IMG/VR virus record: IMGVR_UViG_3300028603_000034
Location: 11,147-75,146 of that record
From: a virus
Taxonomy: Duplodnaviria; Caudoviricetes
Strand: one strand, 5' to 3'
DNA: 64,000 nucleotides
Shown here: one piece after another, positions 1 to 64,000 of the stretch
Layout of the letters: every line of letters begins with the position of its first letter
Numbering within the stretch: the stretch's first letter is position 1
The notes under the pieces: generated by a model
Told to the model about the DNA's origin: nothing
Database searches by the model: none
What the model saw: only the letters and a program-made list of their open reading frames with translations
Program-made: the position numbers and the translations under genes

Positions 1-257
1 TGGAATAACCTAAGAAATTCTACAAAATCCCTTTTAATAAACCTAATACCAGATAAATATTTTAATTCTTTCTCAACAAATCTCAATGTACATAAATGAT
101 CAATCTCTTTTTCAATTTCTTCCTTGTATGGAAGCAGATCAATATCATTCCTACATTTAAACCTATACTTAACCCAAGTATCTGGAAATTGATGCAATAC
201 AACCTGTAACATAGTCAGTTTATATAAATCCTGATCTAATAACGATCTAATTATCAT
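1..257 (-). CDS. pncB: Nicotinate phosphoribosyltransferase, N-terminal part (runs off window edge; missing from ORF track)
   Basis: Manual translation from ATG at 257: [44 protein letters not shown]...[28 protein letters not shown]. This matches the PncB N-terminal SLLDxDxYKxxM motif; GAGGAG RBS upstream; adjacent to pncA. Confidence 0.9.
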
Positions 258-396
258 ATCATAAACTCCTCATCTGCATTCATATTAATCCTCTTTTTTG
301 ATTAATTGTTTAAGTGTTCCCACATATCATCAATTTGTTTGCAAATATCATTGCTTTCTTAATTAATGCGTTCATTATCAAATCCTTTAAAATTAA

Positions 397-951
397 TTAT
401 ACTAAGAATCTTACGAATCGAACTCCTGCCCTTTTCATTTCATCAATAGCATTTTCTGTAGTAGTATCTTCAACACCCATTATGCCATCAGTAAAAACAT
501 AAGTATCAATGCCTAATTTCCTAAGACCTATTGCGTGTGCCTTTACACAATAATCCGTTGCTACACCAGCAAGATAGACTTCTGTAATTCTGTTTTCTTT
601 CAACCATCTAACAATATCTCGATTACCCAATGTAGGATCAAACACGTCATAACATTTCTTATGAAATACCATTTCGTTTTCTTCGGGGAGTGCTTCTTTA
701 ATATTTTTTTGACCATCAGTATTCATCATACAATGGAATGGAAAAGGACCACCATTTTTAATAAATTCAGGCTCACTTCCATCGTGATTATCTTGAGTAA
801 AGTATACCGTTGTGTTACGTTCTCTACCAAATTTAATAATGTTATTAATCACATTTTTAATCTTATCTGCACCAGGGACGTGCAATTTACCACCAACATT
901 CATAAAATCATTTTGTGTATCAATAATTCCAATTACCGTTCTCATAATCAA
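397..951 (-). CDS. pncA: Nicotinamidase/pyrazinamidase (isochorismatase family)
   Basis: IDTQNDF, TQDNH, FPFHC, KKCYDVF and GVATDYCVKAHA motifs; likely start is the second Met (945) behind AGGAG. Confidence 0.9.
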   Translation of the reverse strand: MIMRTVIGIIDTQNDFMNVGGKLHVPGADKIKNVINNIIKFGRERNTTVYFTQDNHDGSEPEFIKNGGPFPFHCMMNTDGQKNIKEALPEENEMVFHKKCYDVFDPTLGNRDIVRWLKENRITEVYLAGVATDYCVKAHAIGLRKLGIDTYVFTDGIMGVEDTTTENAIDEMKRAGVRFVRFLV

Positions 952-1059
952 TTCTCCTTTTCTTTTTTAACTTCTCTCATATCAACTATTCTTGCCGTAT
1001 CACCAATCCTATAACCATAGTCATTAGGTAATTCTTTATAATCCTCCAAATGGTTACGA

Positions 1060-1067
1060 TATAAATA
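1060..1067 (+). promoter_or_regulatory. T4-type late promoter upstream of HNH gene
   Basis: TATAAATA on + strand about 70 nt before the HNH start; overlaps the divergent early promoter. Confidence 0.45.
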
Positions 1068-1092
1068 TAATTAATGGAACATGTGAAGTCAA
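1064..1092 (-). promoter_or_regulatory. Sigma70-type early promoter (copy 1 of 6)
   Basis: TTGACT-17 nt-TATATT on minus strand with TTCCAT in spacer; points to pncA/pncB. Confidence 0.7.
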
Positions 1093-1135
1093 ATGTTTTT
1101 TGAGAAAAATACTTTAATATATAAATCAAGGAGTT

Positions 1136-1423
1136 ATGATGTTTAAATGTGAGTTTCCTAATTGTGGGTTTCAATCAGAAGATAGATTTTTATATGAATC
1201 CCATCATATTATTCCCGTTTCAATGAATGGTGAAAATAGTCAAAGAAATCGAATACTTGTATGTAGGACTTGTCACGCAAAAATTTTTGTTCCTGGTATT
1301 GAGAAAGGTATTCATTCTACTAATAGTCCCGAAAAAATAATCATATTAGGTTGGAGATTAGGAACAGGGAAACAAAAAATTCTCCACTATAAAAATTATA
1401 ATGGAGAAGAATGTTTTTATTGA
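1136..1423 (+). CDS. Small HNH endonuclease
   Basis: CEFPNC ... HHIIPVSMNGENSQRNRILVCRTCH; AAGGAG RBS; opposite strand to neighbours. Confidence 0.8.
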   Translation: MMFKCEFPNCGFQSEDRFLYESHHIIPVSMNGENSQRNRILVCRTCHAKIFVPGIEKGIHSTNSPEKIIILGWRLGTGKQKILHYKNYNGEECFY

Positions 1424-1671
1424 TTAGTAGTTCTTTCAATTGTTTCTCTATCAATATTAATTTTTAATGCTTCTCTAAAAGATCGATCTAGTGTTATTGG
1501 TTCTGAATTAGGATCATCGGTGTCCATAATATAAATAGGAGTAGGATTATCTAAATATCCTTGGACTTCAGTATCATCAAATGTGAATTTTCTTGATCTT
1601 CTTGGTTGTGTTGTTTCTGCGCCCAGTATAATCATAAACGATAATATTAATATTGATAAAACAAAACCCAT
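1417..1671 (-). CDS. Small protein with hydrophobic N-terminus (start uncertain)
   Basis: ORF track; signal-peptide-like N-terminus, but the ATG lies inside a terminator-like stem. Confidence 0.4.
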   Translation of the reverse strand: MGFVLSILILSFMIILGAETTQPRRSRKFTFDDTEVQGYLDNPTPIYIMDTDDPNSEPITLDRSFREALKINIDRETIERTTNQ

Positions 1672-1697
1672 TCCTAACGGATATATAAGGAATGGGT
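1657..1697 (-). terminator. Rho-independent terminator after endolysin
   Basis: 10-bp stem ACCCATTCCT/AGGAATGGGT with 12-nt loop, followed by TTTTGTTTT on minus strand. Confidence 0.6.
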
Positions 1698-1710
1698 AAA
1701 ATAAAATAAT

Positions 1711-2490
1711 TTAATTAAAATTATCTTTTAAGATTTTTTTTGCTTTTGTATAGAGTTCTTCTCTATGGGGAAGTCCGTTAAATCCCCCATTAATAACTCT
1801 TGTTTGTCCTCTTAGGTCGTCTTGGTCTGCAAATCTGTTGAGGTTGTGTTTGTTCCAAAACCATATCGTAGCGTCTATTATTCCTTTATAGGTTTCTAAA
1901 TATGGGATAACTTCATCTATCGATTTACCTATACTTTTTGCAAATTCTTCATAGTTTGCTCTTCCAGTTAGTTGGATTGCTGATCTGCCTCTAAACTTCC
2001 AACCATCACCAGAATGTTCGTCACCATTACCCATTCTGTTCGCATATGCACGATTAGCTATCCTTTCGGGGTTTCTTGCATAATGATCTACAATATCTAC
2101 AGTAAAATGTCTTGGAAAGACTCTAAGTAAAGCTTCTCTACTATAATTAAGATTTTCAGTAAAGACAGTATACATAGCACTTTCGTGACCTGTTTGAGCA
2201 AGAAAAGACGATACTCTTTCTAGCGTATCAATTTTGTTTTTTCTTAAAGTCTTATTTAATATATCAACAAAAGAAATATCTGCTATTGGAAATAATTTCT
2301 TAAATTGTTCTTCTGTTATTAAAACTTTCTTTTCTTCAATATTACTTTCCTCTGGTTTTTCTTCAATATTACTTTCCTCTGGTTTTTCTTCATCTACCAT
2401 TACAATATCTTCAATAGGTGGATTTGGAATAACATTAGTATATCGCAATAATTTTTTAATAATTTTCATTATCAATTTAAGTATTTCCAT
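1711..2490 (-). CDS. Glycoside hydrolase family 19 endolysin
   Basis: FLAQTGHES, ENLNYS, YANRMGNGDE, FRGRSAIQLTGRANY, RVINGGFNGL motifs of phage GH19 lysins. Confidence 0.9.
   Translation of the reverse strand: MEILKLIMKIIKKLLRYTNVIPNPPIEDIVMVDEEKPEESNIEEKPEESNIEEKKVLITEEQFKKLFPIADISFVDILNKTLRKNKIDTLERVSSFLAQTGHESAMYTVFTENLNYSREALLRVFPRHFTVDIVDHYARNPERIANRAYANRMGNGDEHSGDGWKFRGRSAIQLTGRANYEEFAKSIGKSIDEVIPYLETYKGIIDATIWFWNKHNLNRFADQDDLRGQTRVINGGFNGLPHREELYTKAKKILKDNFN
2331..2392 (-). repeat. 27-bp tandem repeat (about 2.3 copies) encoding EEKPEESNI in lysin N-terminal linker
   Basis: Unit tttcttcaatattactttcctctggtt at 2331-2357 and 2358-2384 plus a partial copy. Confidence 0.9.
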
Positions 2491-2522
2491 TATTATCTCC
2501 TTTGTATGGTTTATGCATACAA

Positions 2523-3155
2523 TTATTCTACTGTGATTAATTGTTTTGCAAACGGTAAAGATTTAATCCAACAACATAAAGTCCTAAACTCTGGTTGTCT
2601 GTGGAATCTTCTATCAAAGAAAATATGACGGAGTGCCTGATAATTTAAATTCAATGTTCTTTCTTGTAGGAATCCCTCTGGTAAATTATCTTTAATCTCC
2701 ATCAATACTTCATTACAAGGATTATATCTATACATCTCAATCTTTTTATTTATAAGATCAATAGTTGATTGTTCTGTATATTTCGCAAAGTCAGTTTTTT
2801 CTAAAATTTTTTTATTAATAGTGTGCATTGTAGAATCTGAAAACATTTCTATATCAGATGGGTCAATATCAATTCTACCAAGTTTATAAGTATCAAAATC
2901 AACCCAAAATCTCCTTGGTGCTTTCAAATCTAACCAAACCCATACCATCCTCATTATCTTTGCGTGTGAATCACCATTCTTAATAAGACCAGATAATAAC
3001 TTAAAATCTTTTTCCCCAAAAGTATAATTAGTATAATCACCAAAACTATCGGATTTATCTTGAGAATTAAAAGAACGTCTAACAGCGTCTATTACTCTAT
3101 GATATCCAAAACATTCGACATTTTTAATTTCTATCATCGATTTCCCCCTCCTCAA
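2523..3155 (-). CDS. ThyX/Thy1-like phage protein
   Basis: NSQDKSDS, GDSHAKIMRM, APRRFWVDFDTYK, STMHTI, LPEGFLQERT...NYQALR pattern of the common phage Thy1-like family; canonical RHRxxS ThyX motif not evident. Confidence 0.6.
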   Translation of the reverse strand: MRRGKSMIEIKNVECFGYHRVIDAVRRSFNSQDKSDSFGDYTNYTFGEKDFKLLSGLIKNGDSHAKIMRMVWVWLDLKAPRRFWVDFDTYKLGRIDIDPSDIEMFSDSTMHTINKKILEKTDFAKYTEQSTIDLINKKIEMYRYNPCNEVLMEIKDNLPEGFLQERTLNLNYQALRHIFFDRRFHRQPEFRTLCCWIKSLPFAKQLITVE

Positions 3156-3224
3156 TTACTAAATGTTTAATTAGATCATCAATCTTTTTCATGTGATCCT
3201 TTTTTATCTTTTCCTCTTTCCATT

Positions 3225-4043
3225 TTAACTCCTAATCAACAATTTAAGTGCAGAAAATAATCTATCCAATCTCAAGAAAGTATCTTTTATTTCTTCCCAA
3301 TTTGAAACATACTTACGCTCTTGATTATTAAATCTAATATATTCTTTTACTTTTGAAAAAGAAAGATTATAAATAATTTTATTATTTGCTTTTTCTATTT
3401 TTACTTTATAATTTATACCCGAAACACGGGTATTGAATCCTAATAAAGTCTTTCTAATTTCATAAGTATCTCCCATTTTTCTAATAGGATAAATATTAAT
3501 ATTAGGAATAGACATTTTATAATCTTGTAAATGATTTTGCAAAGGAATTTTATTTAACGATGATAACATAACGGGATAAGAAATATTATTGTCCACATAT
3601 GATGTTTTCTGAAAACAAGTATCAACTTCTAAAATAAATAGATTAATAGGAATAGATACAATATATCTATGATTGTTATTAAATACATTTGAATAAAGTT
3701 CTAATACATCTTTACATTCTATCCAATACGAATAACCTTCTAACCACAATCTACCATTAGGACTAATAGGAGATAGTTGATTAATTAATTTATATATTTT
3801 ATCATAATTATCAGGACTATTATTTAATATATCAATCAAACAATAATGTTTAATAACAACAGAACTTGGAGCAATTATTCTTCCAATTCTAATCTTAATA
3901 TTATTACTCATATCTTTAGATAATTGTTTATCTTTCTGTATTTGTTCATCTGAAACAAATTCATTGTATTCATATCTTTTTTTTAATTTGGTGATTAAAT
4001 TATCGTGAAACTGTAATAGTTTAGTTTTATATAATAAATTCAT
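3225..4043 (-). CDS. Hypothetical protein
   Basis: 272-aa ORF with AGGAG RBS; a WLEGYSYW segment is weakly reminiscent of heparinase II/III-like proteins, too weak to call. Confidence 0.6.
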   Translation of the reverse strand: MNLLYKTKLLQFHDNLITKLKKRYEYNEFVSDEQIQKDKQLSKDMSNNIKIRIGRIIAPSSVVIKHYCLIDILNNSPDNYDKIYKLINQLSPISPNGRLWLEGYSYWIECKDVLELYSNVFNNNHRYIVSIPINLFILEVDTCFQKTSYVDNNISYPVMLSSLNKIPLQNHLQDYKMSIPNINIYPIRKMGDTYEIRKTLLGFNTRVSGINYKVKIEKANNKIIYNLSFSKVKEYIRFNNQERKYVSNWEEIKDTFLRLDRLFSALKLLIRS

Positions 4044-4195
4044 TACATTATTCTCCTAACATATTAATCATTTTAGAATAAAACTCAACACTATCTGCTA
4101 ATTTCCTATAATCAATCATCTAGTACCATCCTTAAAAACTAATTTTGTAAGATCACTCATTTTCTTTAAATCTTCCATTGTTAAACCGTAAGTTA

Positions 4196-4257
4196 TAGCA
4201 ACGCCTATTCAAACGCCCGAAGCGGTATTTCCGTTTTGGGCTTTGATTGTTGTGTGA
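4196..4257 (-). other. attC-like recombination site
   Basis: TCACACAAC AA TCAAA GCCC AAAA CGG AAATA CCG CTTC GGGC G TTTGA ATAGGC GTT: nested TCAAA/TTTGA, GCCC/GGGC and CGG/CCG stems; spacer lengths are not fully canonical. Confidence 0.6.
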
Positions 4258-4455
4258 TGTACTAATTTAAACCTTTGATAAGGCTCATAACTTCTTTAGC
4301 ACACCAAAAAATAGGTTCCTCTTCTCGAATTTCATCATCCGTCATATCCTCTTCAATCCACGGTTCTGTATCGCCCAAAACACCTTCAAGTGTGTCAAAA
4401 ATAACTTTTAACTTGTCTTTCATCGTAACCTCCTTAAAATTAGTATTTCACACAA
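4202..4455 (-). mobile_element. Integron-type gene cassette (single ORF plus attC-like site) integrated at G|TT
   Basis: Starts G|TTGTGTGA, then RBS AAGGAGG, 53-aa ORF, TCACACAAC inverse core, imperfect palindrome, G|TT; GTTG shared at both junctions. Confidence 0.75.
4262..4423 (-). CDS. Cassette-borne 53-aa acidic protein (not in ORF track)
   Basis: MKDKLKVIFDTLEGVLGDTEPWIEEDMTDDEIREEEPIFWCAKEVMSLIKGLN*; strong AAGGAGGT RBS. Confidence 0.75.
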   Translation of the reverse strand: MKDKLKVIFDTLEGVLGDTEPWIEEDMTDDEIREEEPIFWCAKEVMSLIKGLN

Positions 4456-4583
4456 CTTCCTCAAGAGCACCATATATCTGATAATTCAACAATTTCTAAT
4501 ATTTTACAACCTTGTTTCTTAGCATCATTATATTCAGATATTTCCTCTGAAATATGCGTTTTATGATATCCCAAGTGTTCCTC

Positions 4584-5033
4584 CTACCCAATTCTTTCTT
4601 TTAATAATTTAGACAACACACTTTTATTTAAGATTCTACTATCAGTTTCAGTAATTTCTTTAATTATTTTGCCCATTAATTTCATAGAGACTTCTTCTCC
4701 ATTCCTCTCGATGTATTCATCTAACCAATTAGATAAATCAGATTCAGGAATTTCTTTTGGTGAAACAATGTCAATTAACTTCAATTGATGTTCCAATTCT
4801 AACAATTTATCAGTTTGTTTATTTGATTGTCTAACATATCCCATTTCTTCATTGATTTTCTTTTTTTCTTTTTGAAAAATAGAAATTACAATTTCATCAG
4901 TAGGCGACTCAATTCTCTGTTCCATCACTACATTTTGAATCTGAGCATCTATATATCTAAAAAATGATACGGTTGATTTTTCACCACTTTTCATTGCGTT
5001 ATTAATTGCAGTTTTAATAACAGTATATAACAT
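4584..5033 (-). CDS. GatB/YqeY domain protein
   Basis: INNAMKSGEK N-terminus, QKEKKKINEE, EEVSMKLMGKIIKEI; helical 149-aa YqeY pattern. Confidence 0.75.
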   Translation of the reverse strand: MLYTVIKTAINNAMKSGEKSTVSFFRYIDAQIQNVVMEQRIESPTDEIVISIFQKEKKKINEEMGYVRQSNKQTDKLLELEHQLKLIDIVSPKEIPESDLSNWLDEYIERNGEEVSMKLMGKIIKEITETDSRILNKSVLSKLLKERIG

Positions 5034-5081
5034 ATATCTCTCCTTTAAATATGTTTTTCAATATAACTTCTGTACGAAGGG

Positions 5082-5402
5082 CTATTCGCCCGAGTCAGGT
5101 TGATTAGCTTGTTCGGTGTTTTTGGCACCTTCGATAATTTCAAGCCCAAGTCTTTTATAAAACGAAACCAACTTTTCCAAATCGATGCTGTTCTCCCTTG
5201 GGGTGGCTTCGATTTCAATTCTGCCTTGATAGCCAGTTTTCCTGATTTCGTTTATTACGAATTGTAAATGCTTTCTCGCATGACCTTGTCCCCGGTATTC
5301 CGGCTCAATATACAAATTGAATATCACGGGGTTTTTACCCGGCTCGATAGAATAATAGCAATAACCATATTTATCGTGAAAAAAGTTTTCGCATTCTTCC
5401 AT
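5082..5402 (-). CDS. GNAT-family acetyltransferase, apparently horizontally acquired
   Basis: IFNLYIEPEYRGQGHARKHL (acetyl-CoA motif A) and LVSFYKRLGLE; visibly higher GC than its neighbours. Confidence 0.8.
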   Translation of the reverse strand: MEECENFFHDKYGYCYYSIEPGKNPVIFNLYIEPEYRGQGHARKHLQFVINEIRKTGYQGRIEIEATPRENSIDLEKLVSFYKRLGLEIIEGAKNTEQANQPDSGE

Positions 5403-5887
5403 TCCAAACTCCTATCCAACTGACGTTTCGTTAATAAACCACTTATGTTAGTATGATTAATATAATTAATGTCACAAATAAAATCAAGTTCATAATGAAC
5501 ATATAACAACATTCTCGGATAGTATGTCTTTTATTTTGTTTCCAACTTCCTCCCAAGATAATTCCCCTGCACCACATCCTGGTTTACATATTTTTTCAAT
5601 AAATATTTAAATCTTTATAATACATTCCTTTAGGAATTACGGAAACATCTTTCATTACCAGTCCTCAACATTTGAGCTTGACAATGGTATATTTCAACAT
5701 TAGTTAAGTTTAACTCTTCACCACACCCACATTTAACTTTAACAATACTTTGCCCTCTGTTCACAATCCAATTTAAATTCCATTATAGTTCCTTTAATTT
5801 TTAATTTTCTCATATACGTGGCAGACTTTTCCAGAATCATCATAAATAGGATAATTAACATTATTTCCAAAATTAATATTCATGCTA

Positions 5888-6553
5888 TTACCTATTCTTA
5901 TAGGTTTGTACTAATTTAGCAACTTCGTTCCTAAGACCTCTTTGTGGATGTGAATATAGATTATATCGAAATACATCATATTCACCAAGAATATAATAAT
6001 TTTGATCTACAAATCCAAATTTAAAAACCATTCTTGGAATTTCATTTAATACCGTATTAGTCCATTCTTCTGGTGTTTGATCATTTACCCTCGCTAAAAT
6101 TTCTAATGCTTCGGGATTCTCTTCACAATATAATCTCATAGCATAAAATCCAGCAATAGATTGAAAAGTTTGTAACATTACAGCAGAAAATATTTGAGAA
6201 TGTTCATATAATAATTCATCTCTATTTTGGTGAAACATTTGTTGATTTGCATAAACATTAATAGCTTTTAAATATAAATTAATTTCAATTAACGTATCAT
6301 TAACAACCCCATCCATAATAAAACCTTGATATGAATTATGAAGTCTGCCTCTTTGAACAAGATTGACTATTCGTTTAATAAAATCAAGTCCACCCATTTC
6401 TGTATTCATATATCGTTCTGTACCAGCAACATATATGTGAGAAGTTACATTTTCTCTTTGAGATATCTCTAACTGTTGAGAAAATGATTGTGTAAATAAC
6501 ACTAATGACATAATAAGAACCAAAATAAACTTCATACAAACAACCCCTTTCAA
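5888..6553 (-). CDS. Secreted/membrane-anchored hypothetical protein
   Basis: Signal-peptide-like MKFILVLIMSLVLFTQSFSQQ; likely start at the second Met behind AAAGGGG. Confidence 0.7.
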   Translation of the reverse strand: MKGVVCMKFILVLIMSLVLFTQSFSQQLEISQRENVTSHIYVAGTERYMNTEMGGLDFIKRIVNLVQRGRLHNSYQGFIMDGVVNDTLIEINLYLKAINVYANQQMFHQNRDELLYEHSQIFSAVMLQTFQSIAGFYAMRLYCEENPEALEILARVNDQTPEEWTNTVLNEIPRMVFKFGFVDQNYYILGEYDVFRYNLYSHPQRGLRNEVAKLVQTYKNR

Positions 6554-6600
6554 TTAATGAATAAATTAATTATCTCTTTTACCATAATGAATAACTTTTA
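6504..6600. repeat. 97-bp direct repeat, copy 1 (copy 2 at 9153-9249)
   Basis: Manual alignment gives 6 mismatches in 97 nt; spans the ligase 3' end and the 5' end of the following gene. Confidence 0.9.
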
Positions 6601-6603
6601 TTA

Positions 6604-6812
6604 GTGAACTACCGATAAGCTAAAGACTTGTCGGCTTCCTAGTCAATATTCCTAACGGAACAAGTTTACCTAGGCTATCTTCGTAGTACCTACGATTCTA
6701 TTTCTCAAACCTTCGTTGAGTATGTTTATTGCAACATTTATAATCATCTCCTTTCTAAATTACACATTCATCCACTAGGCTGAAGACCTAGTGGATTTCT
6801 ACTAGTGCACAT
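6604..6812 (-). mobile_element. Non-autonomous IS200/IS605-family derivative (left end, tnpB 3' stub, right end)
   Basis: Left-end hairpin ATCCACTAGG-CTGAAGA-CCTAGTGGAT (6770-6796); RBS then NVAINILNEGLRNRIVGTTKIA* (TnpB C-terminal NAAINIL motif); right-end hairpin CCGATAAG-CTAAAGA-CTTGTCGG ending TTCAC. Confidence 0.8.
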
Positions 6813-6881
6813 TTAAAAACTTTAATATTTCATTTTGTCCCCATTTCTTCAAAATTATATATTTCCTACTTATTCATTACT

Positions 6882-6910
6882 AATATAATATATGGAAATA
6901 TTGAAGTCAA
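6882..6910 (-). promoter_or_regulatory. Sigma70-type early promoter (copy 2)
   Basis: TTGACTtcaatatttccatatatTATATT, 17-nt spacer. Confidence 0.75.
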
Positions 6911-7069
6911 TCATTATTTTTAATAGTTACATCGATTTATCTATTACTTTAAGCTATAAAATTTTAATTTCATAAAAATCTCTATCATTTAATGGCCATT
7001 ATGTGCATCTATTAGATGATTTTCAATTTGTAGATTATGGACTGGGTTATTACAAGTTGTTTGTCTTTT

Positions 7070-8077
7070 TCATTTTTCATTTTTATTCTCCAAAAATATA
7101 TGTGCCAATTGACCACAACATAAGCCCGCTTCTTCACATTTAGCAATAGCATCTATTACTGTTGGAACTCCAATTTTATTAAAGTCGTTTCCTATTTTTT
7201 CTAATTCTTCATAATTAGTATAGTTTGCTAAAGTTTCTAAGTGTTTTGTTTGAGATTTAATTGTATTATTAAGAGGAATTAATTTAACTTTAAATTTATC
7301 ACCAGTTAGTCCCATTTTAGCAAGCTTATTAATATCTATTTCAATTCCTTTCATAACAATAAAATTTAATGTTATTGTTCTGTTTGAAACATCTTTTTTG
7401 TTAATATACGAAACTATTTCTTCAATGGATAAAACATCAGCACCACCAAATAGTTGTTTTCTCATTATTTCATCTGTAGAATTACAAGAAATTTGAAAAT
7501 GAAGAAATCCATCAAAAAAGTTTTCTTTAACGTCTATAATTTTGTCAATAATATCAAATCCATTATTTCCTTCAATCTTTCTTGGAAGTATACTATTAAA
7601 GCATGGCAACCATTTAAAATCTCGATTCATTTCTTTAGATATATTTTTTAGATTTTTCATGGCACCAATAACATTTTTAATATTATGAGCTGGTTCTCCC
7701 ATTCTAGCAAAACCGATTTTAACTTTATTTGACTTTGTAACATAAGGAGTATATTGTAAAATTCTTTTGACTTGCGTTTCTATTTCATCTTGTGTTAAAT
7801 TACCTTTAAATTTTAATTGAGTAACATCACAAAAATGACATTGATGGGCACATCCTTTTTGAGTAGAAACTGTAATTAGCCATTTATCTTCATATGGTTT
7901 TAAATGATTCCAAATAACATGAGGGTCTTGCGAATTACGAACGTCATAATGATTATCGCCTTTTACATTCACATCTCTCATTTCAGTGCATTCTATTGGA
8001 AAACCATCTTCAGTTTCCAATAGAAACACACGACCACTTGGTAAATAAAAAGAATTTTTAAATATCATTTGATCCAC
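7070..8077 (-). CDS. RlmN/Cfr-like radical SAM protein
   Basis: VSTQKGCAHQCHFC (CxxxCxxC), FKGNLTQDEI, RMGEPAHN, VKLIPLN, C-terminal CGQL. Confidence 0.8.
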   Translation of the reverse strand: MDQMIFKNSFYLPSGRVFLLETEDGFPIECTEMRDVNVKGDNHYDVRNSQDPHVIWNHLKPYEDKWLITVSTQKGCAHQCHFCDVTQLKFKGNLTQDEIETQVKRILQYTPYVTKSNKVKIGFARMGEPAHNIKNVIGAMKNLKNISKEMNRDFKWLPCFNSILPRKIEGNNGFDIIDKIIDVKENFFDGFLHFQISCNSTDEIMRKQLFGGADVLSIEEIVSYINKKDVSNRTITLNFIVMKGIEIDINKLAKMGLTGDKFKVKLIPLNNTIKSQTKHLETLANYTNYEELEKIGNDFNKIGVPTVIDAIAKCEEAGLCCGQLAHIFLENKNEK

Positions 8078-8358
8078 TCGCTTCTTTTAATTTAGTAAAA
8101 ATTTCAGTACTAAACCAATCAGAATATTCATCTAAATTATCAGCATTAATAGTTTTAACTTCAATAATTTCACCACCATGGGTTGAAGTTTGATAAAAAC
8201 ATTTTCATTATAAAAAATTTTGTGTTTTGTTGTTCCATCTGTATGGCTTGACCAAGACCCAATAAATGTATTTCCAATGGCAGTTTTATACAAATCATTA
8301 ACATTAACATCTTCATTTAATGAGTATATGGTTTTTTTAAATATTTTTGAAATGACAT
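8066..8358 (-). pseudogene. Frameshifted gene with capsid-targeting-like N-terminus (MSFQKYLKKTIYSLNED...)
   Basis: A continuous frame of about 97 aa is restored by adding one A to the run near 8332-8338 and one T to the run near 8205-8209. Confidence 0.55.
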
Positions 8359-8360
8359 AA

Positions 8361-8984
8361 TTAGTCCTCCTTTGTTAAAAAATGGTTCCAAACTTCATTA
8401 TTTGGCATATAGTAATAATTATAATCTTTTTGTTCAATATAATAATATTTTGATTGTTTAATATAGTTTTCCAATTCTATAATTTCAGTAGTTTTATTTC
8501 CTAATAACTCTCTAAAGCTTAATTCATATTTATTATTAACTAATTTATTAATATGAATGATTTTTTCTTTATTAAGATTCGTAGTAATAACAAAAACCAA
8601 TCTTATAGGATTGGTTATTTTTTCAATTTCATTAAAACAAGCAATAAATTTATCATAATTTAAATGTAACACAAGTTTATTAAAATATTTATATTTGTCC
8701 CAATTTGTATTGTCTAAAATTTTTGATGTGTGAATATCTATTTTTCCATTGTAAATTTCAAATAATTTTTCAAACCACTTCCAATTTTTTTCTATTTCAA
8801 AAAAAGGATCGCCGCCGCCAGAAATACTAATTTTTTCATAATAAGAAACTAATTTTTTTAAATTCTTCCAATTGCAGTTTTCATAAGATGTAATTATATC
8901 TTTTAACGAATGGGGTTTCCATACACAATATTCACAACCCGTATCACAACCAAAATTTGTTATAACGGAAAACCCTTTAACCAT
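8361..8984 (-). CDS. Radical SAM protein (phage family)
   Basis: ITNFGCDTGCEYC motif and ISISGGGDPF. Confidence 0.8.
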   Translation of the reverse strand: MVKGFSVITNFGCDTGCEYCVWKPHSLKDIITSYENCNWKNLKKLVSYYEKISISGGGDPFFEIEKNWKWFEKLFEIYNGKIDIHTSKILDNTNWDKYKYFNKLVLHLNYDKFIACFNEIEKITNPIRLVFVITTNLNKEKIIHINKLVNNKYELSFRELLGNKTTEIIELENYIKQSKYYYIEQKDYNYYYMPNNEVWNHFLTKED

Positions 8985-9107
8985 TTATCTAACTCTTTCT
9001 TTGAAATATATATATACATAATTATTACGATATTCTTTTATTTCTTTTTTGGTTGTTTTTCCTCACTTAGTCCCCCAAGAAATATCCCACGAACGTTATT
9101 TATTAAT

Positions 9108-9203
9108 TAAGGCCTTACTACGTCATCTCCCAAAGAATATGAGCACAGAACCAATGACGTGATAAGAACCAAAATAAACTTCATACAAACAACCCCTTTC
9201 GAT
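9108..9203 (-). pseudogene. Truncated paralog of the 5888-6553 gene
   Basis: MKGVVCMKFILVLITSLVLCSYSLGDDVVRP*; N-terminus near-identical to 5888-6553, then stops. Confidence 0.6.
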
Positions 9204-9249
9204 TAATGAATAAATTAATTATCTCTCTTACCCAAATGAATAACTTTTA
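9153..9249. repeat. 97-bp direct repeat, copy 2
   Basis: See 6504-6600. Confidence 0.9.
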
Positions 9250-10543
9250 CCGTTGGAAACCTTAATGATTTTTTTCCATTCTTGTCTTCAGTCTCCTCAA
9301 AATATTGAACCGTAATTTCATTACCTATAATTTCATTTGGATTTTCATAAAATCTTTTTCTTTCATCTAGTGAGAATCCAGAACCAATAGACAATCTGTT
9401 ACCCTTATATTCTACAACAACATTAGTCATTGTTTCTATTTCACACTCTTTACCATCTTCTACTACACGATACGGACCAACCTCAATATTCTGCACAACA
9501 AATTCCATATCGTTAAATTTCTTAACCTTTAAAAGATTTTTAGTTCTCTTACCCTCATATGGTGCTTCCAAATTCCTTAACATCAATCCTTCCCATTTTT
9601 TATCACTTGCAATTTTTACCCAATTCTCAAAATCTTCTTTAGAAGAAATTACGTTTTGTGTAACAAGATCAAAATTCTTAGGATTCTTTTCTGCTAATAT
9701 TTTCAAAAATCCAAAACGAGTCATCCTTTTCATAATAGGAATACAAGAATGTTGCATATTAAATTCATCAATAAACAAACAATCAAATATTTTATATCTT
9801 GGATTAGGAATTGTAAAGTCTTTTCTCTTATATAACTTACTTATTTCTTTAAAATCTTCATTACCATTTTCATCTACAATACAAAGTTCTCCATCCAAAA
9901 CATAATTCACAATTCCTAATTTCTCTATTTTTTCTTTAAGAACTCCAAGTGTAGTAATCTCCCTACCTTTTCGGGTATAAAATGTTACCTCTCCACCAGA
10001 ACCTATAACAGTAATACACCTCAACCCGTCAATTTTCTGAGTAACTCCCCATTTACCATTGAAGAAATCCATACCTTTTTTATCTTTATAATCATCAAAG
10101 TTGTTTGCCAGAGCAACCTTAAATTCTGGAATTAATCCAGTATATACTTTATTAACAAGAGAAGAATTAATTCCACACTTCAAATCCTTATCAATTATAC
10201 GAAAAATAACATCTTCATATTCAGCATTCTTACTAATAAAACTATTTACTGCCCCAATAGCATCGTGACCTGTAACAATCCTACTTGACAACATATTAAG
10301 TAATTCAAAAAAATCATCTGTCAATGGATTGGTTAGATTTGAATTTTTCTTACAATTGTCAGATGTTACATTATACCTAACTATATCAGTCAACGCTGCC
10401 CGTAACAAATCTTTATTTGTGTCACATTTATGACAATAGAATAAAATTATATCTTTTTTTTCATTTGTCTTAGATGTATTTTCCAATGCATCTAACATCA
10501 TTTTAAATTCTTTAAACATGTGAACTCCTTTGATTATAATCAA
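9215..10543 (-). CDS. lig: ATP-dependent DNA ligase
   Basis: Motif I QKIDGLR, LDGELC, IFDCL, WEGLMLR, YEGKRTKNLLKVK, IGSGFS, SLRFP; probable start at Met 10519. Confidence 0.95.
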   Translation of the reverse strand: MIIIKGVHMFKEFKMMLDALENTSKTNEKKDIILFYCHKCDTNKDLLRAALTDIVRYNVTSDNCKKNSNLTNPLTDDFFELLNMLSSRIVTGHDAIGAVNSFISKNAEYEDVIFRIIDKDLKCGINSSLVNKVYTGLIPEFKVALANNFDDYKDKKGMDFFNGKWGVTQKIDGLRCITVIGSGGEVTFYTRKGREITTLGVLKEKIEKLGIVNYVLDGELCIVDENGNEDFKEISKLYKRKDFTIPNPRYKIFDCLFIDEFNMQHSCIPIMKRMTRFGFLKILAEKNPKNFDLVTQNVISSKEDFENWVKIASDKKWEGLMLRNLEAPYEGKRTKNLLKVKKFNDMEFVVQNIEVGPYRVVEDGKECEIETMTNVVVEYKGNRLSIGSGFSLDERKRFYENPNEIIGNEITVQYFEETEDKNGKKSLRFPTVKVIHLGKRDN

Positions 10544-11435
10544 GAAAGAGGGGTTTAAATCCCACCATTATATTCTTTTTAACCCAATTATATGCTTTTA
10601 CCTTTTTACCAGCATCTGGACCAAACAATCCATTATAATCATCTGATTTTTCAGTATGATCAAGATATTCATAATATCCATTAATGATATCAAGTGCGGA
10701 TTCACCACTATTACCGTTACCATTAGTAATGAGATATTCTACTTTATCTCTTTCATTCACAGATTTCTTACTAACACATTCGATTAAAAAATCTTCAATC
10801 TGTTGTGCTGTTATTCTAACATTTGAAAGTTTCCTTACATTCTCAACATATTTGGCATACACATCTTCAAATATTGTCATATTTTTTATAATTTCATTGA
10901 ATCTACCATTAGCAGCAAGTGTATGTCTAATGTTGAATGAATTTTCCTTATCAGGAACTAACCCAACCATACCATTAGTACATATAAGTCTAACAATGTT
11001 AAGGGTAGCAGACAATCCAATTTTACCATTATGACCATTTCTAATAACAATTTCCTTTGCTATATCTTCCTCTTTTTTATTAATTTTGAGAGAAGTATTA
11101 ACACCAGCAGTCATAATATATTCTTCACCATCATTCACAATATTAATAGATTTGGGTTTAAGTTTCAATTCAGAAAGTATTGTTTCAAACAAAGAAAATA
11201 CGATATCATTCTGAACAATACCGTATTTGGGGGTAGTTATACCATAGTGTTTTCCATTATTGGAATTATACACAGCACAAGCATTTGGGATATCCATACT
11301 AGTACTATTATTACTGATGAAGCTTTTCTCAACAACACAATTCAGAGGACTTGATACAAAGACGTCCTTTATAGATTTTTCATTAGAAATATCAATTTTT
11401 TCTACTTTTTTGAATCTACTGGTTGAATAAGACAT
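10512..11435 (-). CDS. DUF932-family protein
   Basis: YGIVQND, IVIRNGHNGK, VRLICTNGM, IRHT motifs. Confidence 0.8.
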   Translation of the reverse strand: MSYSTSRFKKVEKIDISNEKSIKDVFVSSPLNCVVEKSFISNNSTSMDIPNACAVYNSNNGKHYGITTPKYGIVQNDIVFSLFETILSELKLKPKSINIVNDGEEYIMTAGVNTSLKINKKEEDIAKEIVIRNGHNGKIGLSATLNIVRLICTNGMVGLVPDKENSFNIRHTLAANGRFNEIIKNMTIFEDVYAKYVENVRKLSNVRITAQQIEDFLIECVSKKSVNERDKVEYLITNGNGNSGESALDIINGYYEYLDHTEKSDDYNGLFGPDAGKKVKAYNWVKKNIMVGFKPLFLDYNQRSSHV

Positions 11436-11482
11436 TTTAAAACTCCTATGATTAGGGATTGTTGAATTATTTTGATATTACT

Positions 11483-11511
11483 AATATAATATATGGAAAT
11501 ATCGAAGTCAA
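11483..11511 (-). promoter_or_regulatory. Sigma70-type early promoter (copy 3)
   Basis: TTGACTtcgatatttccatatatTATATT. Confidence 0.75.
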
Positions 11512-11598
11512 GCATTATTTTTAATTTTTATTTTTCCTCATAAAGTATCTAAGAAAAAACAAGAATATCCATTTTCATAATCCTCTTCACCTAAACAA

Positions 11599-11700
11599 TC
11601 AACAAAAGTCCGATTTGCAGTAAGGACATACTACACCATAGCAACAATATACTATTTGAATTTGAATTTCTACATTGCAAATCGGACATTCTAATTCCAT
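11599..11700 (-). CDS. Tiny zinc-ribbon peptide (CPIC...CPYC), possibly frameshift-truncated
   Basis: MELECPICNVEIQIQIVYCCYGVVCPYCKSDFC*; GGGGA RBS. Confidence 0.45.
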   Translation of the reverse strand: MELECPICNVEIQIQIVYCCYGVVCPYCKSDFC

Positions 11701-11712
11701 TATATTCCCCAA

Positions 11713-12711
11713 TCAAAAAATTTTATCAATAACAGATATTAAATATGTTGATGTAAATTCTTCTTGTGATATATTAGATTTTCTAATATTATTGATCAAT
11801 TGAGAAAAATATACCGTATCAACCCCAATCAATTGATCTTCTAAAACATCAATATCCATCAAATTTAGTTCCGATACCTGTAAACAGATTTTCAATATCT
11901 GACCAGCATTTATTCTCCAACCCCGTGATATGAATTTTCTAAGTCTAAACAAAGAACAAACAGGATATTTACTTCCTGTATAAATTAAAGTCTTATTAAT
12001 AACACATTCATATACATCCTTTGGAATTTACAATTGATTTTTACCAACATCATAATATGCTTTAGTATGTACAAAATCATAAGTATCGTGAATCTCTGAT
12101 GGACTTCCATAAAATCTAACAATAATTTGTATATCATCACTTAATGTAATAGCATTTGATGATATAAACACAGGTGAATATTTCTGTTCTCCATCATTAG
12201 TAATAATCGTTTCAACATCAGACGATGATATTTTATCTAGTGAAGATATTATTTCATTAAAATCCAATTTAGTTGTTTCTTCGGCAGAAATGATACCATC
12301 AGAGGGAATAACCAATTTGACTCTATTAGGACTTGTCTTTCTTACAATTCCTGCCTGATGGTCATATAATTGTTCTTTTGTTGTTACACCATAATATTCT
12401 AACAACTCTTTCGATGGATTATCACCATCAAATACAAAAACTTTACTAGGAACACCTCTTCCATTCATTTGATCTTTATGTAAATTATTCCAAACATTAG
12501 CATAATATTGTGCTACTTTTATAACAGTTTCTTTTGTTCTAAAATAGCAATCATAATCATTTACTTTTTCGTTTAGTATCATTGAAGTAAAACAACCACC
12601 TGTAACAATCAAATCTTTTTTGATTGCTTGTACTACTTCATTATCGGTTATAGTATTCAACCAGTCTTTAACTTTCCTATCAATTGATTCTTTCATATTT
12701 TTTTCTAACAT
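11713..12711 (-). pseudogene. Phage nucleotidyltransferase-like gene with a single in-frame TAA at 12028-12030
   Basis: TGGCFTS...VNDYDCYF Pol-beta-type motif. After NQL-TAA the same frame continues IPKDVYECVINKTLIYTGSKYPVCSLFRLRKFISRGW, joining track ORFs 12028-12711 and 11713-11952. Confidence 0.8.
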
Positions 12712-12759
12712 TCTATTCTCCTAATTTATGTGTTAATGGTTCTACCTTCTATTATATAA

Positions 12760-13125
12760 TCATCGATTCTCGTTATGGTAATATCTTTTCTTCTTTGCTC
12801 TTTTCTTTGCTAATCTCTGATGTAATGGTAAAAGATGAGAGGGACAACAAATTTCACATATATGATTATTATACCAATTATCTTCAATTCGTGAATCGTG
12901 AATATATGCGTGTCGATCAGTAATAGGTAGTATAATAATAGGAAATGTTATTTTTTTATTTTTCAATAGATAATTAAGATTCTCTACATTAAAATTAACA
13001 ATTCTATATTCCTTGTCCTTTGCATGGAGAGAAAAACAATTTCCACGTTTAGAAGGATATGATTCAATAGTATAACCAACTAAGGTCTGTCTACCAATAC
13101 TAGTAGCTCTCTTTAATGTATACAT
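12760..13125 (-). CDS. Hypothetical protein
   Basis: 121-aa ORF with AGGAG RBS. Confidence 0.6.
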   Translation of the reverse strand: MYTLKRATSIGRQTLVGYTIESYPSKRGNCFSLHAKDKEYRIVNFNVENLNYLLKNKKITFPIIILPITDRHAYIHDSRIEDNWYNNHICEICCPSHLLPLHQRLAKKRAKKKRYYHNENR

Positions 13126-13244
13126 ATAATCTCCTTTAATTATTTACTATTAATAATACTTTGTATGTTTCTATAAGTTTCAATATTTCTATTACTCAAT
13201 TCTTTAAGATCACCAGGTTCTTCAATTCGATTTAACCATTCTGA

Positions 13245-13847
13245 TTATTCGAAACAATGTTTTAAAACTAATTTTTTATATAATCTTGGAGTTTTTGAAT
13301 AGTCATTTAACCAATAATTTGGCATAATATCTATTATTTCATCAACGGTATATGGAGCTTTATCATACCATTGTCTTTTTTCTTTAAGGATATTATAGAA
13401 AAGAACATATGAATTTGCACATTTTATGTAGTGTTCAGTGTCAATATTTAATTTAAATTTTTTAATCATTTCAACGGATCGTTTCTCACAATCCAATTCT
13501 AAAGTTATTAGGGATGCAATACCCTTATTAACTTTTCGTGTGTTTACTGTATTGTCAGATAACCAATGATCAAAAAATACATCATCACAATTTAACCATT
13601 CTTTAGATTGTTCTTTCCATTGTAAAAAATGATTGTATTCGTGTATAAAAATAGGAAACCATTCTTTTTGTGGTTTTCCTACAGCAACAGCAAATTCTTT
13701 AGGATTATCACAAAAAAATCCACTTGAATAATCATTACTATTTTCAGAAAACAATACAGTTTTTGTATTGGATAATTTGATGCTTACATTAGATGATATT
13801 AATTCAATCAAACAATCAGAAATAAAGTCTTTTGTTTTTTTATCCAT
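13245..13847 (-). CDS. Hypothetical protein with HExxH motif (possible metallopeptidase)
   Basis: IFIHEYNHFLQW and downstream ELDCEKR. Confidence 0.6.
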   Translation of the reverse strand: MDKKTKDFISDCLIELISSNVSIKLSNTKTVLFSENSNDYSSGFFCDNPKEFAVAVGKPQKEWFPIFIHEYNHFLQWKEQSKEWLNCDDVFFDHWLSDNTVNTRKVNKGIASLITLELDCEKRSVEMIKKFKLNIDTEHYIKCANSYVLFYNILKEKRQWYDKAPYTVDEIIDIMPNYWLNDYSKTPRLYKKLVLKHCFE

Positions 13848-13878
13848 ATAATCCCCTCATAATTCCAAATATATCACT

Positions 13879-13907
13879 AATATAATTAATGGAAATAGTA
13901 GAGTCAA
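13879..13907 (-). promoter_or_regulatory. Sigma70-type early promoter (copy 4)
   Basis: TTGACTctactatttccattaatTATATT. Confidence 0.75.
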
Positions 13908-14018
13908 ACATTATTTTATTTTTTTTAAAATTCTATAAATGAAGTAAGTTCGTTCTTTTTAAGAGATCATTTATAATATAGTAAATTCTAATAACAAAAT
14001 CAATATTTTTAAGAATTA

Positions 14019-14026
14019 TATAAATA
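14019..14026 (+). promoter_or_regulatory. T4-type late promoter for the homing endonuclease
   Basis: TATAAATA in an intergenic gap just upstream of a structured leader. Confidence 0.55.
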
Positions 14027-14054
14027 ATAATATTGTTGAGGACAACACCGGCCA

Positions 14055-14651
14055 GTGCTTCTATGCTATTCCATAGATTACTCAACAATATTCAATCTTA
14101 ACTCGAATAGGAGTCATATAATGAAATCCCACAAAACAGAACAATTTATAAAAAAAGCAAATAAAATACATAATAACAAATATGATTATTCTTTAGTAGA
14201 TTATATTGATTGTAAAACCAAAGTAAAAATTATTTGTCCTATTCACGGAGTATTTGAACAAAATCCATACACCCATTATAAACGTAAATGTGGTTGTCCT
14301 AACTGTCGATCGTCCAAAGGTGAATTAAAAGTTCAAAAATACTTAAAGAAAAATAAAATTTCTTTTATTCGTGAAAAAACCTTTGATGATTGTAGACATC
14401 TTCTTCCATTACCTTTTGATTTTTATTTACCAGATCATAATATCTGTATTGAATATGATGGTGAACAACATTTTAAAGAAATAAAAAGTTGGGGAGGTAA
14501 TGAGTATCTTGAAAAAATTAAAAAGAGAGATAAAATAAAAACTAAATTTTGTAAAGATAATAATATCCCATTAATCCGAATTTCATACAAAGAACAAAAT
14601 GATATCATAAAAATTTTAAATGAAAAATTAAAAGTCAATAAAAGAATCTAA
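14055..14651 (+). CDS. Free-standing homing endonuclease-like protein (DUF723-type Zn domain plus Vsr/PD-(D/E)xK-like nuclease)
   Basis: HNNKYDYSLVDY..KTKVKIICPIHGVFEQ..CGCPNC; SKGE..; PFDFYLP..ICIEYDGEQHF. Real start is probably ATG 14121 behind AGGAG. Confidence 0.8.
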   Translation: MLLCYSIDYSTIFNLNSNRSHIMKSHKTEQFIKKANKIHNNKYDYSLVDYIDCKTKVKIICPIHGVFEQNPYTHYKRKCGCPNCRSSKGELKVQKYLKKNKISFIREKTFDDCRHLLPLPFDFYLPDHNICIEYDGEQHFKEIKSWGGNEYLEKIKKRDKIKTKFCKDNNIPLIRISYKEQNDIIKILNEKLKVNKRI

Positions 14652-15764
14652 TTCATTTTTCTTAACCAGACTATCAATATCTAATGGTATTTTGTCTGTT
14701 TTCTGCCATATCCATACTGGTTCACAAAATGTTCCATCCCCGTCAGACTTAGATAATGGTCTCTTTGCCATTTTATATCCTAAACAACCAACATATTTAG
14801 CATTAGATAACCCAGAAATATAATCATTCATCGGGTCACAAATAATTTTCACACCAGCATTGTATACATCAGAAATATTAATTGCTACAATTCCACCATT
14901 TTTAACATTATCCCAAAAATTACCTATTGATCTATGTAAAAAATTTTTATTCCAATCTTCCAATTTTTTATATCTAACCCAAGATTGTGTATCATCATAC
15001 GAATATTTTTCTGTAGAAAAATATGGAGGGGAAGTCATAACAAAATCATATTGTCTGTTACCGTGATCAAAATCTTCAGCACAAGAAACATTGATATCTA
15101 ATCTTTTATTATAAACATTAAAATTATCTATTATCTTTTGATACCCTTTATGAGTTTCTGTATTTGGATCGATTCCTGTATATGATTTTAAATTTGGAGT
15201 CGCAAGAGCACCTACAAGTCTATCACCCCATCCCATACTAAAATCCAATACATCTTCAACTTCAAAAAGTTCATATAGACATTTTGCAATAGCAGGTTTA
15301 AATTGAGAAGCAACCATTTTTCTCATTGTAATACAAGTCTTTAATGTTTTATCCGATACTTCTGTTAATTTTAAAGAAAATAAAGCACCCAACGCAGATC
15401 GAATAAATTTATCCGAATTCCAAGTTTTCATAGGACCTGGACCTACCCGACCATCACATAACATTCTAGCATCGTGTGTAAAATGACCCGAGGCTTTTAA
15501 TCCATCATTTACAGTTTCGATATATAAATCTACTTTGGGATATCGATATTCATATCGAGAAAACCATTCACCATTAATGACATTATCAATATAAGTACGA
15601 GATTTTAGAATATTAAAATCTACATTTGCATCATCCATTGTTGGAGAAAATATTGGAAGAGGAGCATTAAGACTTCTAAGTTTTTGAGTAATAATAGTCT
15701 TAATCTCTTCTTTGGAATATTTTCTTTTCAATTCAAAAAATTCTTCTTCATTAAAATAAACCAT
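14628..15764 (-). CDS. DNA amino-methyltransferase (N6-A/N4-C type)
   Basis: VLDFSMGWGDRLVGA (SAM-binding), GIDPN, DFVMTSPPYF catalytic motif, SQFKP. Confidence 0.85.
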   Translation of the reverse strand: MVYFNEEEFFELKRKYSKEEIKTIITQKLRSLNAPLPIFSPTMDDANVDFNILKSRTYIDNVINGEWFSRYEYRYPKVDLYIETVNDGLKASGHFTHDARMLCDGRVGPGPMKTWNSDKFIRSALGALFSLKLTEVSDKTLKTCITMRKMVASQFKPAIAKCLYELFEVEDVLDFSMGWGDRLVGALATPNLKSYTGIDPNTETHKGYQKIIDNFNVYNKRLDINVSCAEDFDHGNRQYDFVMTSPPYFSTEKYSYDDTQSWVRYKKLEDWNKNFLHRSIGNFWDNVKNGGIVAINISDVYNAGVKIICDPMNDYISGLSNAKYVGCLGYKMAKRPLSKSDGDGTFCEPVWIWQKTDKIPLDIDSLVKKNELDSFIDF

Positions 15765-17530
15765 TATATAAACATCTCCAAATTTTCACAATGTTCAAAA
15801 ATATCTTTAATTTTTTTAGGTTTTATTTTTAAATATGATATTACAACAACTAAACAAACAACAAGTAGTGAAACAATTTTAATTGCTTTCATTTTCAATC
15901 TCCTGAATTTCTGAATTGAATTTTTCGTTAAATTTTCTTTCTGCAATAGTAATTTTTTCTTTTTGTTTTAGATATTTATTCCTTCTTGGATTTCTGCACA
16001 TATAACAAGAACATCTTTTTGGATTATTAACCAAATCAGATTCATTCCGTGGATGGTTTTTTCTTTTCTTTAAAATCCTATCCTTCTGAGCAAGTCTATA
16101 AGCACGTCCTCTAACCATAATTATGTCCTTTTCTTAAAGATCGCCTTACCTTCATTAATATGAAGATACGTCGTTAATATCATAATAGGGCCTAAAATAG
16201 CAGCAACAAGCAATAAAAACAATTCATCTATCATCAAATCGTATTTTTTGTCCAAAAATAAACAAAACCAACATACCAAATAATGCCCATAAAATACCAA
16301 CTAACCAAGTCACAACAATCCACCCCCTCTTAAACATTCTCTAATTATCATTTTATCCCGTTTATCTTGTTCTTTAAAAGACTCATATTCTTTTATCTTA
16401 TTAAATAAATAATCATTCAATTCCAATTGTTTTTTATTATACATTATTTGGAATACACAAAATATAATTAATAGCATATTTACAAACAACAAAACAATCA
16501 ATAATATCAACATACAACCTCATATTAATCAAATTTTTTAGGAGTTAAAGTAAAAAAAGTATTATTCTTTACTGTTATAGTGTTTCCTATTTTAGTTTGT
16601 TTTTCTAATTCTTCTTGTTCTTTTTTCTTTTTATCTGATATATATTCATAAAAATCTATTTTTGAATTTGTATTACCCATAACTTCATTACAACTTAAAC
16701 AAGTAACACATCCACTTTTACTATCAATAGACACATTAAAAGATTTACATTTAGAACATATTAAAACATCCATTATTCGGCCTCCCATAGTTCAAACACA
16801 GAAAAGAACGATTGATCTTCATCTTGATATTCGATGTCAATTCTGTATATTATCTTTTTTTTGATATTTCCAACCATTTCAAGAACAGATACTTTCGTCG
16901 AAACAACTGGTTTTTCTTCATTATATTGCATCTTAGGTAATCGTAATACTTTTGAAAATACTTCATCCCAATGTTTATGATTCATAGGATCAATTATTCT
17001 TCTTATCATAATATAAAATACTCAATTTTAAAAGTCAAACAAATTATTCAAATGGTGTTAATTTTCCTTTTTTTATCTTCTTATCCTTATTTTTAACTGC
17101 TTCCATTTTACCCATCCTTAACCATTTCAATCCTTCTTCTATTGAAGTACAATAGAATGGACATTCCTTACTATTAGGTTTTAATTTTGGTATCATTGGA
17201 GGAACATAATCAGAACACACACCACTTCTACCTTTTTTCTCATAACATAAACAATCTTTTATATTACATTTAATATCATCCATCAAAATTATCCCCTAAC
17301 ATATTATCAATATTATCAGACTCATTATCTTCTTCTACTAATTGTTCTTCAATAGAAGTCAAAAAATCAATCAATTCAATTTTTGCTTTCTCTGTTGTTC
17401 CAATTAATAAATATAATAATTGAATCAAATCTGGATCATCAGCAATAGATTCATAATCTATCTTCAACATCATTTGATTTTGATTATTTACTGCAATACT
17501 TACTATCGATTTCATTCCATAATCATTCAT
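15764..17530 (-). CDS. Run of small hypothetical early genes (15764-15946, 15879-16118, ~16118-16306, 16310-16513, 16525-16788, 16773-17009, 17044-17286, 17276-17530)
   Basis: Tightly packed or overlapping minus-strand ORFs with RBSs; some are Cys-rich (CSKC/CLSC) or have one transmembrane helix. Confidence 0.6.
17010..17038 (-). promoter_or_regulatory. Sigma70-type early promoter (copy 5, lacks spacer motif)
   Basis: TTGACT-17 nt-TATATT. Confidence 0.6.
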
Positions 17531-17560
17531 ATTTTCTCTCCTAATTAAATCTCATAGTAT

Positions 17561-18050
17561 TCACAGATCATTATATCTCTTAATGTATTTAGATAAATGT
17601 TCGGAAACCAGATTAAAAATTTTAACACTTTCCCTCTTATTTTTACCTGCATTCCCTGCAATGTTTAAGATTTTAATGTCATTATTTTTAAACCAATCAA
17701 GAACATCAAATATGAATATTTCTCGTATATCATTAAGGTCAATATCAATATATGGTTTTTTATATTGTTTGATTGCATTTAAAGTACAAATTTCTCCTGG
17801 TGATTCAAAATTAAAACAGAATCTCATTGTCCCATCTGAATTTTTAACATTGTCATACGTTCTTGTGGAATATCCATTTCTTTTACATTCTACTAAGCCA
17901 AGCTTTGCTAATTGAGGTCTTTTACCATATATGGTCATATAATCCTTTGGAGCCATTCCACCTGTCTCAATATTAAGACTTCTACCAACATTTAGTCCTG
18001 CTAGATCAGCACCGTCAATACTGACCACCAGAAATTATTCTGAGGATCAT
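17561..18050 (-). pseudogene. SLOG-superfamily (putative molybdenum-carrier-like) protein, frameshifted in its N-terminal motif
   Basis: ATG 18050 gives MILRIISGGQY*. The rest (GADLAGL, GGMAP, RTYDNVKNSDGT, LNIAGN) is in another frame, splitting the expected ISGGQTGAD motif. Confidence 0.6.
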
Positions 18051-18104
18051 TTTATAACCACCCCCTTCCTGTAATAGAATTTCTATATTGTCAAAATCCC
18101 AATA

Positions 18105-18485
18105 CTATTTTTTACCATTTCTTTTCTGTGTAAAAAATTCTCTTTTCCATTCATTCCTATGATCTTCACAATATTTCGGATATATATACTGATTCGGTAT
18201 AATTCGTATTTTATATGAATTATTACATCCCTCAAGAGAACATTCTTTAATTACATCTTGAGATTCTAAAAATTTATGTTTAATTTTTTGGTTTGCATCA
18301 CCAAGTGATTTTCTTTTCTTTGGTTGATAGAGGATTTTCTTATATTCTTGTTTTCTATGTTCATCACAATACTTTGTTTTTCCTCTACCCATAAATGAAG
18401 TTGTACAACCGGGGAACTGACATTTTTTCTTTTTTAATTGTTGATTGGCACTTCTATTAGTGTCTTTAGATAACGATACTGGCAT
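18105..18485 (-). CDS. Hypothetical protein with two Cys/His zinc-finger-like repeats
   Basis: CQFPGC...KYCDEHR and CSLEGC...KYCEDHR. Confidence 0.65.
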   Translation of the reverse strand: MPVSLSKDTNRSANQQLKKKKCQFPGCTTSFMGRGKTKYCDEHRKQEYKKILYQPKKRKSLGDANQKIKHKFLESQDVIKECSLEGCNNSYKIRIIPNQYIYPKYCEDHRNEWKREFFTQKRNGKK

Positions 18486-18556
18486 TTAACTCTCCTTATT
18501 GAAAATATAATAAACATAATTTAATAAATTCCACAACCCAATACAATAAGTTTTTA

Positions 18557-19474
18557 TTATATAATATTAATTTTTAGTTTTGGTGCTTTCGACATAGCAA
18601 TACCCAATACTCTATACTGATCAAGATATTCAATTTTATCTAATTTATCTATTTGTTTAGAACATTCCATATCCCAATATCTAAATTTAATATTTGGTAT
18701 CTTGTTTGTTAAGTATTGCATTCTACGTATTTGATCTGATCTACTTTGAACTCTTGCAAAACCACCCCCCAAAGGATTAGAATAATCTAACAATTGTCCA
18801 ACATTTGTTCTTTTTCGTTGTCTATCAAAAGTATTTTTTCGTTCATAATATAAACTACCAATAGCATCAATTAATATAGTATTATCATTCTGATACCATC
18901 CCGAAACTTCAGCAGTTATTTTTGCTTCATCAAGAGGAAAATTATAATAACCAATTCCACCATCACCCCAACATTTCATTCTAATATAATCTACATATTG
19001 ACCAAAATATATAGGAGCAGCAAAACTTCTTGCTATTACATCTGCTAATCTCTCTTCTCCATCATCTTTATGCCAAGACTTAAAAAACCTATTCGTATTA
19101 GATACATAATCAACGGACAAGATCATTAAATTTGTCTTAACATCTTTCATTTTAAAATCTAATCCAATTAGTTTATCCCAAATGGTATAAAAATTTTCTC
19201 TGTTATAAATCGGAAGTTTTCTTGGGTCATACCATTTTTTCTTCGTAAAAACAAATTTTGCCATCTCGGGCCAATAGTTATCTAATTCATTCATACTAAC
19301 AAGTCCAGTTGCAATAATAGATGAATTAATAGAACCAACAGAATTAGAACATATTAACTTATATTGTTTGTATAATGGACCATCTTCTAATTCTCTTAGT
19401 TTTAATACTTGAACTTGAGAATATCCCTTAACACCACCACCAGATAACACAAGTATATTTGTATGTGTACCCAT
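18557..19474 (-). CDS. Patatin-like phospholipase
   Basis: LVLSGGGVKG oxyanion loop, SNSVG nucleophile elbow, SFAAPIYF, DGG. Confidence 0.85.
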   Translation of the reverse strand: MGTHTNILVLSGGGVKGYSQVQVLKLRELEDGPLYKQYKLICSNSVGSINSSIIATGLVSMNELDNYWPEMAKFVFTKKKWYDPRKLPIYNRENFYTIWDKLIGLDFKMKDVKTNLMILSVDYVSNTNRFFKSWHKDDGEERLADVIARSFAAPIYFGQYVDYIRMKCWGDGGIGYYNFPLDEAKITAEVSGWYQNDNTILIDAIGSLYYERKNTFDRQRKRTNVGQLLDYSNPLGGGFARVQSRSDQIRRMQYLTNKIPNIKFRYWDMECSKQIDKLDKIEYLDQYRVLGIAMSKAPKLKINII

Positions 19475-19711
19475 TTAATCTTCTCCACTTTCTAAATAAG
19501 AAGAACATTCTTCCTTAACATAATATCCACATTCATTATTATGAATGCAATATCTACAACAAGATTTATTCCAAGAATCTCTAAATATTTTTGCCTGTTC
19601 TGTTATCCATTTAAGAATATATTCTTCTCCTGGATCACAACTGGTATTAACACCTTCAATCCATTTATCGATTTCTATTTTCTTGATTTGTGATACTATA
19701 AAATTATCCAC
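19475..19711 (-). CDS. Small hypothetical protein (DUF4032-like helix plus Cys cluster)
   Basis: IEIDKWIEG...DPGEEYILKW; weak resemblance only. Confidence 0.5.
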   Translation of the reverse strand: MDNFIVSQIKKIEIDKWIEGVNTSCDPGEEYILKWITEQAKIFRDSWNKSCCRYCIHNNECGYYVKEECSSYLESGED

Positions 19712-19762
19712 TTTATACTCCTTGATAAAAGGTGGATAAACTTAATTCATTTCATCGAAATA

Positions 19763-19939
19763 TTAATCTATTAAAAATGAATTTTTCTTTTCCATTTCTT
19801 CAAACTCATCAAAGGTATCTTCATCTATTTGGTGTATATTCTTTAACAGAACCCTTTCTTTCTGTCTACTCTTTTTCCTAGTACTATTCTTGTTACTTTT
19901 CACCTTATTAAACGAAACACTTTTGAAACTCTTACCCAA
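19763..19939 (-). CDS. Small basic/acidic protein (not in track)
   Basis: TTG start behind AAGGAG; MGKSFKSVSFNKVKSNKNSTRKKSRQKERVLLK...; TATAAATA at 19974-19981. Confidence 0.5.
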   Translation of the reverse strand: MGKSFKSVSFNKVKSNKNSTRKKSRQKERVLLKNIHQIDEDTFDEFEEMEKKNSFLID

Positions 19940-20065
19940 AATTAAAACTCCTTGTTGATTAATGACTATATGTTATTTATATTATTAATAGTTACAAAAA
20001 CGTATCTACGAAGTTGTCTGAATCGTAACATGTATTAAAAGATTTAAAACATCTTACGAAAGCAT

Positions 20066-21034
20066 CTACATGTGTCTCTTCATTTTTTCCCCTTTCATCA
20101 ATCGTTTTAATTCCTGTAATTCCTTCATTACATCTGAAGCAGAAACATATTCAGTTGATTGTCTTTTAAGATCACTCTCACTACCATACCATTCCTCTAC
20201 ACAATCAAACAATAAATTATGTAATTGTTCTGTCTGGGGATGATTAGGAACAGCAACCGTATTATCCAATACCCATTTCTCCAATCCTCTTAATTTGTTA
20301 AATACGAAATTTTCAAATTCAGAAAAATCTTTGGTCCATTCCCCTCGTCTCATTGCTTTACACTCTTCTTTGTTCTTCATTAAATCTAAATCCCCGGTTT
20401 TTACTAATTGTTCACATAAGTCCAAAAGTCTTAACGGGTGATAATTCATTTTTACATCCATACCATACTTCTCATATAATTCAACTCTATTATTATTCTC
20501 ACAAGTACCTGTTTCTTCCCACCTCTTCTGAGCATTTTTCGACCTATTAACTTGTGCATAACAATAACCTTTCAGTGCGTGAAATGTTCTCATTGATAGA
20601 AATAATTTTCTGTTATCCCTCAGTACCCAAGTAACAGGAGTAGCAAAAGTAACTAAATTTCTTCTAACAAACAAAGTCTCTACCAATGATGGAGAGCCTT
20701 TAACTCCTGCAAGGTAAAAGAAATTAGTTAAAGCATTCCATTCACCCTCGACATCTTTTCCATTAGGAAGAACTAATCTTAATTTTTCACCCTTACATTC
20801 TTTTGATTTAAATGAGGGCAATTGATCGAATCCCAAAACATAACCATAAGCTTGAGGAAATAAATGTTCGTGTTTAGGCATAACCAATCCAACTACGTCA
20901 TAGTCAGAATCTTCGGTATTTGTACCGTATGCCTGAGAACCCATAACAACTTCCATTAACAAATTATCTCTAATCCATTGTTCTTGTTCGTTAAATCTAT
21001 GTTGTTTAAATAAATCTGTATATACCATTATCAA
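20066..21034 (-). CDS. Pol-beta-superfamily nucleotidyltransferase (RlaP/YcgL-like phage family)
   Basis: GSQAYGTNTEDSDYDVVG, PSLVETLF, FHALKGY, KMNYHPLRLL. Confidence 0.8.
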   Translation of the reverse strand: MIMVYTDLFKQHRFNEQEQWIRDNLLMEVVMGSQAYGTNTEDSDYDVVGLVMPKHEHLFPQAYGYVLGFDQLPSFKSKECKGEKLRLVLPNGKDVEGEWNALTNFFYLAGVKGSPSLVETLFVRRNLVTFATPVTWVLRDNRKLFLSMRTFHALKGYCYAQVNRSKNAQKRWEETGTCENNNRVELYEKYGMDVKMNYHPLRLLDLCEQLVKTGDLDLMKNKEECKAMRRGEWTKDFSEFENFVFNKLRGLEKWVLDNTVAVPNHPQTEQLHNLLFDCVEEWYGSESDLKRQSTEYVSASDVMKELQELKRLMKGEKMKRHM

Positions 21035-21164
21035 TATCCTTCAAGGAAAATTTAATCCTAATTTTTTATTAACATTTCTTATCCGTTCATCACCACAAAC
21101 ACAATAAATAAATGTTGATTGTTTTGTTTTTTTCAATTATAGTTACAAAAACTATTTGATCATT

Positions 21165-21193
21165 AATATATATTATGGAAATATGAGAGTCAA
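21165..21193 (-). promoter_or_regulatory. Sigma70-type early promoter (copy 6)
   Basis: TTGACTctcatatttccataataTATATT. Confidence 0.7.
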
Positions 21194-21216
21194 GTCATAT
21201 TTCCATTAAATAAGGA

Positions 21217-22020
21217 TTATTCTTTAATTTCAAATATATTCTGTAATATTAAAGTATTAATTGAATTTTGAAATTCTACTTTTAATTGTGCTTCACCTCT
21301 AACACATATATTAATGTATTCATCTCTAGCATTCTTATATATATCTAATACTTTTTCTTCCATATATGTTCGGTTTATTATAAAATCTACTATTTCAGAG
21401 GCCAAAGGATTAATATATAGTGTGTTGTTATATATCGGTAGATTTGTACTTATGTGTTTATTCAAGTTTTGTAACAATATATCTACTTTCTTTTTTACAA
21501 AAGTATTTAGTTCAATATCACCATACAAATGAAACCCATTTTTTTTAAACGATCTCTCAAATTCTTTTAATATTTTTGTATAAAAAGCATTTTTTAATAC
21601 TTCTTTAAACAATAAAAATTCTTTCAATGGATCACCATATGAATAAATTTCTTTATCTACATCTAGTTTTTTTTCTTGTATCTTCTTATAAGAGTCACAA
21701 ATTTCATCAATTATTTGATCACATATTTGTTCATAATATTCTTTCTGTTTATCTAATACTGCCTCTTTTAATTCGGTAAGAGATTCCCTATAATTTGCGT
21801 GGATATCGAATAAGTAAATTAATATCTTTGAATTTACAGATATAATATCACCCATTAATATTTTTTTACTAACATCTTCTTTTTTATTCTTATTAAACAA
21901 TAACATAATAATATCTAATCTATATATTAATACAGTTCCTATTATTAATATTAATACAATGATTCCAATAATAGGACCAGTAGATGATACTAATTGCATA
22001 ATCTGTTCTAAAAAACTCAT
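21217..22020 (-). CDS. Membrane protein, N-terminal transmembrane helix plus helical domain
   Basis: GPIIGIIVLILIIGTVLIY. Confidence 0.7.
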   Translation of the reverse strand: MSFLEQIMQLVSSTGPIIGIIVLILIIGTVLIYRLDIIMLLFNKNKKEDVSKKILMGDIISVNSKILIYLFDIHANYRESLTELKEAVLDKQKEYYEQICDQIIDEICDSYKKIQEKKLDVDKEIYSYGDPLKEFLLFKEVLKNAFYTKILKEFERSFKKNGFHLYGDIELNTFVKKKVDILLQNLNKHISTNLPIYNNTLYINPLASEIVDFIINRTYMEEKVLDIYKNARDEYINICVRGEAQLKVEFQNSINTLILQNIFEIKE

Positions 22021-22023
22021 TCT

Positions 22024-22719
22024 CTAATACCCCTTTGATAGCCTAATCTGAATAATGTTTCTTAATAGTTCGAATGGTTTATATTTACTCTTTTTTTCCA
22101 CTTCTTTTAATTGGTTGTTATGTTCTAGTGTTAATATTTTACATTGAGAAAAAATCTGAAACAATGCAACTTCCAATATTTTATTTTCTTTACATACCTC
22201 TTTATGTATATTTTTATCTTCTTTATTCAATGACAAATAATTATACTTTAAACATTGATTTCCATATTTGTGACACACATAATCTTCTACTGAATTTTTC
22301 ACCATAGATATAAAGTTATCAAATTCTTTATTTTCAATATATAAGTAATATCCTCTTTCTAATTCATTTTTTATAATAGTATGTAATGCTTTATTAAATA
22401 TCTCTTTTAACAACATATTATGTAATTGTAAATACAATGGAATCGTATTACTCAACAATTCACAGTTGTTATTATTATTTATACAATGTGATTTTGTATT
22501 AATAAAACATTCTGAAAATATTCGATAATGTATATGTCTTGCATTTTTTAATATACTAGAAGATATTCTCATTTGTTTGGTACGTAAATCACACTTATAT
22601 TCTTCTACTAATAATAAAAATAAAGTCTTACTCAAATTCCTATTATTATACATCGTTATTAGTGTAATTATGGTAATGACACCTAAAAATAAAAAACTAC
22701 TAAACAATTCCACAATCAT
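22024..22719 (-). CDS. Membrane protein, N-terminal transmembrane helix plus helical domain
   Basis: FLFLGVITIITLITMY; similar layout to the adjacent gene. Confidence 0.65.
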   Translation of the reverse strand: MIVELFSSFLFLGVITIITLITMYNNRNLSKTLFLLLVEEYKCDLRTKQMRISSSILKNARHIHYRIFSECFINTKSHCINNNNNCELLSNTIPLYLQLHNMLLKEIFNKALHTIIKNELERGYYLYIENKEFDNFISMVKNSVEDYVCHKYGNQCLKYNYLSLNKEDKNIHKEVCKENKILEVALFQIFSQCKILTLEHNNQLKEVEKKSKYKPFELLRNIIQIRLSKGY

Positions 22720-22750
22720 TAACTCCTTATTATCAAAATATTGATTATTA

Positions 22751-23065
22751 TTAATAAGTCATATCTAATTCCTTATTCTTCTTTATTGTATCTGTTATTA
22801 TTCTAATCACATCATCCCAAAATTTAATCAAGACTCTTGTGTCTATATGATCCATTTTTTTAGATGGTGTATTAGCATCATTCCTTAATTTATCTAATAT
22901 CCTAAGTATTTTCTCCAAATCTGCATTCGGAGATATAACAAAAGAAAAAATGGAAGATAATTTCTTTTTCAATTCATTATCTTCCATCTTATTCAACTTT
23001 TTTCTTAGAGAAATTATCATCTCTCTTACATTTATTTCTTTTTGTTTCTTTACTGATATGTCCAT
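22751..23065 (-). CDS. Hypothetical protein
   Basis: ORF track; contiguous with neighbours. Confidence 0.65.
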   Translation of the reverse strand: MDISVKKQKEINVREMIISLRKKLNKMEDNELKKKLSSIFSFVISPNADLEKILRILDKLRNDANTPSKKMDHIDTRVLIKFWDDVIRIITDTIKKNKELDMTY

Positions 23066-23066
23066 T

Positions 23067-23498
23067 TTATTTTATATATTTATCAAATATATCCTCTGGT
23101 ATATCATTTACTGCTTTCTTTAAATTTTGAACTAAATACTTTTTAAATTCTTCATCAGAAGAATCAGACATATCTTCTAATGGATATCTTTTATCATATA
23201 CATTATCACCATCATTAATATAAAATGCTATTGGTAAATGCATTCCCTCCCAATAAGGAGTCGATCTAATATAGGTATCATCTTCATCACTATAAATTTC
23301 TACAAATTCTCCAGCCTGGACTTCATCTACAATATCTACATTCCAAGTCTTACCTCTTGCAGAAAAATTAGGAACTTTTCTTAATACCTCAAGACTTCTC
23401 TCATAATGTGAATATGTATTTTCATCATCCTCCTCTTCATAAAGATATCTTTCTGCCTCCGATATTACTTTTCCTTTTTCCATTATCCAATCCTCCAA
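23067..23498 (-). CDS. Acidic hypothetical protein
   Basis: ORF track; GGAGG RBS before the second Met. Confidence 0.65.
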   Translation of the reverse strand: MEDWIMEKGKVISEAERYLYEEEDDENTYSHYERSLEVLRKVPNFSARGKTWNVDIVDEVQAGEFVEIYSDEDDTYIRSTPYWEGMHLPIAFYINDGDNVYDKRYPLEDMSDSSDEEFKKYLVQNLKKAVNDIPEDIFDKYIK

Positions 23499-23574
23499 AT
23501 ATTAAACGTTAAAATGTTCTTTTACTTTAAGATAAAAAATAACAACGTCATCATCCATAAATTTTTCTGATTCA

Positions 23575-24123
23575 TTAATTATATTCATTTTCTAAATCCT
23601 GCCTTCTTAGTTTGAAGTCATAATCGGTATCTTCGATAGTATTAAAAATTTCTTTTAATTCTTCTAAATAAGAATCAATAGCAGAAGTAACATTTAATCC
23701 GTTTTTGATCTTCTCTAAGTATGTTTGAATTTGATTAGCATTAATAGATACCATATTCATCAATTCTTTTTTCTTTTCTTTCCATTCAGATTCTGCTTTT
23801 TCTAATTCTTCGTGGGTATCTTCTACTATATTTTTTTCTTTTGATTCTGTTAATGGAGATAGTTGATAACCACATGCCCAATGTTTTTTTGTTTTGTTAA
23901 AAAAATCTTTCACCTCAATATCAACGGTATATGTATCATCTTCTAATTTAGACCAAGGCAATTCTTGATATGTTTCATCCCAATCTTTACCTTTACCTAT
24001 TCCGGTTACTTTTGCTTTCTGCGGTTCATCCATTCCCCAAGAACCTCTCCACATTACAATATCACCGACTTTTAGTTTATCTCCAACCAAATCTTCTAAT
24101 TCATTAAGAATTGTTCTACTCAT
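23575..24123 (-). CDS. Hypothetical protein (SH3-like N-domain plus coiled coil), possible internal head protein
   Basis: LKVGDIVMWRG; LNE and LTE putative gp21-type cleavage motifs. Confidence 0.6.
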   Translation of the reverse strand: MSRTILNELEDLVGDKLKVGDIVMWRGSWGMDEPQKAKVTGIGKGKDWDETYQELPWSKLEDDTYTVDIEVKDFFNKTKKHWACGYQLSPLTESKEKNIVEDTHEELEKAESEWKEKKKELMNMVSINANQIQTYLEKIKNGLNVTSAIDSYLEELKEIFNTIEDTDYDFKLRRQDLENEYN

Positions 24124-24431
24124 TTAATCAACCCCCTCGAAATTTTTGCCTTGATTTTTCCAGCTTCATTTTTGATTTTTATATTGTAATTAGAACCACC
24201 ATCATAAATAATTTCTTCCTCTCCAATAATACCTTTACCAAATTTCTTATCCAAAACTTTTGATATTTTCTTCAAATCGCCTTTTCCTTCAAAAAAAATA
24301 GTGGTCACACATAAATTATCATTCAATTTCATTCCACCAGATTTCATATACTTAACAACATCTTCAACTAATGTTTTTGGATTTACACCCTCTTTTTTCT
24401 CTTTCTCGGTAATATATTCTTTAAGTCCCAT
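24120..24431 (-). CDS. Putative internal head protein
   Basis: N-terminus MGLKEYITE. Confidence 0.6.
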   Translation of the reverse strand: MGLKEYITEKEKKEGVNPKTLVEDVVKYMKSGGMKLNDNLCVTTIFFEGKGDLKKISKVLDKKFGKGIIGEEEIIYDGGSNYNIKIKNEAGKIKAKISRGLIK

Positions 24432-24473
24432 TTTACATCTCCTATATTAAAAATTCGATGTCATTATATATTT

Positions 24474-24674
24474 ATTAAATTTCTCCTCTACTTAATTTCA
24501 AAGCTTTTAATATTCCATATTCATCTATTAAATCAGTAGCCTTATCTTCTAATTCTTTTCTTCTTCCTGATAAATTTAAAGCCACATCCATTAGATTTAT
24601 TTTGTCATACCAGAATCTCTTTCGTACCATCCTTGATTTTTTAAACGTCCCTTTAATTCATTTAATACACTCAT
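24474..24674 (-). pseudogene. Frameshifted small gene (MSVLNELKGRLKNQGWYERDSGMT-fs-KINLMDVALNLSG...)
   Basis: GGGAGG RBS; adding one A to the A4 run near 24600 restores a frame of about 66 aa. Confidence 0.45.
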
Positions 24675-24704
24675 TTCTTTCCTCCCAATTCTAAAATTTT
24701 ATCT

Positions 24705-25025
24705 TTAATTTTTTTCCTTTTTAATTTTGAACTCTCTATGTTTTAAATCCAATTTATTTTTTGTTCTATCTAATAATTCATCAAAAGACGTCCCATCTAT
24801 ATAATCAACTGTAAATGTAGCTTTTGTTTGTTTTGAATCCGTGAATTGTAATATCTCATTTGGAAACATTTTTTCCATTCCACTTCTATCCCACAAACCC
24901 TGAAAATCAAGACCTAATATATTACCAATTTCTATACCCCAAATAACAAGAGGATGATCATTCTCTTTTATTAATTTTACTTTGGATATATATTCTTCTT
25001 GTAAGTAATATCTTTTAAAATTCAT
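24705..25025 (-). CDS. Putative internal head protein
   Basis: N-terminus MNFKRYYLQEE. Confidence 0.65.
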   Translation of the reverse strand: MNFKRYYLQEEYISKVKLIKENDHPLVIWGIEIGNILGLDFQGLWDRSGMEKMFPNEILQFTDSKQTKATFTVDYIDGTSFDELLDRTKNKLDLKHREFKIKKEKN

Positions 25026-25038
25026 ATATCATCCAATG

Positions 25039-26544
25039 TTAAAAATCATCAAGATACAATGTAGGATTATTGTCTACTACTTCGTATAATTCCATTCCTA
25101 AAATTGATAATAAAGCATTATATCCTCTTTCTGATATTCTTATTATAAAGTCCATCGCTTTTCTATAAAATTCAATAAGAAAATTCTTTATTATATCAAA
25201 CCAATCTTTAGCTTTTTCCACTACTGTTTTTAACATAGATTTACCAATATCAAGTAAATCATCAAACACACCCTCAATAATCATATCCATATTAATATTA
25301 TTTTCTCTCATCGCTCCTCTAAGTGCTGTTGCTACTTTACTACCTGAACTTTTATACGTAACATTATATTTTACTTTAGAAGCATATTTTTCAATTATAG
25401 TTCTATCGATTTTTTTAGTCTTTAAATTTCCTTCGGTATCAAATACTAATATATAGTTAGCAGAACCTATACTTTCAGTACCAAATTTAATATTACCAGT
25501 CATTGCTTCTTTTGTAAATTCATATTTCAATTCTTTATCCTTTTGAAGAATCTCTTGTAATATTTGATCTAATTGTGAGTTTAGTATCATTCCCGATATA
25601 ATTTGAGATATTACAGGATGCTTTGATTGTTCAGATATAAATTCATTCAATCCTCTTACTATTTTATCATTATCTCGTTTATCCTTACGTTTTCTCATTT
25701 CTTTTGATATTTCATCGGGTATTAATTTTTTAACAGAAGTCACATCAATAGGATATTCTCCTGTATTAACATCTGTCCAAATTGTTTTGTCTCTTATTTT
25801 TTCTAATTTTTCTTTTAATTCAGGATCTGTTTTATTCCCAATATTCTTTAAAGCAGCAGCAAAAGTTGCATTTGACTCACCATAAGTTGCTGATAGTAAT
25901 TGACTACCACCTGATTTTTTTATACTTATTTTATAGTCTCCACCAGCAACATCAGTTTTAGGAGTAGTATCAACACCTCCATTTTCTAACCAAAAATCAG
26001 TCAATTCTACCGATGCTCTACCAGTCTGTGAAATTAACCCCTTGATCTCTTTAGAGGTTGCATTTGCATATTTTTTTCCTAATTCAACAAATTGTTCATC
26101 CATAACAAATTTCTCATACAATTTATCATACTTAGAATCTGACAACCCAGATAAATCTCTTAACTGTTCTTCCGTCATATCAGGAGTATTAATTTTATTA
26201 TGCCACAATACTATTAAATTTTCATATTTAGCAGCATCAAATTTTTCCAAACTCTCCTCATCTATTAATACATTTTTAGAAATTCCTTCAAATTTATATA
26301 TACTTCCATCTTCACCTTTAAAATAAGCATCCATAACTGATTTAGCACCACCCCTAACAATAAAATCAACATCTTCGGTAGGTTCTATTCTTATTAATTT
26401 TTTATTTTTTTCTAATAAATCTGTTAATATTTTCTTAGTGTCTTCTGGACTTGCTAATATTTTTTGCACATAAAAAGTTCTACCTACATAATCATCTTTC
26501 CAATAACTTTTTTCTGTTAAGTAATAAAAATCATTAAATCTCAT
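25039..26544 (-). CDS. Putative internal head protein with PD-(D/E)xK nuclease-like motif
   Basis: N-terminus MRFNDFYYLTE; TPKTD(V)...KISIKK..GSQLLS...E. Confidence 0.6.
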   Translation of the reverse strand: MRFNDFYYLTEKSYWKDDYVGRTFYVQKILASPEDTKKILTDLLEKNKKLIRIEPTEDVDFIVRGGAKSVMDAYFKGEDGSIYKFEGISKNVLIDEESLEKFDAAKYENLIVLWHNKINTPDMTEEQLRDLSGLSDSKYDKLYEKFVMDEQFVELGKKYANATSKEIKGLISQTGRASVELTDFWLENGGVDTTPKTDVAGGDYKISIKKSGGSQLLSATYGESNATFAAALKNIGNKTDPELKEKLEKIRDKTIWTDVNTGEYPIDVTSVKKLIPDEISKEMRKRKDKRDNDKIVRGLNEFISEQSKHPVISQIISGMILNSQLDQILQEILQKDKELKYEFTKEAMTGNIKFGTESIGSANYILVFDTEGNLKTKKIDRTIIEKYASKVKYNVTYKSSGSKVATALRGAMRENNINMDMIIEGVFDDLLDIGKSMLKTVVEKAKDWFDIIKNFLIEFYRKAMDFIIRISERGYNALLSILGMELYEVVDNNPTLYLDDF

Positions 26545-27111
26545 TTATACCTCCTGATCATCCTCTATATCTAATTTAACATCTATTCTTTCAACATATG
26601 GAAATAAATCTAATAGAAATATATTATTATCTTCAAATTTAATAAAATCATATTTTTGTCTAGATGTCAATTCATCATCAAATTCTTTCCATTCATCATT
26701 ACCTTCTTCATCAACAACTCTATATTTTACTACTGCATCCAATGGTACAGATTTTAATTTAACTGGTAAATAATCTTCATCAAATACTTCGTGTACTATA
26801 GATGAATCATCAGTTGCTAATACTAACTTATTTTCTTCAAATCGTCCCAATTCATCTCGATCTTTTATTGCCATCCAAAACTCTAACAAATATTGTATAT
26901 CCTCAATAGGGACTATTTTTTCATAATCCTTTTTTGTTACTTTTTTATCTGCACCTGTTCTTTTGTAACGATTAGGATTATACTTCCATTGTTTTTCTGC
27001 TGGTAAACTGCCAACCTTAGCACGGGATAATCTTCCTGTAGGGGTTCTATGAAGGACAATTTTGTCCCTCCAAGAATCCCCATAGTATTCTAAAAATCTC
27101 ATTTTAGACAT
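26545..27111 (-). CDS. Hypothetical/putative internal head protein
   Basis: N-terminus MSKMRFLEYY. Confidence 0.6.
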   Translation of the reverse strand: MSKMRFLEYYGDSWRDKIVLHRTPTGRLSRAKVGSLPAEKQWKYNPNRYKRTGADKKVTKKDYEKIVPIEDIQYLLEFWMAIKDRDELGRFEENKLVLATDDSSIVHEVFDEDYLPVKLKSVPLDAVVKYRVVDEEGNDEWKEFDDELTSRQKYDFIKFEDNNIFLLDLFPYVERIDVKLDIEDDQEV

Positions 27112-27121
27112 TTTATTCCTC

Positions 27122-28279
27122 TTAGTGAATAAGTAATAATGTACCTAATACATCTCTTCTAGCACCAGAATCATCTCCGTGACCTTTCCAAACAAGAACG
27201 TGCCATTTTGGAATTGTTGTTGCAGGCATTCTTACTAATTCATCATAACTGATAATATTTTCTCTTGGTATATTATATTCATCAGATACTCTATCTTTTA
27301 ATTTCTCTAATGACATAGATGTAAATGCTTCTGGACCTTGTTTTCCTCTAATAATAAGGTCTTTAAATAAATCAGCAGATACTACTCTTGCGTGTTTATC
27401 TTTATCTACATCGATTGTTTCATCTTCAGTTCCACCAAAAGAAAAGTTAAAAGTAAAATTATTTGGTTGAACTTCTTGCAGTTTTCTAACTAAAGGAATA
27501 TTCTTAGTATAAGCGTAATGTTCTACTTCAGGTGTCGCTCTAGCAATATCATATGCAAGTTGTAAATATTTCTCTGATAAGAAATCACCACTATCGTGCC
27601 AACGTAATACTAACTGTATTCCTTTTTTCTTTAATCCACCTGATGCCGATTGTAATTCACTAATCATTTGATTTTTGAATCCTTCTTCATCATTCATTAA
27701 ATAATTAACTACCCTAGAAGCACTCAAACTTGAAGCAGGAAACATTACATATCCACCCTTAGCAGCATAACAAAATTTAGAACATTCTCCAGCATACGGA
27801 CAAGTTCTTACTACTTTAAATGATCCTGTTTTTTCATCAACATACAATCCTTGATATGCTGGTAAAGTCATATCATAGAATCTTTGATTTGTCATCTTTC
27901 CTGATGTTTTTAGTTTAGTATTAGCATCTATTAACTTATCAGGTCTTTTAGTAATTAATGCTCTAAGTTTATCATTGTCGATTAAATTACCTTTTTCGTC
28001 AACAATATTAGATTTGTGTAACATTCGTTCTGGTCTTTTTGCTAATTCTGCATCTCTAGTAGGAGCACCTAATCTACGTGTTTTTAATTCATCTACATCA
28101 ATATCTCGTATATCGGCATCATCGATATCTTCCTCTAATTCTTCTGGATCTTTAACTTCAACATCTATCAATTTTCCATCTTCTTCCTCGGATGCAACAA
28201 AATCTTCAATTGATTCTATATCATCAGCTTCAAATCCTGAAGGCAATCCTTCACAAAAATAGTATTTGCTAAATTTCAT
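27122..28279 (-). CDS. GP88-like (radical-SAM-related Cys motif) protein with capsid-targeting-like N-terminus
   Basis: MKFSKYYFCE; TCPYAGECSKFCYAAKG, LRWHDSGDF, HYAYTK. Confidence 0.7.
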   Translation of the reverse strand: MKFSKYYFCEGLPSGFEADDIESIEDFVASEEEDGKLIDVEVKDPEELEEDIDDADIRDIDVDELKTRRLGAPTRDAELAKRPERMLHKSNIVDEKGNLIDNDKLRALITKRPDKLIDANTKLKTSGKMTNQRFYDMTLPAYQGLYVDEKTGSFKVVRTCPYAGECSKFCYAAKGGYVMFPASSLSASRVVNYLMNDEEGFKNQMISELQSASGGLKKKGIQLVLRWHDSGDFLSEKYLQLAYDIARATPEVEHYAYTKNIPLVRKLQEVQPNNFTFNFSFGGTEDETIDVDKDKHARVVSADLFKDLIIRGKQGPEAFTSMSLEKLKDRVSDEYNIPRENIISYDELVRMPATTIPKWHVLVWKGHGDDSGARRDVLGTLLLIH

Positions 28280-28329
28280 TTTAACTCTCCTTAATAATAT
28301 TACAAATTAGTTATTTTATTAATATGAAG

Positions 28330-28337
28330 TATTTATA
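28330..28337 (-). promoter_or_regulatory. T4-type late promoter
   Basis: TATAAATA about 50 nt upstream of 28279. Confidence 0.6.
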
Positions 28338-28352
28338 TATTTCCAATGTATA

Positions 28353-28877
28353 TTAAAATTTATACACCCTCATTAATCTTTTACATCTAGTATTAAAAAT
28401 TCGTTCCTCTAAAAAAGGAGTATTTAACGTCCATTTATCTATTTTTTCTTTTGTTATATTTTTATGTATTTTATCTGACGACTTCCATAAATACGGAAAT
28501 GTTAAAATAGCAAATTTAGATACTCGTTTTAGTTCTTCAAAAGCAATATATGGATCATCTAAATGTTCCCATACTTGTGTTGCAATAGATAAATCATAAT
28601 ATTTATCTCTTATAGGCCAACCTTTTTTAGATATATCATATAAGTATGTAGGATAATTTATATCTTTTATAGGGGTTCCCTCCCAAGTTTTACTAATATC
28701 AATAGTATCACTACTTTTTATTAAAGACATTCCAGCACAACCAATCTCTAAAAAATTAGTCATTTTGTTTTCTTCTATTATTTTTTTAGCAGAAATAGAA
28801 ACATTACTAAGATAATCATTCCATCTTTTTCTAAAATATTTAGCAGAAAATTCTTCTTCTTTCGTAAATAAAACCAT
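28353..28877 (-). CDS. Class I SAM-dependent methyltransferase
   Basis: FLEIGC, YDLSIATQVWEHLDDP...ELKRVSK. Confidence 0.75.
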   Translation of the reverse strand: MVLFTKEEEFSAKYFRKRWNDYLSNVSISAKKIIEENKMTNFLEIGCAGMSLIKSSDTIDISKTWEGTPIKDINYPTYLYDISKKGWPIRDKYYDLSIATQVWEHLDDPYIAFEELKRVSKFAILTFPYLWKSSDKIHKNITKEKIDKWTLNTPFLEERIFNTRCKRLMRVYKF

Positions 28878-28889
28878 ATAATCTCCAAT

Positions 28890-29561
28890 CTATTTTTGTT
28901 CAATTTCTGTTATTTTTGGTATTATAGGTATAGACCAATCAGTATTATTATTAATCCAATCTCTATAAGTTTTTCTCAATTCAGATTTCATTCCTGTATT
29001 TTTACTTTTTGTTAAATTATTATTATGTCTTCTTCTATACATAGAAAGCTTTTCATTATTAACAACAACAAATTCAATATTATTTTTTTTTACTCTTTTT
29101 CTAAATTCTTGATCTGCATTACAAACCCAAGATTGAAAACCCCCAATAGAATCAAATAACTTTTTAGATATCCAAAAACAACCACAAGCACAAATTTTTT
29201 TCATATAATTAAATCTAACATAATCGTGTTTATCCAATGACATTATATCTTTTATTACATTATCGTATAATACATCATCAGAATCGAAAAATAACAAATA
29301 CTTTCCATTACTCTTTTGAACTAAAGAGTTCCTCAAGATATATGTTCCTACATTTTTAGAAGAGTTATATATTTGTAAATTATATATTTTACTTTTTATT
29401 TTTTGTATATGATTTAATAATTCTTTATCACCATCAATACCCAATAAAATTTCATAATCTTTATTATCAACAAAATATGTTTGATTTTGAATAGACAGTA
29501 AACATTCCTCAATGTAATCTTGAGTCTTATATGCGGTTATTATTATTGATATTTTTTTCAT
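28890..29561 (-). CDS. Glycosyltransferase family 2
   Basis: ISIIITAYK, IEECLLSI, NVGTYILRN, LLFFDSDD, ADQEF. Confidence 0.85.
   Translation of the reverse strand: MKKISIIITAYKTQDYIEECLLSIQNQTYFVDNKDYEILLGIDGDKELLNHIQKIKSKIYNLQIYNSSKNVGTYILRNSLVQKSNGKYLLFFDSDDVLYDNVIKDIMSLDKHDYVRFNYMKKICACGCFWISKKLFDSIGGFQSWVCNADQEFRKRVKKNNIEFVVVNNEKLSMYRRRHNNNLTKSKNTGMKSELRKTYRDWINNNTDWSIPIIPKITEIEQK
29287..29363. repeat. 77-bp identical segment shared by the two GT2 domains (copy 2 at 30714-30790)
   Basis: Direct visual alignment; more near-identical blocks flank it. Confidence 0.9.
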
Positions 29562-30253
29562 TTTTTTATTTCTTTTAATAATTCATTCCATTTTTCTATA
29601 TAATATTTACAATTTTTAGGAATCTCGACAACCTTACCATTATATCTAGAACTACTTTTTTTAGAACTAAATATTGAAAGGTCATGAACTACATATATTC
29701 TAACCAAATCATCTAATGTTATAACCGGCCCTAATTGTTTCATATTAGTATGAGGTTTTTTATAACAATATACAGGATTAATTGTAGATTCAATCAAACT
29801 AAGAAATTGTGAAGGTCTTGATGAAGTATATTCCATAAATTTATTTACTCTTGATTCATATGTATATCCCGATGGGTCTATTATTATTTTATCTTTTTCT
29901 TGAAAATTTTTCTGTATTATATCAATACAATTTGGTAATAATACATCATCTGAATCTAATCTTGTTGTTATGATATATTCATAATTTTCACTAAGTTCTT
30001 TTAATTTTTTATTCCTATTTGTACTATCCATTTTCCATTTTCCATGATTATTTCCATCACCAACAATAAAAATATCTAATTCGGAATTAAAAGTTAAATC
30101 TAAATTAGAGCAAATCAAAACAGAAAAATTTTTATTTGTTTGTCTTTCTAATGAATGTAAACAAATCTCTTCCAGATACCTTTTTCTAATATCTAAATTA
30201 GCTTCGTTTTTTGGGTAATTAAATCTAATTAGTATAATATGTTTAAAATTCAT
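29558..30253 (-). CDS. Glycosyltransferase (putative rhamnosyltransferase-like GT-A fold)
   Basis: HIILIRFN, CLHSLERQTNKNF, ITTRLDSDD. Confidence 0.75.
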   Translation of the reverse strand: MNFKHIILIRFNYPKNEANLDIRKRYLEEICLHSLERQTNKNFSVLICSNLDLTFNSELDIFIVGDGNNHGKWKMDSTNRNKKLKELSENYEYIITTRLDSDDVLLPNCIDIIQKNFQEKDKIIIDPSGYTYESRVNKFMEYTSSRPSQFLSLIESTINPVYCYKKPHTNMKQLGPVITLDDLVRIYVVHDLSIFSSKKSSSRYNGKVVEIPKNCKYYIEKWNELLKEIKK

Positions 30254-30265
30254 CTAAAGCTCCAA

Positions 30266-31978
30266 TCAAGTTTTATTTTCTAGGTCAATAACAATAGGAA
30301 TAATAGGAATACTCCAAGTTTTATTATTTTTCATCCATAAATGATAACTATTTCGTAATAAAGATTTATTTCCGGTTACCGAAGTAGTATTATTAGAACT
30401 TAAATTATTACTATGTACTCGTCTATACATAGAATACTTCTGATTTATAACACTATATGGAATTTTATTATGTCTACTACGAATCATAAATTCTCTATCT
30501 GCACTACAAAACCAAGATTGAAATCCCCCAATTTTATTAAAGATTTCTCTTGATACCCAAAAAGCACCAGCAGCAACAGAATAATATTTCTGTATTTTAA
30601 CATATCCATCATCTATATCTATATAATCAGAAAATCGAAATCTAACATAATCGTGTTTATCCAATGACATTATATTTTTAATAGTATCATCACATAAAAT
30701 ATCATCTGAGTCAAAAAATAACAAATACTTTCCATTACTCTTTTGAACTAAAGAGTTCCTCAAGATATATGTTCCTACATTTTTAGAAGAATTATATATC
30801 TTCAATCTATTAATTTTCGACCTCAATTTCATCAATTTTTTCAATGTTTTTTCATCATTATCAACCGCAACTAGAATTTCATAATTATCGTGATTCTTAA
30901 AATAGGTTTGATTTTGAATCGATAATAGACATTCCTCAATATAATCTTGAGTCTTATATGCAGTTATTATTATCGATATTCGGTCTGGTCTTATATCATT
31001 AAATATTTCACTTGTAGGATTTAATTGTATTATTTCTTTATCATCGGATGATGTAACATTAAATCTTGGGACTTTTCCATTTATTAAATTTCTATCCCTA
31101 CTTCCTTCTACATCAGAAAAAATAAAGTCATCTGCATAATTAGAATATAAAAATTCTCTTCCTGATCTACACCCAACAATTATTTTATCGTATGGGGTAG
31201 AACTTATATGGGAATATACATATTCTAACCATTTTTTCTCATATTCTTCTTCTCCCAACCAGGGCCCTACTAATAAGACTTTTTCTTTATATTCTTTCAT
31301 GTGATCTCGAAAAGATAATATCAAATTCTTTTCTTTAAAACTAAACATAGAATAATTATCAAATTTCAATTTCCAAGAACAATAATTCCAAGAAAGTTGA
31401 TCTCTTTTTGATTTATGTAAAATTTCATTCCATAATAATTCTTGAAATTTGATTACATCCGATTCATTATGCTTTCTAATTTGAAACCCTGTCTCAACCA
31501 TTCCATATTTTTTGGGCATTCCCTCTAATCGATATCCATTAATTTGTTTATTCATAACAGATACATCATCTTTTTTAAAAAAGATACAAGCCTTTAATTC
31601 ATCATATATACAATTTCTCGATGGATGTTTTTCGATATATAAATTAACATTTAATTTATTAAATCTATCAATCAAATTCTCTAATCTTTTCATAGATAAT
31701 CTAGAACAAGATGAATCAATCCAAACTGAAATGTTATAATCGGGGAAAAATTTATGCGGGTTCGTTTTATAATATCGTGAGGATTTTGTATTATCATTAG
31801 GAACTGGAAGTTTATCTACATAAACCACATCCCACGTATATGACTTTAAATGTTTTAAATTTGTAAAACAAACAAATTGAAATTTTTTTCTATCATAGTC
31901 ATCCAATTCTATCAATTTAGAATCATATGCTCCAAAAAGAGCAGTATAAATTATAATTTTATTCAAATCAACCTCCAT
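30266..31978 (-). CDS. Multidomain glycosyltransferase: DUF616 plus central domain plus GT2
   Basis: IYTALFGAYD, CFTN, SVWIDS, SKRDQLSWNY (DUF616); C-terminal ISIIITAYK...FFDSDD (GT2). Confidence 0.85.
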   Translation of the reverse strand: MEVDLNKIIIYTALFGAYDSKLIELDDYDRKKFQFVCFTNLKHLKSYTWDVVYVDKLPVPNDNTKSSRYYKTNPHKFFPDYNISVWIDSSCSRLSMKRLENLIDRFNKLNVNLYIEKHPSRNCIYDELKACIFFKKDDVSVMNKQINGYRLEGMPKKYGMVETGFQIRKHNESDVIKFQELLWNEILHKSKRDQLSWNYCSWKLKFDNYSMFSFKEKNLILSFRDHMKEYKEKVLLVGPWLGEEEYEKKWLEYVYSHISSTPYDKIIVGCRSGREFLYSNYADDFIFSDVEGSRDRNLINGKVPRFNVTSSDDKEIIQLNPTSEIFNDIRPDRISIIITAYKTQDYIEECLLSIQNQTYFKNHDNYEILVAVDNDEKTLKKLMKLRSKINRLKIYNSSKNVGTYILRNSLVQKSNGKYLLFFDSDDILCDDTIKNIMSLDKHDYVRFRFSDYIDIDDGYVKIQKYYSVAAGAFWVSREIFNKIGGFQSWFCSADREFMIRSRHNKIPYSVINQKYSMYRRVHSNNLSSNNTTSVTGNKSLLRNSYHLWMKNNKTWSIPIIPIVIDLENKT

Positions 31979-31998
31979 TCAATAAATGTACTATATAT

Positions 31999-32180
31999 GT
32001 GAACTACCCCGAAACTAAAGACTTCGTGGCTTCTTAGTCAATATCGCCATTGCGGCAAGTTTACGCTTTTCAATGTGTGCCTCGACCTTCTGACGGAATT
32101 CCGGGTCTTCCTGTTCCCATTTCTTTACATCGTCGAAAAATGAACCGCCTGTGTGTTTGTTCTTCATCTCAAAACCTCAT
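31999..32180 (-). mobile_element. IS200/IS605 right-end remnant fused to a foreign gene fragment
   Basis: gtgaactacc..ctaaagactt..ggcttc(t/c)tagtcaatat..caagtttac is shared with 6604-6670; upstream is a GC-richer 50-aa ORF. Confidence 0.7.
32015..32167 (-). CDS. 50-aa chimeric ORF: XRE/HigA-antitoxin-like N-terminus reading into IS right end
   Basis: MKNKHTGGSFFDDVKKWEQEDPEFRQKVEAHIEKRKLAAMAILTKKPRSL*; GAGG RBS; no HTH domain retained. Confidence 0.5.
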   Translation of the reverse strand: MKNKHTGGSFFDDVKKWEQEDPEFRQKVEAHIEKRKLAAMAILTKKPRSL

Positions 32181-32222
32181 TTAAAGAAATTAGTCTCGCT
32201 ATTAGAAAGAATCCATTTTCCA

Positions 32223-33347
32223 TTAGTTATCTTTGTAAAAGTCTCTTATTCTTTGGTCTAAATAAGCATCATCATATTTTACATCTGGGTGATATTTTAT
32301 AAATTCATTATATATAGCAATTTTTATTTTTAAATCTTCTTTAATTATACCAGATTCATCTTTATCACCTTTAATTATTTTTGATTCATCTCCCCACAAA
32401 TACGAAGAAAATCTAGTTAAAATATTATCTATAATATCATTATCTAATTCTTTCATTAATTCCAAAACACCTCGAAATGACTTCATTTTATTTATTTCAT
32501 TTTCATTTGGTAATTTTTGAAATAATACTGAATAAATATTCCTTAGATTAGTGTCTAAATCAGTTTCAGGTCTATTTGTAGTTCTAAATGATTTTTTACC
32601 ATCTGCAATCTTTATATTACCATTCAAATCTAAATTTGGATAAAATCTTGTTCTAATTCCATCTTTAACCGAAAAACCTAAAATCTTTGGATTATCTAAC
32701 TGTTTTGATGCCGATACCTTACCTGTTGGGGTTATTATTGATATGTCCTCTAATGTCTCACTTCCTATTAATGATTGCAATAAATACTCATAATACTCTT
32801 CTTGAATATCTCCAGGAACATCGGAATCCCATTTAACATCCTTAGCATATATAGTAGAAGGAACTGGTCTATTATCTTGCCAAAAAGTAGGTTCAAATAC
32901 AATCGTTACATTCTCTATTAAATTTCCAAATTTAACAGAGGTAGATAATATGATACTAATATCATCTTTAGAAAAAGATAATATTTTCATCTGACCTAAA
33001 GATTTGCCCTTATTTTTTTGTAAAAAATCAATAAGTTTTTCTGTCAAATCTTCTGGAAATTGAATGTTTATATCTGTTGTTTCTATGTCGGTTAATGTAT
33101 TTAATGCATTATTAAATATTTGATACGCGTGAGATGAAAACAAATCATATTCTTTTTTCTTTTGTTTAATATCTTCCCACAAATGAATATTGTACTCTGA
33201 ATAGAAAGCTTTATCTAATTCATCTAAAGCATCTACTATTTCAGTCTTGAATATTTTAAATTCATTTTCTGAAAATTCATCAAAAGGGATATTCCTTCTT
33301 GGAATATCCCCGTGTGATTCAGCAAAATAATACTTGAAAAATTTCAT
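32223..33347 (-). CDS. Putative internal head protein, possibly degenerate nucleotidyltransferase fold
   Basis: N-terminus MKFFKYYFAE; SSH...TDINIQ weakly resembles the GS..DxD motif. Confidence 0.55.
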   Translation of the reverse strand: MKFFKYYFAESHGDIPRRNIPFDEFSENEFKIFKTEIVDALDELDKAFYSEYNIHLWEDIKQKKKEYDLFSSHAYQIFNNALNTLTDIETTDINIQFPEDLTEKLIDFLQKNKGKSLGQMKILSFSKDDISIILSTSVKFGNLIENVTIVFEPTFWQDNRPVPSTIYAKDVKWDSDVPGDIQEEYYEYLLQSLIGSETLEDISIITPTGKVSASKQLDNPKILGFSVKDGIRTRFYPNLDLNGNIKIADGKKSFRTTNRPETDLDTNLRNIYSVLFQKLPNENEINKMKSFRGVLELMKELDNDIIDNILTRFSSYLWGDESKIIKGDKDESGIIKEDLKIKIAIYNEFIKYHPDVKYDDAYLDQRIRDFYKDN

Positions 33348-33350
33348 ATC

Positions 33351-34277
33351 TTATTCTTCTTCGATTTCTTCATCGTCAATTTCATCTTCTACTTCATCCT
33401 CAACTTCTACTTCATCCTCAACTTCTACTTCATCCTCAACTTCTACTTCATCCTCAACTTCTACTTCATCCTCAACTTCTACTTCATCCTCAACTTCTTC
33501 GGTTTCTTTATCATCTATTAGTGTATCTAATTTAGAATCGATATCATCTAGTTTAGATTCAATATCAGACCATTTTAATTTTTCATCATCTTCTTGTTCT
33601 AAAACATCTTCATCTTCTTTAAGATTTTTTTTATCTACATATTCAGTAATATTTAAATCTTTTGTTACTCTTTCTAAAACCCAATCCATAGGATCACCTG
33701 TTCTTGCTTTAGCAATACCGTAAGGAATTTCACCTAAATCCATATAGTAATTAAACAATTTATCATATAATTTATATGGTAAATTGCCCTTAGATATTTT
33801 CTTTTTATCTTCATCAGTAACAATATCATCTAATGTTTCCACATGAGAAGCTTCATCTACTTTCTTGTAGTCACATTCTAATTTCTTTTTTGGTCTTCCT
33901 CTTTTTTTCTTAACAGTAGTAGATTCTTCTACGTCAATAAATGGGGTTGGTTCTAAAAGATTTGTAGAAGTTCCTTGATTACTAGTTCTAGAACCAGGTT
34001 CATAATTATTAATTATAATTTTTATTTCCCCTTCTGTTAATGAATCTATTTTATTTAATATCTCTTTTTTGTTATTTTTTAAAAAGTCTTTATCAATATT
34101 TTTCAAATCGACAATATCATTTTCAATTACTAATTTTGCTTCTTCCTTTGAAACAAAATCACCATAAAAGGCCTCTTTGATAATAGAATCCATCTTTTCT
34201 TTTTTCGTTTCTAATACATTTTTAATATCCGAAACATCTTCTTTTTCATATTTACTCAAATAATTAAGAAATTTCAT
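33351..34277 (-). CDS. Acidic putative head core/internal protein with AT-hook
   Basis: MKFLNYLSKYE; KKKRGRPKKK; (VEDEVE)6 acidic tail. Confidence 0.7.
   Translation of the reverse strand: MKFLNYLSKYEKEDVSDIKNVLETKKEKMDSIIKEAFYGDFVSKEEAKLVIENDIVDLKNIDKDFLKNNKKEILNKIDSLTEGEIKIIINNYEPGSRTSNQGTSTNLLEPTPFIDVEESTTVKKKRGRPKKKLECDYKKVDEASHVETLDDIVTDEDKKKISKGNLPYKLYDKLFNYYMDLGEIPYGIAKARTGDPMDWVLERVTKDLNITEYVDKKNLKEDEDVLEQEDDEKLKWSDIESKLDDIDSKLDTLIDDKETEEVEDEVEVEDEVEVEDEVEVEDEVEVEDEVEVEDEVEDEIDDEEIEEE
33387..33494. repeat. 18-bp tandem repeat x6 (encodes VEDEVE)
   Basis: Unit ttctacttcatcctcaac, six perfect copies. Confidence 0.95.
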
Positions 34278-34426
34278 AGTTCACTCCTATGTTTAATTTA
34301 ATACATTAATCATCAAAATTTAATTCTAGTGACTCTTCTTCTTCATCACAATCAAAACCATAATGACGTTCAAAATCTAAAAAATCCTCAAAGTCATTTT
34401 CATCTATATTTTCAAAATAAATATTA

Positions 34427-34837
34427 TCAGTCATTTTCTGTCCCTTCATTATTTATATTATTCATAAAATATAGATTTATTTTGTGTGATATCCTCCAAT
34501 CTTTTTTCTGTGAATGAGGTAATACAAACACAAATATATTATGAGGATCGATATTATCATCTTCAACATCTATAAGACCCCAATTCTTTAAACAAAAAAT
34601 AACAGCATTTCTTCTTTTAATATCTTCATCTGAAATGTTGTTATATCCATTGTCTCTAGTTAAAAGAAATAGTTCTTTAAAATGAACTATATAATATTCT
34701 CCATCCATTTTATATAAATAACAACTAGGATATAGTATTCTTTTTTTCTTATTTGCTATTCCACATCTGTTACACGTTTCTCTAATTACTTTTTCATCCG
34801 CAAGTAATTTAACTTTAATCAAATTCAATCCATCCAT
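34427..34837 (-). CDS. regA: T4 RegA-like translational repressor
   Basis: IRETCNRCGIANKKKRILYPSCYL...YYIVHFKELFLL...RRNAVIFCLKNWGLID aligns with T4 RegA ETLTRMGIAN...LYQSCHI...YYIVHFKE...WGLIE. Confidence 0.92.
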   Translation of the reverse strand: MDGLNLIKVKLLADEKVIRETCNRCGIANKKKRILYPSCYLYKMDGEYYIVHFKELFLLTRDNGYNNISDEDIKRRNAVIFCLKNWGLIDVEDDNIDPHNIFVFVLPHSQKKDWRISHKINLYFMNNINNEGTEND

Positions 34838-34876
34838 AAATACTCCTGTTAGTAAAAATAAATTAAATCGTATAAT

Positions 34877-34884
34877 TATTTATA
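34877..34884 (-). promoter_or_regulatory. T4-type late promoter
   Basis: TATAAATA 40 nt upstream of regA. Confidence 0.55.
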
Positions 34885-34887
34885 ATT

Positions 34888-35268
34888 TTATTTTAAACAA
34901 TCACTCTTATATTCTTGTACTCCCTTTTTATCAGGACAAGAAGACTCGTAATTTTTAACACCCTTTTTACAAATACATTTTGGTTCCATACCTAATGCAA
35001 TAAATTCTATTATTTGTGTTTGTGTATTTATAATAACATCCTCACCTTTAGTAAAAAATACACAAGGAGTAGACCAATCCGATCTATTTCCATATAATAA
35101 ATCTATTTTTTTAACTCTCCAATAATAAGTCTTTCCATATTCCAAATCTCCTGTTTTAAAATAATATTCATTAAAATTTTCATTTGGATATGGATAATTT
35201 ACTAATTCACTTACTACTAAATCACTAAAATCAATATTGTTACTTACTTGTATTTTATATATATCCAT
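34888..35268 (-). CDS. Fibronectin-III-like virion-associated protein
   Basis: YKIQVS..DFS...LEYGKTYYWRVK...SDWS..F.T. Confidence 0.65.
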   Translation of the reverse strand: MDIYKIQVSNNIDFSDLVVSELVNYPYPNENFNEYYFKTGDLEYGKTYYWRVKKIDLLYGNRSDWSTPCVFFTKGEDVIINTQTQIIEFIALGMEPKCICKKGVKNYESSCPDKKGVQEYKSDCLK

Positions 35269-35277
35269 TATAATTTC

Positions 35278-35895
35278 CTATTGATTCCAGGTTGCTGAAG
35301 TATCTAATGGTAACGGTCCATCATCACAAGGAGAATGTAGATTAGGAATATCTAATGTTTCTCCGCCTGTCATTGGGTCTTTTTGTGTATATGTTATTTC
35401 TTCATATGAAAAATTACAAGTAAATGTTACTTCATCTGAAGTTCCAAAGGTTAATGGCATAGAAGATAAAGTCAATAAAAAAGCATTAGTAAATTTTATT
35501 ATAGCTGTAGTTCTTTTTTGATTATCTAATAAATGTAAATGCATTGCTTTTATATTATAATCTCTTATTTTTCCTTGATAATTTCCATTATCTAATTGAC
35601 CATACTTTAATTCTAACATCCACTTAAATAAATAAAGATAATTTTGCATATCTTCTGATAGTTTAAATTCAACTTGTAATTGAGATAAATCTCTATTAAT
35701 TAACATACCTGCTTGCGGATGTCTTATATCAAAACCAAATTCTCCATTTGAGATTATTTGACCCATATTATAATCGGGTAAAGTTAATGATTTAATATAA
35801 TTGTCAAATAATCTTAGATCGTGTCTATCTTTTACTGTTGGAATATTACTAAATGTTAATATCCATTTATCGTTACGAAAATTATTAGGATACAT
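35278..35895 (-). CDS. Tail tube terminator/completion protein (T4 gp3-like)
   Basis: LTLPDYNMG, LQVEFKLSEDMQNY..KWM, LHLLDN, FTNAFLLTLS, FTCNFSY. Confidence 0.7.
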   Translation of the reverse strand: MYPNNFRNDKWILTFSNIPTVKDRHDLRLFDNYIKSLTLPDYNMGQIISNGEFGFDIRHPQAGMLINRDLSQLQVEFKLSEDMQNYLYLFKWMLELKYGQLDNGNYQGKIRDYNIKAMHLHLLDNQKRTTAIIKFTNAFLLTLSSMPLTFGTSDEVTFTCNFSYEEITYTQKDPMTGGETLDIPNLHSPCDDGPLPLDTSATWNQ

Positions 35896-36401
35896 TATTT
35901 TACCTTATCCTCTTCTTTATCTGGCATTATTATCATCTTGTTTAATGTTTTTAATTCAGATATAGAAATATTATCAGGAACATATTTAAAAGGAACAGTC
36001 TCAATATCTACATCAATTTCAGTTTCAAGTAACTCATAATACTCTTCTAAATTATTATTTCTCTCGTCTATAGCTTCTTTATAATTTACATCTAGTTCCT
36101 TCAACTTTAAAAGACATTCATCAATATCATTTTTTCTAATTTTAATCGAATCATTTAAAGTAATTATTTTCCCTAAATCATCCCTCTCACCATATGTATT
36201 CAATATATCAGTTCTTTTCTCATTATATTCTAAATACTCTTTTTTTGGTTTAGATATATCAATAATCGCTTTTGCTTTATCTTTCAATTGTTTCTGATTC
36301 ACCATTACTACATACGAAAACCATTTATTAACTTTAATATTCGAATCCATTTCTGATAAACAAACAAACATATCAACCAACTCTTTTCTTGTCATTATCA
36401 T
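35895..36401 (-). CDS. Helical hypothetical protein (fibre-assembly-associated)
   Basis: ORF track; TATAAATA at 36443-36450 upstream. Confidence 0.6.
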   Translation of the reverse strand: MIMTRKELVDMFVCLSEMDSNIKVNKWFSYVVMVNQKQLKDKAKAIIDISKPKKEYLEYNEKRTDILNTYGERDDLGKIITLNDSIKIRKNDIDECLLKLKELDVNYKEAIDERNNNLEEYYELLETEIDVDIETVPFKYVPDNISISELKTLNKMIIMPDKEEDKVK

Positions 36402-36445
36402 CTTTCAACCCCCTATAAAATAAAAAATTCAATCATTTACAATAT

Positions 36446-39145
36446 TTATATTTTTCTAGTATATATTTCCCAATTCATAGAACCTCTTATCGTTCTATTA
36501 GAACCATCTGAATATTGAACATTACTCTGATATACTATTGGTCTATAAGAACTAACAGATGAACCATCCAACCTACGCATATTAATAGTTCCAAAATTAG
36601 TACTGTCAAATTGTGACCTTCCAAAATCATTCCTATTCACAACCAACCCACCATCCCTATTACGGTAAGATACAATTGATCCATTACTATGTTCTTTATG
36701 TTCAAAAATTATATCATTTGATGTAGTTACACCTCGTAAAACAGAAATTAAATCATCATTTTGATCTACACCAATTTCTAACAATTTTGCAATTATAAAA
36801 TAATTAAATCCTCTCAACGAATATATCAAACTTCCTGATCTATTCTGTTTACTTTTACTTCTAGCAATCCATCTAATATTATTAATAACAATTTTATCTA
36901 CTATAGTTCTTTTTTGTACAATAGTTTCTTTATTATTCACGAGAATATAATAATCTATTTCAAATCCTGTACCATCTAAACACCAATTCGATAATCCTAT
37001 TCCTTTTTTTTGATCTGAGTTTAAATCATCCATATTGTAAGCACCATCCAAATATACATTAATTGTTTCATTTTCTATCAATGATCCAATATCAATAAAG
37101 TCAGTAGGTATATTTGTAAAATCAACTCCAAAAAAATCATTTCTTGAATTTTGAAATCTTTTTAATATAGATGATTGATCAGAATCACTTCTATGAAAAC
37201 ATACCAAACTATCATATCTAGTTGTTTCCGGACCCGATAAATGTAATCCACCATCCCTAATATATAATTTTTTTACATATATAATTTCATCATCTTCGGT
37301 AGGTGGTAATTGTATACCTATATTATGTATTCTATTTTCTTGTTCTAATATTGCATCTAAATTTCTTGTTACTATTTGAAATTTTTCATCAAATAATTCT
37401 TCTTTATTAACATTAGTAACAGTTTCTTGAGTAGGAACAAAAAATAAATCATCATTATCTTCATTTACTATAATATTAGAACTCCAATCAAATTCATCGA
37501 CAATATTAATAGCCTGTATATTTGTTGGTGTTATTTGCAATTTTTTATGTTTTCCACCTGTAATATATTTAATATTTTCAATTGGAATCTCTACTTGTAT
37601 TCCTGTAGAAATTAACTCATTATTAATATCTATTGTTGTAGTATACACAATATAAGAATTTTCCATTATTTTATATAAAATAAAAATGTCCCACAAATTA
37701 TTATCATTAATAGCAAAAACGTATGAATCTACCTTATTAAAAAATGATAATTTACTAATAGTACCTTCACCTAATTGCATATCAATTGTCTTGATATTAT
37801 CACTATCAATATTATTTGTGTATACAAAATTCCATCTATTAAATATATCACCAAGATTATCCACATTAATAGGAATTAACGAATTGTGAATATTTATAGG
37901 TCTATTCACAATATTTCTAAGTGATCGTACATATAGTTCATTTATACCTTGATTTGATTGTCCTAAATCAATATTAGTTCTCATTGGGATTAAACTATTT
38001 TGAACTTTAATTTCATCAGTTGATTTAATTTGAATATCTTCTATTGAGGATATTCTTATTTTCTTATTACTATCAATAGATAAATCTAAATCTGTATAAT
38101 TTTTTAAATTTCCAAAGATATTACTATTCACATATACATCTATATTATCTAATGTAAATATTTTATCTTGTCCATCAAATTTAATATTATTACCTTCATT
38201 GTCATCCATATCAAATACATTATCTAATAGGTATAGATGATTCCATCTATTATTATTTTTACCTATTCCATATTCATCATCGTATTTTGGATATATAGTA
38301 TTATTTGTTTCTAAATAATAATTATCCAATTCTGTAACTATTCTAAAATCAGTTCTTTGTTTTTCATAATCTTCATCTAAGAATCCTAATGATATTAAAT
38401 TATACGAATCATCAGTAGATGACGATAGTAACTTAGTAAAACTATCTTTCTTACTGTCACCTTGATATATATATTTTCTTCTATCATTTATAGAAGTAGT
38501 TTTTGATATGTATACAGAACCATCAAATGATATTATTTTATCTCCTCCCAAAGTCCAATAACTTCCTTCATCTGTATATGGTAAAGGATCATAGTTAATA
38601 GAATCGGTATTATTATCAATAACAAAATCTAATAATAAAGAATCATTACCACTATCTATTTGAATAGGTTCATTATAAATACAATATCCAAACAAAAAAG
38701 GTTCGGATGGAATTGTCTCATTTGAAATTGCATCTGGTTTACTTCCTAATAAAACACCATATAGTGCTATTTTATTTACTTTTATACTACCATACGTATC
38801 TATGATATCTTGATTTAATGTAATACTCGTATCAATAGTATAAACACTTTTATTTTTATTATTCTCGGTTAATGTTTGATATCCAATACCTAAAAACAAA
38901 TTTTTATTTCGTGGGTATTTCATATTTGTAGGTTGTTCTCTCCAGTAAATAATATCATCATTACCGTCACCAATTGATACATCTTTACTTTCCAAATCAA
39001 CAACATCTGAAATATCAGTATCTTTTTCTATTCTAGAATCAAACATTGGAAGATAATACATTAAACGTATTTTTATTCCAAATTCATGTGATTCATTAAT
39101 TTTATTTACACCATTAGTAACTATTATAGCATTTGTTGGTTGCAT
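36446..39145 (-). CDS. Tail fibre-like protein
   Basis: N-terminal AIIVTNGVNKI collar-fibre-like start; repeated P...LG....RW..LY fibre motifs; paralogous to 39183-40697. Confidence 0.65.
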   Translation of the reverse strand: MQPTNAIIVTNGVNKINESHEFGIKIRLMYYLPMFDSRIEKDTDISDVVDLESKDVSIGDGNDDIIYWREQPTNMKYPRNKNLFLGIGYQTLTENNKNKSVYTIDTSITLNQDIIDTYGSIKVNKIALYGVLLGSKPDAISNETIPSEPFLFGYCIYNEPIQIDSGNDSLLLDFVIDNNTDSINYDPLPYTDEGSYWTLGGDKIISFDGSVYISKTTSINDRRKYIYQGDSKKDSFTKLLSSSTDDSYNLISLGFLDEDYEKQRTDFRIVTELDNYYLETNNTIYPKYDDEYGIGKNNNRWNHLYLLDNVFDMDDNEGNNIKFDGQDKIFTLDNIDVYVNSNIFGNLKNYTDLDLSIDSNKKIRISSIEDIQIKSTDEIKVQNSLIPMRTNIDLGQSNQGINELYVRSLRNIVNRPINIHNSLIPINVDNLGDIFNRWNFVYTNNIDSDNIKTIDMQLGEGTISKLSFFNKVDSYVFAINDNNLWDIFILYKIMENSYIVYTTTIDINNELISTGIQVEIPIENIKYITGGKHKKLQITPTNIQAINIVDEFDWSSNIIVNEDNDDLFFVPTQETVTNVNKEELFDEKFQIVTRNLDAILEQENRIHNIGIQLPPTEDDEIIYVKKLYIRDGGLHLSGPETTRYDSLVCFHRSDSDQSSILKRFQNSRNDFFGVDFTNIPTDFIDIGSLIENETINVYLDGAYNMDDLNSDQKKGIGLSNWCLDGTGFEIDYYILVNNKETIVQKRTIVDKIVINNIRWIARSKSKQNRSGSLIYSLRGFNYFIIAKLLEIGVDQNDDLISVLRGVTTSNDIIFEHKEHSNGSIVSYRNRDGGLVVNRNDFGRSQFDSTNFGTINMRRLDGSSVSSYRPIVYQSNVQYSDGSNRTIRGSMNWEIYTRKI

Positions 39146-39182
39146 TATTAATATCCTATTATAAAATATTCAATTGTTATAA

Positions 39183-40697
39183 TTATACTATCTGTATATC
39201 TTCTACATAAAAATTCTGTACGGGATTATCAATAGTACCAATAGTTAGGTTATTACCCCATATATTTTCAGCATCTAAAGTTAATTCATTATCCCCATCA
39301 GTTATTAACATTCTAACCGATACATCTATATTATCTCCAACTAAATTACCACATATAATTGAAATACTATCGATGTTTGTTACATATAATTGTTGCCATC
39401 TATTATTGGACGTACCTAAATTAATATTTCCAGCTGGAATCAAATTATTATAGACAAATAAATTATTATCATCTCTATTACTTATTATATTATCTACAAA
39501 TATACTAAACCAACTATTATCAATAGAACCAAAACTAATATTAGTCCTTGTTGGAATAATATTATTATCTACTCTAATATTTCTATTATTCCCTGCTCTT
39601 ATTTCAACATCCTCTCCAGACTTAATTATCATCCCATTATCACTTTCTATTAATAAATCTTGATCAGGATAATTATGTAAATTTCCGTGAAAATATTTAT
39701 TACTAAAAATATCTACATTATGAAAAATTGCTTTCTGTTCTACTAAATCAAATTTAATAAATGAATTATCATTAACATCTATCGGAGCATATTTACCCTC
39801 ATTCAATTCCACATTAATATTTTCATTATATATTTCAAATACATCAGATAAATATAAATGATTCCATCTTCTATTAGACAATCCCAAACCAGGAGTCAAT
39901 CCATTTTGTTTTGGAATTAACGAATAATTCGATTCATTACAAGCACCATAAAAATCTAATTCACAATTTCCCTCTGATGTTGTTCTAAATGTTGTTCTTA
40001 TTCTTCTACCATCTTGATGTACAAATTGTAAACAAAGTTGTGGCATGTCTCTTTCTCTACTTGGATTCTCACCATTAATTGTATGTTTTGTTGAAACAAA
40101 CAATTTAGAAATTCCCACATCATCAGAATCAAATTGATTGTTTATATGTACTTCACCATCATATAGAATACCAAATTTATCATCGTGTTCATTTATAATA
40201 CGAACCCAAAAATCTTCCGATGATGAATAGAAAATTTCTCTAAAATCTACTGATAAATTAGATTCTAATTGAAAATCTATTGTTACATCTCCACCATACT
40301 GAGAAGCTCCACTAGTCTCTAATGTAATAGTTTGAGGAATCATTAATTGAGCAAATAAAGTTTCATCTTCGGTATATAATGCTACTTTGTTAAATGTAAT
40401 ATTATAATCCGGTCTAACAGTTACTTTAAAATTACCCCTCGATTGATCAACATCATCAACTATTGGTGAATATGAAATTCCCTCATAAAAACCAGAACTT
40501 GTTGTTGGTTCTTTCCATAATATCGTTCCTTCTGGTTCCGTTGAAGCAGAACTAACATAATCAAGTATATCAACAGCCGTAGTGGGTATACTATCATCAT
40601 AAACAGGAACATAATATTTAATTTTTATAAATTCACCTGTTGTATGGTCGGATATCTTATTAATTCCAGCACTTGTTATAATGGCATATTGAGCCAT
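39183..40697 (-). CDS. Tail (collar) fibre-like protein
   Basis: AIITSAGINKI, FNKVALYTEDETLFA, repeated GLSNRRWNHLY / GTSNNRWQQLY; TATAAATA at 40729-40736. Confidence 0.7.
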   Translation of the reverse strand: MAQYAIITSAGINKISDHTTGEFIKIKYYVPVYDDSIPTTAVDILDYVSSASTEPEGTILWKEPTTSSGFYEGISYSPIVDDVDQSRGNFKVTVRPDYNITFNKVALYTEDETLFAQLMIPQTITLETSGASQYGGDVTIDFQLESNLSVDFREIFYSSSEDFWVRIINEHDDKFGILYDGEVHINNQFDSDDVGISKLFVSTKHTINGENPSRERDMPQLCLQFVHQDGRRIRTTFRTTSEGNCELDFYGACNESNYSLIPKQNGLTPGLGLSNRRWNHLYLSDVFEIYNENINVELNEGKYAPIDVNDNSFIKFDLVEQKAIFHNVDIFSNKYFHGNLHNYPDQDLLIESDNGMIIKSGEDVEIRAGNNRNIRVDNNIIPTRTNISFGSIDNSWFSIFVDNIISNRDDNNLFVYNNLIPAGNINLGTSNNRWQQLYVTNIDSISIICGNLVGDNIDVSVRMLITDGDNELTLDAENIWGNNLTIGTIDNPVQNFYVEDIQIV

Positions 40698-40739
40698 AAT
40701 CTATCTCCTCGTTCAAACAATTCATATATATTTATATTA

Positions 40740-41963
40740 TTATTCGTTTCTCAAAACAATATGTCTTTTCACATTAATAAAAGGAAAAACATATTTTTTT
40801 GTTTCTTTTCTAGTATAACCAGCAATACCATCAAATACAGTATTTATTGGTTTTATAGACAGTACTGCATTTTTTATATTTGTCTGTCTATCCTTTTCTG
40901 ATAGTAAACCTACACTATCATCTATCGAATACCATAATTTAAAATGTGGAGTCGAAACATATGGATTATCACCTGCATCAACATTACGAATATTAGAAAT
41001 ATCTTCTGTTGTTGTTTTCGATCCTAAATTTCTTGGCAATGTTAATATCCAATTTTCAAAATTAATACCCGTTAAATTAACATTTTGATCTGGTATAGTT
41101 CCATTCTCCAATAATAAACCAAATGAAATTATACATATTTGTTTATATAATTCTTTAAATGTAATATCAGATGACAATATATCATCATTCTCTATACCCC
41201 TAATAACATCCAACATAGAATCATCTATTGTTGGGTCTTTATAATCAGTAGTATAATAATAAACAAAATCTCCAATTAAACCAAAACTAAATAACATCAT
41301 TTGAACTGCATTTCTAGTAGTCTTTATTTTATACCATTCGGGTAAATTTCTAATAATAAATCTCAAATACTTATCTCTATTTGCATTAGATTCAAATTGT
41401 TGTTTTAGTAATTGTTCTGCTGATGTTTCATACGATTGTATATCAGCAGAAGTTAAAAAATATTGACCTATATCTTCTCTACTCAATCCAACAGAATATC
41501 CCAAGTTATTAGCATAATGTTGAATTAATTCTATTGGTATTAAGTCTGGATCGATCAAATCAGAAAGTCTATGAATCTTTTCTAATATTGAAATTCTTCC
41601 AGATTGAGGAACACATTGATTAGTAAATTCAATTGATGCAACTTCTTCTGTAAATGTATCATGTGTAGAACTATCAATACGATATGTCCCAATCACAGGA
41701 CTCAATGCACACGAAGATGTTTCAATATCACAAGCAGTAACATCTATTGGATTTTCTTCTAATAATAATCCACATTCCCCTTCATACATCTCATTTAAAT
41801 ATTCATTAAAAACTTCAAATAATTGTTGCACTTGACTATCTTGCAAATATTCAGGCAAATATTGTACTATATCTATAAATCTACATTTACCAAATCTAAT
41901 AGGTTGTTGTGGACCAAATAGTCGAATCCAATTCTCTTTTAATCTTTGTGCTACTTTATTCAT
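40740..41963 (-). CDS. Baseplate wedge protein (gp7/P2-gpI-like)
   Basis: DLIDPDLIPIELIQHYANNLG, LPEWYKIKTTRNAVQMMLFSFG, IKPINTVF. Confidence 0.7.
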   Translation of the reverse strand: MNKVAQRLKENWIRLFGPQQPIRFGKCRFIDIVQYLPEYLQDSQVQQLFEVFNEYLNEMYEGECGLLLEENPIDVTACDIETSSCALSPVIGTYRIDSSTHDTFTEEVASIEFTNQCVPQSGRISILEKIHRLSDLIDPDLIPIELIQHYANNLGYSVGLSREDIGQYFLTSADIQSYETSAEQLLKQQFESNANRDKYLRFIIRNLPEWYKIKTTRNAVQMMLFSFGLIGDFVYYYTTDYKDPTIDDSMLDVIRGIENDDILSSDITFKELYKQICIISFGLLLENGTIPDQNVNLTGINFENWILTLPRNLGSKTTTEDISNIRNVDAGDNPYVSTPHFKLWYSIDDSVGLLSEKDRQTNIKNAVLSIKPINTVFDGIAGYTRKETKKYVFPFINVKRHIVLRNE

Positions 41964-41968
41964 ATATT

Positions 41969-43309
41969 TTATTCCTTTGGTACATAAATTACTTGTAATC
42001 TAACATCAAAAGATTCTCCATGATGTCCACAATAAATATGTTGAATTGTATCATTTGGATTCTCAATATCACCATATTCTCTTACTGCTGATATTTGAGG
42101 ATTGTTACCATAATCAAAAAACCATATAAATTCAGAAACATCACACGCACTCAAACACGCAACATTAGGAATGTAATCTTTTGCTTGGAAATTAACTACC
42201 AATGGAGAAGTACCAAATCTAACATCAGAATCAAAATTAGCCCATACACAAATAACACCCCTCGTATCAACCTCTAATACCTCAAGCTCTAATGTAGGAA
42301 TATCTAATATGTCATTAGATACAGAAACTCCTATATCCATAACTTCAATTTCTAATATAGGAACTTCTATATCAATTTCTATATTTTCATAATCTGGACC
42401 AAAATAAAAAGAACCTATGTGACCTCGATTCTCTTCATCGGATTCTTTGAAAAAATTAAAAGCACCTCTTCCTATTCTTTGATTTTCATAGAAACCAATA
42501 TCAATCCCATCGTCTAACCAAATAGAGCTTCTGTCATCAGTAGTAGTAACTGTAACACCATAATCATCATATATGATATTATCAGCAGATATTGAATCAA
42601 TATTTGGAAGTGTTTCTAGTGGAACCCAATCATAATCATTTTCAAATAAAATAACATCAGATGCTGATAATTCTGATTCAATATCTTGTTGTGAATCTGT
42701 AAATGTATTATATTGAAAATTAAATGCTGCTGTATCAACTCCAAGATCAGAAACCATCGAATCTATAAATACACAGTCATAAAAATTAAAAGTAGAAGCA
42801 TATGCTGAAACAGGATATTCAATCATATCAAATGGATTAACGTCATTAAAAGTACATCCATTAAAATCTATAGTAATATTTTCACTATTTAATTGATTAT
42901 ATATAATACAATTTTTCATTTTAATCGTATTAATTTTATTAGTAGTAGATGGATCATCAAAATAAATACTATCAAAAATTCCATTTTGTATAGTAATTTC
43001 TGAATTATTCATATTATAAATAATATTCAAGTAAGGATTTGAATCTATCTTAAAAAAATATGGTTCGTTATCTTCCCAAGATGTTATTGTTATATTTGTA
43101 TATGTTGTTGCTATAAATGGTAACGAAGATGCGTCTGTTCTTGTTCCTTTTAATCTTAAAACATCCCCATCTTGTAGTTGAACTCCATCAAGTGTTCCAC
43201 CTGATATTAATTGCATAAACATACCCCAATCACCAGGATTATTAATAGTTAAATATGGTGGTGGTCCTAATATAAAATTATTATCTATATTAAAATAATA
43301 TGTTGACAT
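41969..43309 (-). CDS. Virion structural protein (beta-helix-like, C-terminal PKD-like)
   Basis: MSTYYFN; GTSPLVVNF...FIWFFDYG...HIY...FDVRL. Confidence 0.6.
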   Translation of the reverse strand: MSTYYFNIDNNFILGPPPYLTINNPGDWGMFMQLISGGTLDGVQLQDGDVLRLKGTRTDASSLPFIATTYTNITITSWEDNEPYFFKIDSNPYLNIIYNMNNSEITIQNGIFDSIYFDDPSTTNKINTIKMKNCIIYNQLNSENITIDFNGCTFNDVNPFDMIEYPVSAYASTFNFYDCVFIDSMVSDLGVDTAAFNFQYNTFTDSQQDIESELSASDVILFENDYDWVPLETLPNIDSISADNIIYDDYGVTVTTTDDRSSIWLDDGIDIGFYENQRIGRGAFNFFKESDEENRGHIGSFYFGPDYENIEIDIEVPILEIEVMDIGVSVSNDILDIPTLELEVLEVDTRGVICVWANFDSDVRFGTSPLVVNFQAKDYIPNVACLSACDVSEFIWFFDYGNNPQISAVREYGDIENPNDTIQHIYCGHHGESFDVRLQVIYVPKE

Positions 43310-43313
43310 TTAT

Positions 43314-43877
43314 TTATCCTTTGTGTTTATATTTTTTAACATCTATAAATTTACAATCATATTTAGATATAAGTTTTCTACTATTAAGAATCCGTAAAAT
43401 CCAACTATGAGGTATATTAGGATAATCTTTAATATTAAGAATACAATATTTTAACGCATCCCCGAAAAATTTTTTATCACCATACATCAAATAACAATCA
43501 TATTTCTTACCAAAATTAGACAAATAAACAATACCTTTTTCAAAAATAAGATCATCTAATAAAGTAATATCACAATCCAAATACAACACGTCATCGTTTT
43601 TTGATAAATAGTCTAATCTTATTATATCAGATTTATAACAATATCCTTTGGTTGTATTTTGTATTTTTTTCCAAACAAAATCGATATCACTATTCTGTTT
43701 TATTTCTTTAATATAATCATTACTGTTAATCCAAGTAATATTCTTATCTTTTAAAAAATTAGTATTAGATATTAAAATATATTCATCATTATCACTTACT
43801 CTATCCAAAACAGATTTCATACAATCCAATATATATTTATTTGGTTTTTTTCCTAACCATATCTGCAAATATTTCAA
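43314..43877 (-). CDS. DxD glycosyltransferase (GT32/capsular-polysaccharide-synthesis-like)
   Basis: QIWLG...CMKSV, KSDIIRLDYL...VLYLDCD; TATAAATA at 43908-43915. Confidence 0.8.
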   Translation of the reverse strand: MKYLQIWLGKKPNKYILDCMKSVLDRVSDNDEYILISNTNFLKDKNITWINSNDYIKEIKQNSDIDFVWKKIQNTTKGYCYKSDIIRLDYLSKNDDVLYLDCDITLLDDLIFEKGIVYLSNFGKKYDCYLMYGDKKFFGDALKYCILNIKDYPNIPHSWILRILNSRKLISKYDCKFIDVKKYKHKG

Positions 43878-43910
43878 AACAAATCTCCAATATTTTAAGT
43901 TTATATGTAT

Positions 43911-44879
43911 TTATATAAATCCATCATATTTATTCATACAGTTGATACTACAATATTTGGTGCAATTAGTTATAATATTTTCATTTTTTTTATCATACCA
44001 AAAATCTTTTAATTCATCAAATGTATTAATTTTTTTCTTAATAATATTATGTGAACACAAACTAATAGATATCTCACCCTCGTTATTTAATTGAATCAAC
44101 TTATAATCACAATTATTAGGAAAAACATATCCACGTCTACGTTCTTTTGGTGATAAAAAAGTTTGATTAGAAATATTAAAATATTCAAGTATATGATTTA
44201 TTTTATCATTACACAAATAAGATTGATATCTATTTTTATAGGTATTTAATACTTCATTTAATTTATCAACATCTTTAATAAACAAATCAGAAAATTTAAA
44301 TCTATTTATATCCGAATATTTAAAATTTGGTTCAATAACAGAAAATCTTGGAAATATACCTAACTCATCACAAAAATCACAATAATCTATGAAATGATCC
44401 AAATTCTTAGATGACAATGATAAGTTAGTATGCACTTTGATATTTTCATCTAATAAATGATTTATACTTTTAATTGCTAATGAATATGAATTTTTATTAC
44501 CTCTTAATTTATTATGAACTTCTTCAATATGTGAATCTAATGATATGATAACACATTCAACCTTACCCTTTAATGATTTAGAAATTTCTTTATTTATCAA
44601 TGTTCCATTACTAAACAATAAGAATTTTAATTTTTTCTCGAATACATAGTTAATAATATTCATATAATTATTATTTAATAACGGTTCCCCACCGTGAAAT
44701 AATACATAACCATCAGGATTCAATTTACTAAACCAATCAACTACTTTAAATATTTTATCATTAGACAATAATAATTTTTCATTTAATGTATGAATATCAC
44801 AGTGTTTACATTTTAAATTACATTGATGTCCTATTGGAATCCACAAAATTTTAGGAGTATTCATATCAAATCCAATCAA
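43911..44879 (-). CDS. Radical SAM protein (SPASM/twitch-like)
   Basis: CNLKCKHC, FHGGEPLL, SNGTLI, ISLDS, HNKLRG; C-terminal cysteines. Confidence 0.85.
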   Translation of the reverse strand: MIGFDMNTPKILWIPIGHQCNLKCKHCDIHTLNEKLLLSNDKIFKVVDWFSKLNPDGYVLFHGGEPLLNNNYMNIINYVFEKKLKFLLFSNGTLINKEISKSLKGKVECVIISLDSHIEEVHNKLRGNKNSYSLAIKSINHLLDENIKVHTNLSLSSKNLDHFIDYCDFCDELGIFPRFSVIEPNFKYSDINRFKFSDLFIKDVDKLNEVLNTYKNRYQSYLCNDKINHILEYFNISNQTFLSPKERRRGYVFPNNCDYKLIQLNNEGEISISLCSHNIIKKKINTFDELKDFWYDKKNENIITNCTKYCSINCMNKYDGFI

Positions 44880-46075
44880 TAAATTATATTATTATTACTT
44901 ATACTAACGTATGTTTTCATTACTTTTTTAAAGTCTTGCATTGCTTTATTACAATTACATTTATTATAAGAATCTATTATTTTCTTATAAGTATTTCTAG
45001 CAAAAAATAATTGTAAATATTTCTTACTTTCGGAGGTATTCAAATAATCAAATTTAATTTTGTTAGAATTTACCAATAAATCGTATATAGTACTACCTTT
45101 AACAATATTTATATTATTTGTATCGAAATATGACATATACAAACCATTTTGCATAGAACATAATGAAGTATCTAGTAGTACATCTGTTTGAATTATAGTA
45201 TCGGAATAAGTATTATCAAATTCTATTAATTTTTTCAATTTGTGTGATAATGCATCAAAAATTCTTTTATTCTTTCTTGATCTAATACGTACTCTTGTTT
45301 TATGATATTTATGTTCAACAAAACTTTTATTAGAACAAGAAAATATATATCCATTAGTCACAAACAATAATAACCCAATAAAATTATCCTCATACCCCCA
45401 AGTACCATCAAATCTACTGTTAAAAATTTGATCTTCTTTCGTTGTAGATATTCTATTATTAATATTAATACACAAATCTATTGCTTTTTTATTCATAGAT
45501 AAATTACAAGAATGTGTTGCAACAAAATCTTTATGATATATTAATGAATGTAATAACTTTCCATTTCTATTACTAAATATAACATCTCTAGTATCTTTTT
45601 CATTCATTAAATTATTATAATCAGTATCCCTTCTATCTCCAACATCTATACCATTTTTATCGTATGCTTTTCTTCTACCACAAGAAACCGATGGAGCATC
45701 TATTCGATTCAAATTTTCTATATGTTCACTTATTACATATCTATTAGGAATACAATCACCATCCATAAATAAAACTTTATCAGGAATACCATATCGACTT
45801 TTATAAACAGAAAAACCAAAATTTCGTGTATTTCCAGCAGAAAAATTTTTACCAGTTTTTTTCTCAACATAATCAATAGGAATAGATGATTTGATTGATT
45901 TTATAATATCTAAAGAATTATCGGTACATCTATCCAATATAAAAAAAATCATAGAGGGTTTTATAATCTGAGATTCAAACCCCTCTACAATATCCAAAAT
46001 ATAAGATGATTGATTGTGTGTAGGTATTAAACAAATCATATTATAACACATCACAAATTGTTCCAGTATTTTCAC
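44876..46075 (-). CDS. Glycosyltransferase family 2 (galactosyltransferase-like C-terminus)
   Basis: LIPTHNQ, ILDRCTD, SAGNTRNFG, FMDGDCIP, SCNLS, WGYED. Confidence 0.85.
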   Translation of the reverse strand: MKILEQFVMCYNMICLIPTHNQSSYILDIVEGFESQIIKPSMIFFILDRCTDNSLDIIKSIKSSIPIDYVEKKTGKNFSAGNTRNFGFSVYKSRYGIPDKVLFMDGDCIPNRYVISEHIENLNRIDAPSVSCGRRKAYDKNGIDVGDRRDTDYNNLMNEKDTRDVIFSNRNGKLLHSLIYHKDFVATHSCNLSMNKKAIDLCININNRISTTKEDQIFNSRFDGTWGYEDNFIGLLLFVTNGYIFSCSNKSFVEHKYHKTRVRIRSRKNKRIFDALSHKLKKLIEFDNTYSDTIIQTDVLLDTSLCSMQNGLYMSYFDTNNINIVKGSTIYDLLVNSNKIKFDYLNTSESKKYLQLFFARNTYKKIIDSYNKCNCNKAMQDFKKVMKTYVSISNNNIIY

Positions 46076-46637
46076 CTGTAGAATCTAATATAAACCATTT
46101 TTTATTAGAGTTCTCATCCTTAGAACACATTAACGAAACAAAACCATAACTAGATAAATCCATTATAAGATTATTTGTAGTATTACTTGTTGTGTCTACG
46201 TTTGGATATATAAACAATTCTGATGGGGCTACATTATCCGATAATTCTATTCCAATTACAAATCTATCTTCTCCACCTTTCTCAGGATCTCCAGTTAATA
46301 CTATCTTTAATTCATAACCAAAATCAAAATTATTTGCCGATGGTAATGAAAGAAAGTAATAAACGGGGCTATTATCAAATTCACTTTGAAAATTATCTGG
46401 ATCGACTAATACCAAATCATAAAACTCATTTTCAACATCAACAAAATCATATCTAAAATGATAGATTGAATTTGATGAACAATCTAGAAATGTAGGACCA
46501 ACAAAACTATTAGCATCTAATTCTAATACATTTCTTCTTTTTATTTTATAACTTTGAAAATTTGTTGATATCTCAAAATAATCATCATTATTTTTTATTT
46601 TTTTCTCATTTAATTGACTTATTTTAATACCATGCAT
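46041..46637 (-). CDS. Virion-associated hypothetical protein
   Basis: GIKISQL N-terminus typical of fibre/baseplate proteins. Confidence 0.6.
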   Translation of the reverse strand: MHGIKISQLNEKKIKNNDDYFEISTNFQSYKIKRRNVLELDANSFVGPTFLDCSSNSIYHFRYDFVDVENEFYDLVLVDPDNFQSEFDNSPVYYFLSLPSANNFDFGYELKIVLTGDPEKGGEDRFVIGIELSDNVAPSELFIYPNVDTTSNTTNNLIMDLSSYGFVSLMCSKDENSNKKWFILDSTGENTGTICDVL

Positions 46638-46655
46638 ACGTTACATCTCCTTTAA

Positions 46656-47513
46656 TTAATCATCCTCTATGATCCTAATAGTATCATCTTCGATAACTCT
46701 TCTAACTTCATCTTCTGTTATTCTAGAATTTAAAAACATACCACATTCATTAAGATAATCTATTCTTGGATATCCAAATAAACCAGTCTCATAATCTTTA
46801 TATTCAGGAAACCCATATCCAGGATTAGCAGGACAGAATATATTGTCGAATGGTTCTAAGTCTTTTCTATTTTTAATAACATAAACAATATCTTGATTAT
46901 AAAAATCATTTGTTCTCCAGAAAGGAAAGTCACTATCCTCCATTATATCATCCGGTCCCCAATCAAATTGATTTCTATAATGATCGTTTTCAACTTCATA
47001 AGACTTATTATATCTACTATTTACTGTATCTGCATCATCTATAAAAACAGTGCCTATAAAATTAATATCTGGTATGTTTGTGATGTTAGGAACATCATAA
47101 AAAGTATCAACGATTGTTGCATAGACTTCTGGTGAATTTTTATCTATTCCTACATTCTCATAATTAATACCAGTGCCAAAACATCTTGAGTTATCTAATA
47201 CTCTATAATTACTTATATTATCAATATCAAGAGATGAATTATGAAATATTCGTATCAATGGATCGATATCAACAACATTATAATAACTGTTATCAAAATC
47301 ATCCAACACATAAAGACCACCAGTTATAATTACAAAATTAGTACCAAAATTATATATCCAATTATAATCAATAATACCAGCATCCATAGTGATAATCAAA
47401 GCATATCCACCAGGGTTATTTGAATTATTATAAATGATATTATTAGATATCTCAATAAAAGATTCATTTGATTGTGAACTTACAATTATTGCTGAATTAT
47501 CTGACATAATCAT
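46656..47513 (-). CDS. Virion structural protein
   Basis: ISNNIIYNN beta-helix remnant; DPL...YRVLDNSRCFGTG. Confidence 0.6.
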   Translation of the reverse strand: MIMSDNSAIIVSSQSNESFIEISNNIIYNNSNNPGGYALIITMDAGIIDYNWIYNFGTNFVIITGGLYVLDDFDNSYYNVVDIDPLIRIFHNSSLDIDNISNYRVLDNSRCFGTGINYENVGIDKNSPEVYATIVDTFYDVPNITNIPDINFIGTVFIDDADTVNSRYNKSYEVENDHYRNQFDWGPDDIMEDSDFPFWRTNDFYNQDIVYVIKNRKDLEPFDNIFCPANPGYGFPEYKDYETGLFGYPRIDYLNECGMFLNSRITEDEVRRVIEDDTIRIIEDD

Positions 47514-47529
47514 TTCCTATTTAAAATTC

Positions 47530-48336
47530 TTATACATTCCCATCTCGTATTAATGTATTATTTTTAATCTTAATATTTCCACCATTATCAACATCCATCT
47601 TTATACCGAAACAATCATTATAAGAAGAATACCTAATTACATTTCTATAAATATTAACATTTCTATATTCACCTACAAAATGTATTCCATTAAGTAAATC
47701 ACCAAATTGTATATTAGGATGATATATCAAATTATCATATATATTAATTCCAAAATTATTATCATTAGATTCACAATATATACCTATTACTTCATCACAT
47801 GGTGTTATTACATTATTATATATATCAACTTTATCCGAATCAATTATTTGAATATTACCCGAAGATATATTACAATCTCCAATAGTTGCAAAATTAGATT
47901 CTTCAATACGAATATAATCATTTGCATTACATCTTCTAATTACAATATTATCTACACCAGAAGCATATATTATAGGATTATCACCAATATTAGAACTCTT
48001 AGAAAAAGTAAGGTTTCTTACCGAAACATTATCACTTTCAATATTAAATCCTACATCTGAATTTATTACATTAACTGTAACATTTTCATCTACTACCTTA
48101 TCAAACCCACCAGCAATAATTCTAATACATTCTATTCTAACCGATCTATTTATATTAATAGTATCCATAGTATCATCTACGATAGTAGATGGAGATGTTT
48201 TCACTACCCTAATAACATCATTGTTTTGTAATACTATATTATTTAATAATGTATTAAAATTAGGAGACCCATTACGATTATTTCTATATTGAATTATCCC
48301 TGTTTTATTGTTTGGATTTATATAATATGTTGACAT
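47530..48336 (-). CDS. Right-handed parallel beta-helix protein
   Basis: Repeated V.I.NN.I motifs (NVSVRNLTF, DIYNNVI, NIYDNLI, NIYRNVI, IKNNTL). Confidence 0.75.
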   Translation of the reverse strand: MSTYYINPNNKTGIIQYRNNRNGSPNFNTLLNNIVLQNNDVIRVVKTSPSTIVDDTMDTININRSVRIECIRIIAGGFDKVVDENVTVNVINSDVGFNIESDNVSVRNLTFSKSSNIGDNPIIYASGVDNIVIRRCNANDYIRIEESNFATIGDCNISSGNIQIIDSDKVDIYNNVITPCDEVIGIYCESNDNNFGINIYDNLIYHPNIQFGDLLNGIHFVGEYRNVNIYRNVIRYSSYNDCFGIKMDVDNGGNIKIKNNTLIRDGNV

Positions 48337-51314
48337 TAAAAACCCCTAATAGTATTTCTTGTTTTAATAGTTGACCCTACTATTTCTCTATAATCATATT
48401 CTCTATTTATCCATTTAGAAGGTATTACTCTAATATGATCTCTTCTACCCTGCCACACAATAAACATATTATATGCAAATGATAGATATAAATTATTTGT
48501 CGATCTCAAATTAAAACTACTATCGTCTAAATTGTAAATAATACCATTTGATATTCTAGTTCCTATAAATCTAGTACTTTGAAAAAAGTCGTCACCGATC
48601 AATCCTCTACTCATATTAAATATTATCAACATCCAAGGACCTAAGTTTCTATACTGTTCAGGATTCAAATTATCATACCACGATGTTATTTCAAAAAATT
48701 TATCGGAATTTGATCTTAACCTATCAATCACTCGATAATTTTTACATCTATATACATCATTAAATCCACCTATATTTACATTATTAATATCATTACTACT
48801 TGATTCTATTCTTCTTCTAAATGTTTGATAACTAAATGGATTTTCTGGTGTACCAAATTCATAAGGCAAACCAATATTTGATTGTAAATTTATATAATTG
48901 AAACCAACCGTACTTGATGATTTAGTACTTATACTAATAATCTCACTTAATATAATCCAATCTTCATCTTCAGTTACTACATATATCCAATTGTTTTCAT
49001 CAAATGAGTATTGAATTACGAAATTATTATTTTGATTTTCTATTCTAAAATGTAATTCTCTTAAAGAATTAGGACATCTTAAATCTTTAACAAATCCACT
49101 TGGAATCTTATAATGAACGTCTTTTATTACTACCGAACCTGTAGCACCTGATCTATAAACAACTCTTATATTATCCTCATTATAATCCCATAGAATTTTA
49201 ATTAAATTATTAGGAAATCCTGCGGGTCTATAAATATTAAATTCAGGAATATCAAATCTCTCATTTCTATAAAATGAAAATTCAGAAGCGAAACCATTTC
49301 TACCAACATTATACATTAAAACTCTTTCTCGAAACGAAGAATCGACTGCTATTGCATTCCCAAACATATCAACCACATCATAATTATCTACAAACGTATT
49401 GTTCCAATTTTCATCTATACCATCCGTAAAATCATCATTAATAAAGAAATTGCCTGATATTTCTCCATCCAAAGACAAATCAACATAATATTCTTTTTTA
49501 ATATGTGGATGTATTATTAATGTTCTTTTTTCAGTAACAGTTCTACCATCTATCTGTATAGCAGATACATATATATCATATACTCCTGCAATTAAATATC
49601 TCATTTCTGATATGAAGCTTCCACCGGAATTTAAAAAATCACTGAATCCAGATGTTATATAATTCATATTGGTTGTATTTTTTTCAGAAAAATCTACATT
49701 AACTCTACTAAATATTTGAATACCCACATCAACAGATGTATTATTAGTAGCACTTAATGCAATTAAATCTAATGTTGATGCTGATGTTGTTATTTCATCA
49801 TCGTATATTTTTTCTCCCATTATTTGTTTAACTCTAAACAATTTAATATCGATACTTCCCAATACATCTAATTGAACATTTTGTTCAAGTTCAGATGAAA
49901 TTACATACCATTCATTATGTGAAACTATATCACAATGAACAGTAAATATTCTACTAACGGTATATGTATGAGTTACCGTTGTATCTGTAGTTGTTAATGT
50001 ATTATTATCTCCAAAATCCCAAATAAAAGAACTTGGTTGAAATTGTGATTCATATTGTTGTGCCGTTTTTATTTGTTCATCAACAAAATCCCAATAATTT
50101 ATTGTCAGGTTACTTTCTTCATTTAAGATAGATGGTGTAGGGTCTATTAAAATATTAAAATCCAACATCTCTGGGAAAATCAATGGACCAATACCATCCC
50201 TTCTACCAAAAGAATTATTAACATTAAATGTATTATCTGTATAACCTTTTACCGATATATTATCCCCATACCAATCATCATCCAAATAATAAAAATCAGT
50301 TTCATCTAATGTTGTTAAATCATCATCTAATATTGAAGGAATAACAAAATTAAATTGAGAATTATCATCTATTTGACTATTACTACGATTAAATAAATTT
50401 TCATAAGGAGAAGCAACATACACACTTGCTCCTGGTATATTCCAAAAACCTATTCGATCAATAGAATAAATCTTACTTTCTGATTCAGAAAACAAACAAG
50501 ATTCTGTTCTAAAAATCGTGTCAGTTAAAGCAGATGAAGTCCAAAAAGAACTAAACCCTGTAAATATAGAATTAATAAAATTTATATTAAAATTAGATTG
50601 TATATAAAATAATCCAGCACTATCATCATCTAAATAGAAAAATCCTCCATCTCTATCTTTATTATGAAATAATGAATTTATAACATCTACAACATCCCAT
50701 CCTGCAAGATCAACGGCTCTATCAAAAAAATCAGGAGTATCAAATTGTTTAGAAACAAAAACTTTCATATTATTAAATAGTAATTTTTTATTATCAACAG
50801 TATCTGTAGTTGTTATACATTGAAATCTACGATTGTCTATTATTTCTATTTCACCATTTAAAAGTTCTAATTTATTAGATACGGCAAAATCATCGTTCCA
50901 AATTATTCTCCAAGGTGATTGAACATTAAATGTATTAGTTGTTACTTGTTCAAATTCCCAATTGGTTATAGTTACCTTACTCTGTCTATTTGAAAATAGA
51001 CAAAATCCACCAAGACCAATGGTTTGTAATACTAATGGAATATCTTTAAATGAAGCATCTCTAATATCTCTACTACCCTTCAAATGAAAAACTTGTTCAC
51101 GATCTGATTGTGACAATATATGAGATTGTAACAAATAATTTCTAAATTCATTAAAAGTTAATGGTTCATCCTCGGAACCAATAAAATTATTTTCATCACA
51201 ATTTATTACTAAATTTTGATTGTCTAAATAAAATTGACTAGGAAATCTGTTATTCGTAGCAGATGTTTCTGTTTCCAATTCTAAATCTACATATATGTGG
51301 GTTTTTTGTGACAT
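48336..51314 (-). CDS. Large virion structural protein with PKD domain
   Basis: SFIWDFGDNNT...VTHTYT; repeated GSEDEPLTF/GTPENPFSY motifs; TATAAATA at 51325-51332. Confidence 0.75.
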   Translation of the reverse strand: MSQKTHIYVDLELETETSATNNRFPSQFYLDNQNLVINCDENNFIGSEDEPLTFNEFRNYLLQSHILSQSDREQVFHLKGSRDIRDASFKDIPLVLQTIGLGGFCLFSNRQSKVTITNWEFEQVTTNTFNVQSPWRIIWNDDFAVSNKLELLNGEIEIIDNRRFQCITTTDTVDNKKLLFNNMKVFVSKQFDTPDFFDRAVDLAGWDVVDVINSLFHNKDRDGGFFYLDDDSAGLFYIQSNFNINFINSIFTGFSSFWTSSALTDTIFRTESCLFSESESKIYSIDRIGFWNIPGASVYVASPYENLFNRSNSQIDDNSQFNFVIPSILDDDLTTLDETDFYYLDDDWYGDNISVKGYTDNTFNVNNSFGRRDGIGPLIFPEMLDFNILIDPTPSILNEESNLTINYWDFVDEQIKTAQQYESQFQPSSFIWDFGDNNTLTTTDTTVTHTYTVSRIFTVHCDIVSHNEWYVISSELEQNVQLDVLGSIDIKLFRVKQIMGEKIYDDEITTSASTLDLIALSATNNTSVDVGIQIFSRVNVDFSEKNTTNMNYITSGFSDFLNSGGSFISEMRYLIAGVYDIYVSAIQIDGRTVTEKRTLIIHPHIKKEYYVDLSLDGEISGNFFINDDFTDGIDENWNNTFVDNYDVVDMFGNAIAVDSSFRERVLMYNVGRNGFASEFSFYRNERFDIPEFNIYRPAGFPNNLIKILWDYNEDNIRVVYRSGATGSVVIKDVHYKIPSGFVKDLRCPNSLRELHFRIENQNNNFVIQYSFDENNWIYVVTEDEDWIILSEIISISTKSSSTVGFNYINLQSNIGLPYEFGTPENPFSYQTFRRRIESSSNDINNVNIGGFNDVYRCKNYRVIDRLRSNSDKFFEITSWYDNLNPEQYRNLGPWMLIIFNMSRGLIGDDFFQSTRFIGTRISNGIIYNLDDSSFNLRSTNNLYLSFAYNMFIVWQGRRDHIRVIPSKWINREYDYREIVGSTIKTRNTIRGF

Positions 51315-51323
51315 TTAGTATTC

Positions 51324-54170
51324 CTATTTATATAATACATTTACATTACTAAAATCTATTTTCACAATTTCAGAACCTAGTGAATATCCTCCTCTTATCA
51401 ATGTACCATTTTCAAATTCAGGTTCTATGTTTCCATGTGAATCTAACATATTAGATTTAATAACAAAACTCAAATCTTTATATATTCTATCTATTAAAAT
51501 TGTAAAATCTCTATTTATAAAAAATACATCTTCTTCGTTTGAAATACCAATAAATTCCTCTAATGATTGTTTAACATTAGAAGGAACCGTTGATAAATTT
51601 ATTTCTCTAATTATTCTATTATAAAAATCAGTAACAAAATTATCATAAAAGTTACGAACTGTTATTCCTGTTGTTAATTGATATGTCAACAGCCTCGTTG
51701 CAGGACTATGACCATATACAAATTTTCTGTCGTCATAAGCAATATACCCATTATCTACTGAATATCTATTAAAATATTGAACCAATGAATTAGTTAATAG
51801 AACATCTAATCTATTAGTATATTTAGTTAATATACTATCAGTAGAACCTATAAAATATCTATTGACATATATATTTCCATCAATATCCCTACCTCTAATA
51901 GTCCCCCCATCATCTATCCATCTACCTCTAGTAATATCAGTAGGAACAATTCTAATATTAGCATTATTAACACTTGGAAAATTTTCAATAATATCAACAA
52001 TATTAGATTTATGAATAGGAACATTAAAATCAGCATTTAAGTCTAACCATTCATATATAGCATTTCCTATTTCTCTTTTTTCTTCATCTCTATCATATAA
52101 TGATCTTAGATATATATTTCCCTCAATATTAAAATTATGTATAGTTGGAGACACATATACATTCCTAACTACCATTTGTGATCTTGAATCTAAGTCCTCA
52201 ATTACCTGTATTATCTTATTACTAATTACTTTATCTTCTACTGTAATTGATAAAATCTCACTACACCCCTCTATTAATCTAACAGAATTAAACAATGCAG
52301 ATGTTTGTCTAGTCGTACCATCGATTCTTCTAGATGATAATATAGAAGTTAATTTACAAGGAGAATCTTTATCAAATATTATTTCAATTCTTTTTTGATT
52401 TTCATTCCATCTAACTTCATCCACCAAAAATGCAGGTTGACCCAAATTTTCATTATCTAAAGAACTTCCTCTAGTATCAATAACATCATTTAATGTATCT
52501 TTAATAAATTCAAATAATCCTGTCTTAGTATCGATTGTCCAATCTAAGTCATCTATTAATTTAATTTCTGTAATATTATTTGAAAATTTATCATCATCAG
52601 AAGTATATTCTATTATAAGAGATAAATCAGTATTCGGCAATTGATTAAATAATTCATCATAATCTAAATCTGAACCATCAAAAAAATCATCTATCTCGTC
52701 AAAATTTCTTCCATAAAAAACATTAAATGTTTCTTTTATTTGATATAATTTTAATTGTTGAGCTATTCTTTGTCTTGAATATACATTAAAATATGATTGA
52801 TCATTTATACTATCTTCTTGAAAATCAATATCCAATAATGCAGAATCTAAATCTGTTTCAGGAGTCTTAACAATAAATGTATCTCCTTCTAAATCATATA
52901 GACTTCCTAATACAGTAAAAAATGCAACATTAAAAGATTTCATATCAGCAAATGTTTTCAATCTATCTCTTTGTTCTTGTTCTCCCCAAGCAATAGCATT
53001 CTTTACATTAATTGGAGTTGTTAAGGATTTTAAATATGCTATATAATCATCCTTAGATACTAATCTATCTAAAGCATAGTATATCTTAGGAGCAGAATAT
53101 TTAATTGATTCAGAAGATTCAAAATCCGATCCACCAGTAATATTACTAAGTAAATTAAAAGATATTAAATCCGAAATATCTTCACCTTCAGCAGTAAAAA
53201 TATTTCCATTATATTCTATTTCATTACCAATAACACCTATCTGATTTGATTCTGATCCATTTGTTGCTAAATATTGGATGTATATATTATCCTTTCTTGT
53301 TATTGGACCTTTTTCCGCAAACCGACCATCACCAAATAATAATTCTACAAATTCATCTGGAGTTGTTCTAATAACACATATTCTAGCAGCACTATCTATA
53401 TCTCTATTTCTAAAAGATTCCCAATTAATTAATGATCTTCTATCTATTTCAAATCTTGTATCTTCATTTTTTACATCACCAACATATACCCTAGTTACTT
53501 TATTGTGAAATATGTCGTTATCCCCATAAAGATTACTAAATTTTAAATCTTCTATTTTATAAATTTGAAAATTCGATCCTACTTGATTATTAGTAGCACC
53601 ATTAATAACTTTTTCTTTAATAATCCCTTCTACTATTTCAATATCTTGTCCAAATGAATCTTGTGTTATATCTAGAGTAAATATATCTGTATCGTCATTT
53701 GATTGTGTATCTGCAATATCATTCAATACATTATTTGGAATACGAAATGTTAATGTTTGTCTCAATACAAAATTATTATTGTCTGCTGTAAATGTTGAGA
53801 AATATGGTATTTGAATTACATTTTGTTTTCCTGAACCAAAAGCATTACGAAAATCTCCATATTCACCTTCTAATCTCATAGATATTCTTGCTCTTGCAGG
53901 AGATGGTCTAGATGGTACATATCCTAATTGTCTTGCTAAAGAAATATTAGAACTTCTTAATTGAGCAAAATCAAAAAAGTTTTCTTCTGCTCTTCTCTGA
54001 ATATAGTAATTATTAATATCAGTAGTTCCAGCAAATATTTCTAATAATGTTTCTGCAATTGCCGATTCTCTAAAATTATCAAATCTACTATCAGAAGCAA
54101 GTTTATCTGTTATTTGTCGTAGAATAGTATTAACATCTAATCCTGTATATTTTAAATTATTTCTAGACAT
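51324..54170 (-). CDS. gp6: Baseplate wedge subunit (T4 gp6-like)
   Basis: LARQLGYVP, VELLFGDGRF, YLATNGSESN, GGSDFESSESIKYSAP, RLVSKDDY. Confidence 0.88.
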   Translation of the reverse strand: MSRNNLKYTGLDVNTILRQITDKLASDSRFDNFRESAIAETLLEIFAGTTDINNYYIQRRAEENFFDFAQLRSSNISLARQLGYVPSRPSPARARISMRLEGEYGDFRNAFGSGKQNVIQIPYFSTFTADNNNFVLRQTLTFRIPNNVLNDIADTQSNDDTDIFTLDITQDSFGQDIEIVEGIIKEKVINGATNNQVGSNFQIYKIEDLKFSNLYGDNDIFHNKVTRVYVGDVKNEDTRFEIDRRSLINWESFRNRDIDSAARICVIRTTPDEFVELLFGDGRFAEKGPITRKDNIYIQYLATNGSESNQIGVIGNEIEYNGNIFTAEGEDISDLISFNLLSNITGGSDFESSESIKYSAPKIYYALDRLVSKDDYIAYLKSLTTPINVKNAIAWGEQEQRDRLKTFADMKSFNVAFFTVLGSLYDLEGDTFIVKTPETDLDSALLDIDFQEDSINDQSYFNVYSRQRIAQQLKLYQIKETFNVFYGRNFDEIDDFFDGSDLDYDELFNQLPNTDLSLIIEYTSDDDKFSNNITEIKLIDDLDWTIDTKTGLFEFIKDTLNDVIDTRGSSLDNENLGQPAFLVDEVRWNENQKRIEIIFDKDSPCKLTSILSSRRIDGTTRQTSALFNSVRLIEGCSEILSITVEDKVISNKIIQVIEDLDSRSQMVVRNVYVSPTIHNFNIEGNIYLRSLYDRDEEKREIGNAIYEWLDLNADFNVPIHKSNIVDIIENFPSVNNANIRIVPTDITRGRWIDDGGTIRGRDIDGNIYVNRYFIGSTDSILTKYTNRLDVLLTNSLVQYFNRYSVDNGYIAYDDRKFVYGHSPATRLLTYQLTTGITVRNFYDNFVTDFYNRIIREINLSTVPSNVKQSLEEFIGISNEEDVFFINRDFTILIDRIYKDLSFVIKSNMLDSHGNIEPEFENGTLIRGGYSLGSEIVKIDFSNVNVLYK

Positions 54171-54191
54171 ATATTCTTTCCTATCATTAAA

Positions 54192-54575
54192 TTATTCTCG
54201 TATTACTTTATAAAATTGACCTTTTAAATTTCTCTGTTTTATTATATAAGGAATTGTTATAGTTGCTGTATGTGTATCTGGATCAATTTTTAATTTTATC
54301 TCATCATTCAATACTATTATTCTATCTTCCCATAATTTAATAGCATTTGTTGTATCATCTAATAGTTGGTCATAAAAACTAACATCCATAACATTAAATA
54401 ATCTTCTTGAAAAATTAGAACCAAAACTAGGTCTAAATAGTCTCTCTCCTGGTGTAGTTGCTAATATCATTTCAATACTTTGATTTATCACATCTTCATT
54501 AACAATCTCACCCTTAGACAATGTTTTAATATCTAAGTCATATGCCCAATCATCTGTAAATCTTTTTATATTCAT
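54192..54575 (-). CDS. gp25: Baseplate wedge protein (T4 gp25-like)
   Basis: INQSIEMILATTPGERLFRPSFGS...IKLWEDRI. Confidence 0.92.
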   Translation of the reverse strand: MNIKRFTDDWAYDLDIKTLSKGEIVNEDVINQSIEMILATTPGERLFRPSFGSNFSRRLFNVMDVSFYDQLLDDTTNAIKLWEDRIIVLNDEIKLKIDPDTHTATITIPYIIKQRNLKGQFYKVIRE

Positions 54576-54729
54576 CTTTATTCCATAATTATAGGTGTTA
54601 ATATTTTAAGTTCTTCTCCAGTCAAAATATCATCTGATATAGAATCAACATCTATCTTTTTAAATTCAATGTCACATTCTTCATCTAATACTACTGTTTC
54701 AATTGATTAACATATCTATATTTATATTT

Positions 54730-55173
54730 TTAATTAATATTATCACCACGTAAGATAATTGGTGTTAGATTTGGTGTCCCTGTTGCTTGACCAACTACTG
54801 ATACTATAAAACTATTTGGTGGTATAGTTACTTCTAAATTATCTTTTATATGTTGTACTACTTCTTCACTTATAGTCTCTACTAATTTCTGAACAACCTT
54901 ACGAACAATAAGGTCTACAATAATTTCCAGTCCTGTATATTTAGTACCCTCATAAGTCATAGTTCTAAATGCGTCATCAAATATAAAAGCATTTTGATTT
55001 GATCGTATTGTTACTTTACCTGTTTCCTCATTAACATCAACAGCACTTGTAGTTACTCCTCCTAATTCTTCTATTATTAAGTTAGTAATAGTTTTTCCTT
55101 CGATTTCATTATCTCTCAATGATCTTAATATTGAATCTCTCAATTCGCTAGAATCTAAACCACTCATAATCAA
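54730..55173 (-). CDS. Hypothetical baseplate-region protein
   Basis: ORF track; lies between gp5-like and gp25-like genes. Confidence 0.6.
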   Translation of the reverse strand: MIMSGLDSSELRDSILRSLRDNEIEGKTITNLIIEELGGVTTSAVDVNEETGKVTIRSNQNAFIFDDAFRTMTYEGTKYTGLEIIVDLIVRKVVQKLVETISEEVVQHIKDNLEVTIPPNSFIVSVVGQATGTPNLTPIILRGDNIN

Positions 55174-55182
55174 TCTCCTTTA

Positions 55183-55857
55183 TTAAGCACCAGGACCACA
55201 ACGTCTTCCAATATGAGGCGCACCTGTTAATGGACATATAGGGATAGCATTATATGGTCCCTGTGTATCAGGTATAACGAATCCACCATCATCTTCTAAG
55301 AATAATTTATGTTTTGTTTTAATACTCATATTAGAATCAATCTCAACATTTCCCAATCTATCAATATGTATCTTTGTTCCACTTGAATGTGTGAATGTTG
55401 TAGTATGCCTTCTTCTATTTATTTCAAATGTATCCCCATTATCTGTTTCATAAAAAATCATATTATCAGGATAATCATCATCTTTGTTTTTTGGCATATT
55501 TCGTTCATCAACAACTTTATTTATATATCTCGGTAAATACCTATCACCCTTCTCAAAATAAACACTAACAATAGTCCCAACAGGAGGAACTATAAATGAA
55601 CCTTTAAGACTTCCAACAAAACCAAAATCTGGTAATGCCCAAGGCAAATCATCATCTTTTATTGTATTGTAATGTTCGGTAAATACTCTAACTTTACATC
55701 TACCCAATCTACCCGGATCATTATTATCTACAATTTTTGCAGTAAATACAGTAACTCTACTTCCATCTTCATTATCTTCTGGATAAAGAAATTCATTTAA
55801 GTTTTCATCCAAATCTTTAGATATCATATTTTTAATTTCATCATTTATATTTTTCAT
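55183..55857 (-). CDS. Baseplate spike/hub protein (gp5 OB-fold, no lysozyme domain)
   Basis: NNDPGRLGRCKVRV, LPWA, VPPVGTIVSVYFEKGD..P.Y; C-terminal CPLTGAPH metal-binding tip-like motif. Confidence 0.8.
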   Translation of the reverse strand: MKNINDEIKNMISKDLDENLNEFLYPEDNEDGSRVTVFTAKIVDNNDPGRLGRCKVRVFTEHYNTIKDDDLPWALPDFGFVGSLKGSFIVPPVGTIVSVYFEKGDRYLPRYINKVVDERNMPKNKDDDYPDNMIFYETDNGDTFEINRRRHTTTFTHSSGTKIHIDRLGNVEIDSNMSIKTKHKLFLEDDGGFVIPDTQGPYNAIPICPLTGAPHIGRRCGPGA

Positions 55858-55866
55858 TATAAACTC

Positions 55867-57084
55867 CTAAACAACAGCATATTGTTGATCTATTTCCGAT
55901 CTATTTATTCCATTTCTACTCAATATTAGATATCTTCTATACGTATTTCCATATGTAATTGTATGAACTATTCCAATCACAAGATAATAACCAGAATAAA
56001 CATCATTAATTTGATTTGTATTTGCAACAAATATAGAAGGAATATATAAATTAATTTTATCAAATAATTTAACATTGGTTAAACCATCTACAGAAATACT
56101 TATATTTTGTGCAAAGAACTCTCTTCTCAAATTTCTATTTTGTGTTTTTGCCTTATCGTAATTATTATATAGATTCAAATTTGATTTAACAGTACCCATA
56201 TCAGAAGATTTACCTTGTATTGTATGATAATCTATATCTCTATTATATAGTTGAGTCATTTTTCTCTTAGGAAAAGAAAATCCAGATGTTAAATTACCTC
56301 TCAAATCATATCCTTTAAATCCTTCCCCATACATAGTAATTTTGTGATTAAGTCCCACCAAATTCATAATATCATATCTATCATAGTATATTGCATTAGG
56401 ATTGTCTGGATCAAGGTAAAATGATTGAGCTTTATCTACATCAAAAAATGCTTTAAAATCTTCTCTTTTTTCCATCTCAAAATTTAATGAAGTACATACA
56501 AAATTATTTCTAGTTGTCCCATAATAAAAAATAGTATCATCATTTTTATAACTTCTCTGTAATATATGTTTAATAAAATCATAATTATTAGTATTTATTT
56601 GATACCATCTCATTCTATCGTTCGTTTGTATATTATGAGGATTTACAAAATCATATTGTAATTCATTTGTTATTGTTCTTAATACATTCACAGAATTATT
56701 AAAAAATGCTCTATCTCTTGATGGGAAAAACATTTCATTAGTATCTAAGTAACCAACCATTTTTATTATACTTGTTCTTTGTGTTGTATTTGGTTCTGCA
56801 ATAAAATCACTTATTACAAAATTACAATCTAACATAACATCATCAAATTCTGATTTAGATATTATTATTCTCATTACATCACCATCGGTTAATGGAAAAG
56901 TCTCTAATAATCCTCCTCCATCTCCAATAGTTAATTCTAATTTAGGAAGAATAGATAACACATTTTCTCTTATGAGAATAGATATTAAATTTTCTTTTGT
57001 TATTATAAATCTATCATTATTATTACCTGATTCCTGTTTATCTCTCATTTCAAGACTTATATAAAATTGTTGTTTTTCAGACAT
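55867..57084 (-). CDS. Baseplate hub protein (gp27-like)
   Basis: Size and position; IRENV...PKLELTIGD; C-terminal YSGYYLVIGIVH. Confidence 0.65.
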   Translation of the reverse strand: MSEKQQFYISLEMRDKQESGNNNDRFIITKENLISILIRENVLSILPKLELTIGDGGGLLETFPLTDGDVMRIIISKSEFDDVMLDCNFVISDFIAEPNTTQRTSIIKMVGYLDTNEMFFPSRDRAFFNNSVNVLRTITNELQYDFVNPHNIQTNDRMRWYQINTNNYDFIKHILQRSYKNDDTIFYYGTTRNNFVCTSLNFEMEKREDFKAFFDVDKAQSFYLDPDNPNAIYYDRYDIMNLVGLNHKITMYGEGFKGYDLRGNLTSGFSFPKRKMTQLYNRDIDYHTIQGKSSDMGTVKSNLNLYNNYDKAKTQNRNLRREFFAQNISISVDGLTNVKLFDKINLYIPSIFVANTNQINDVYSGYYLVIGIVHTITYGNTYRRYLILSRNGINRSEIDQQYAVV

Positions 57085-57410
57085 TATTCAGAACCTCTCA
57101 AATTCTTAACAGCTAAATAATATTCCTCAATATCTTCTACACTAGGAACTATTAAATCCATTCCTATAAATACATCATTATACCAATCGTTTATCATATT
57201 TATTTTAGATAAAATCCACCACCAATCAATTCTATTATAAATTCGTAATGAACACAAATCAGGCCTTCCTATATCCGATCTATATATCATTTCAAATCTA
57301 ATGGGTCTAATAACTTTAAATAATTCCCAATAACTACTAAGCAAATCCTTTTCTAAAAAATTATTTACCTCATAATCTTTCATAAATTTTTCTCTGTTAT
57401 ATTTTGACAT
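57084..57410 (-). CDS. gp53: Baseplate wedge protein (gp53-like, LysM-related)
   Basis: GRPDLCSLRIYNRIDWWWILSKIN...GMDLIVPS. Confidence 0.8.
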   Translation of the reverse strand: MSKYNREKFMKDYEVNNFLEKDLLSSYWELFKVIRPIRFEMIYRSDIGRPDLCSLRIYNRIDWWWILSKINMINDWYNDVFIGMDLIVPSVEDIEEYYLAVKNLRGSE

Positions 57411-57418
57411 AATATAGT

Positions 57419-58606
57419 TTATCCTCCCATTAAACCATCTATAGTTACAGCATTAGTATCGGTTTCTCTTACCGCAAAAGATGGCCTTTCATCAATATCA
57501 AAATCACCAAACACAAAAGTCTGACTGATTTGTGTTGTTGCATCTCCTATAGGGACTGGAGATTTTAAAATTCTACCATCTTCTTCGTTGTTAGATTCAG
57601 ATAAATTAGTTTCTTTTGTTTGTTCGTTTGATTTTTGTAATGTTACCCTTTTATTTGGAACAAAACCAGAATGATTCTCGTGATCTATTATAGAACCTCG
57701 AACACCTATATCTGACAAATTTCTAATAATTTTTCTAGATTTCATTTGTAACATAATATCTACATACAATGGACCAAATTCACTAATCTCTTTAGAATAT
57801 TCAAATGTTGCATTCTCTATTACCATATCATTTAAATAAAACCATTGACCAATTTGTATTGATATTGGAGGGGGTGCTGCTTGTAATGTAAGTACATCAC
57901 TTATTCCATCTACAACAGGATTAACTACATTTCTTGCAAAATTCTGTACTGGTCTTACCAATTCACCATGTATAGGCAAATTACCTATTTTGTCTATTCC
58001 CTTGTCGAAAGCTCCTTTCATTATTTCCTCACCACGTCCTCCTATTTCCCCTGTAATATTACCCAATTCCTCACCTCTATCAGCAATATTATCATCTTTT
58101 TCTTTTGGTAATAAAAATTTAGATATCAATTGTGTAGCTGTTAATGGTTGGCTTCTATCGTTAGTATCTCCCCAATCAATAACTCTAAAGTGTGGTGTTA
58201 TTTCTAAATATCCATTTTTTCTCCATAATAATCTACTAGCCCAGTGAGCTCCGACATCACCACCACCAACTATTCTAGAAAAATTACTAACAGTATCAGC
58301 AAACATAGAGGCAAATGGAATAGCATTAAATCCCATTTCTTGCCAATCAGATGACACACTAATTTTAATCTGATCCAACATAACACCTTTAATTAATCCA
58401 TAATAAACAGGATCATCTTGCCAAGTATACACTGGATTTGCTTGTATAACTATAGCGCTATGACCATCATAAAAATTAGATTTTTGTTTAGTCATAGGCA
58501 ACGCATTTTTATACGTTTCTTTAGTAAAAATAGCAGGTTTCCTTGATGATGATACTCTTTGTTGTGCTTTTCTTAATATTTCTTCTTGATTAAATTGAAA
58601 TGGCAT
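57419..58606 (-). CDS. Baseplate/tail-tube junction protein (gp48/gp54-like)
   Basis: Position; APPPISIQIGQWF...VIENATFEYS...GPLYVDIML. Confidence 0.5.
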   Translation of the reverse strand: MPFQFNQEEILRKAQQRVSSSRKPAIFTKETYKNALPMTKQKSNFYDGHSAIVIQANPVYTWQDDPVYYGLIKGVMLDQIKISVSSDWQEMGFNAIPFASMFADTVSNFSRIVGGGDVGAHWASRLLWRKNGYLEITPHFRVIDWGDTNDRSQPLTATQLISKFLLPKEKDDNIADRGEELGNITGEIGGRGEEIMKGAFDKGIDKIGNLPIHGELVRPVQNFARNVVNPVVDGISDVLTLQAAPPPISIQIGQWFYLNDMVIENATFEYSKEISEFGPLYVDIMLQMKSRKIIRNLSDIGVRGSIIDHENHSGFVPNKRVTLQKSNEQTKETNLSESNNEEDGRILKSPVPIGDATTQISQTFVFGDFDIDERPSFAVRETDTNAVTIDGLMGG

Positions 58607-58620
58607 TTATATCATTCTCC

Positions 58621-60591
58621 TTAATTTAATCTACTTAAATTAGGTGTTACTATATGTGTATCTTGTCTTCCATTTGGTAACGCATCCCTAAAAGATTTTC
58701 CTATTGCAAGTGCTAATTTTTCTATATCTTTTTCTGATAATATTACATTAACAGGAGTTTTAACATTAACCCTATCTGGAATATCGACATTAGGAAGATT
58801 ATTAAAATCATCTCCACCAATTTCATTTCTTGTTTTTATATGATGTTCTCCACCTGCCATTATACCAAGTCTATATTCTTGACCTGGGGCACTTAATGTA
58901 TTTCTAGCAGTACCATAATGTTCCCGGCCGGGATATGGTTCAATATGCCAAGGTTCATCTTTAGGGCCATCATATTCAGATGCCCATTTAATTAATGGTC
59001 TATGAAAACCCCATCTTTCCATTAATCCCATTCTCTCTAATTGATTTGCGTGAGCTGATTGAATATCTATTGCAAATCCAGCACCGTGAGCCCCTGTTTT
59101 ACCTGGTCTATATGCAGAATTAACTTGAATAGGATTACCTGTTCTTCTATGATACTCTTTACTCATTCCTAAAAAATTATGTAATACATCATGATTCAAG
59201 CCATCCATATTAGGAGTTGTACCATATCCTAAATACTTCACAACAGAACCATCAGACTTATTATAGGTTTTATGTGTCTTGCCACCGAACATTCTCCTAA
59301 CAGTATTTATTCCTCTTGATATTAATGTCTCTCCAGAATCTTCACCATCCGATCTTTCTAATTTAATTGAACGATCTCCTGATTTACCAAAAGCGTATGA
59401 ACCTTGTGATGTTACCGTCATTACCTGTGGTGAATCACCACCCATTTGAACTTCTCGTACTAATGTCATCATTTGATCTTGATCTATTTCACCACGATCT
59501 CTACGAGACATTAATTCTCTTATTTTTTGAGATTTTAAGTTTTCTTGTCTTGTTAATTCTTCCTCTTCTTTTCTTATTCTTTCCTGTTTTTTCCCCCCAA
59601 GACCTCTATATAACAATTCGTTTGCAATTAAACCGCCACCAATACCAATTGTTACTGGACCCGCCAAAGCAGCAGCAGTTTTCACTATAGCTGGTGCAGC
59701 TTTCGCTACAATAGGAGCAGCTTTTTTCGCTACAATAGGAGTAGCTTTTGCCAATATACCCGGTCCTTTTAAAAATACTAACATAGTACCTAATACTTTA
59801 GCAATCGTCCATTTATTTTCCCATATTGCTTCACCAATACCTTTTAATATTTTTCCACCAATTTCATATATCTTATCTTTATTGTCATCAAACCAACCAG
59901 ATAAGAATCCCCAAGCTTTAGACATACCCTCAACAAGACCTGATCTTAGTTTTGTAATAAATTCACCTTTACCAAATAACATATATCCAACAAGACCACC
60001 AATTGCTAAGGTTTTTAATCCTGCAATCATCGGACCAAAAATCCATCCAAACATTCCTTTCATCATACCACCCATACCTTTTTTAGTCTCTTCGTGATGT
60101 TCTTTATCTTGTTCTTTTTGTTTTTTTATCATTTCGGGTATAGAATAAATAGCATTTTTATATTTTTTCTTATCATCTTGTCTTTCAAAAAAAGGAATAT
60201 CTTTAGATAATGTAGGAGTTTTATAATGTGTTCCTATTATTTTTTTTGATAAATCAACTAATATTTTAGATTGAGTTTCTAATGTTTTTAATGATTGTAC
60301 ATTTATTTTATTGGTATGTTCTAATACTTTATATATTTCTTTATTTTCTTTTAATAAAACTTCCGATACTTTTAATTGATTTTGTAATATCGAATTAGTA
60401 TTAGTAAAAATCTTATTAAGACTATCTAATTTTTTTAATCCTTCTACTCCAATTTTATCAGAAGTCTTAGTTATGTTTTTAAACACACCACCAAGACTTC
60501 TAGATAATAAATCATTATTAGATTTAGCAAACATCGAGACTTTATTCTGATTTAAAAAATCATTATTTCTTCTTGGCATCTCAAACGGCAT
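58621..60591 (-). CDS. Tape-measure/hub-like protein with C-terminal M15 peptidase domain
   Basis: Coiled N-terminus and hydrophobic Gly/Ala middle; QVNSAYR...HGAGFAIDI...EPWHIE. Confidence 0.75.
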   Translation of the reverse strand: MPFEMPRRNNDFLNQNKVSMFAKSNNDLLSRSLGGVFKNITKTSDKIGVEGLKKLDSLNKIFTNTNSILQNQLKVSEVLLKENKEIYKVLEHTNKINVQSLKTLETQSKILVDLSKKIIGTHYKTPTLSKDIPFFERQDDKKKYKNAIYSIPEMIKKQKEQDKEHHEETKKGMGGMMKGMFGWIFGPMIAGLKTLAIGGLVGYMLFGKGEFITKLRSGLVEGMSKAWGFLSGWFDDNKDKIYEIGGKILKGIGEAIWENKWTIAKVLGTMLVFLKGPGILAKATPIVAKKAAPIVAKAAPAIVKTAAALAGPVTIGIGGGLIANELLYRGLGGKKQERIRKEEEELTRQENLKSQKIRELMSRRDRGEIDQDQMMTLVREVQMGGDSPQVMTVTSQGSYAFGKSGDRSIKLERSDGEDSGETLISRGINTVRRMFGGKTHKTYNKSDGSVVKYLGYGTTPNMDGLNHDVLHNFLGMSKEYHRRTGNPIQVNSAYRPGKTGAHGAGFAIDIQSAHANQLERMGLMERWGFHRPLIKWASEYDGPKDEPWHIEPYPGREHYGTARNTLSAPGQEYRLGIMAGGEHHIKTRNEIGGDDFNNLPNVDIPDRVNVKTPVNVILSEKDIEKLALAIGKSFRDALPNGRQDTHIVTPNLSRLN

Positions 60592-60596
60592 TAATA

Positions 60597-60884
60597 CTAT
60601 CCTCTGTTTTGCATTTTATTAAATAATCCTGGTTGTAAGTTATTTAATGAAAATTCTCCACTTGATTCTGATTGTCTATTATTTTCTGTTTTTATTTCTT
60701 CTGCTAATCTTTCATAAATCCATACTAATTCATAAAATTCCTTATTGTTATAATCAAATGGAATATTCATTTTATAACTTATACTGAATTCAATTTCTAA
60801 TAAATCATTAAGAGACAAATTTGGGAATAAAGAAGTCGCTGTGAAACGTAATCCCAATATGGGATTCACCTCCACATTTCTCAC
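60597..60884 (-). CDS. Small tail-assembly protein overlapping the gp26-like gene in the +1 frame
   Basis: ORF track; EFYELVWIYERL; no clear RBS or start. Confidence 0.55.
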   Translation of the reverse strand: MRNVEVNPILGLRFTATSLFPNLSLNDLLEIEFSISYKMNIPFDYNNKEFYELVWIYERLAEEIKTENNRQSESSGEFSLNNLQPGLFNKMQNRG

Positions 60885-61659
60885 ACTTTACATTTAACCA
60901 AGGCTCAAGTCCCATAGAATTATCAGATATAATTGTTGATAATTGTGAAAAATCTCCTGGATCAAGGTCTAACACATATGAATATTTGCTTAATAAATCT
61001 TTAGATTCTCCATTTATTGTATCAATCATCATAGACAATCCCAATAATTCTGCGTCAACTTCCATAGTATTTTTATTCTGTTCTACAAATTTAGACATAT
61101 ATCGTTCATCACTAATTGTTAAAAATCTCAACAATATTTTATCATTGGATTGTTTCAATATAATTTCTTTATTTGGATCATAGCCATCATCAATATAATT
61201 AATATCTAAATTATCCAATTCAAAATGATACGTAGATTCTTCTTTACATTTCTCACACACAAAACCAACCTTATAAGAACTATCTCTATATGAATTTGCT
61301 CTTAACCAAAAAACAATAAACAACTTATCAGCAAGAAGTAAATCATCAACATTAATACCAATAACAGTTCTTCTTAAAATATCATTAACTACATCATCGG
61401 CATTATCCTCTGTTATTGATGATAATTTCTTAACCTCTATTACTTTTAAAGGTCTTGCTTTTATTTCAACATCATTTGGATAAAATTTTCCTTTAGATGG
61501 TAAACCTTTTATAGTATGATAATTCCCATCTAATTGTTGAATTTCATTATTTTTTGTTTTTGTTTCTTTTACTTCTCTAACAACATTACTAGCTTGTTTC
61601 TTTTGTGTTTTTGGGGATGTATCTACATCTTCCATTTTCATAAATTTACCTCCATTCAA
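60808..61659 (-). CDS. gp26: Baseplate hub assembly protein (T4 gp26-like)
   Basis: LPSKGKFY, RPLKVIEVK, LRANSY, CEKC, LRFLTISDE, CEKCG...FF; TATAAATA at 61685-61692. Confidence 0.8.
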   Translation of the reverse strand: MNGGKFMKMEDVDTSPKTQKKQASNVVREVKETKTKNNEIQQLDGNYHTIKGLPSKGKFYPNDVEIKARPLKVIEVKKLSSITEDNADDVVNDILRRTVIGINVDDLLLADKLFIVFWLRANSYRDSSYKVGFVCEKCKEESTYHFELDNLDINYIDDGYDPNKEIILKQSNDKILLRFLTISDERYMSKFVEQNKNTMEVDAELLGLSMMIDTINGESKDLLSKYSYVLDLDPGDFSQLSTIISDNSMGLEPWLNVKCEKCGGESHIGITFHSDFFIPKFVS

Positions 61660-61696
61660 AAATAAACATACTTATTATATTTTTTATTTATATAAA

Positions 61697-62386
61697 TCAC
61701 AAACCAGTCAATGGAGCTATTGATCCTTTTGCAATATCAATTGTATTATTAATTCCATTTAATCTCTGATCTGATGGTTCTGCTATTGGTATATATTCCA
61801 TTATCTCACTTCCAAAAGTTACAGTATATCTACTAGATTCGTTTGCAGAATAACTTAATTGAACATCTGAAGCACTAATATAAAAAACCTCAGGAAACTT
61901 CCATTGGCATACTTCCCTATCCTCATAATTTCGTAATGTAACAACAATATTTCCAAGTTTTGTTCTTCTTGGAACTTTATGATATCCATTCTGATTAACA
62001 ATTCTTCCTTGCATTTCATTAATCCAACGCAAAATATTACCAGTTCTATCATCTTCAAATACTATTGGTATTTGGAATCCATTATCATTATCAATAACAG
62101 GAAATTGTCTTGGTACTGGACCAAACATTGTTGTTATTGTTTTAGTCTTATACTGTGGTATAGTAATATCTACTATATGATGATCAAATATTATATCTCT
62201 TGTATTAAATGTAAATAAAACATTAAAATTCCATTTGGGTAAATATGATTTTCTACTAAAAAATTGTCTCATTGTTTTATTTGTTAATGGATTTGTTGAT
62301 TTTAAATTAGCAGACAATCCTTTTAAATTTTTATCAAAAGCATTTCCTTGTGCCATTTGTTTTGCTAAATCAATTTTATTACTCAT
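61697..62386 (-). CDS. Tail-tube-fold protein (gp19/gp54-like paralog)
   Basis: DITIPQY, IVFEDD...RW, WKFPEVF, QLSYS, YTVTFG. Confidence 0.7.
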   Translation of the reverse strand: MSNKIDLAKQMAQGNAFDKNLKGLSANLKSTNPLTNKTMRQFFSRKSYLPKWNFNVLFTFNTRDIIFDHHIVDITIPQYKTKTITTMFGPVPRQFPVIDNDNGFQIPIVFEDDRTGNILRWINEMQGRIVNQNGYHKVPRRTKLGNIVVTLRNYEDREVCQWKFPEVFYISASDVQLSYSANESSRYTVTFGSEIMEYIPIAEPSDQRLNGINNTIDIAKGSIAPLTGL

Positions 62387-62387
62387 T

Positions 62388-62975
62388 TTATACTCCTACT
62401 ATATCAGGATTAAGAATCCAATAATCATACTGAAATGTTACAGTATATTTTATTGAATCACTTGAAGTATAATCCAAAGAAACTTCCGATACTGTTTGTG
62501 GCCAAGCATTAACGAAAACAATATTTCTTTTTAAATTATCTCCTTTATAATCATACATACTAAGAACCATATTAGTAGATAGATTATGTTTTCTCGATCC
62601 ATCTCCAATTCCTATATCAGCACCTAATCTAATAGACATTGGATTTACTTTAAATATTCTTTCCTGCCATTCGTAAAAACATTTAGCAATTATTTGATCT
62701 TCTGTTTCTTCAAACATAGCAGTAATAGTACCACCAACTTCTGGTCTACCAGGAAACCATTGTTTCATACCTAAAAATTCACACATTACTGGTGAATTTT
62801 GTCTTTGTGGAATAGATATAGTCTTACATCTAATAATTAGGTCTTCCACCAAACTACTTTTTAATGATGCCGTTGGTGCCATTAATCTAATTAAAGGTAT
62901 TTTCAAGTTCCACATCCAAGTTCTTTGAACATCGGGAGTAGATTTCATTCTACCTTCAATAGTAAAATTAGACAT
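62388..62975 (-). CDS. gp19: Tail tube protein (T4 gp19-like), copy B
   Basis: CKTISIP, FPGRPEVGGTITAMFEET, NAWPQTVSEVSLDY, YTVTFQYDYW. Confidence 0.88.
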   Translation of the reverse strand: MSNFTIEGRMKSTPDVQRTWMWNLKIPLIRLMAPTASLKSSLVEDLIIRCKTISIPQRQNSPVMCEFLGMKQWFPGRPEVGGTITAMFEETEDQIIAKCFYEWQERIFKVNPMSIRLGADIGIGDGSRKHNLSTNMVLSMYDYKGDNLKRNIVFVNAWPQTVSEVSLDYTSSDSIKYTVTFQYDYWILNPDIVGV

Positions 62976-62996
62976 TATTTTCTCCGTAAAAATTAA

Positions 62997-63557
62997 TTAT
63001 TGCAATTTCCAAAAATCATATTGGAAAGTAACCGAATATTTTACAGAATCAGATGTAGTATAATCTAATGATACATCAGCTACATTTTGAACCCAAGAAT
63101 TATAAAATATTATATCTTTTGGTAAATCATCACCTTTATAATCATACATACTAAGAGTCATATTAGTAGATAATGATCTTTTTGATGCACTACCATTAAC
63201 ACCAAGAGATTTACCACCTGTCTCAGCTGTTGGATTAATAGAAAATATTCTTTCTTGCCATTCATACAACGTCTGAGCAATTTTCATATCGTCTGTTTCT
63301 TCAAAAGTTACAGTAAGAGTACCAGGAAATTCAGGTCTACCTGGGAACCATTGTCTAGTACCCATCCAATCTGATACTATGGCAGTATTTGTTCTAGATG
63401 GAATTGAAATACTTCTACATCTAATAATTAAGTCTTCCATTTTAGTTGCTGTGTCTGGTGCGAAAGTAGTAATGTTAGGAATTTTTAAATTCCACATCCA
63501 TACTCTTTGCACGTCAGGCATAGATTTCATTCTACCCTCAATAGTAAAATTAGACAT
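62997..63557 (-). CDS. gp19: Tail tube protein (T4 gp19-like), copy A
   Basis: CRSISIP, FPGRPEFPGTLTVTFEET, VSLDY, YSVTFQYDFW. Confidence 0.88.
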   Translation of the reverse strand: MSNFTIEGRMKSMPDVQRVWMWNLKIPNITTFAPDTATKMEDLIIRCRSISIPSRTNTAIVSDWMGTRQWFPGRPEFPGTLTVTFEETDDMKIAQTLYEWQERIFSINPTAETGGKSLGVNGSASKRSLSTNMTLSMYDYKGDDLPKDIIFYNSWVQNVADVSLDYTTSDSVKYSVTFQYDFWKLQ

Positions 63558-64000
63558 TATTATTCTCCTTTTTATATTTTAAAGATCCAGAATCATATAT
63601 TCTGTTATAACCTCTATCAAACATTATTTCTCTTTCAGTTTTATTTGAATCAAAACCCTCTTTAACTAATACATCTTTCCTATATTTAAATCTATTTTCT
63701 CTTATATTATGTTTAACATAATAATAATTTGGAACTGTCTCTCCAACAAAATCAAATCCTAATTTATTATATACAGATTCGTCATTATTCATCGTCCAAC
63801 TTCTATCCGCATAACTTAAGACTTCTTCTGGATTATACTTATTTATAAAGTATTTATATAATTTATTTGCCCCTCCAATTACATTTGTATTTATTTTATT
63901 ACAGAATCTTAACAATTCGTAAGAATTTTCTTTTGATGTAGAACCCAAATTCTTTCTTAAATTCCCAAATGTCATTAAAGATACTAATTCTTCTTTGTAA
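63550..64000 (-). CDS. C-terminal part of a homing-endonuclease-associated protein (open to window edge)
   Basis: Frame is open upstream of the track start (YKEELVSLMTFG); ELLRFCNK...VIGGANKL...SYADR...IYDSG is typical of mobile nuclease-like genes in large phages. Confidence 0.6.
   Translation of the reverse strand, partial: YKEELVSLMTFGNLRKNLGSTSKENSYELLRFCNKINTNVIGGANKLYKYFINKYNPEEVLSYADRSWTMNNDESVYNKLGFDFVGETVPNYYYVKHNIRENRFKYRKDVLVKEGFDSNKTEREIMFDRGYNRIYDSGSLKYKKENNNV

Follow-up and report, generated by a model that had tools for sequence, protein, structure and literature searches.

A 254-base cassette organized like an integron gene cassette interrupts a small MazG-like gene in the genome of a large phage. 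It was probably captured there, at a GTT secondary site, by a site-specific recombinase that is probably not IntI. Integrons are regarded as bacterial devices, found mostly in Proteobacteria and run by IntI, and aadB in RSF1010 is an example of IntI capture at a secondary site. The phage cassette resembles such an event in its layout, and related cassettes form arrays on other phage contigs.

The window analyzed here is a 64,000-base stretch that covers bases 11147-75146 of a 75-kb IMG/VR virus record. Because this record is estimated to be 32% complete, it suggests a whole phage genome of about 230 kb. The window has 27.3% GC, carries almost every gene on its minus strand with strong Shine-Dalgarno sites and encodes a baseplate-wedge protein; no tRNA genes were found in this phage DNA. 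Around the insert, the minus-strand order is a YqeY-like gene, an open reading frame (ORF) starting at TTG 4574, a 53-aa ORF, a hairpin and a short tail ORF ending at 4116. Four further independent assemblies of this phage (L006-L009) all have the cassette and an identical gene order. Elsewhere in the window, about 480 bases (5403-5887) between a GNAT acetyltransferase gene and the next long ORF contain only short overlapping ORFs of 22-62 aa. The features of the interrupted locus are as follows.

4584-5033, minus: YqeY-like gene.
4457-4574, minus: 5' part of the split MazG-like gene (pseudogene), with TTG start at 4574-4572, from alignments to P0006, P0007, P0008 and Schickermooser gp224.
4470-4478, minus: deletion of 2 bases in an AT run, GATATATATGG in relatives and GATATATGG in the window, from alignments to four intact homologues.
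4202-4455, minus: inserted cassette, 254 bases, drawn at G|TT.
4434-4456, minus: 5' arm of the own-end inverted repeat, GTTGTGTGA-AA-TACTAATTTTAA, that is, 9-base core, 2-base bubble and outer arm.
4262-4423, minus: cargo ORF, 53 aa, acidic, pI 4.1, with ribosome-binding site AAGGAGG at 4429-4435.
4249-4271, minus: 3' arm of the own-end inverted repeat, TTTAAATTAGTA-CA-TCACACAAC, which overlaps the stop codon; its last bases are the inverse core ...ACAAC.
4203-4248, minus: attC-like imperfect palindrome, AA / TCAAA GCCCAAAACGG / loop AAATA / CCGCTTCGGGC [G] TTTGA / ATAGGC.
4116-4201, minus: 3' part of the split gene, (V)AITYGLTMEDLKKMSDLTKLVFKDGTR, with stop at 4116-4118.

An initial annotation of this sequence proposed that removal of 4202-4455 restores ALEEV-AITYGLTMEDLKKMSDLTKLVFKDGTR* within a small gene that starts at 4574. 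The rejoining is supported, as deletion of the 254 bases yields ...GALEEV|AITYGLTMEDLKKMSDLTKLVFKDGTR*, which is collinear with intact homologues. The uninterrupted frame from 4574 is not, since it terminates at TGA 4461-4463. This frame does not continue into ALEEV because 2 bases of the AT run at 4470-4478 are missing. The 5' part of the gene, which is preceded by an AGGAGG ribosome-binding site at 4580-4585, reads MGYHKTHISEEISEYNDAKKQGCKILEIVELSDI, then a frameshift, then YGALEE. Its N-terminal region also has about 12 codons fewer than its homologues. Given the 2-base frameshift and the codons lost near the N-terminus, the gene that houses the cassette is a decayed pseudogene.

Intact homologues were sought with the broken gene read through as a query and an X placed at the frameshift. 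Three proteins of 80-89 aa (P0006, P0007 and P0008) match over their full lengths at 54-59% identity, with E values from 1e-13 to 2e-16. In DNA alignments they are collinear across the rejoined junction, where no codon is gained or lost (...GALEEV|AITYGL... in the window versus ...GALEALAETYGL... in P0006), so the insert splits the gene without changing a codon. The 84-aa gp224 of Escherichia phage Schickermooser matches the sequence that precedes 4456 and, compared as protein, also the tail that follows 4202. A Pfam search with gp224/P0001 gives a weak PRA-PH (MazG-type) match. The reading frame is uninterrupted in all four of these relatives; the initial annotation had proposed to look for the empty allele in related phage genomes. 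An empty allele of the same phage was not found, as every independent assembly has the insert; in L008, the one assembly of the four with an alignment over the junction, this stretch has the same sequence as the window, frameshift included. The neighbors of the intact homologues have no synteny to the window, so these genes do not represent a true empty allele. The empty-allele junction 22-mer and the cassette leader were both absent from the metagenome_contigs and viral_contigs collections, a weak negative because the same scans also missed known JGI copies.

The broken gene is unusual in another respect. Ninety-five of its bases (4454-4548) match a hypothetical gene present in 23 coliphages of the rV5-like group (Phapecoctavirus) at 75-76% DNA identity, and the rest of 3200-5400 has no match to any deposited phage. 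Conservation of this kind is unexpected between a 27%-GC uncultured phage and coliphages.

The tetranucleotide GTTG is present at both insert junctions (4456-4453 and 4202-4199, minus strand), which leaves the exact boundary positions uncertain by up to 4 bases. The collinear homologues and the folded site bear out the earlier reading of a precise insertion at GTT(G) inside a phage gene, with the layout of integron cassettes at secondary (GWT) sites. The insert begins G|TTGTGTGA and carries the exact complement TCACACAAC at 4249-4257. As first noted, these sequences belong to an extended inverted repeat, which spans 23 nt with 20 of 23 matching and a 2-nt mismatch after the ninth base. It is the sole repeat of its kind in the 64-kb window (2 matches versus 0.15 expected) and in the 75-kb record. 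The insert has 37.8% GC compared to 27.3% for the window, and its composition is foreign.

An imperfect palindrome ending in G|TT had been described after the ORF, and it is found at 4203-4248, ending in GGC|GTTG. It leaves 2 bases unpaired on the 5' side and 6 on the 3' side, and has an extra G on the 3' arm. The 46 bases between the right repeat arm and the junction form an 11-pair stem plus two flanking helices. Folded as single-stranded DNA, 4203-4248 yields -9.3 kcal/mol (z -2.3) for the minus strand and -12.5 kcal/mol (z -3.8) for the plus strand. When G-T pairs are allowed, the plus strand of the hairpin folds better than the coding strand. The reconstituted circle joint is predicted to fold as a single long three-part palindrome, at -21.6 and -25.2 kcal/mol. 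On the plus strand, 4215-4241 has an intrinsic-terminator-like score, in the orientation opposite to all local genes. An Rfam scan of 3800-4900 at E<=10 gave no match, and hence neither a group I intron nor any known RNA is recognized at the insert. A group I intron was also rejected on other grounds: too little of the insert is non-coding, and a U-ending exon together with a G-ending intron cannot both be derived from the GTTG repeat.

The insert holds one promoterless ORF with its own ribosome-binding site, as the initial annotation stated; no promoter-like minus-strand site was found in 4424-4460 or at the junction. Because this ORF has the same direction as its neighbors and its own ribosome-binding site, the cargo gene is probably expressed together with them. 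Differences among its homologues fall at 19 third, 5 first and 3 second codon positions, a concentration indicating that the ORF codes for protein. A structure model of the 53-aa product has a three-helix fold (pLDDT 89), and the protein has no Pfam, PHROG, Atlas or PDB fold match. A search of IMG/VR for relatives with the 53-aa protein, and likewise for the YqeY neighbor, returned none.

Copies of the cassette in other contexts establish that the insert is a mobile unit, as had been supposed. The contig L010 holds an identical 53-aa protein within a 208-base repeat-bounded core that matches at 206 of 208 positions, amid flanks unrelated to those of the window. Homologues with 81-83% identity are found on three short contigs (L003, L004 and L005). 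In alignments, the similarity among copies starts exactly at GTTGT and stops exactly at ACAAC. Both ends have changed together in L003-L005, which have GTTGTACGC/GCGTACAAC against the GTTGTGTGA/TCACACAAC of the window. On L004 and L010, cassettes of 200-300 bases follow one another in tandem, and every unit reads (G)TTGT...leader-RBS-ORF...ACAAC + palindrome + C|GTTGT. To within the 4 bases of GTTG, the insert starts and stops where the units of these arrays do, an agreement that random breakage would not give.

The hairpins of these copies have a different history from the cores. The hairpin after the L010 copy (L010:351-393) is homologous in layout to that of the window, but is identical at only 28 of 43 positions, with compensatory changes, compared to 99% identity for the core. 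Hairpins of the homologous cassettes in L003-L005 are unrelated to the window's. For these reasons, cores and hairpins seem to assort separately, a pattern that a single crossover at G|TT does not predict. All-versus-all BLAST of 30 cassettes recovers the 53-aa family as the only one common to different loci. The 88-aa protein of L010 is found on L010 only. A 149-aa ORF of L003 was considered as a YqeY protein and rejected. At four places (L010:548-693, L010:797-909, L004:100-261 and L187:2147-2304) the folded site is 110-160 bases long and covers at least the last 100 bases of its own ORF. Coding sequence and recombination-site structure would use the same bases in such overlapping cassettes.

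Further members of the family were found by several routes. Scans of genome and viral collections with 14-mers gave nearly all chance matches, the real one being L187. This match and a gapped pattern scan led to rows of cassettes on IMG/VR phage contigs. Our own regex/stem scanner was dropped as neither sensitive nor specific, with 95 matches versus about 85 in shuffles. A covariance model of the array-type site (R1, threshold E<=1e-4) identifies 40 co-oriented sites, in rows of 5-7, on the contigs of at least four phages in IMG/VR (IMGVR_UViG_3300038954_000279, 3300031673_000740, 3300037796_000177 and 3300037504_000539). R1 does not detect the window's own site, filters off included. Site lengths in the family range from 52 to 181 bases. 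The arrays sit among early recombination and replication genes, and those in L187 and L266 adjoin exonuclease or recombination genes. One 39-kb contig (IMGVR_UViG_3300038954_000279) seemingly carries two arrays, L187 with 6 model matches and L264 with 5. A cassette in L266 (4224-4808, minus strand) encodes an MT-A70 DNA methyltransferase, which fits a published remark that orphan methyltransferases are among the cargo of phage attC clusters (PMC9892861).

The sites in these arrays have a conserved architecture. In the R1-site stem, 10 of 11 pairs have changed on both sides, and 87% of the stem cells are paired, versus 75% in shuffles and 22-38% in slid controls. Such strong covariation argues that the stem structure is under selection. 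In a set of 30 cassettes, the first 9 bases pair with the inverse core of the same cassette at 8.2 of 9 positions, compared to 6.9 of 9 between the two halves of a single junction. Own-end complementarity is better than same-site complementarity in 24 of these cassettes, worse in 4 and tied in 2. This pattern is what a G|TT crossover at the inner edge of R' would be expected to leave, and is a hallmark of integrons. In 17 of 29 cassettes, the window's included, the complementarity continues into an own-end stem about 20 bases long that always has an identical 2-base bubble (AA opposite CA), against a null rate of 0.6%. The outer arms of the junctions are cassette-specific, and the junctions have no conserved promoter. 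Alternatively, the long own-end stems could have a function at the RNA level.

Members of the family are not confined to phages. A sample of 151 Clostridia genomes yielded two single sites. One of these (L287:15700-16330, on G043:C9) is followed by a cassette for a 92-aa membrane protein with the design of 9-base core, 2-base bubble and outer arm, its ends being GTTATCCGA-AA-CCGG and CCGG-AA-TCGGATAAC. This cassette adjoins chromosomal genes for a GDPD phosphodiesterase, a PIN toxin and an FMN reductase at the end of its contig.

Recombinase genes are scarce near these cassettes. The initial annotation saw no intI in the window, and this holds for the whole 75-kb record (G000), from which tyrosine recombinases (PF00589) are absent altogether. 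They are also absent from 5 of the 6 array-bearing phage fragments; record and fragments alike are 21-54% complete. The sole tyrosine recombinase near an array is an Xer-like protein (L266:717-1865) encoded two genes beyond it, and it scores 21.9 bits versus a cut-off of 265 for IntI (TIGR02249). No IntI over this cut-off was found in G043 and G079, the two Clostridia genomes with sites. Serine recombinases (PF00239) and Y1 transposases (PF01797) were not found in G000-G004, that is, the record and four array-bearing fragments. The earlier proposal that a host integrase captured a cassette into the replicating phage genome is therefore divided by these results: a precise cassette insertion is present, and IntI as the capturing enzyme finds no match at its cut-off in the record, the related records or the genomes examined.

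A canonical attC site has core sites R'' (RYYYAAC) and R' (GTTRRRY), which are mutually complementary. It is a folded imperfect palindrome of 57-141 bases that comprises an L stem, a central spacer that stays unpaired and a terminal loop that varies. The window site, at 64 bases, is likewise a folded palindrome with loop and spacers. Its core pair, ACACAAC and GTTGTGT, keeps the AAC and the GTT, each core being one position off the consensus. In the reconstituted site 9 bases are complementary (TCACACAAC and GTTGTGTGA), and the R' found in situ is the hybrid GTTGCTATA, as expected after secondary-site insertion.

Capture by a classical host IntI, which would have moved a true integron cassette, canonical attC included, out of a bacterial integron into a secondary GTT site of the replicating phage genome, is nonetheless unlikely. 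In its favor, the insert is arranged like a secondary-site cassette, and both the G|TT crossover signature and the own-end complementarity are present. A C precedes GTT, which is also the case in most attC sites (PMC2727003), and the 6-base 3' spacer, which ends in GGC, resembles the class-1 spacers TCCGGC and TCAGGC. IntI inserts cassettes at genomic GWT (attG) sites and disrupts genes in doing so, and the target GTT fits this consensus (bioRxiv 10.1101/2022.09.11.507474). Moreover, attC sites in virulent phages recombine with IntI1 (PMC9892861). However, the core is GTTGTGT instead of GTTRRRY. The spacers are 2x6 in the window and 1x4 in the array type, compared to 5x6 in ten extracted class-1 sites, which agrees with the initial remark that they are not textbook; the 5' spacer thus has 2 bases, or 1, instead of 5. 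In both L010 sites, as in that of the window, a single extra base is located on the L'-R' arm (ORF-sense strand), yet the observed boundaries call for a crossover at R' of this strand. In canonical attC sites the extrahelical bases, including the G in L'' of the bottom strand, are on the R''-L'' arm and direct strand choice (PMC2727003). The 20-base own-end stems with their bubble are not an attC feature. The attC covariance-model check that had been suggested also speaks against a canonical site, within the limits of a narrow model (R2) built from 10 class-1 attC sites. R2 scores its training sites at 39-72 bits and L284, a near-duplicate of one of them, at 62. It gives the phage array sites 7-8 bits at most, in the right places and orientation yet at noise level, and reports no match at the window's own site. 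The only tyrosine recombinase near an array is far below the IntI cut-off, and the two Clostridia genomes with sites have no IntI above it. Nor does a bacterial integron appear as the source, as the related arrays are on phage contigs and in a Clostridia genome, a Firmicutes lineage from which complete integrons are absent (PMC4889954). Given this departure from canonical attC, and a lineage that resembles Bacillota, a recombinase other than IntI, of host or phage origin, is more likely than a classical integron integrase.

Explanations of other kinds fare less well still. A small non-autonomous transposon with terminal inverted repeats, in which GTTG is a 4-base target-site duplication, would account for the 23-nt inverted repeat (20/23) and for the GTTG that flanks the 254 bases. 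This reading, which had been named as one that would overturn an integron-type origin, is hardly credible because the right repeat arm is internal: it lies (4249-4271) 47 bases inside the right boundary, where the actual terminus ...TTTGAATAGGC has no partner. A transposon that comprised 4249-4456 only would leave the 46-47-base hairpin to the gene, which the collinear homologues and the frame exclude. GTTG is also part of the repeat arm and of every array unit boundary, not a variable target copy, and the cassettes stand head to tail with common junction sites, unlike transposon insertions. Very improbable, too, is 'peel and paste' insertion 3' of GTTG by an IS200/IS605- or REP-type HUH/Y1 enzyme that recognizes the hairpin. 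The position of the hairpin about 10 bases from the right end, the identical tetranucleotide at the left flank and right end, the absence of a true duplication and the better folding of the plus strand all agree with such an event. Against it, the left end has no subterminal hairpin, PF01797 is absent from the five records searched (fragments), and elements of this type do not have own ends that are complementary over 9-20 bases.

Finally, there may be no dedicated enzyme. Modules could be shuffled by homologous or microhomology recombination at junction hairpins, as in the PeSL cassettes of T4-type phages, and the insert would have arisen once, through illegitimate recombination at a microhomology of 4 bases. 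The function of own-end stems and hairpins would then be in the processing, stability or termination of mRNA. In T4-type phages, PeSL recombination produces circles and reshuffles small ORFs (Arbiol et al. 2010, PMC2839356). The exonuclease and recombination genes beside the L187 and L266 arrays, the terminator-like score of the hairpin (though on the plus strand) and the separate assortment of cores and hairpins point the same way. The own-end stems, moreover, would close off each mRNA immediately beyond its ribosome-binding site and stop codon. This explanation is nevertheless quite improbable. The target gene has no homology to the junctions, yet both insert ends are on array unit boundaries (within GTTG), and PeSL-type shuffling cannot place a unit with exact array boundaries in a target that lacks homology. 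PeSL junctions join a strong early promoter to a terminator stem-loop; here 4424-4460 and the insert junction have no promoter-like minus-strand site, no promoter is conserved among the junctions, and the outer arms vary with the cassette. The variable core bases track the cassette and not the junction, whereas exchange anywhere within the junction would scramble them.

Capture by a site-specific recombinase other than IntI may have proceeded as follows. The cassette system occurs as arrays in phages, with at least one case in a Clostridia chromosome. Its cassettes are composed of a 9-base core that begins (G)TTGT, a leader with a ribosome-binding site, a small gene, and an inverse core ...ACAAC that precedes a palindrome ...C|GTT. 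A cassette would leave its array as a circle by joining ...ATAGGCG to TTGTGTGA..., and the excised-circle junction would read ...GAATAGGCG|TTGTGTGAAATAC. A conservative site-specific recombinase would then cross this circle, within GTTG, with a chance GTT(G) in the MazG-like gene, whose empty allele before capture would have been ...GAGGAAG|TTGCTATAAC. The event would split the gene and leave the hybrid right-hand core. The split gene would have decayed afterward, or may already have been decaying, through a 2-base slippage deletion and the loss of about 12 codons.

A broader interpretation is offered more tentatively. Phages with hosts of Bacillota type, and some of these hosts, may possess an integron-like cassette system that uses another recombinase and another site design, and the window may record a natural secondary-site capture between unrelated phages. 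The site design, as part of the same tentative picture, would combine an ACAAC/GTTGT 9-base core, a 2-base bubble, a self-closing cassette-specific outer stem and an independently exchangeable hairpin.

Phage-borne attC clusters were first reported in 2023 (PMC9892861). A cassette caught in a recognizable gene, together with a 99% identical copy in an array, is direct evidence of cassette traffic between phage genomes, and the insert in the window fixes where the mobile unit begins and stops, with a margin no wider than the 4-base GTTG repeat. Its sites and those of the arrays depart from attC rules consistently and in a lineage without integrons, so that the recombining enzyme and the role of the own-end stem become testable. 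If the cargo genes, which encode tiny acidic proteins and methyltransferases, are counter-defense genes, this system would provide a route for phages to trade them.

Several known systems share some of these elements. IS200/IS605 and REP/RAYT elements also have an imperfect hairpin near one end, a fixed tetranucleotide and no real duplication. They differ from the cassettes described here, which have no left hairpin and no Y1 enzyme that could be found, occur in arrays and have long own-end complementarity. PeSL cassettes are likewise small ORFs of unknown function bounded by stem-loops in large myovirus genomes, for which circles and shuffling are proposed. They carry a strong sigma-70-type promoter and exchange by repeat homology, whereas the cassettes here have no conserved promoter, a boundary fixed at C|GTT, complementary own ends and a non-homologous target (PMC2839356).

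The closest parallels are with integrons. Like integron cassettes at attG sites, the insert comprises one promoterless ORF and a folded palindromic site with a putative G|TT crossover, its first bases complement its own inverse core, and it occupies a bare GTT in a gene that it disrupts. In both cases the hybrid right-hand core probably traps the cassette. The cassette core here is GTTGT(G/A)(T/C)G and not GTTRRRY, the spacers are 2x6 (array type 1x4) and not approximately 5x6, and the arm that bears the extra base is the opposite one. The cassettes here also differ by an own-end stem that runs for about 20 bases and has a fixed 2-base bubble, and no IntI was found. Phage CALINs, which are attC clusters without an integrase, were found by IntegronFinder/HattCI, and 5 of 6 sites recombined with IntI1 (Qi et al. 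2023, PMC9892861). They share with the present arrays co-oriented small cassettes, folded sites, a location in phage genomes that include virulent ones, the lack of a nearby integrase, and a methyltransferase cassette, here the MT-A70 gene of L266. In contrast to CALINs, the sites described here are non-canonical and putative, and the window contains a single cassette alone in a gene, which shows an actual capture.
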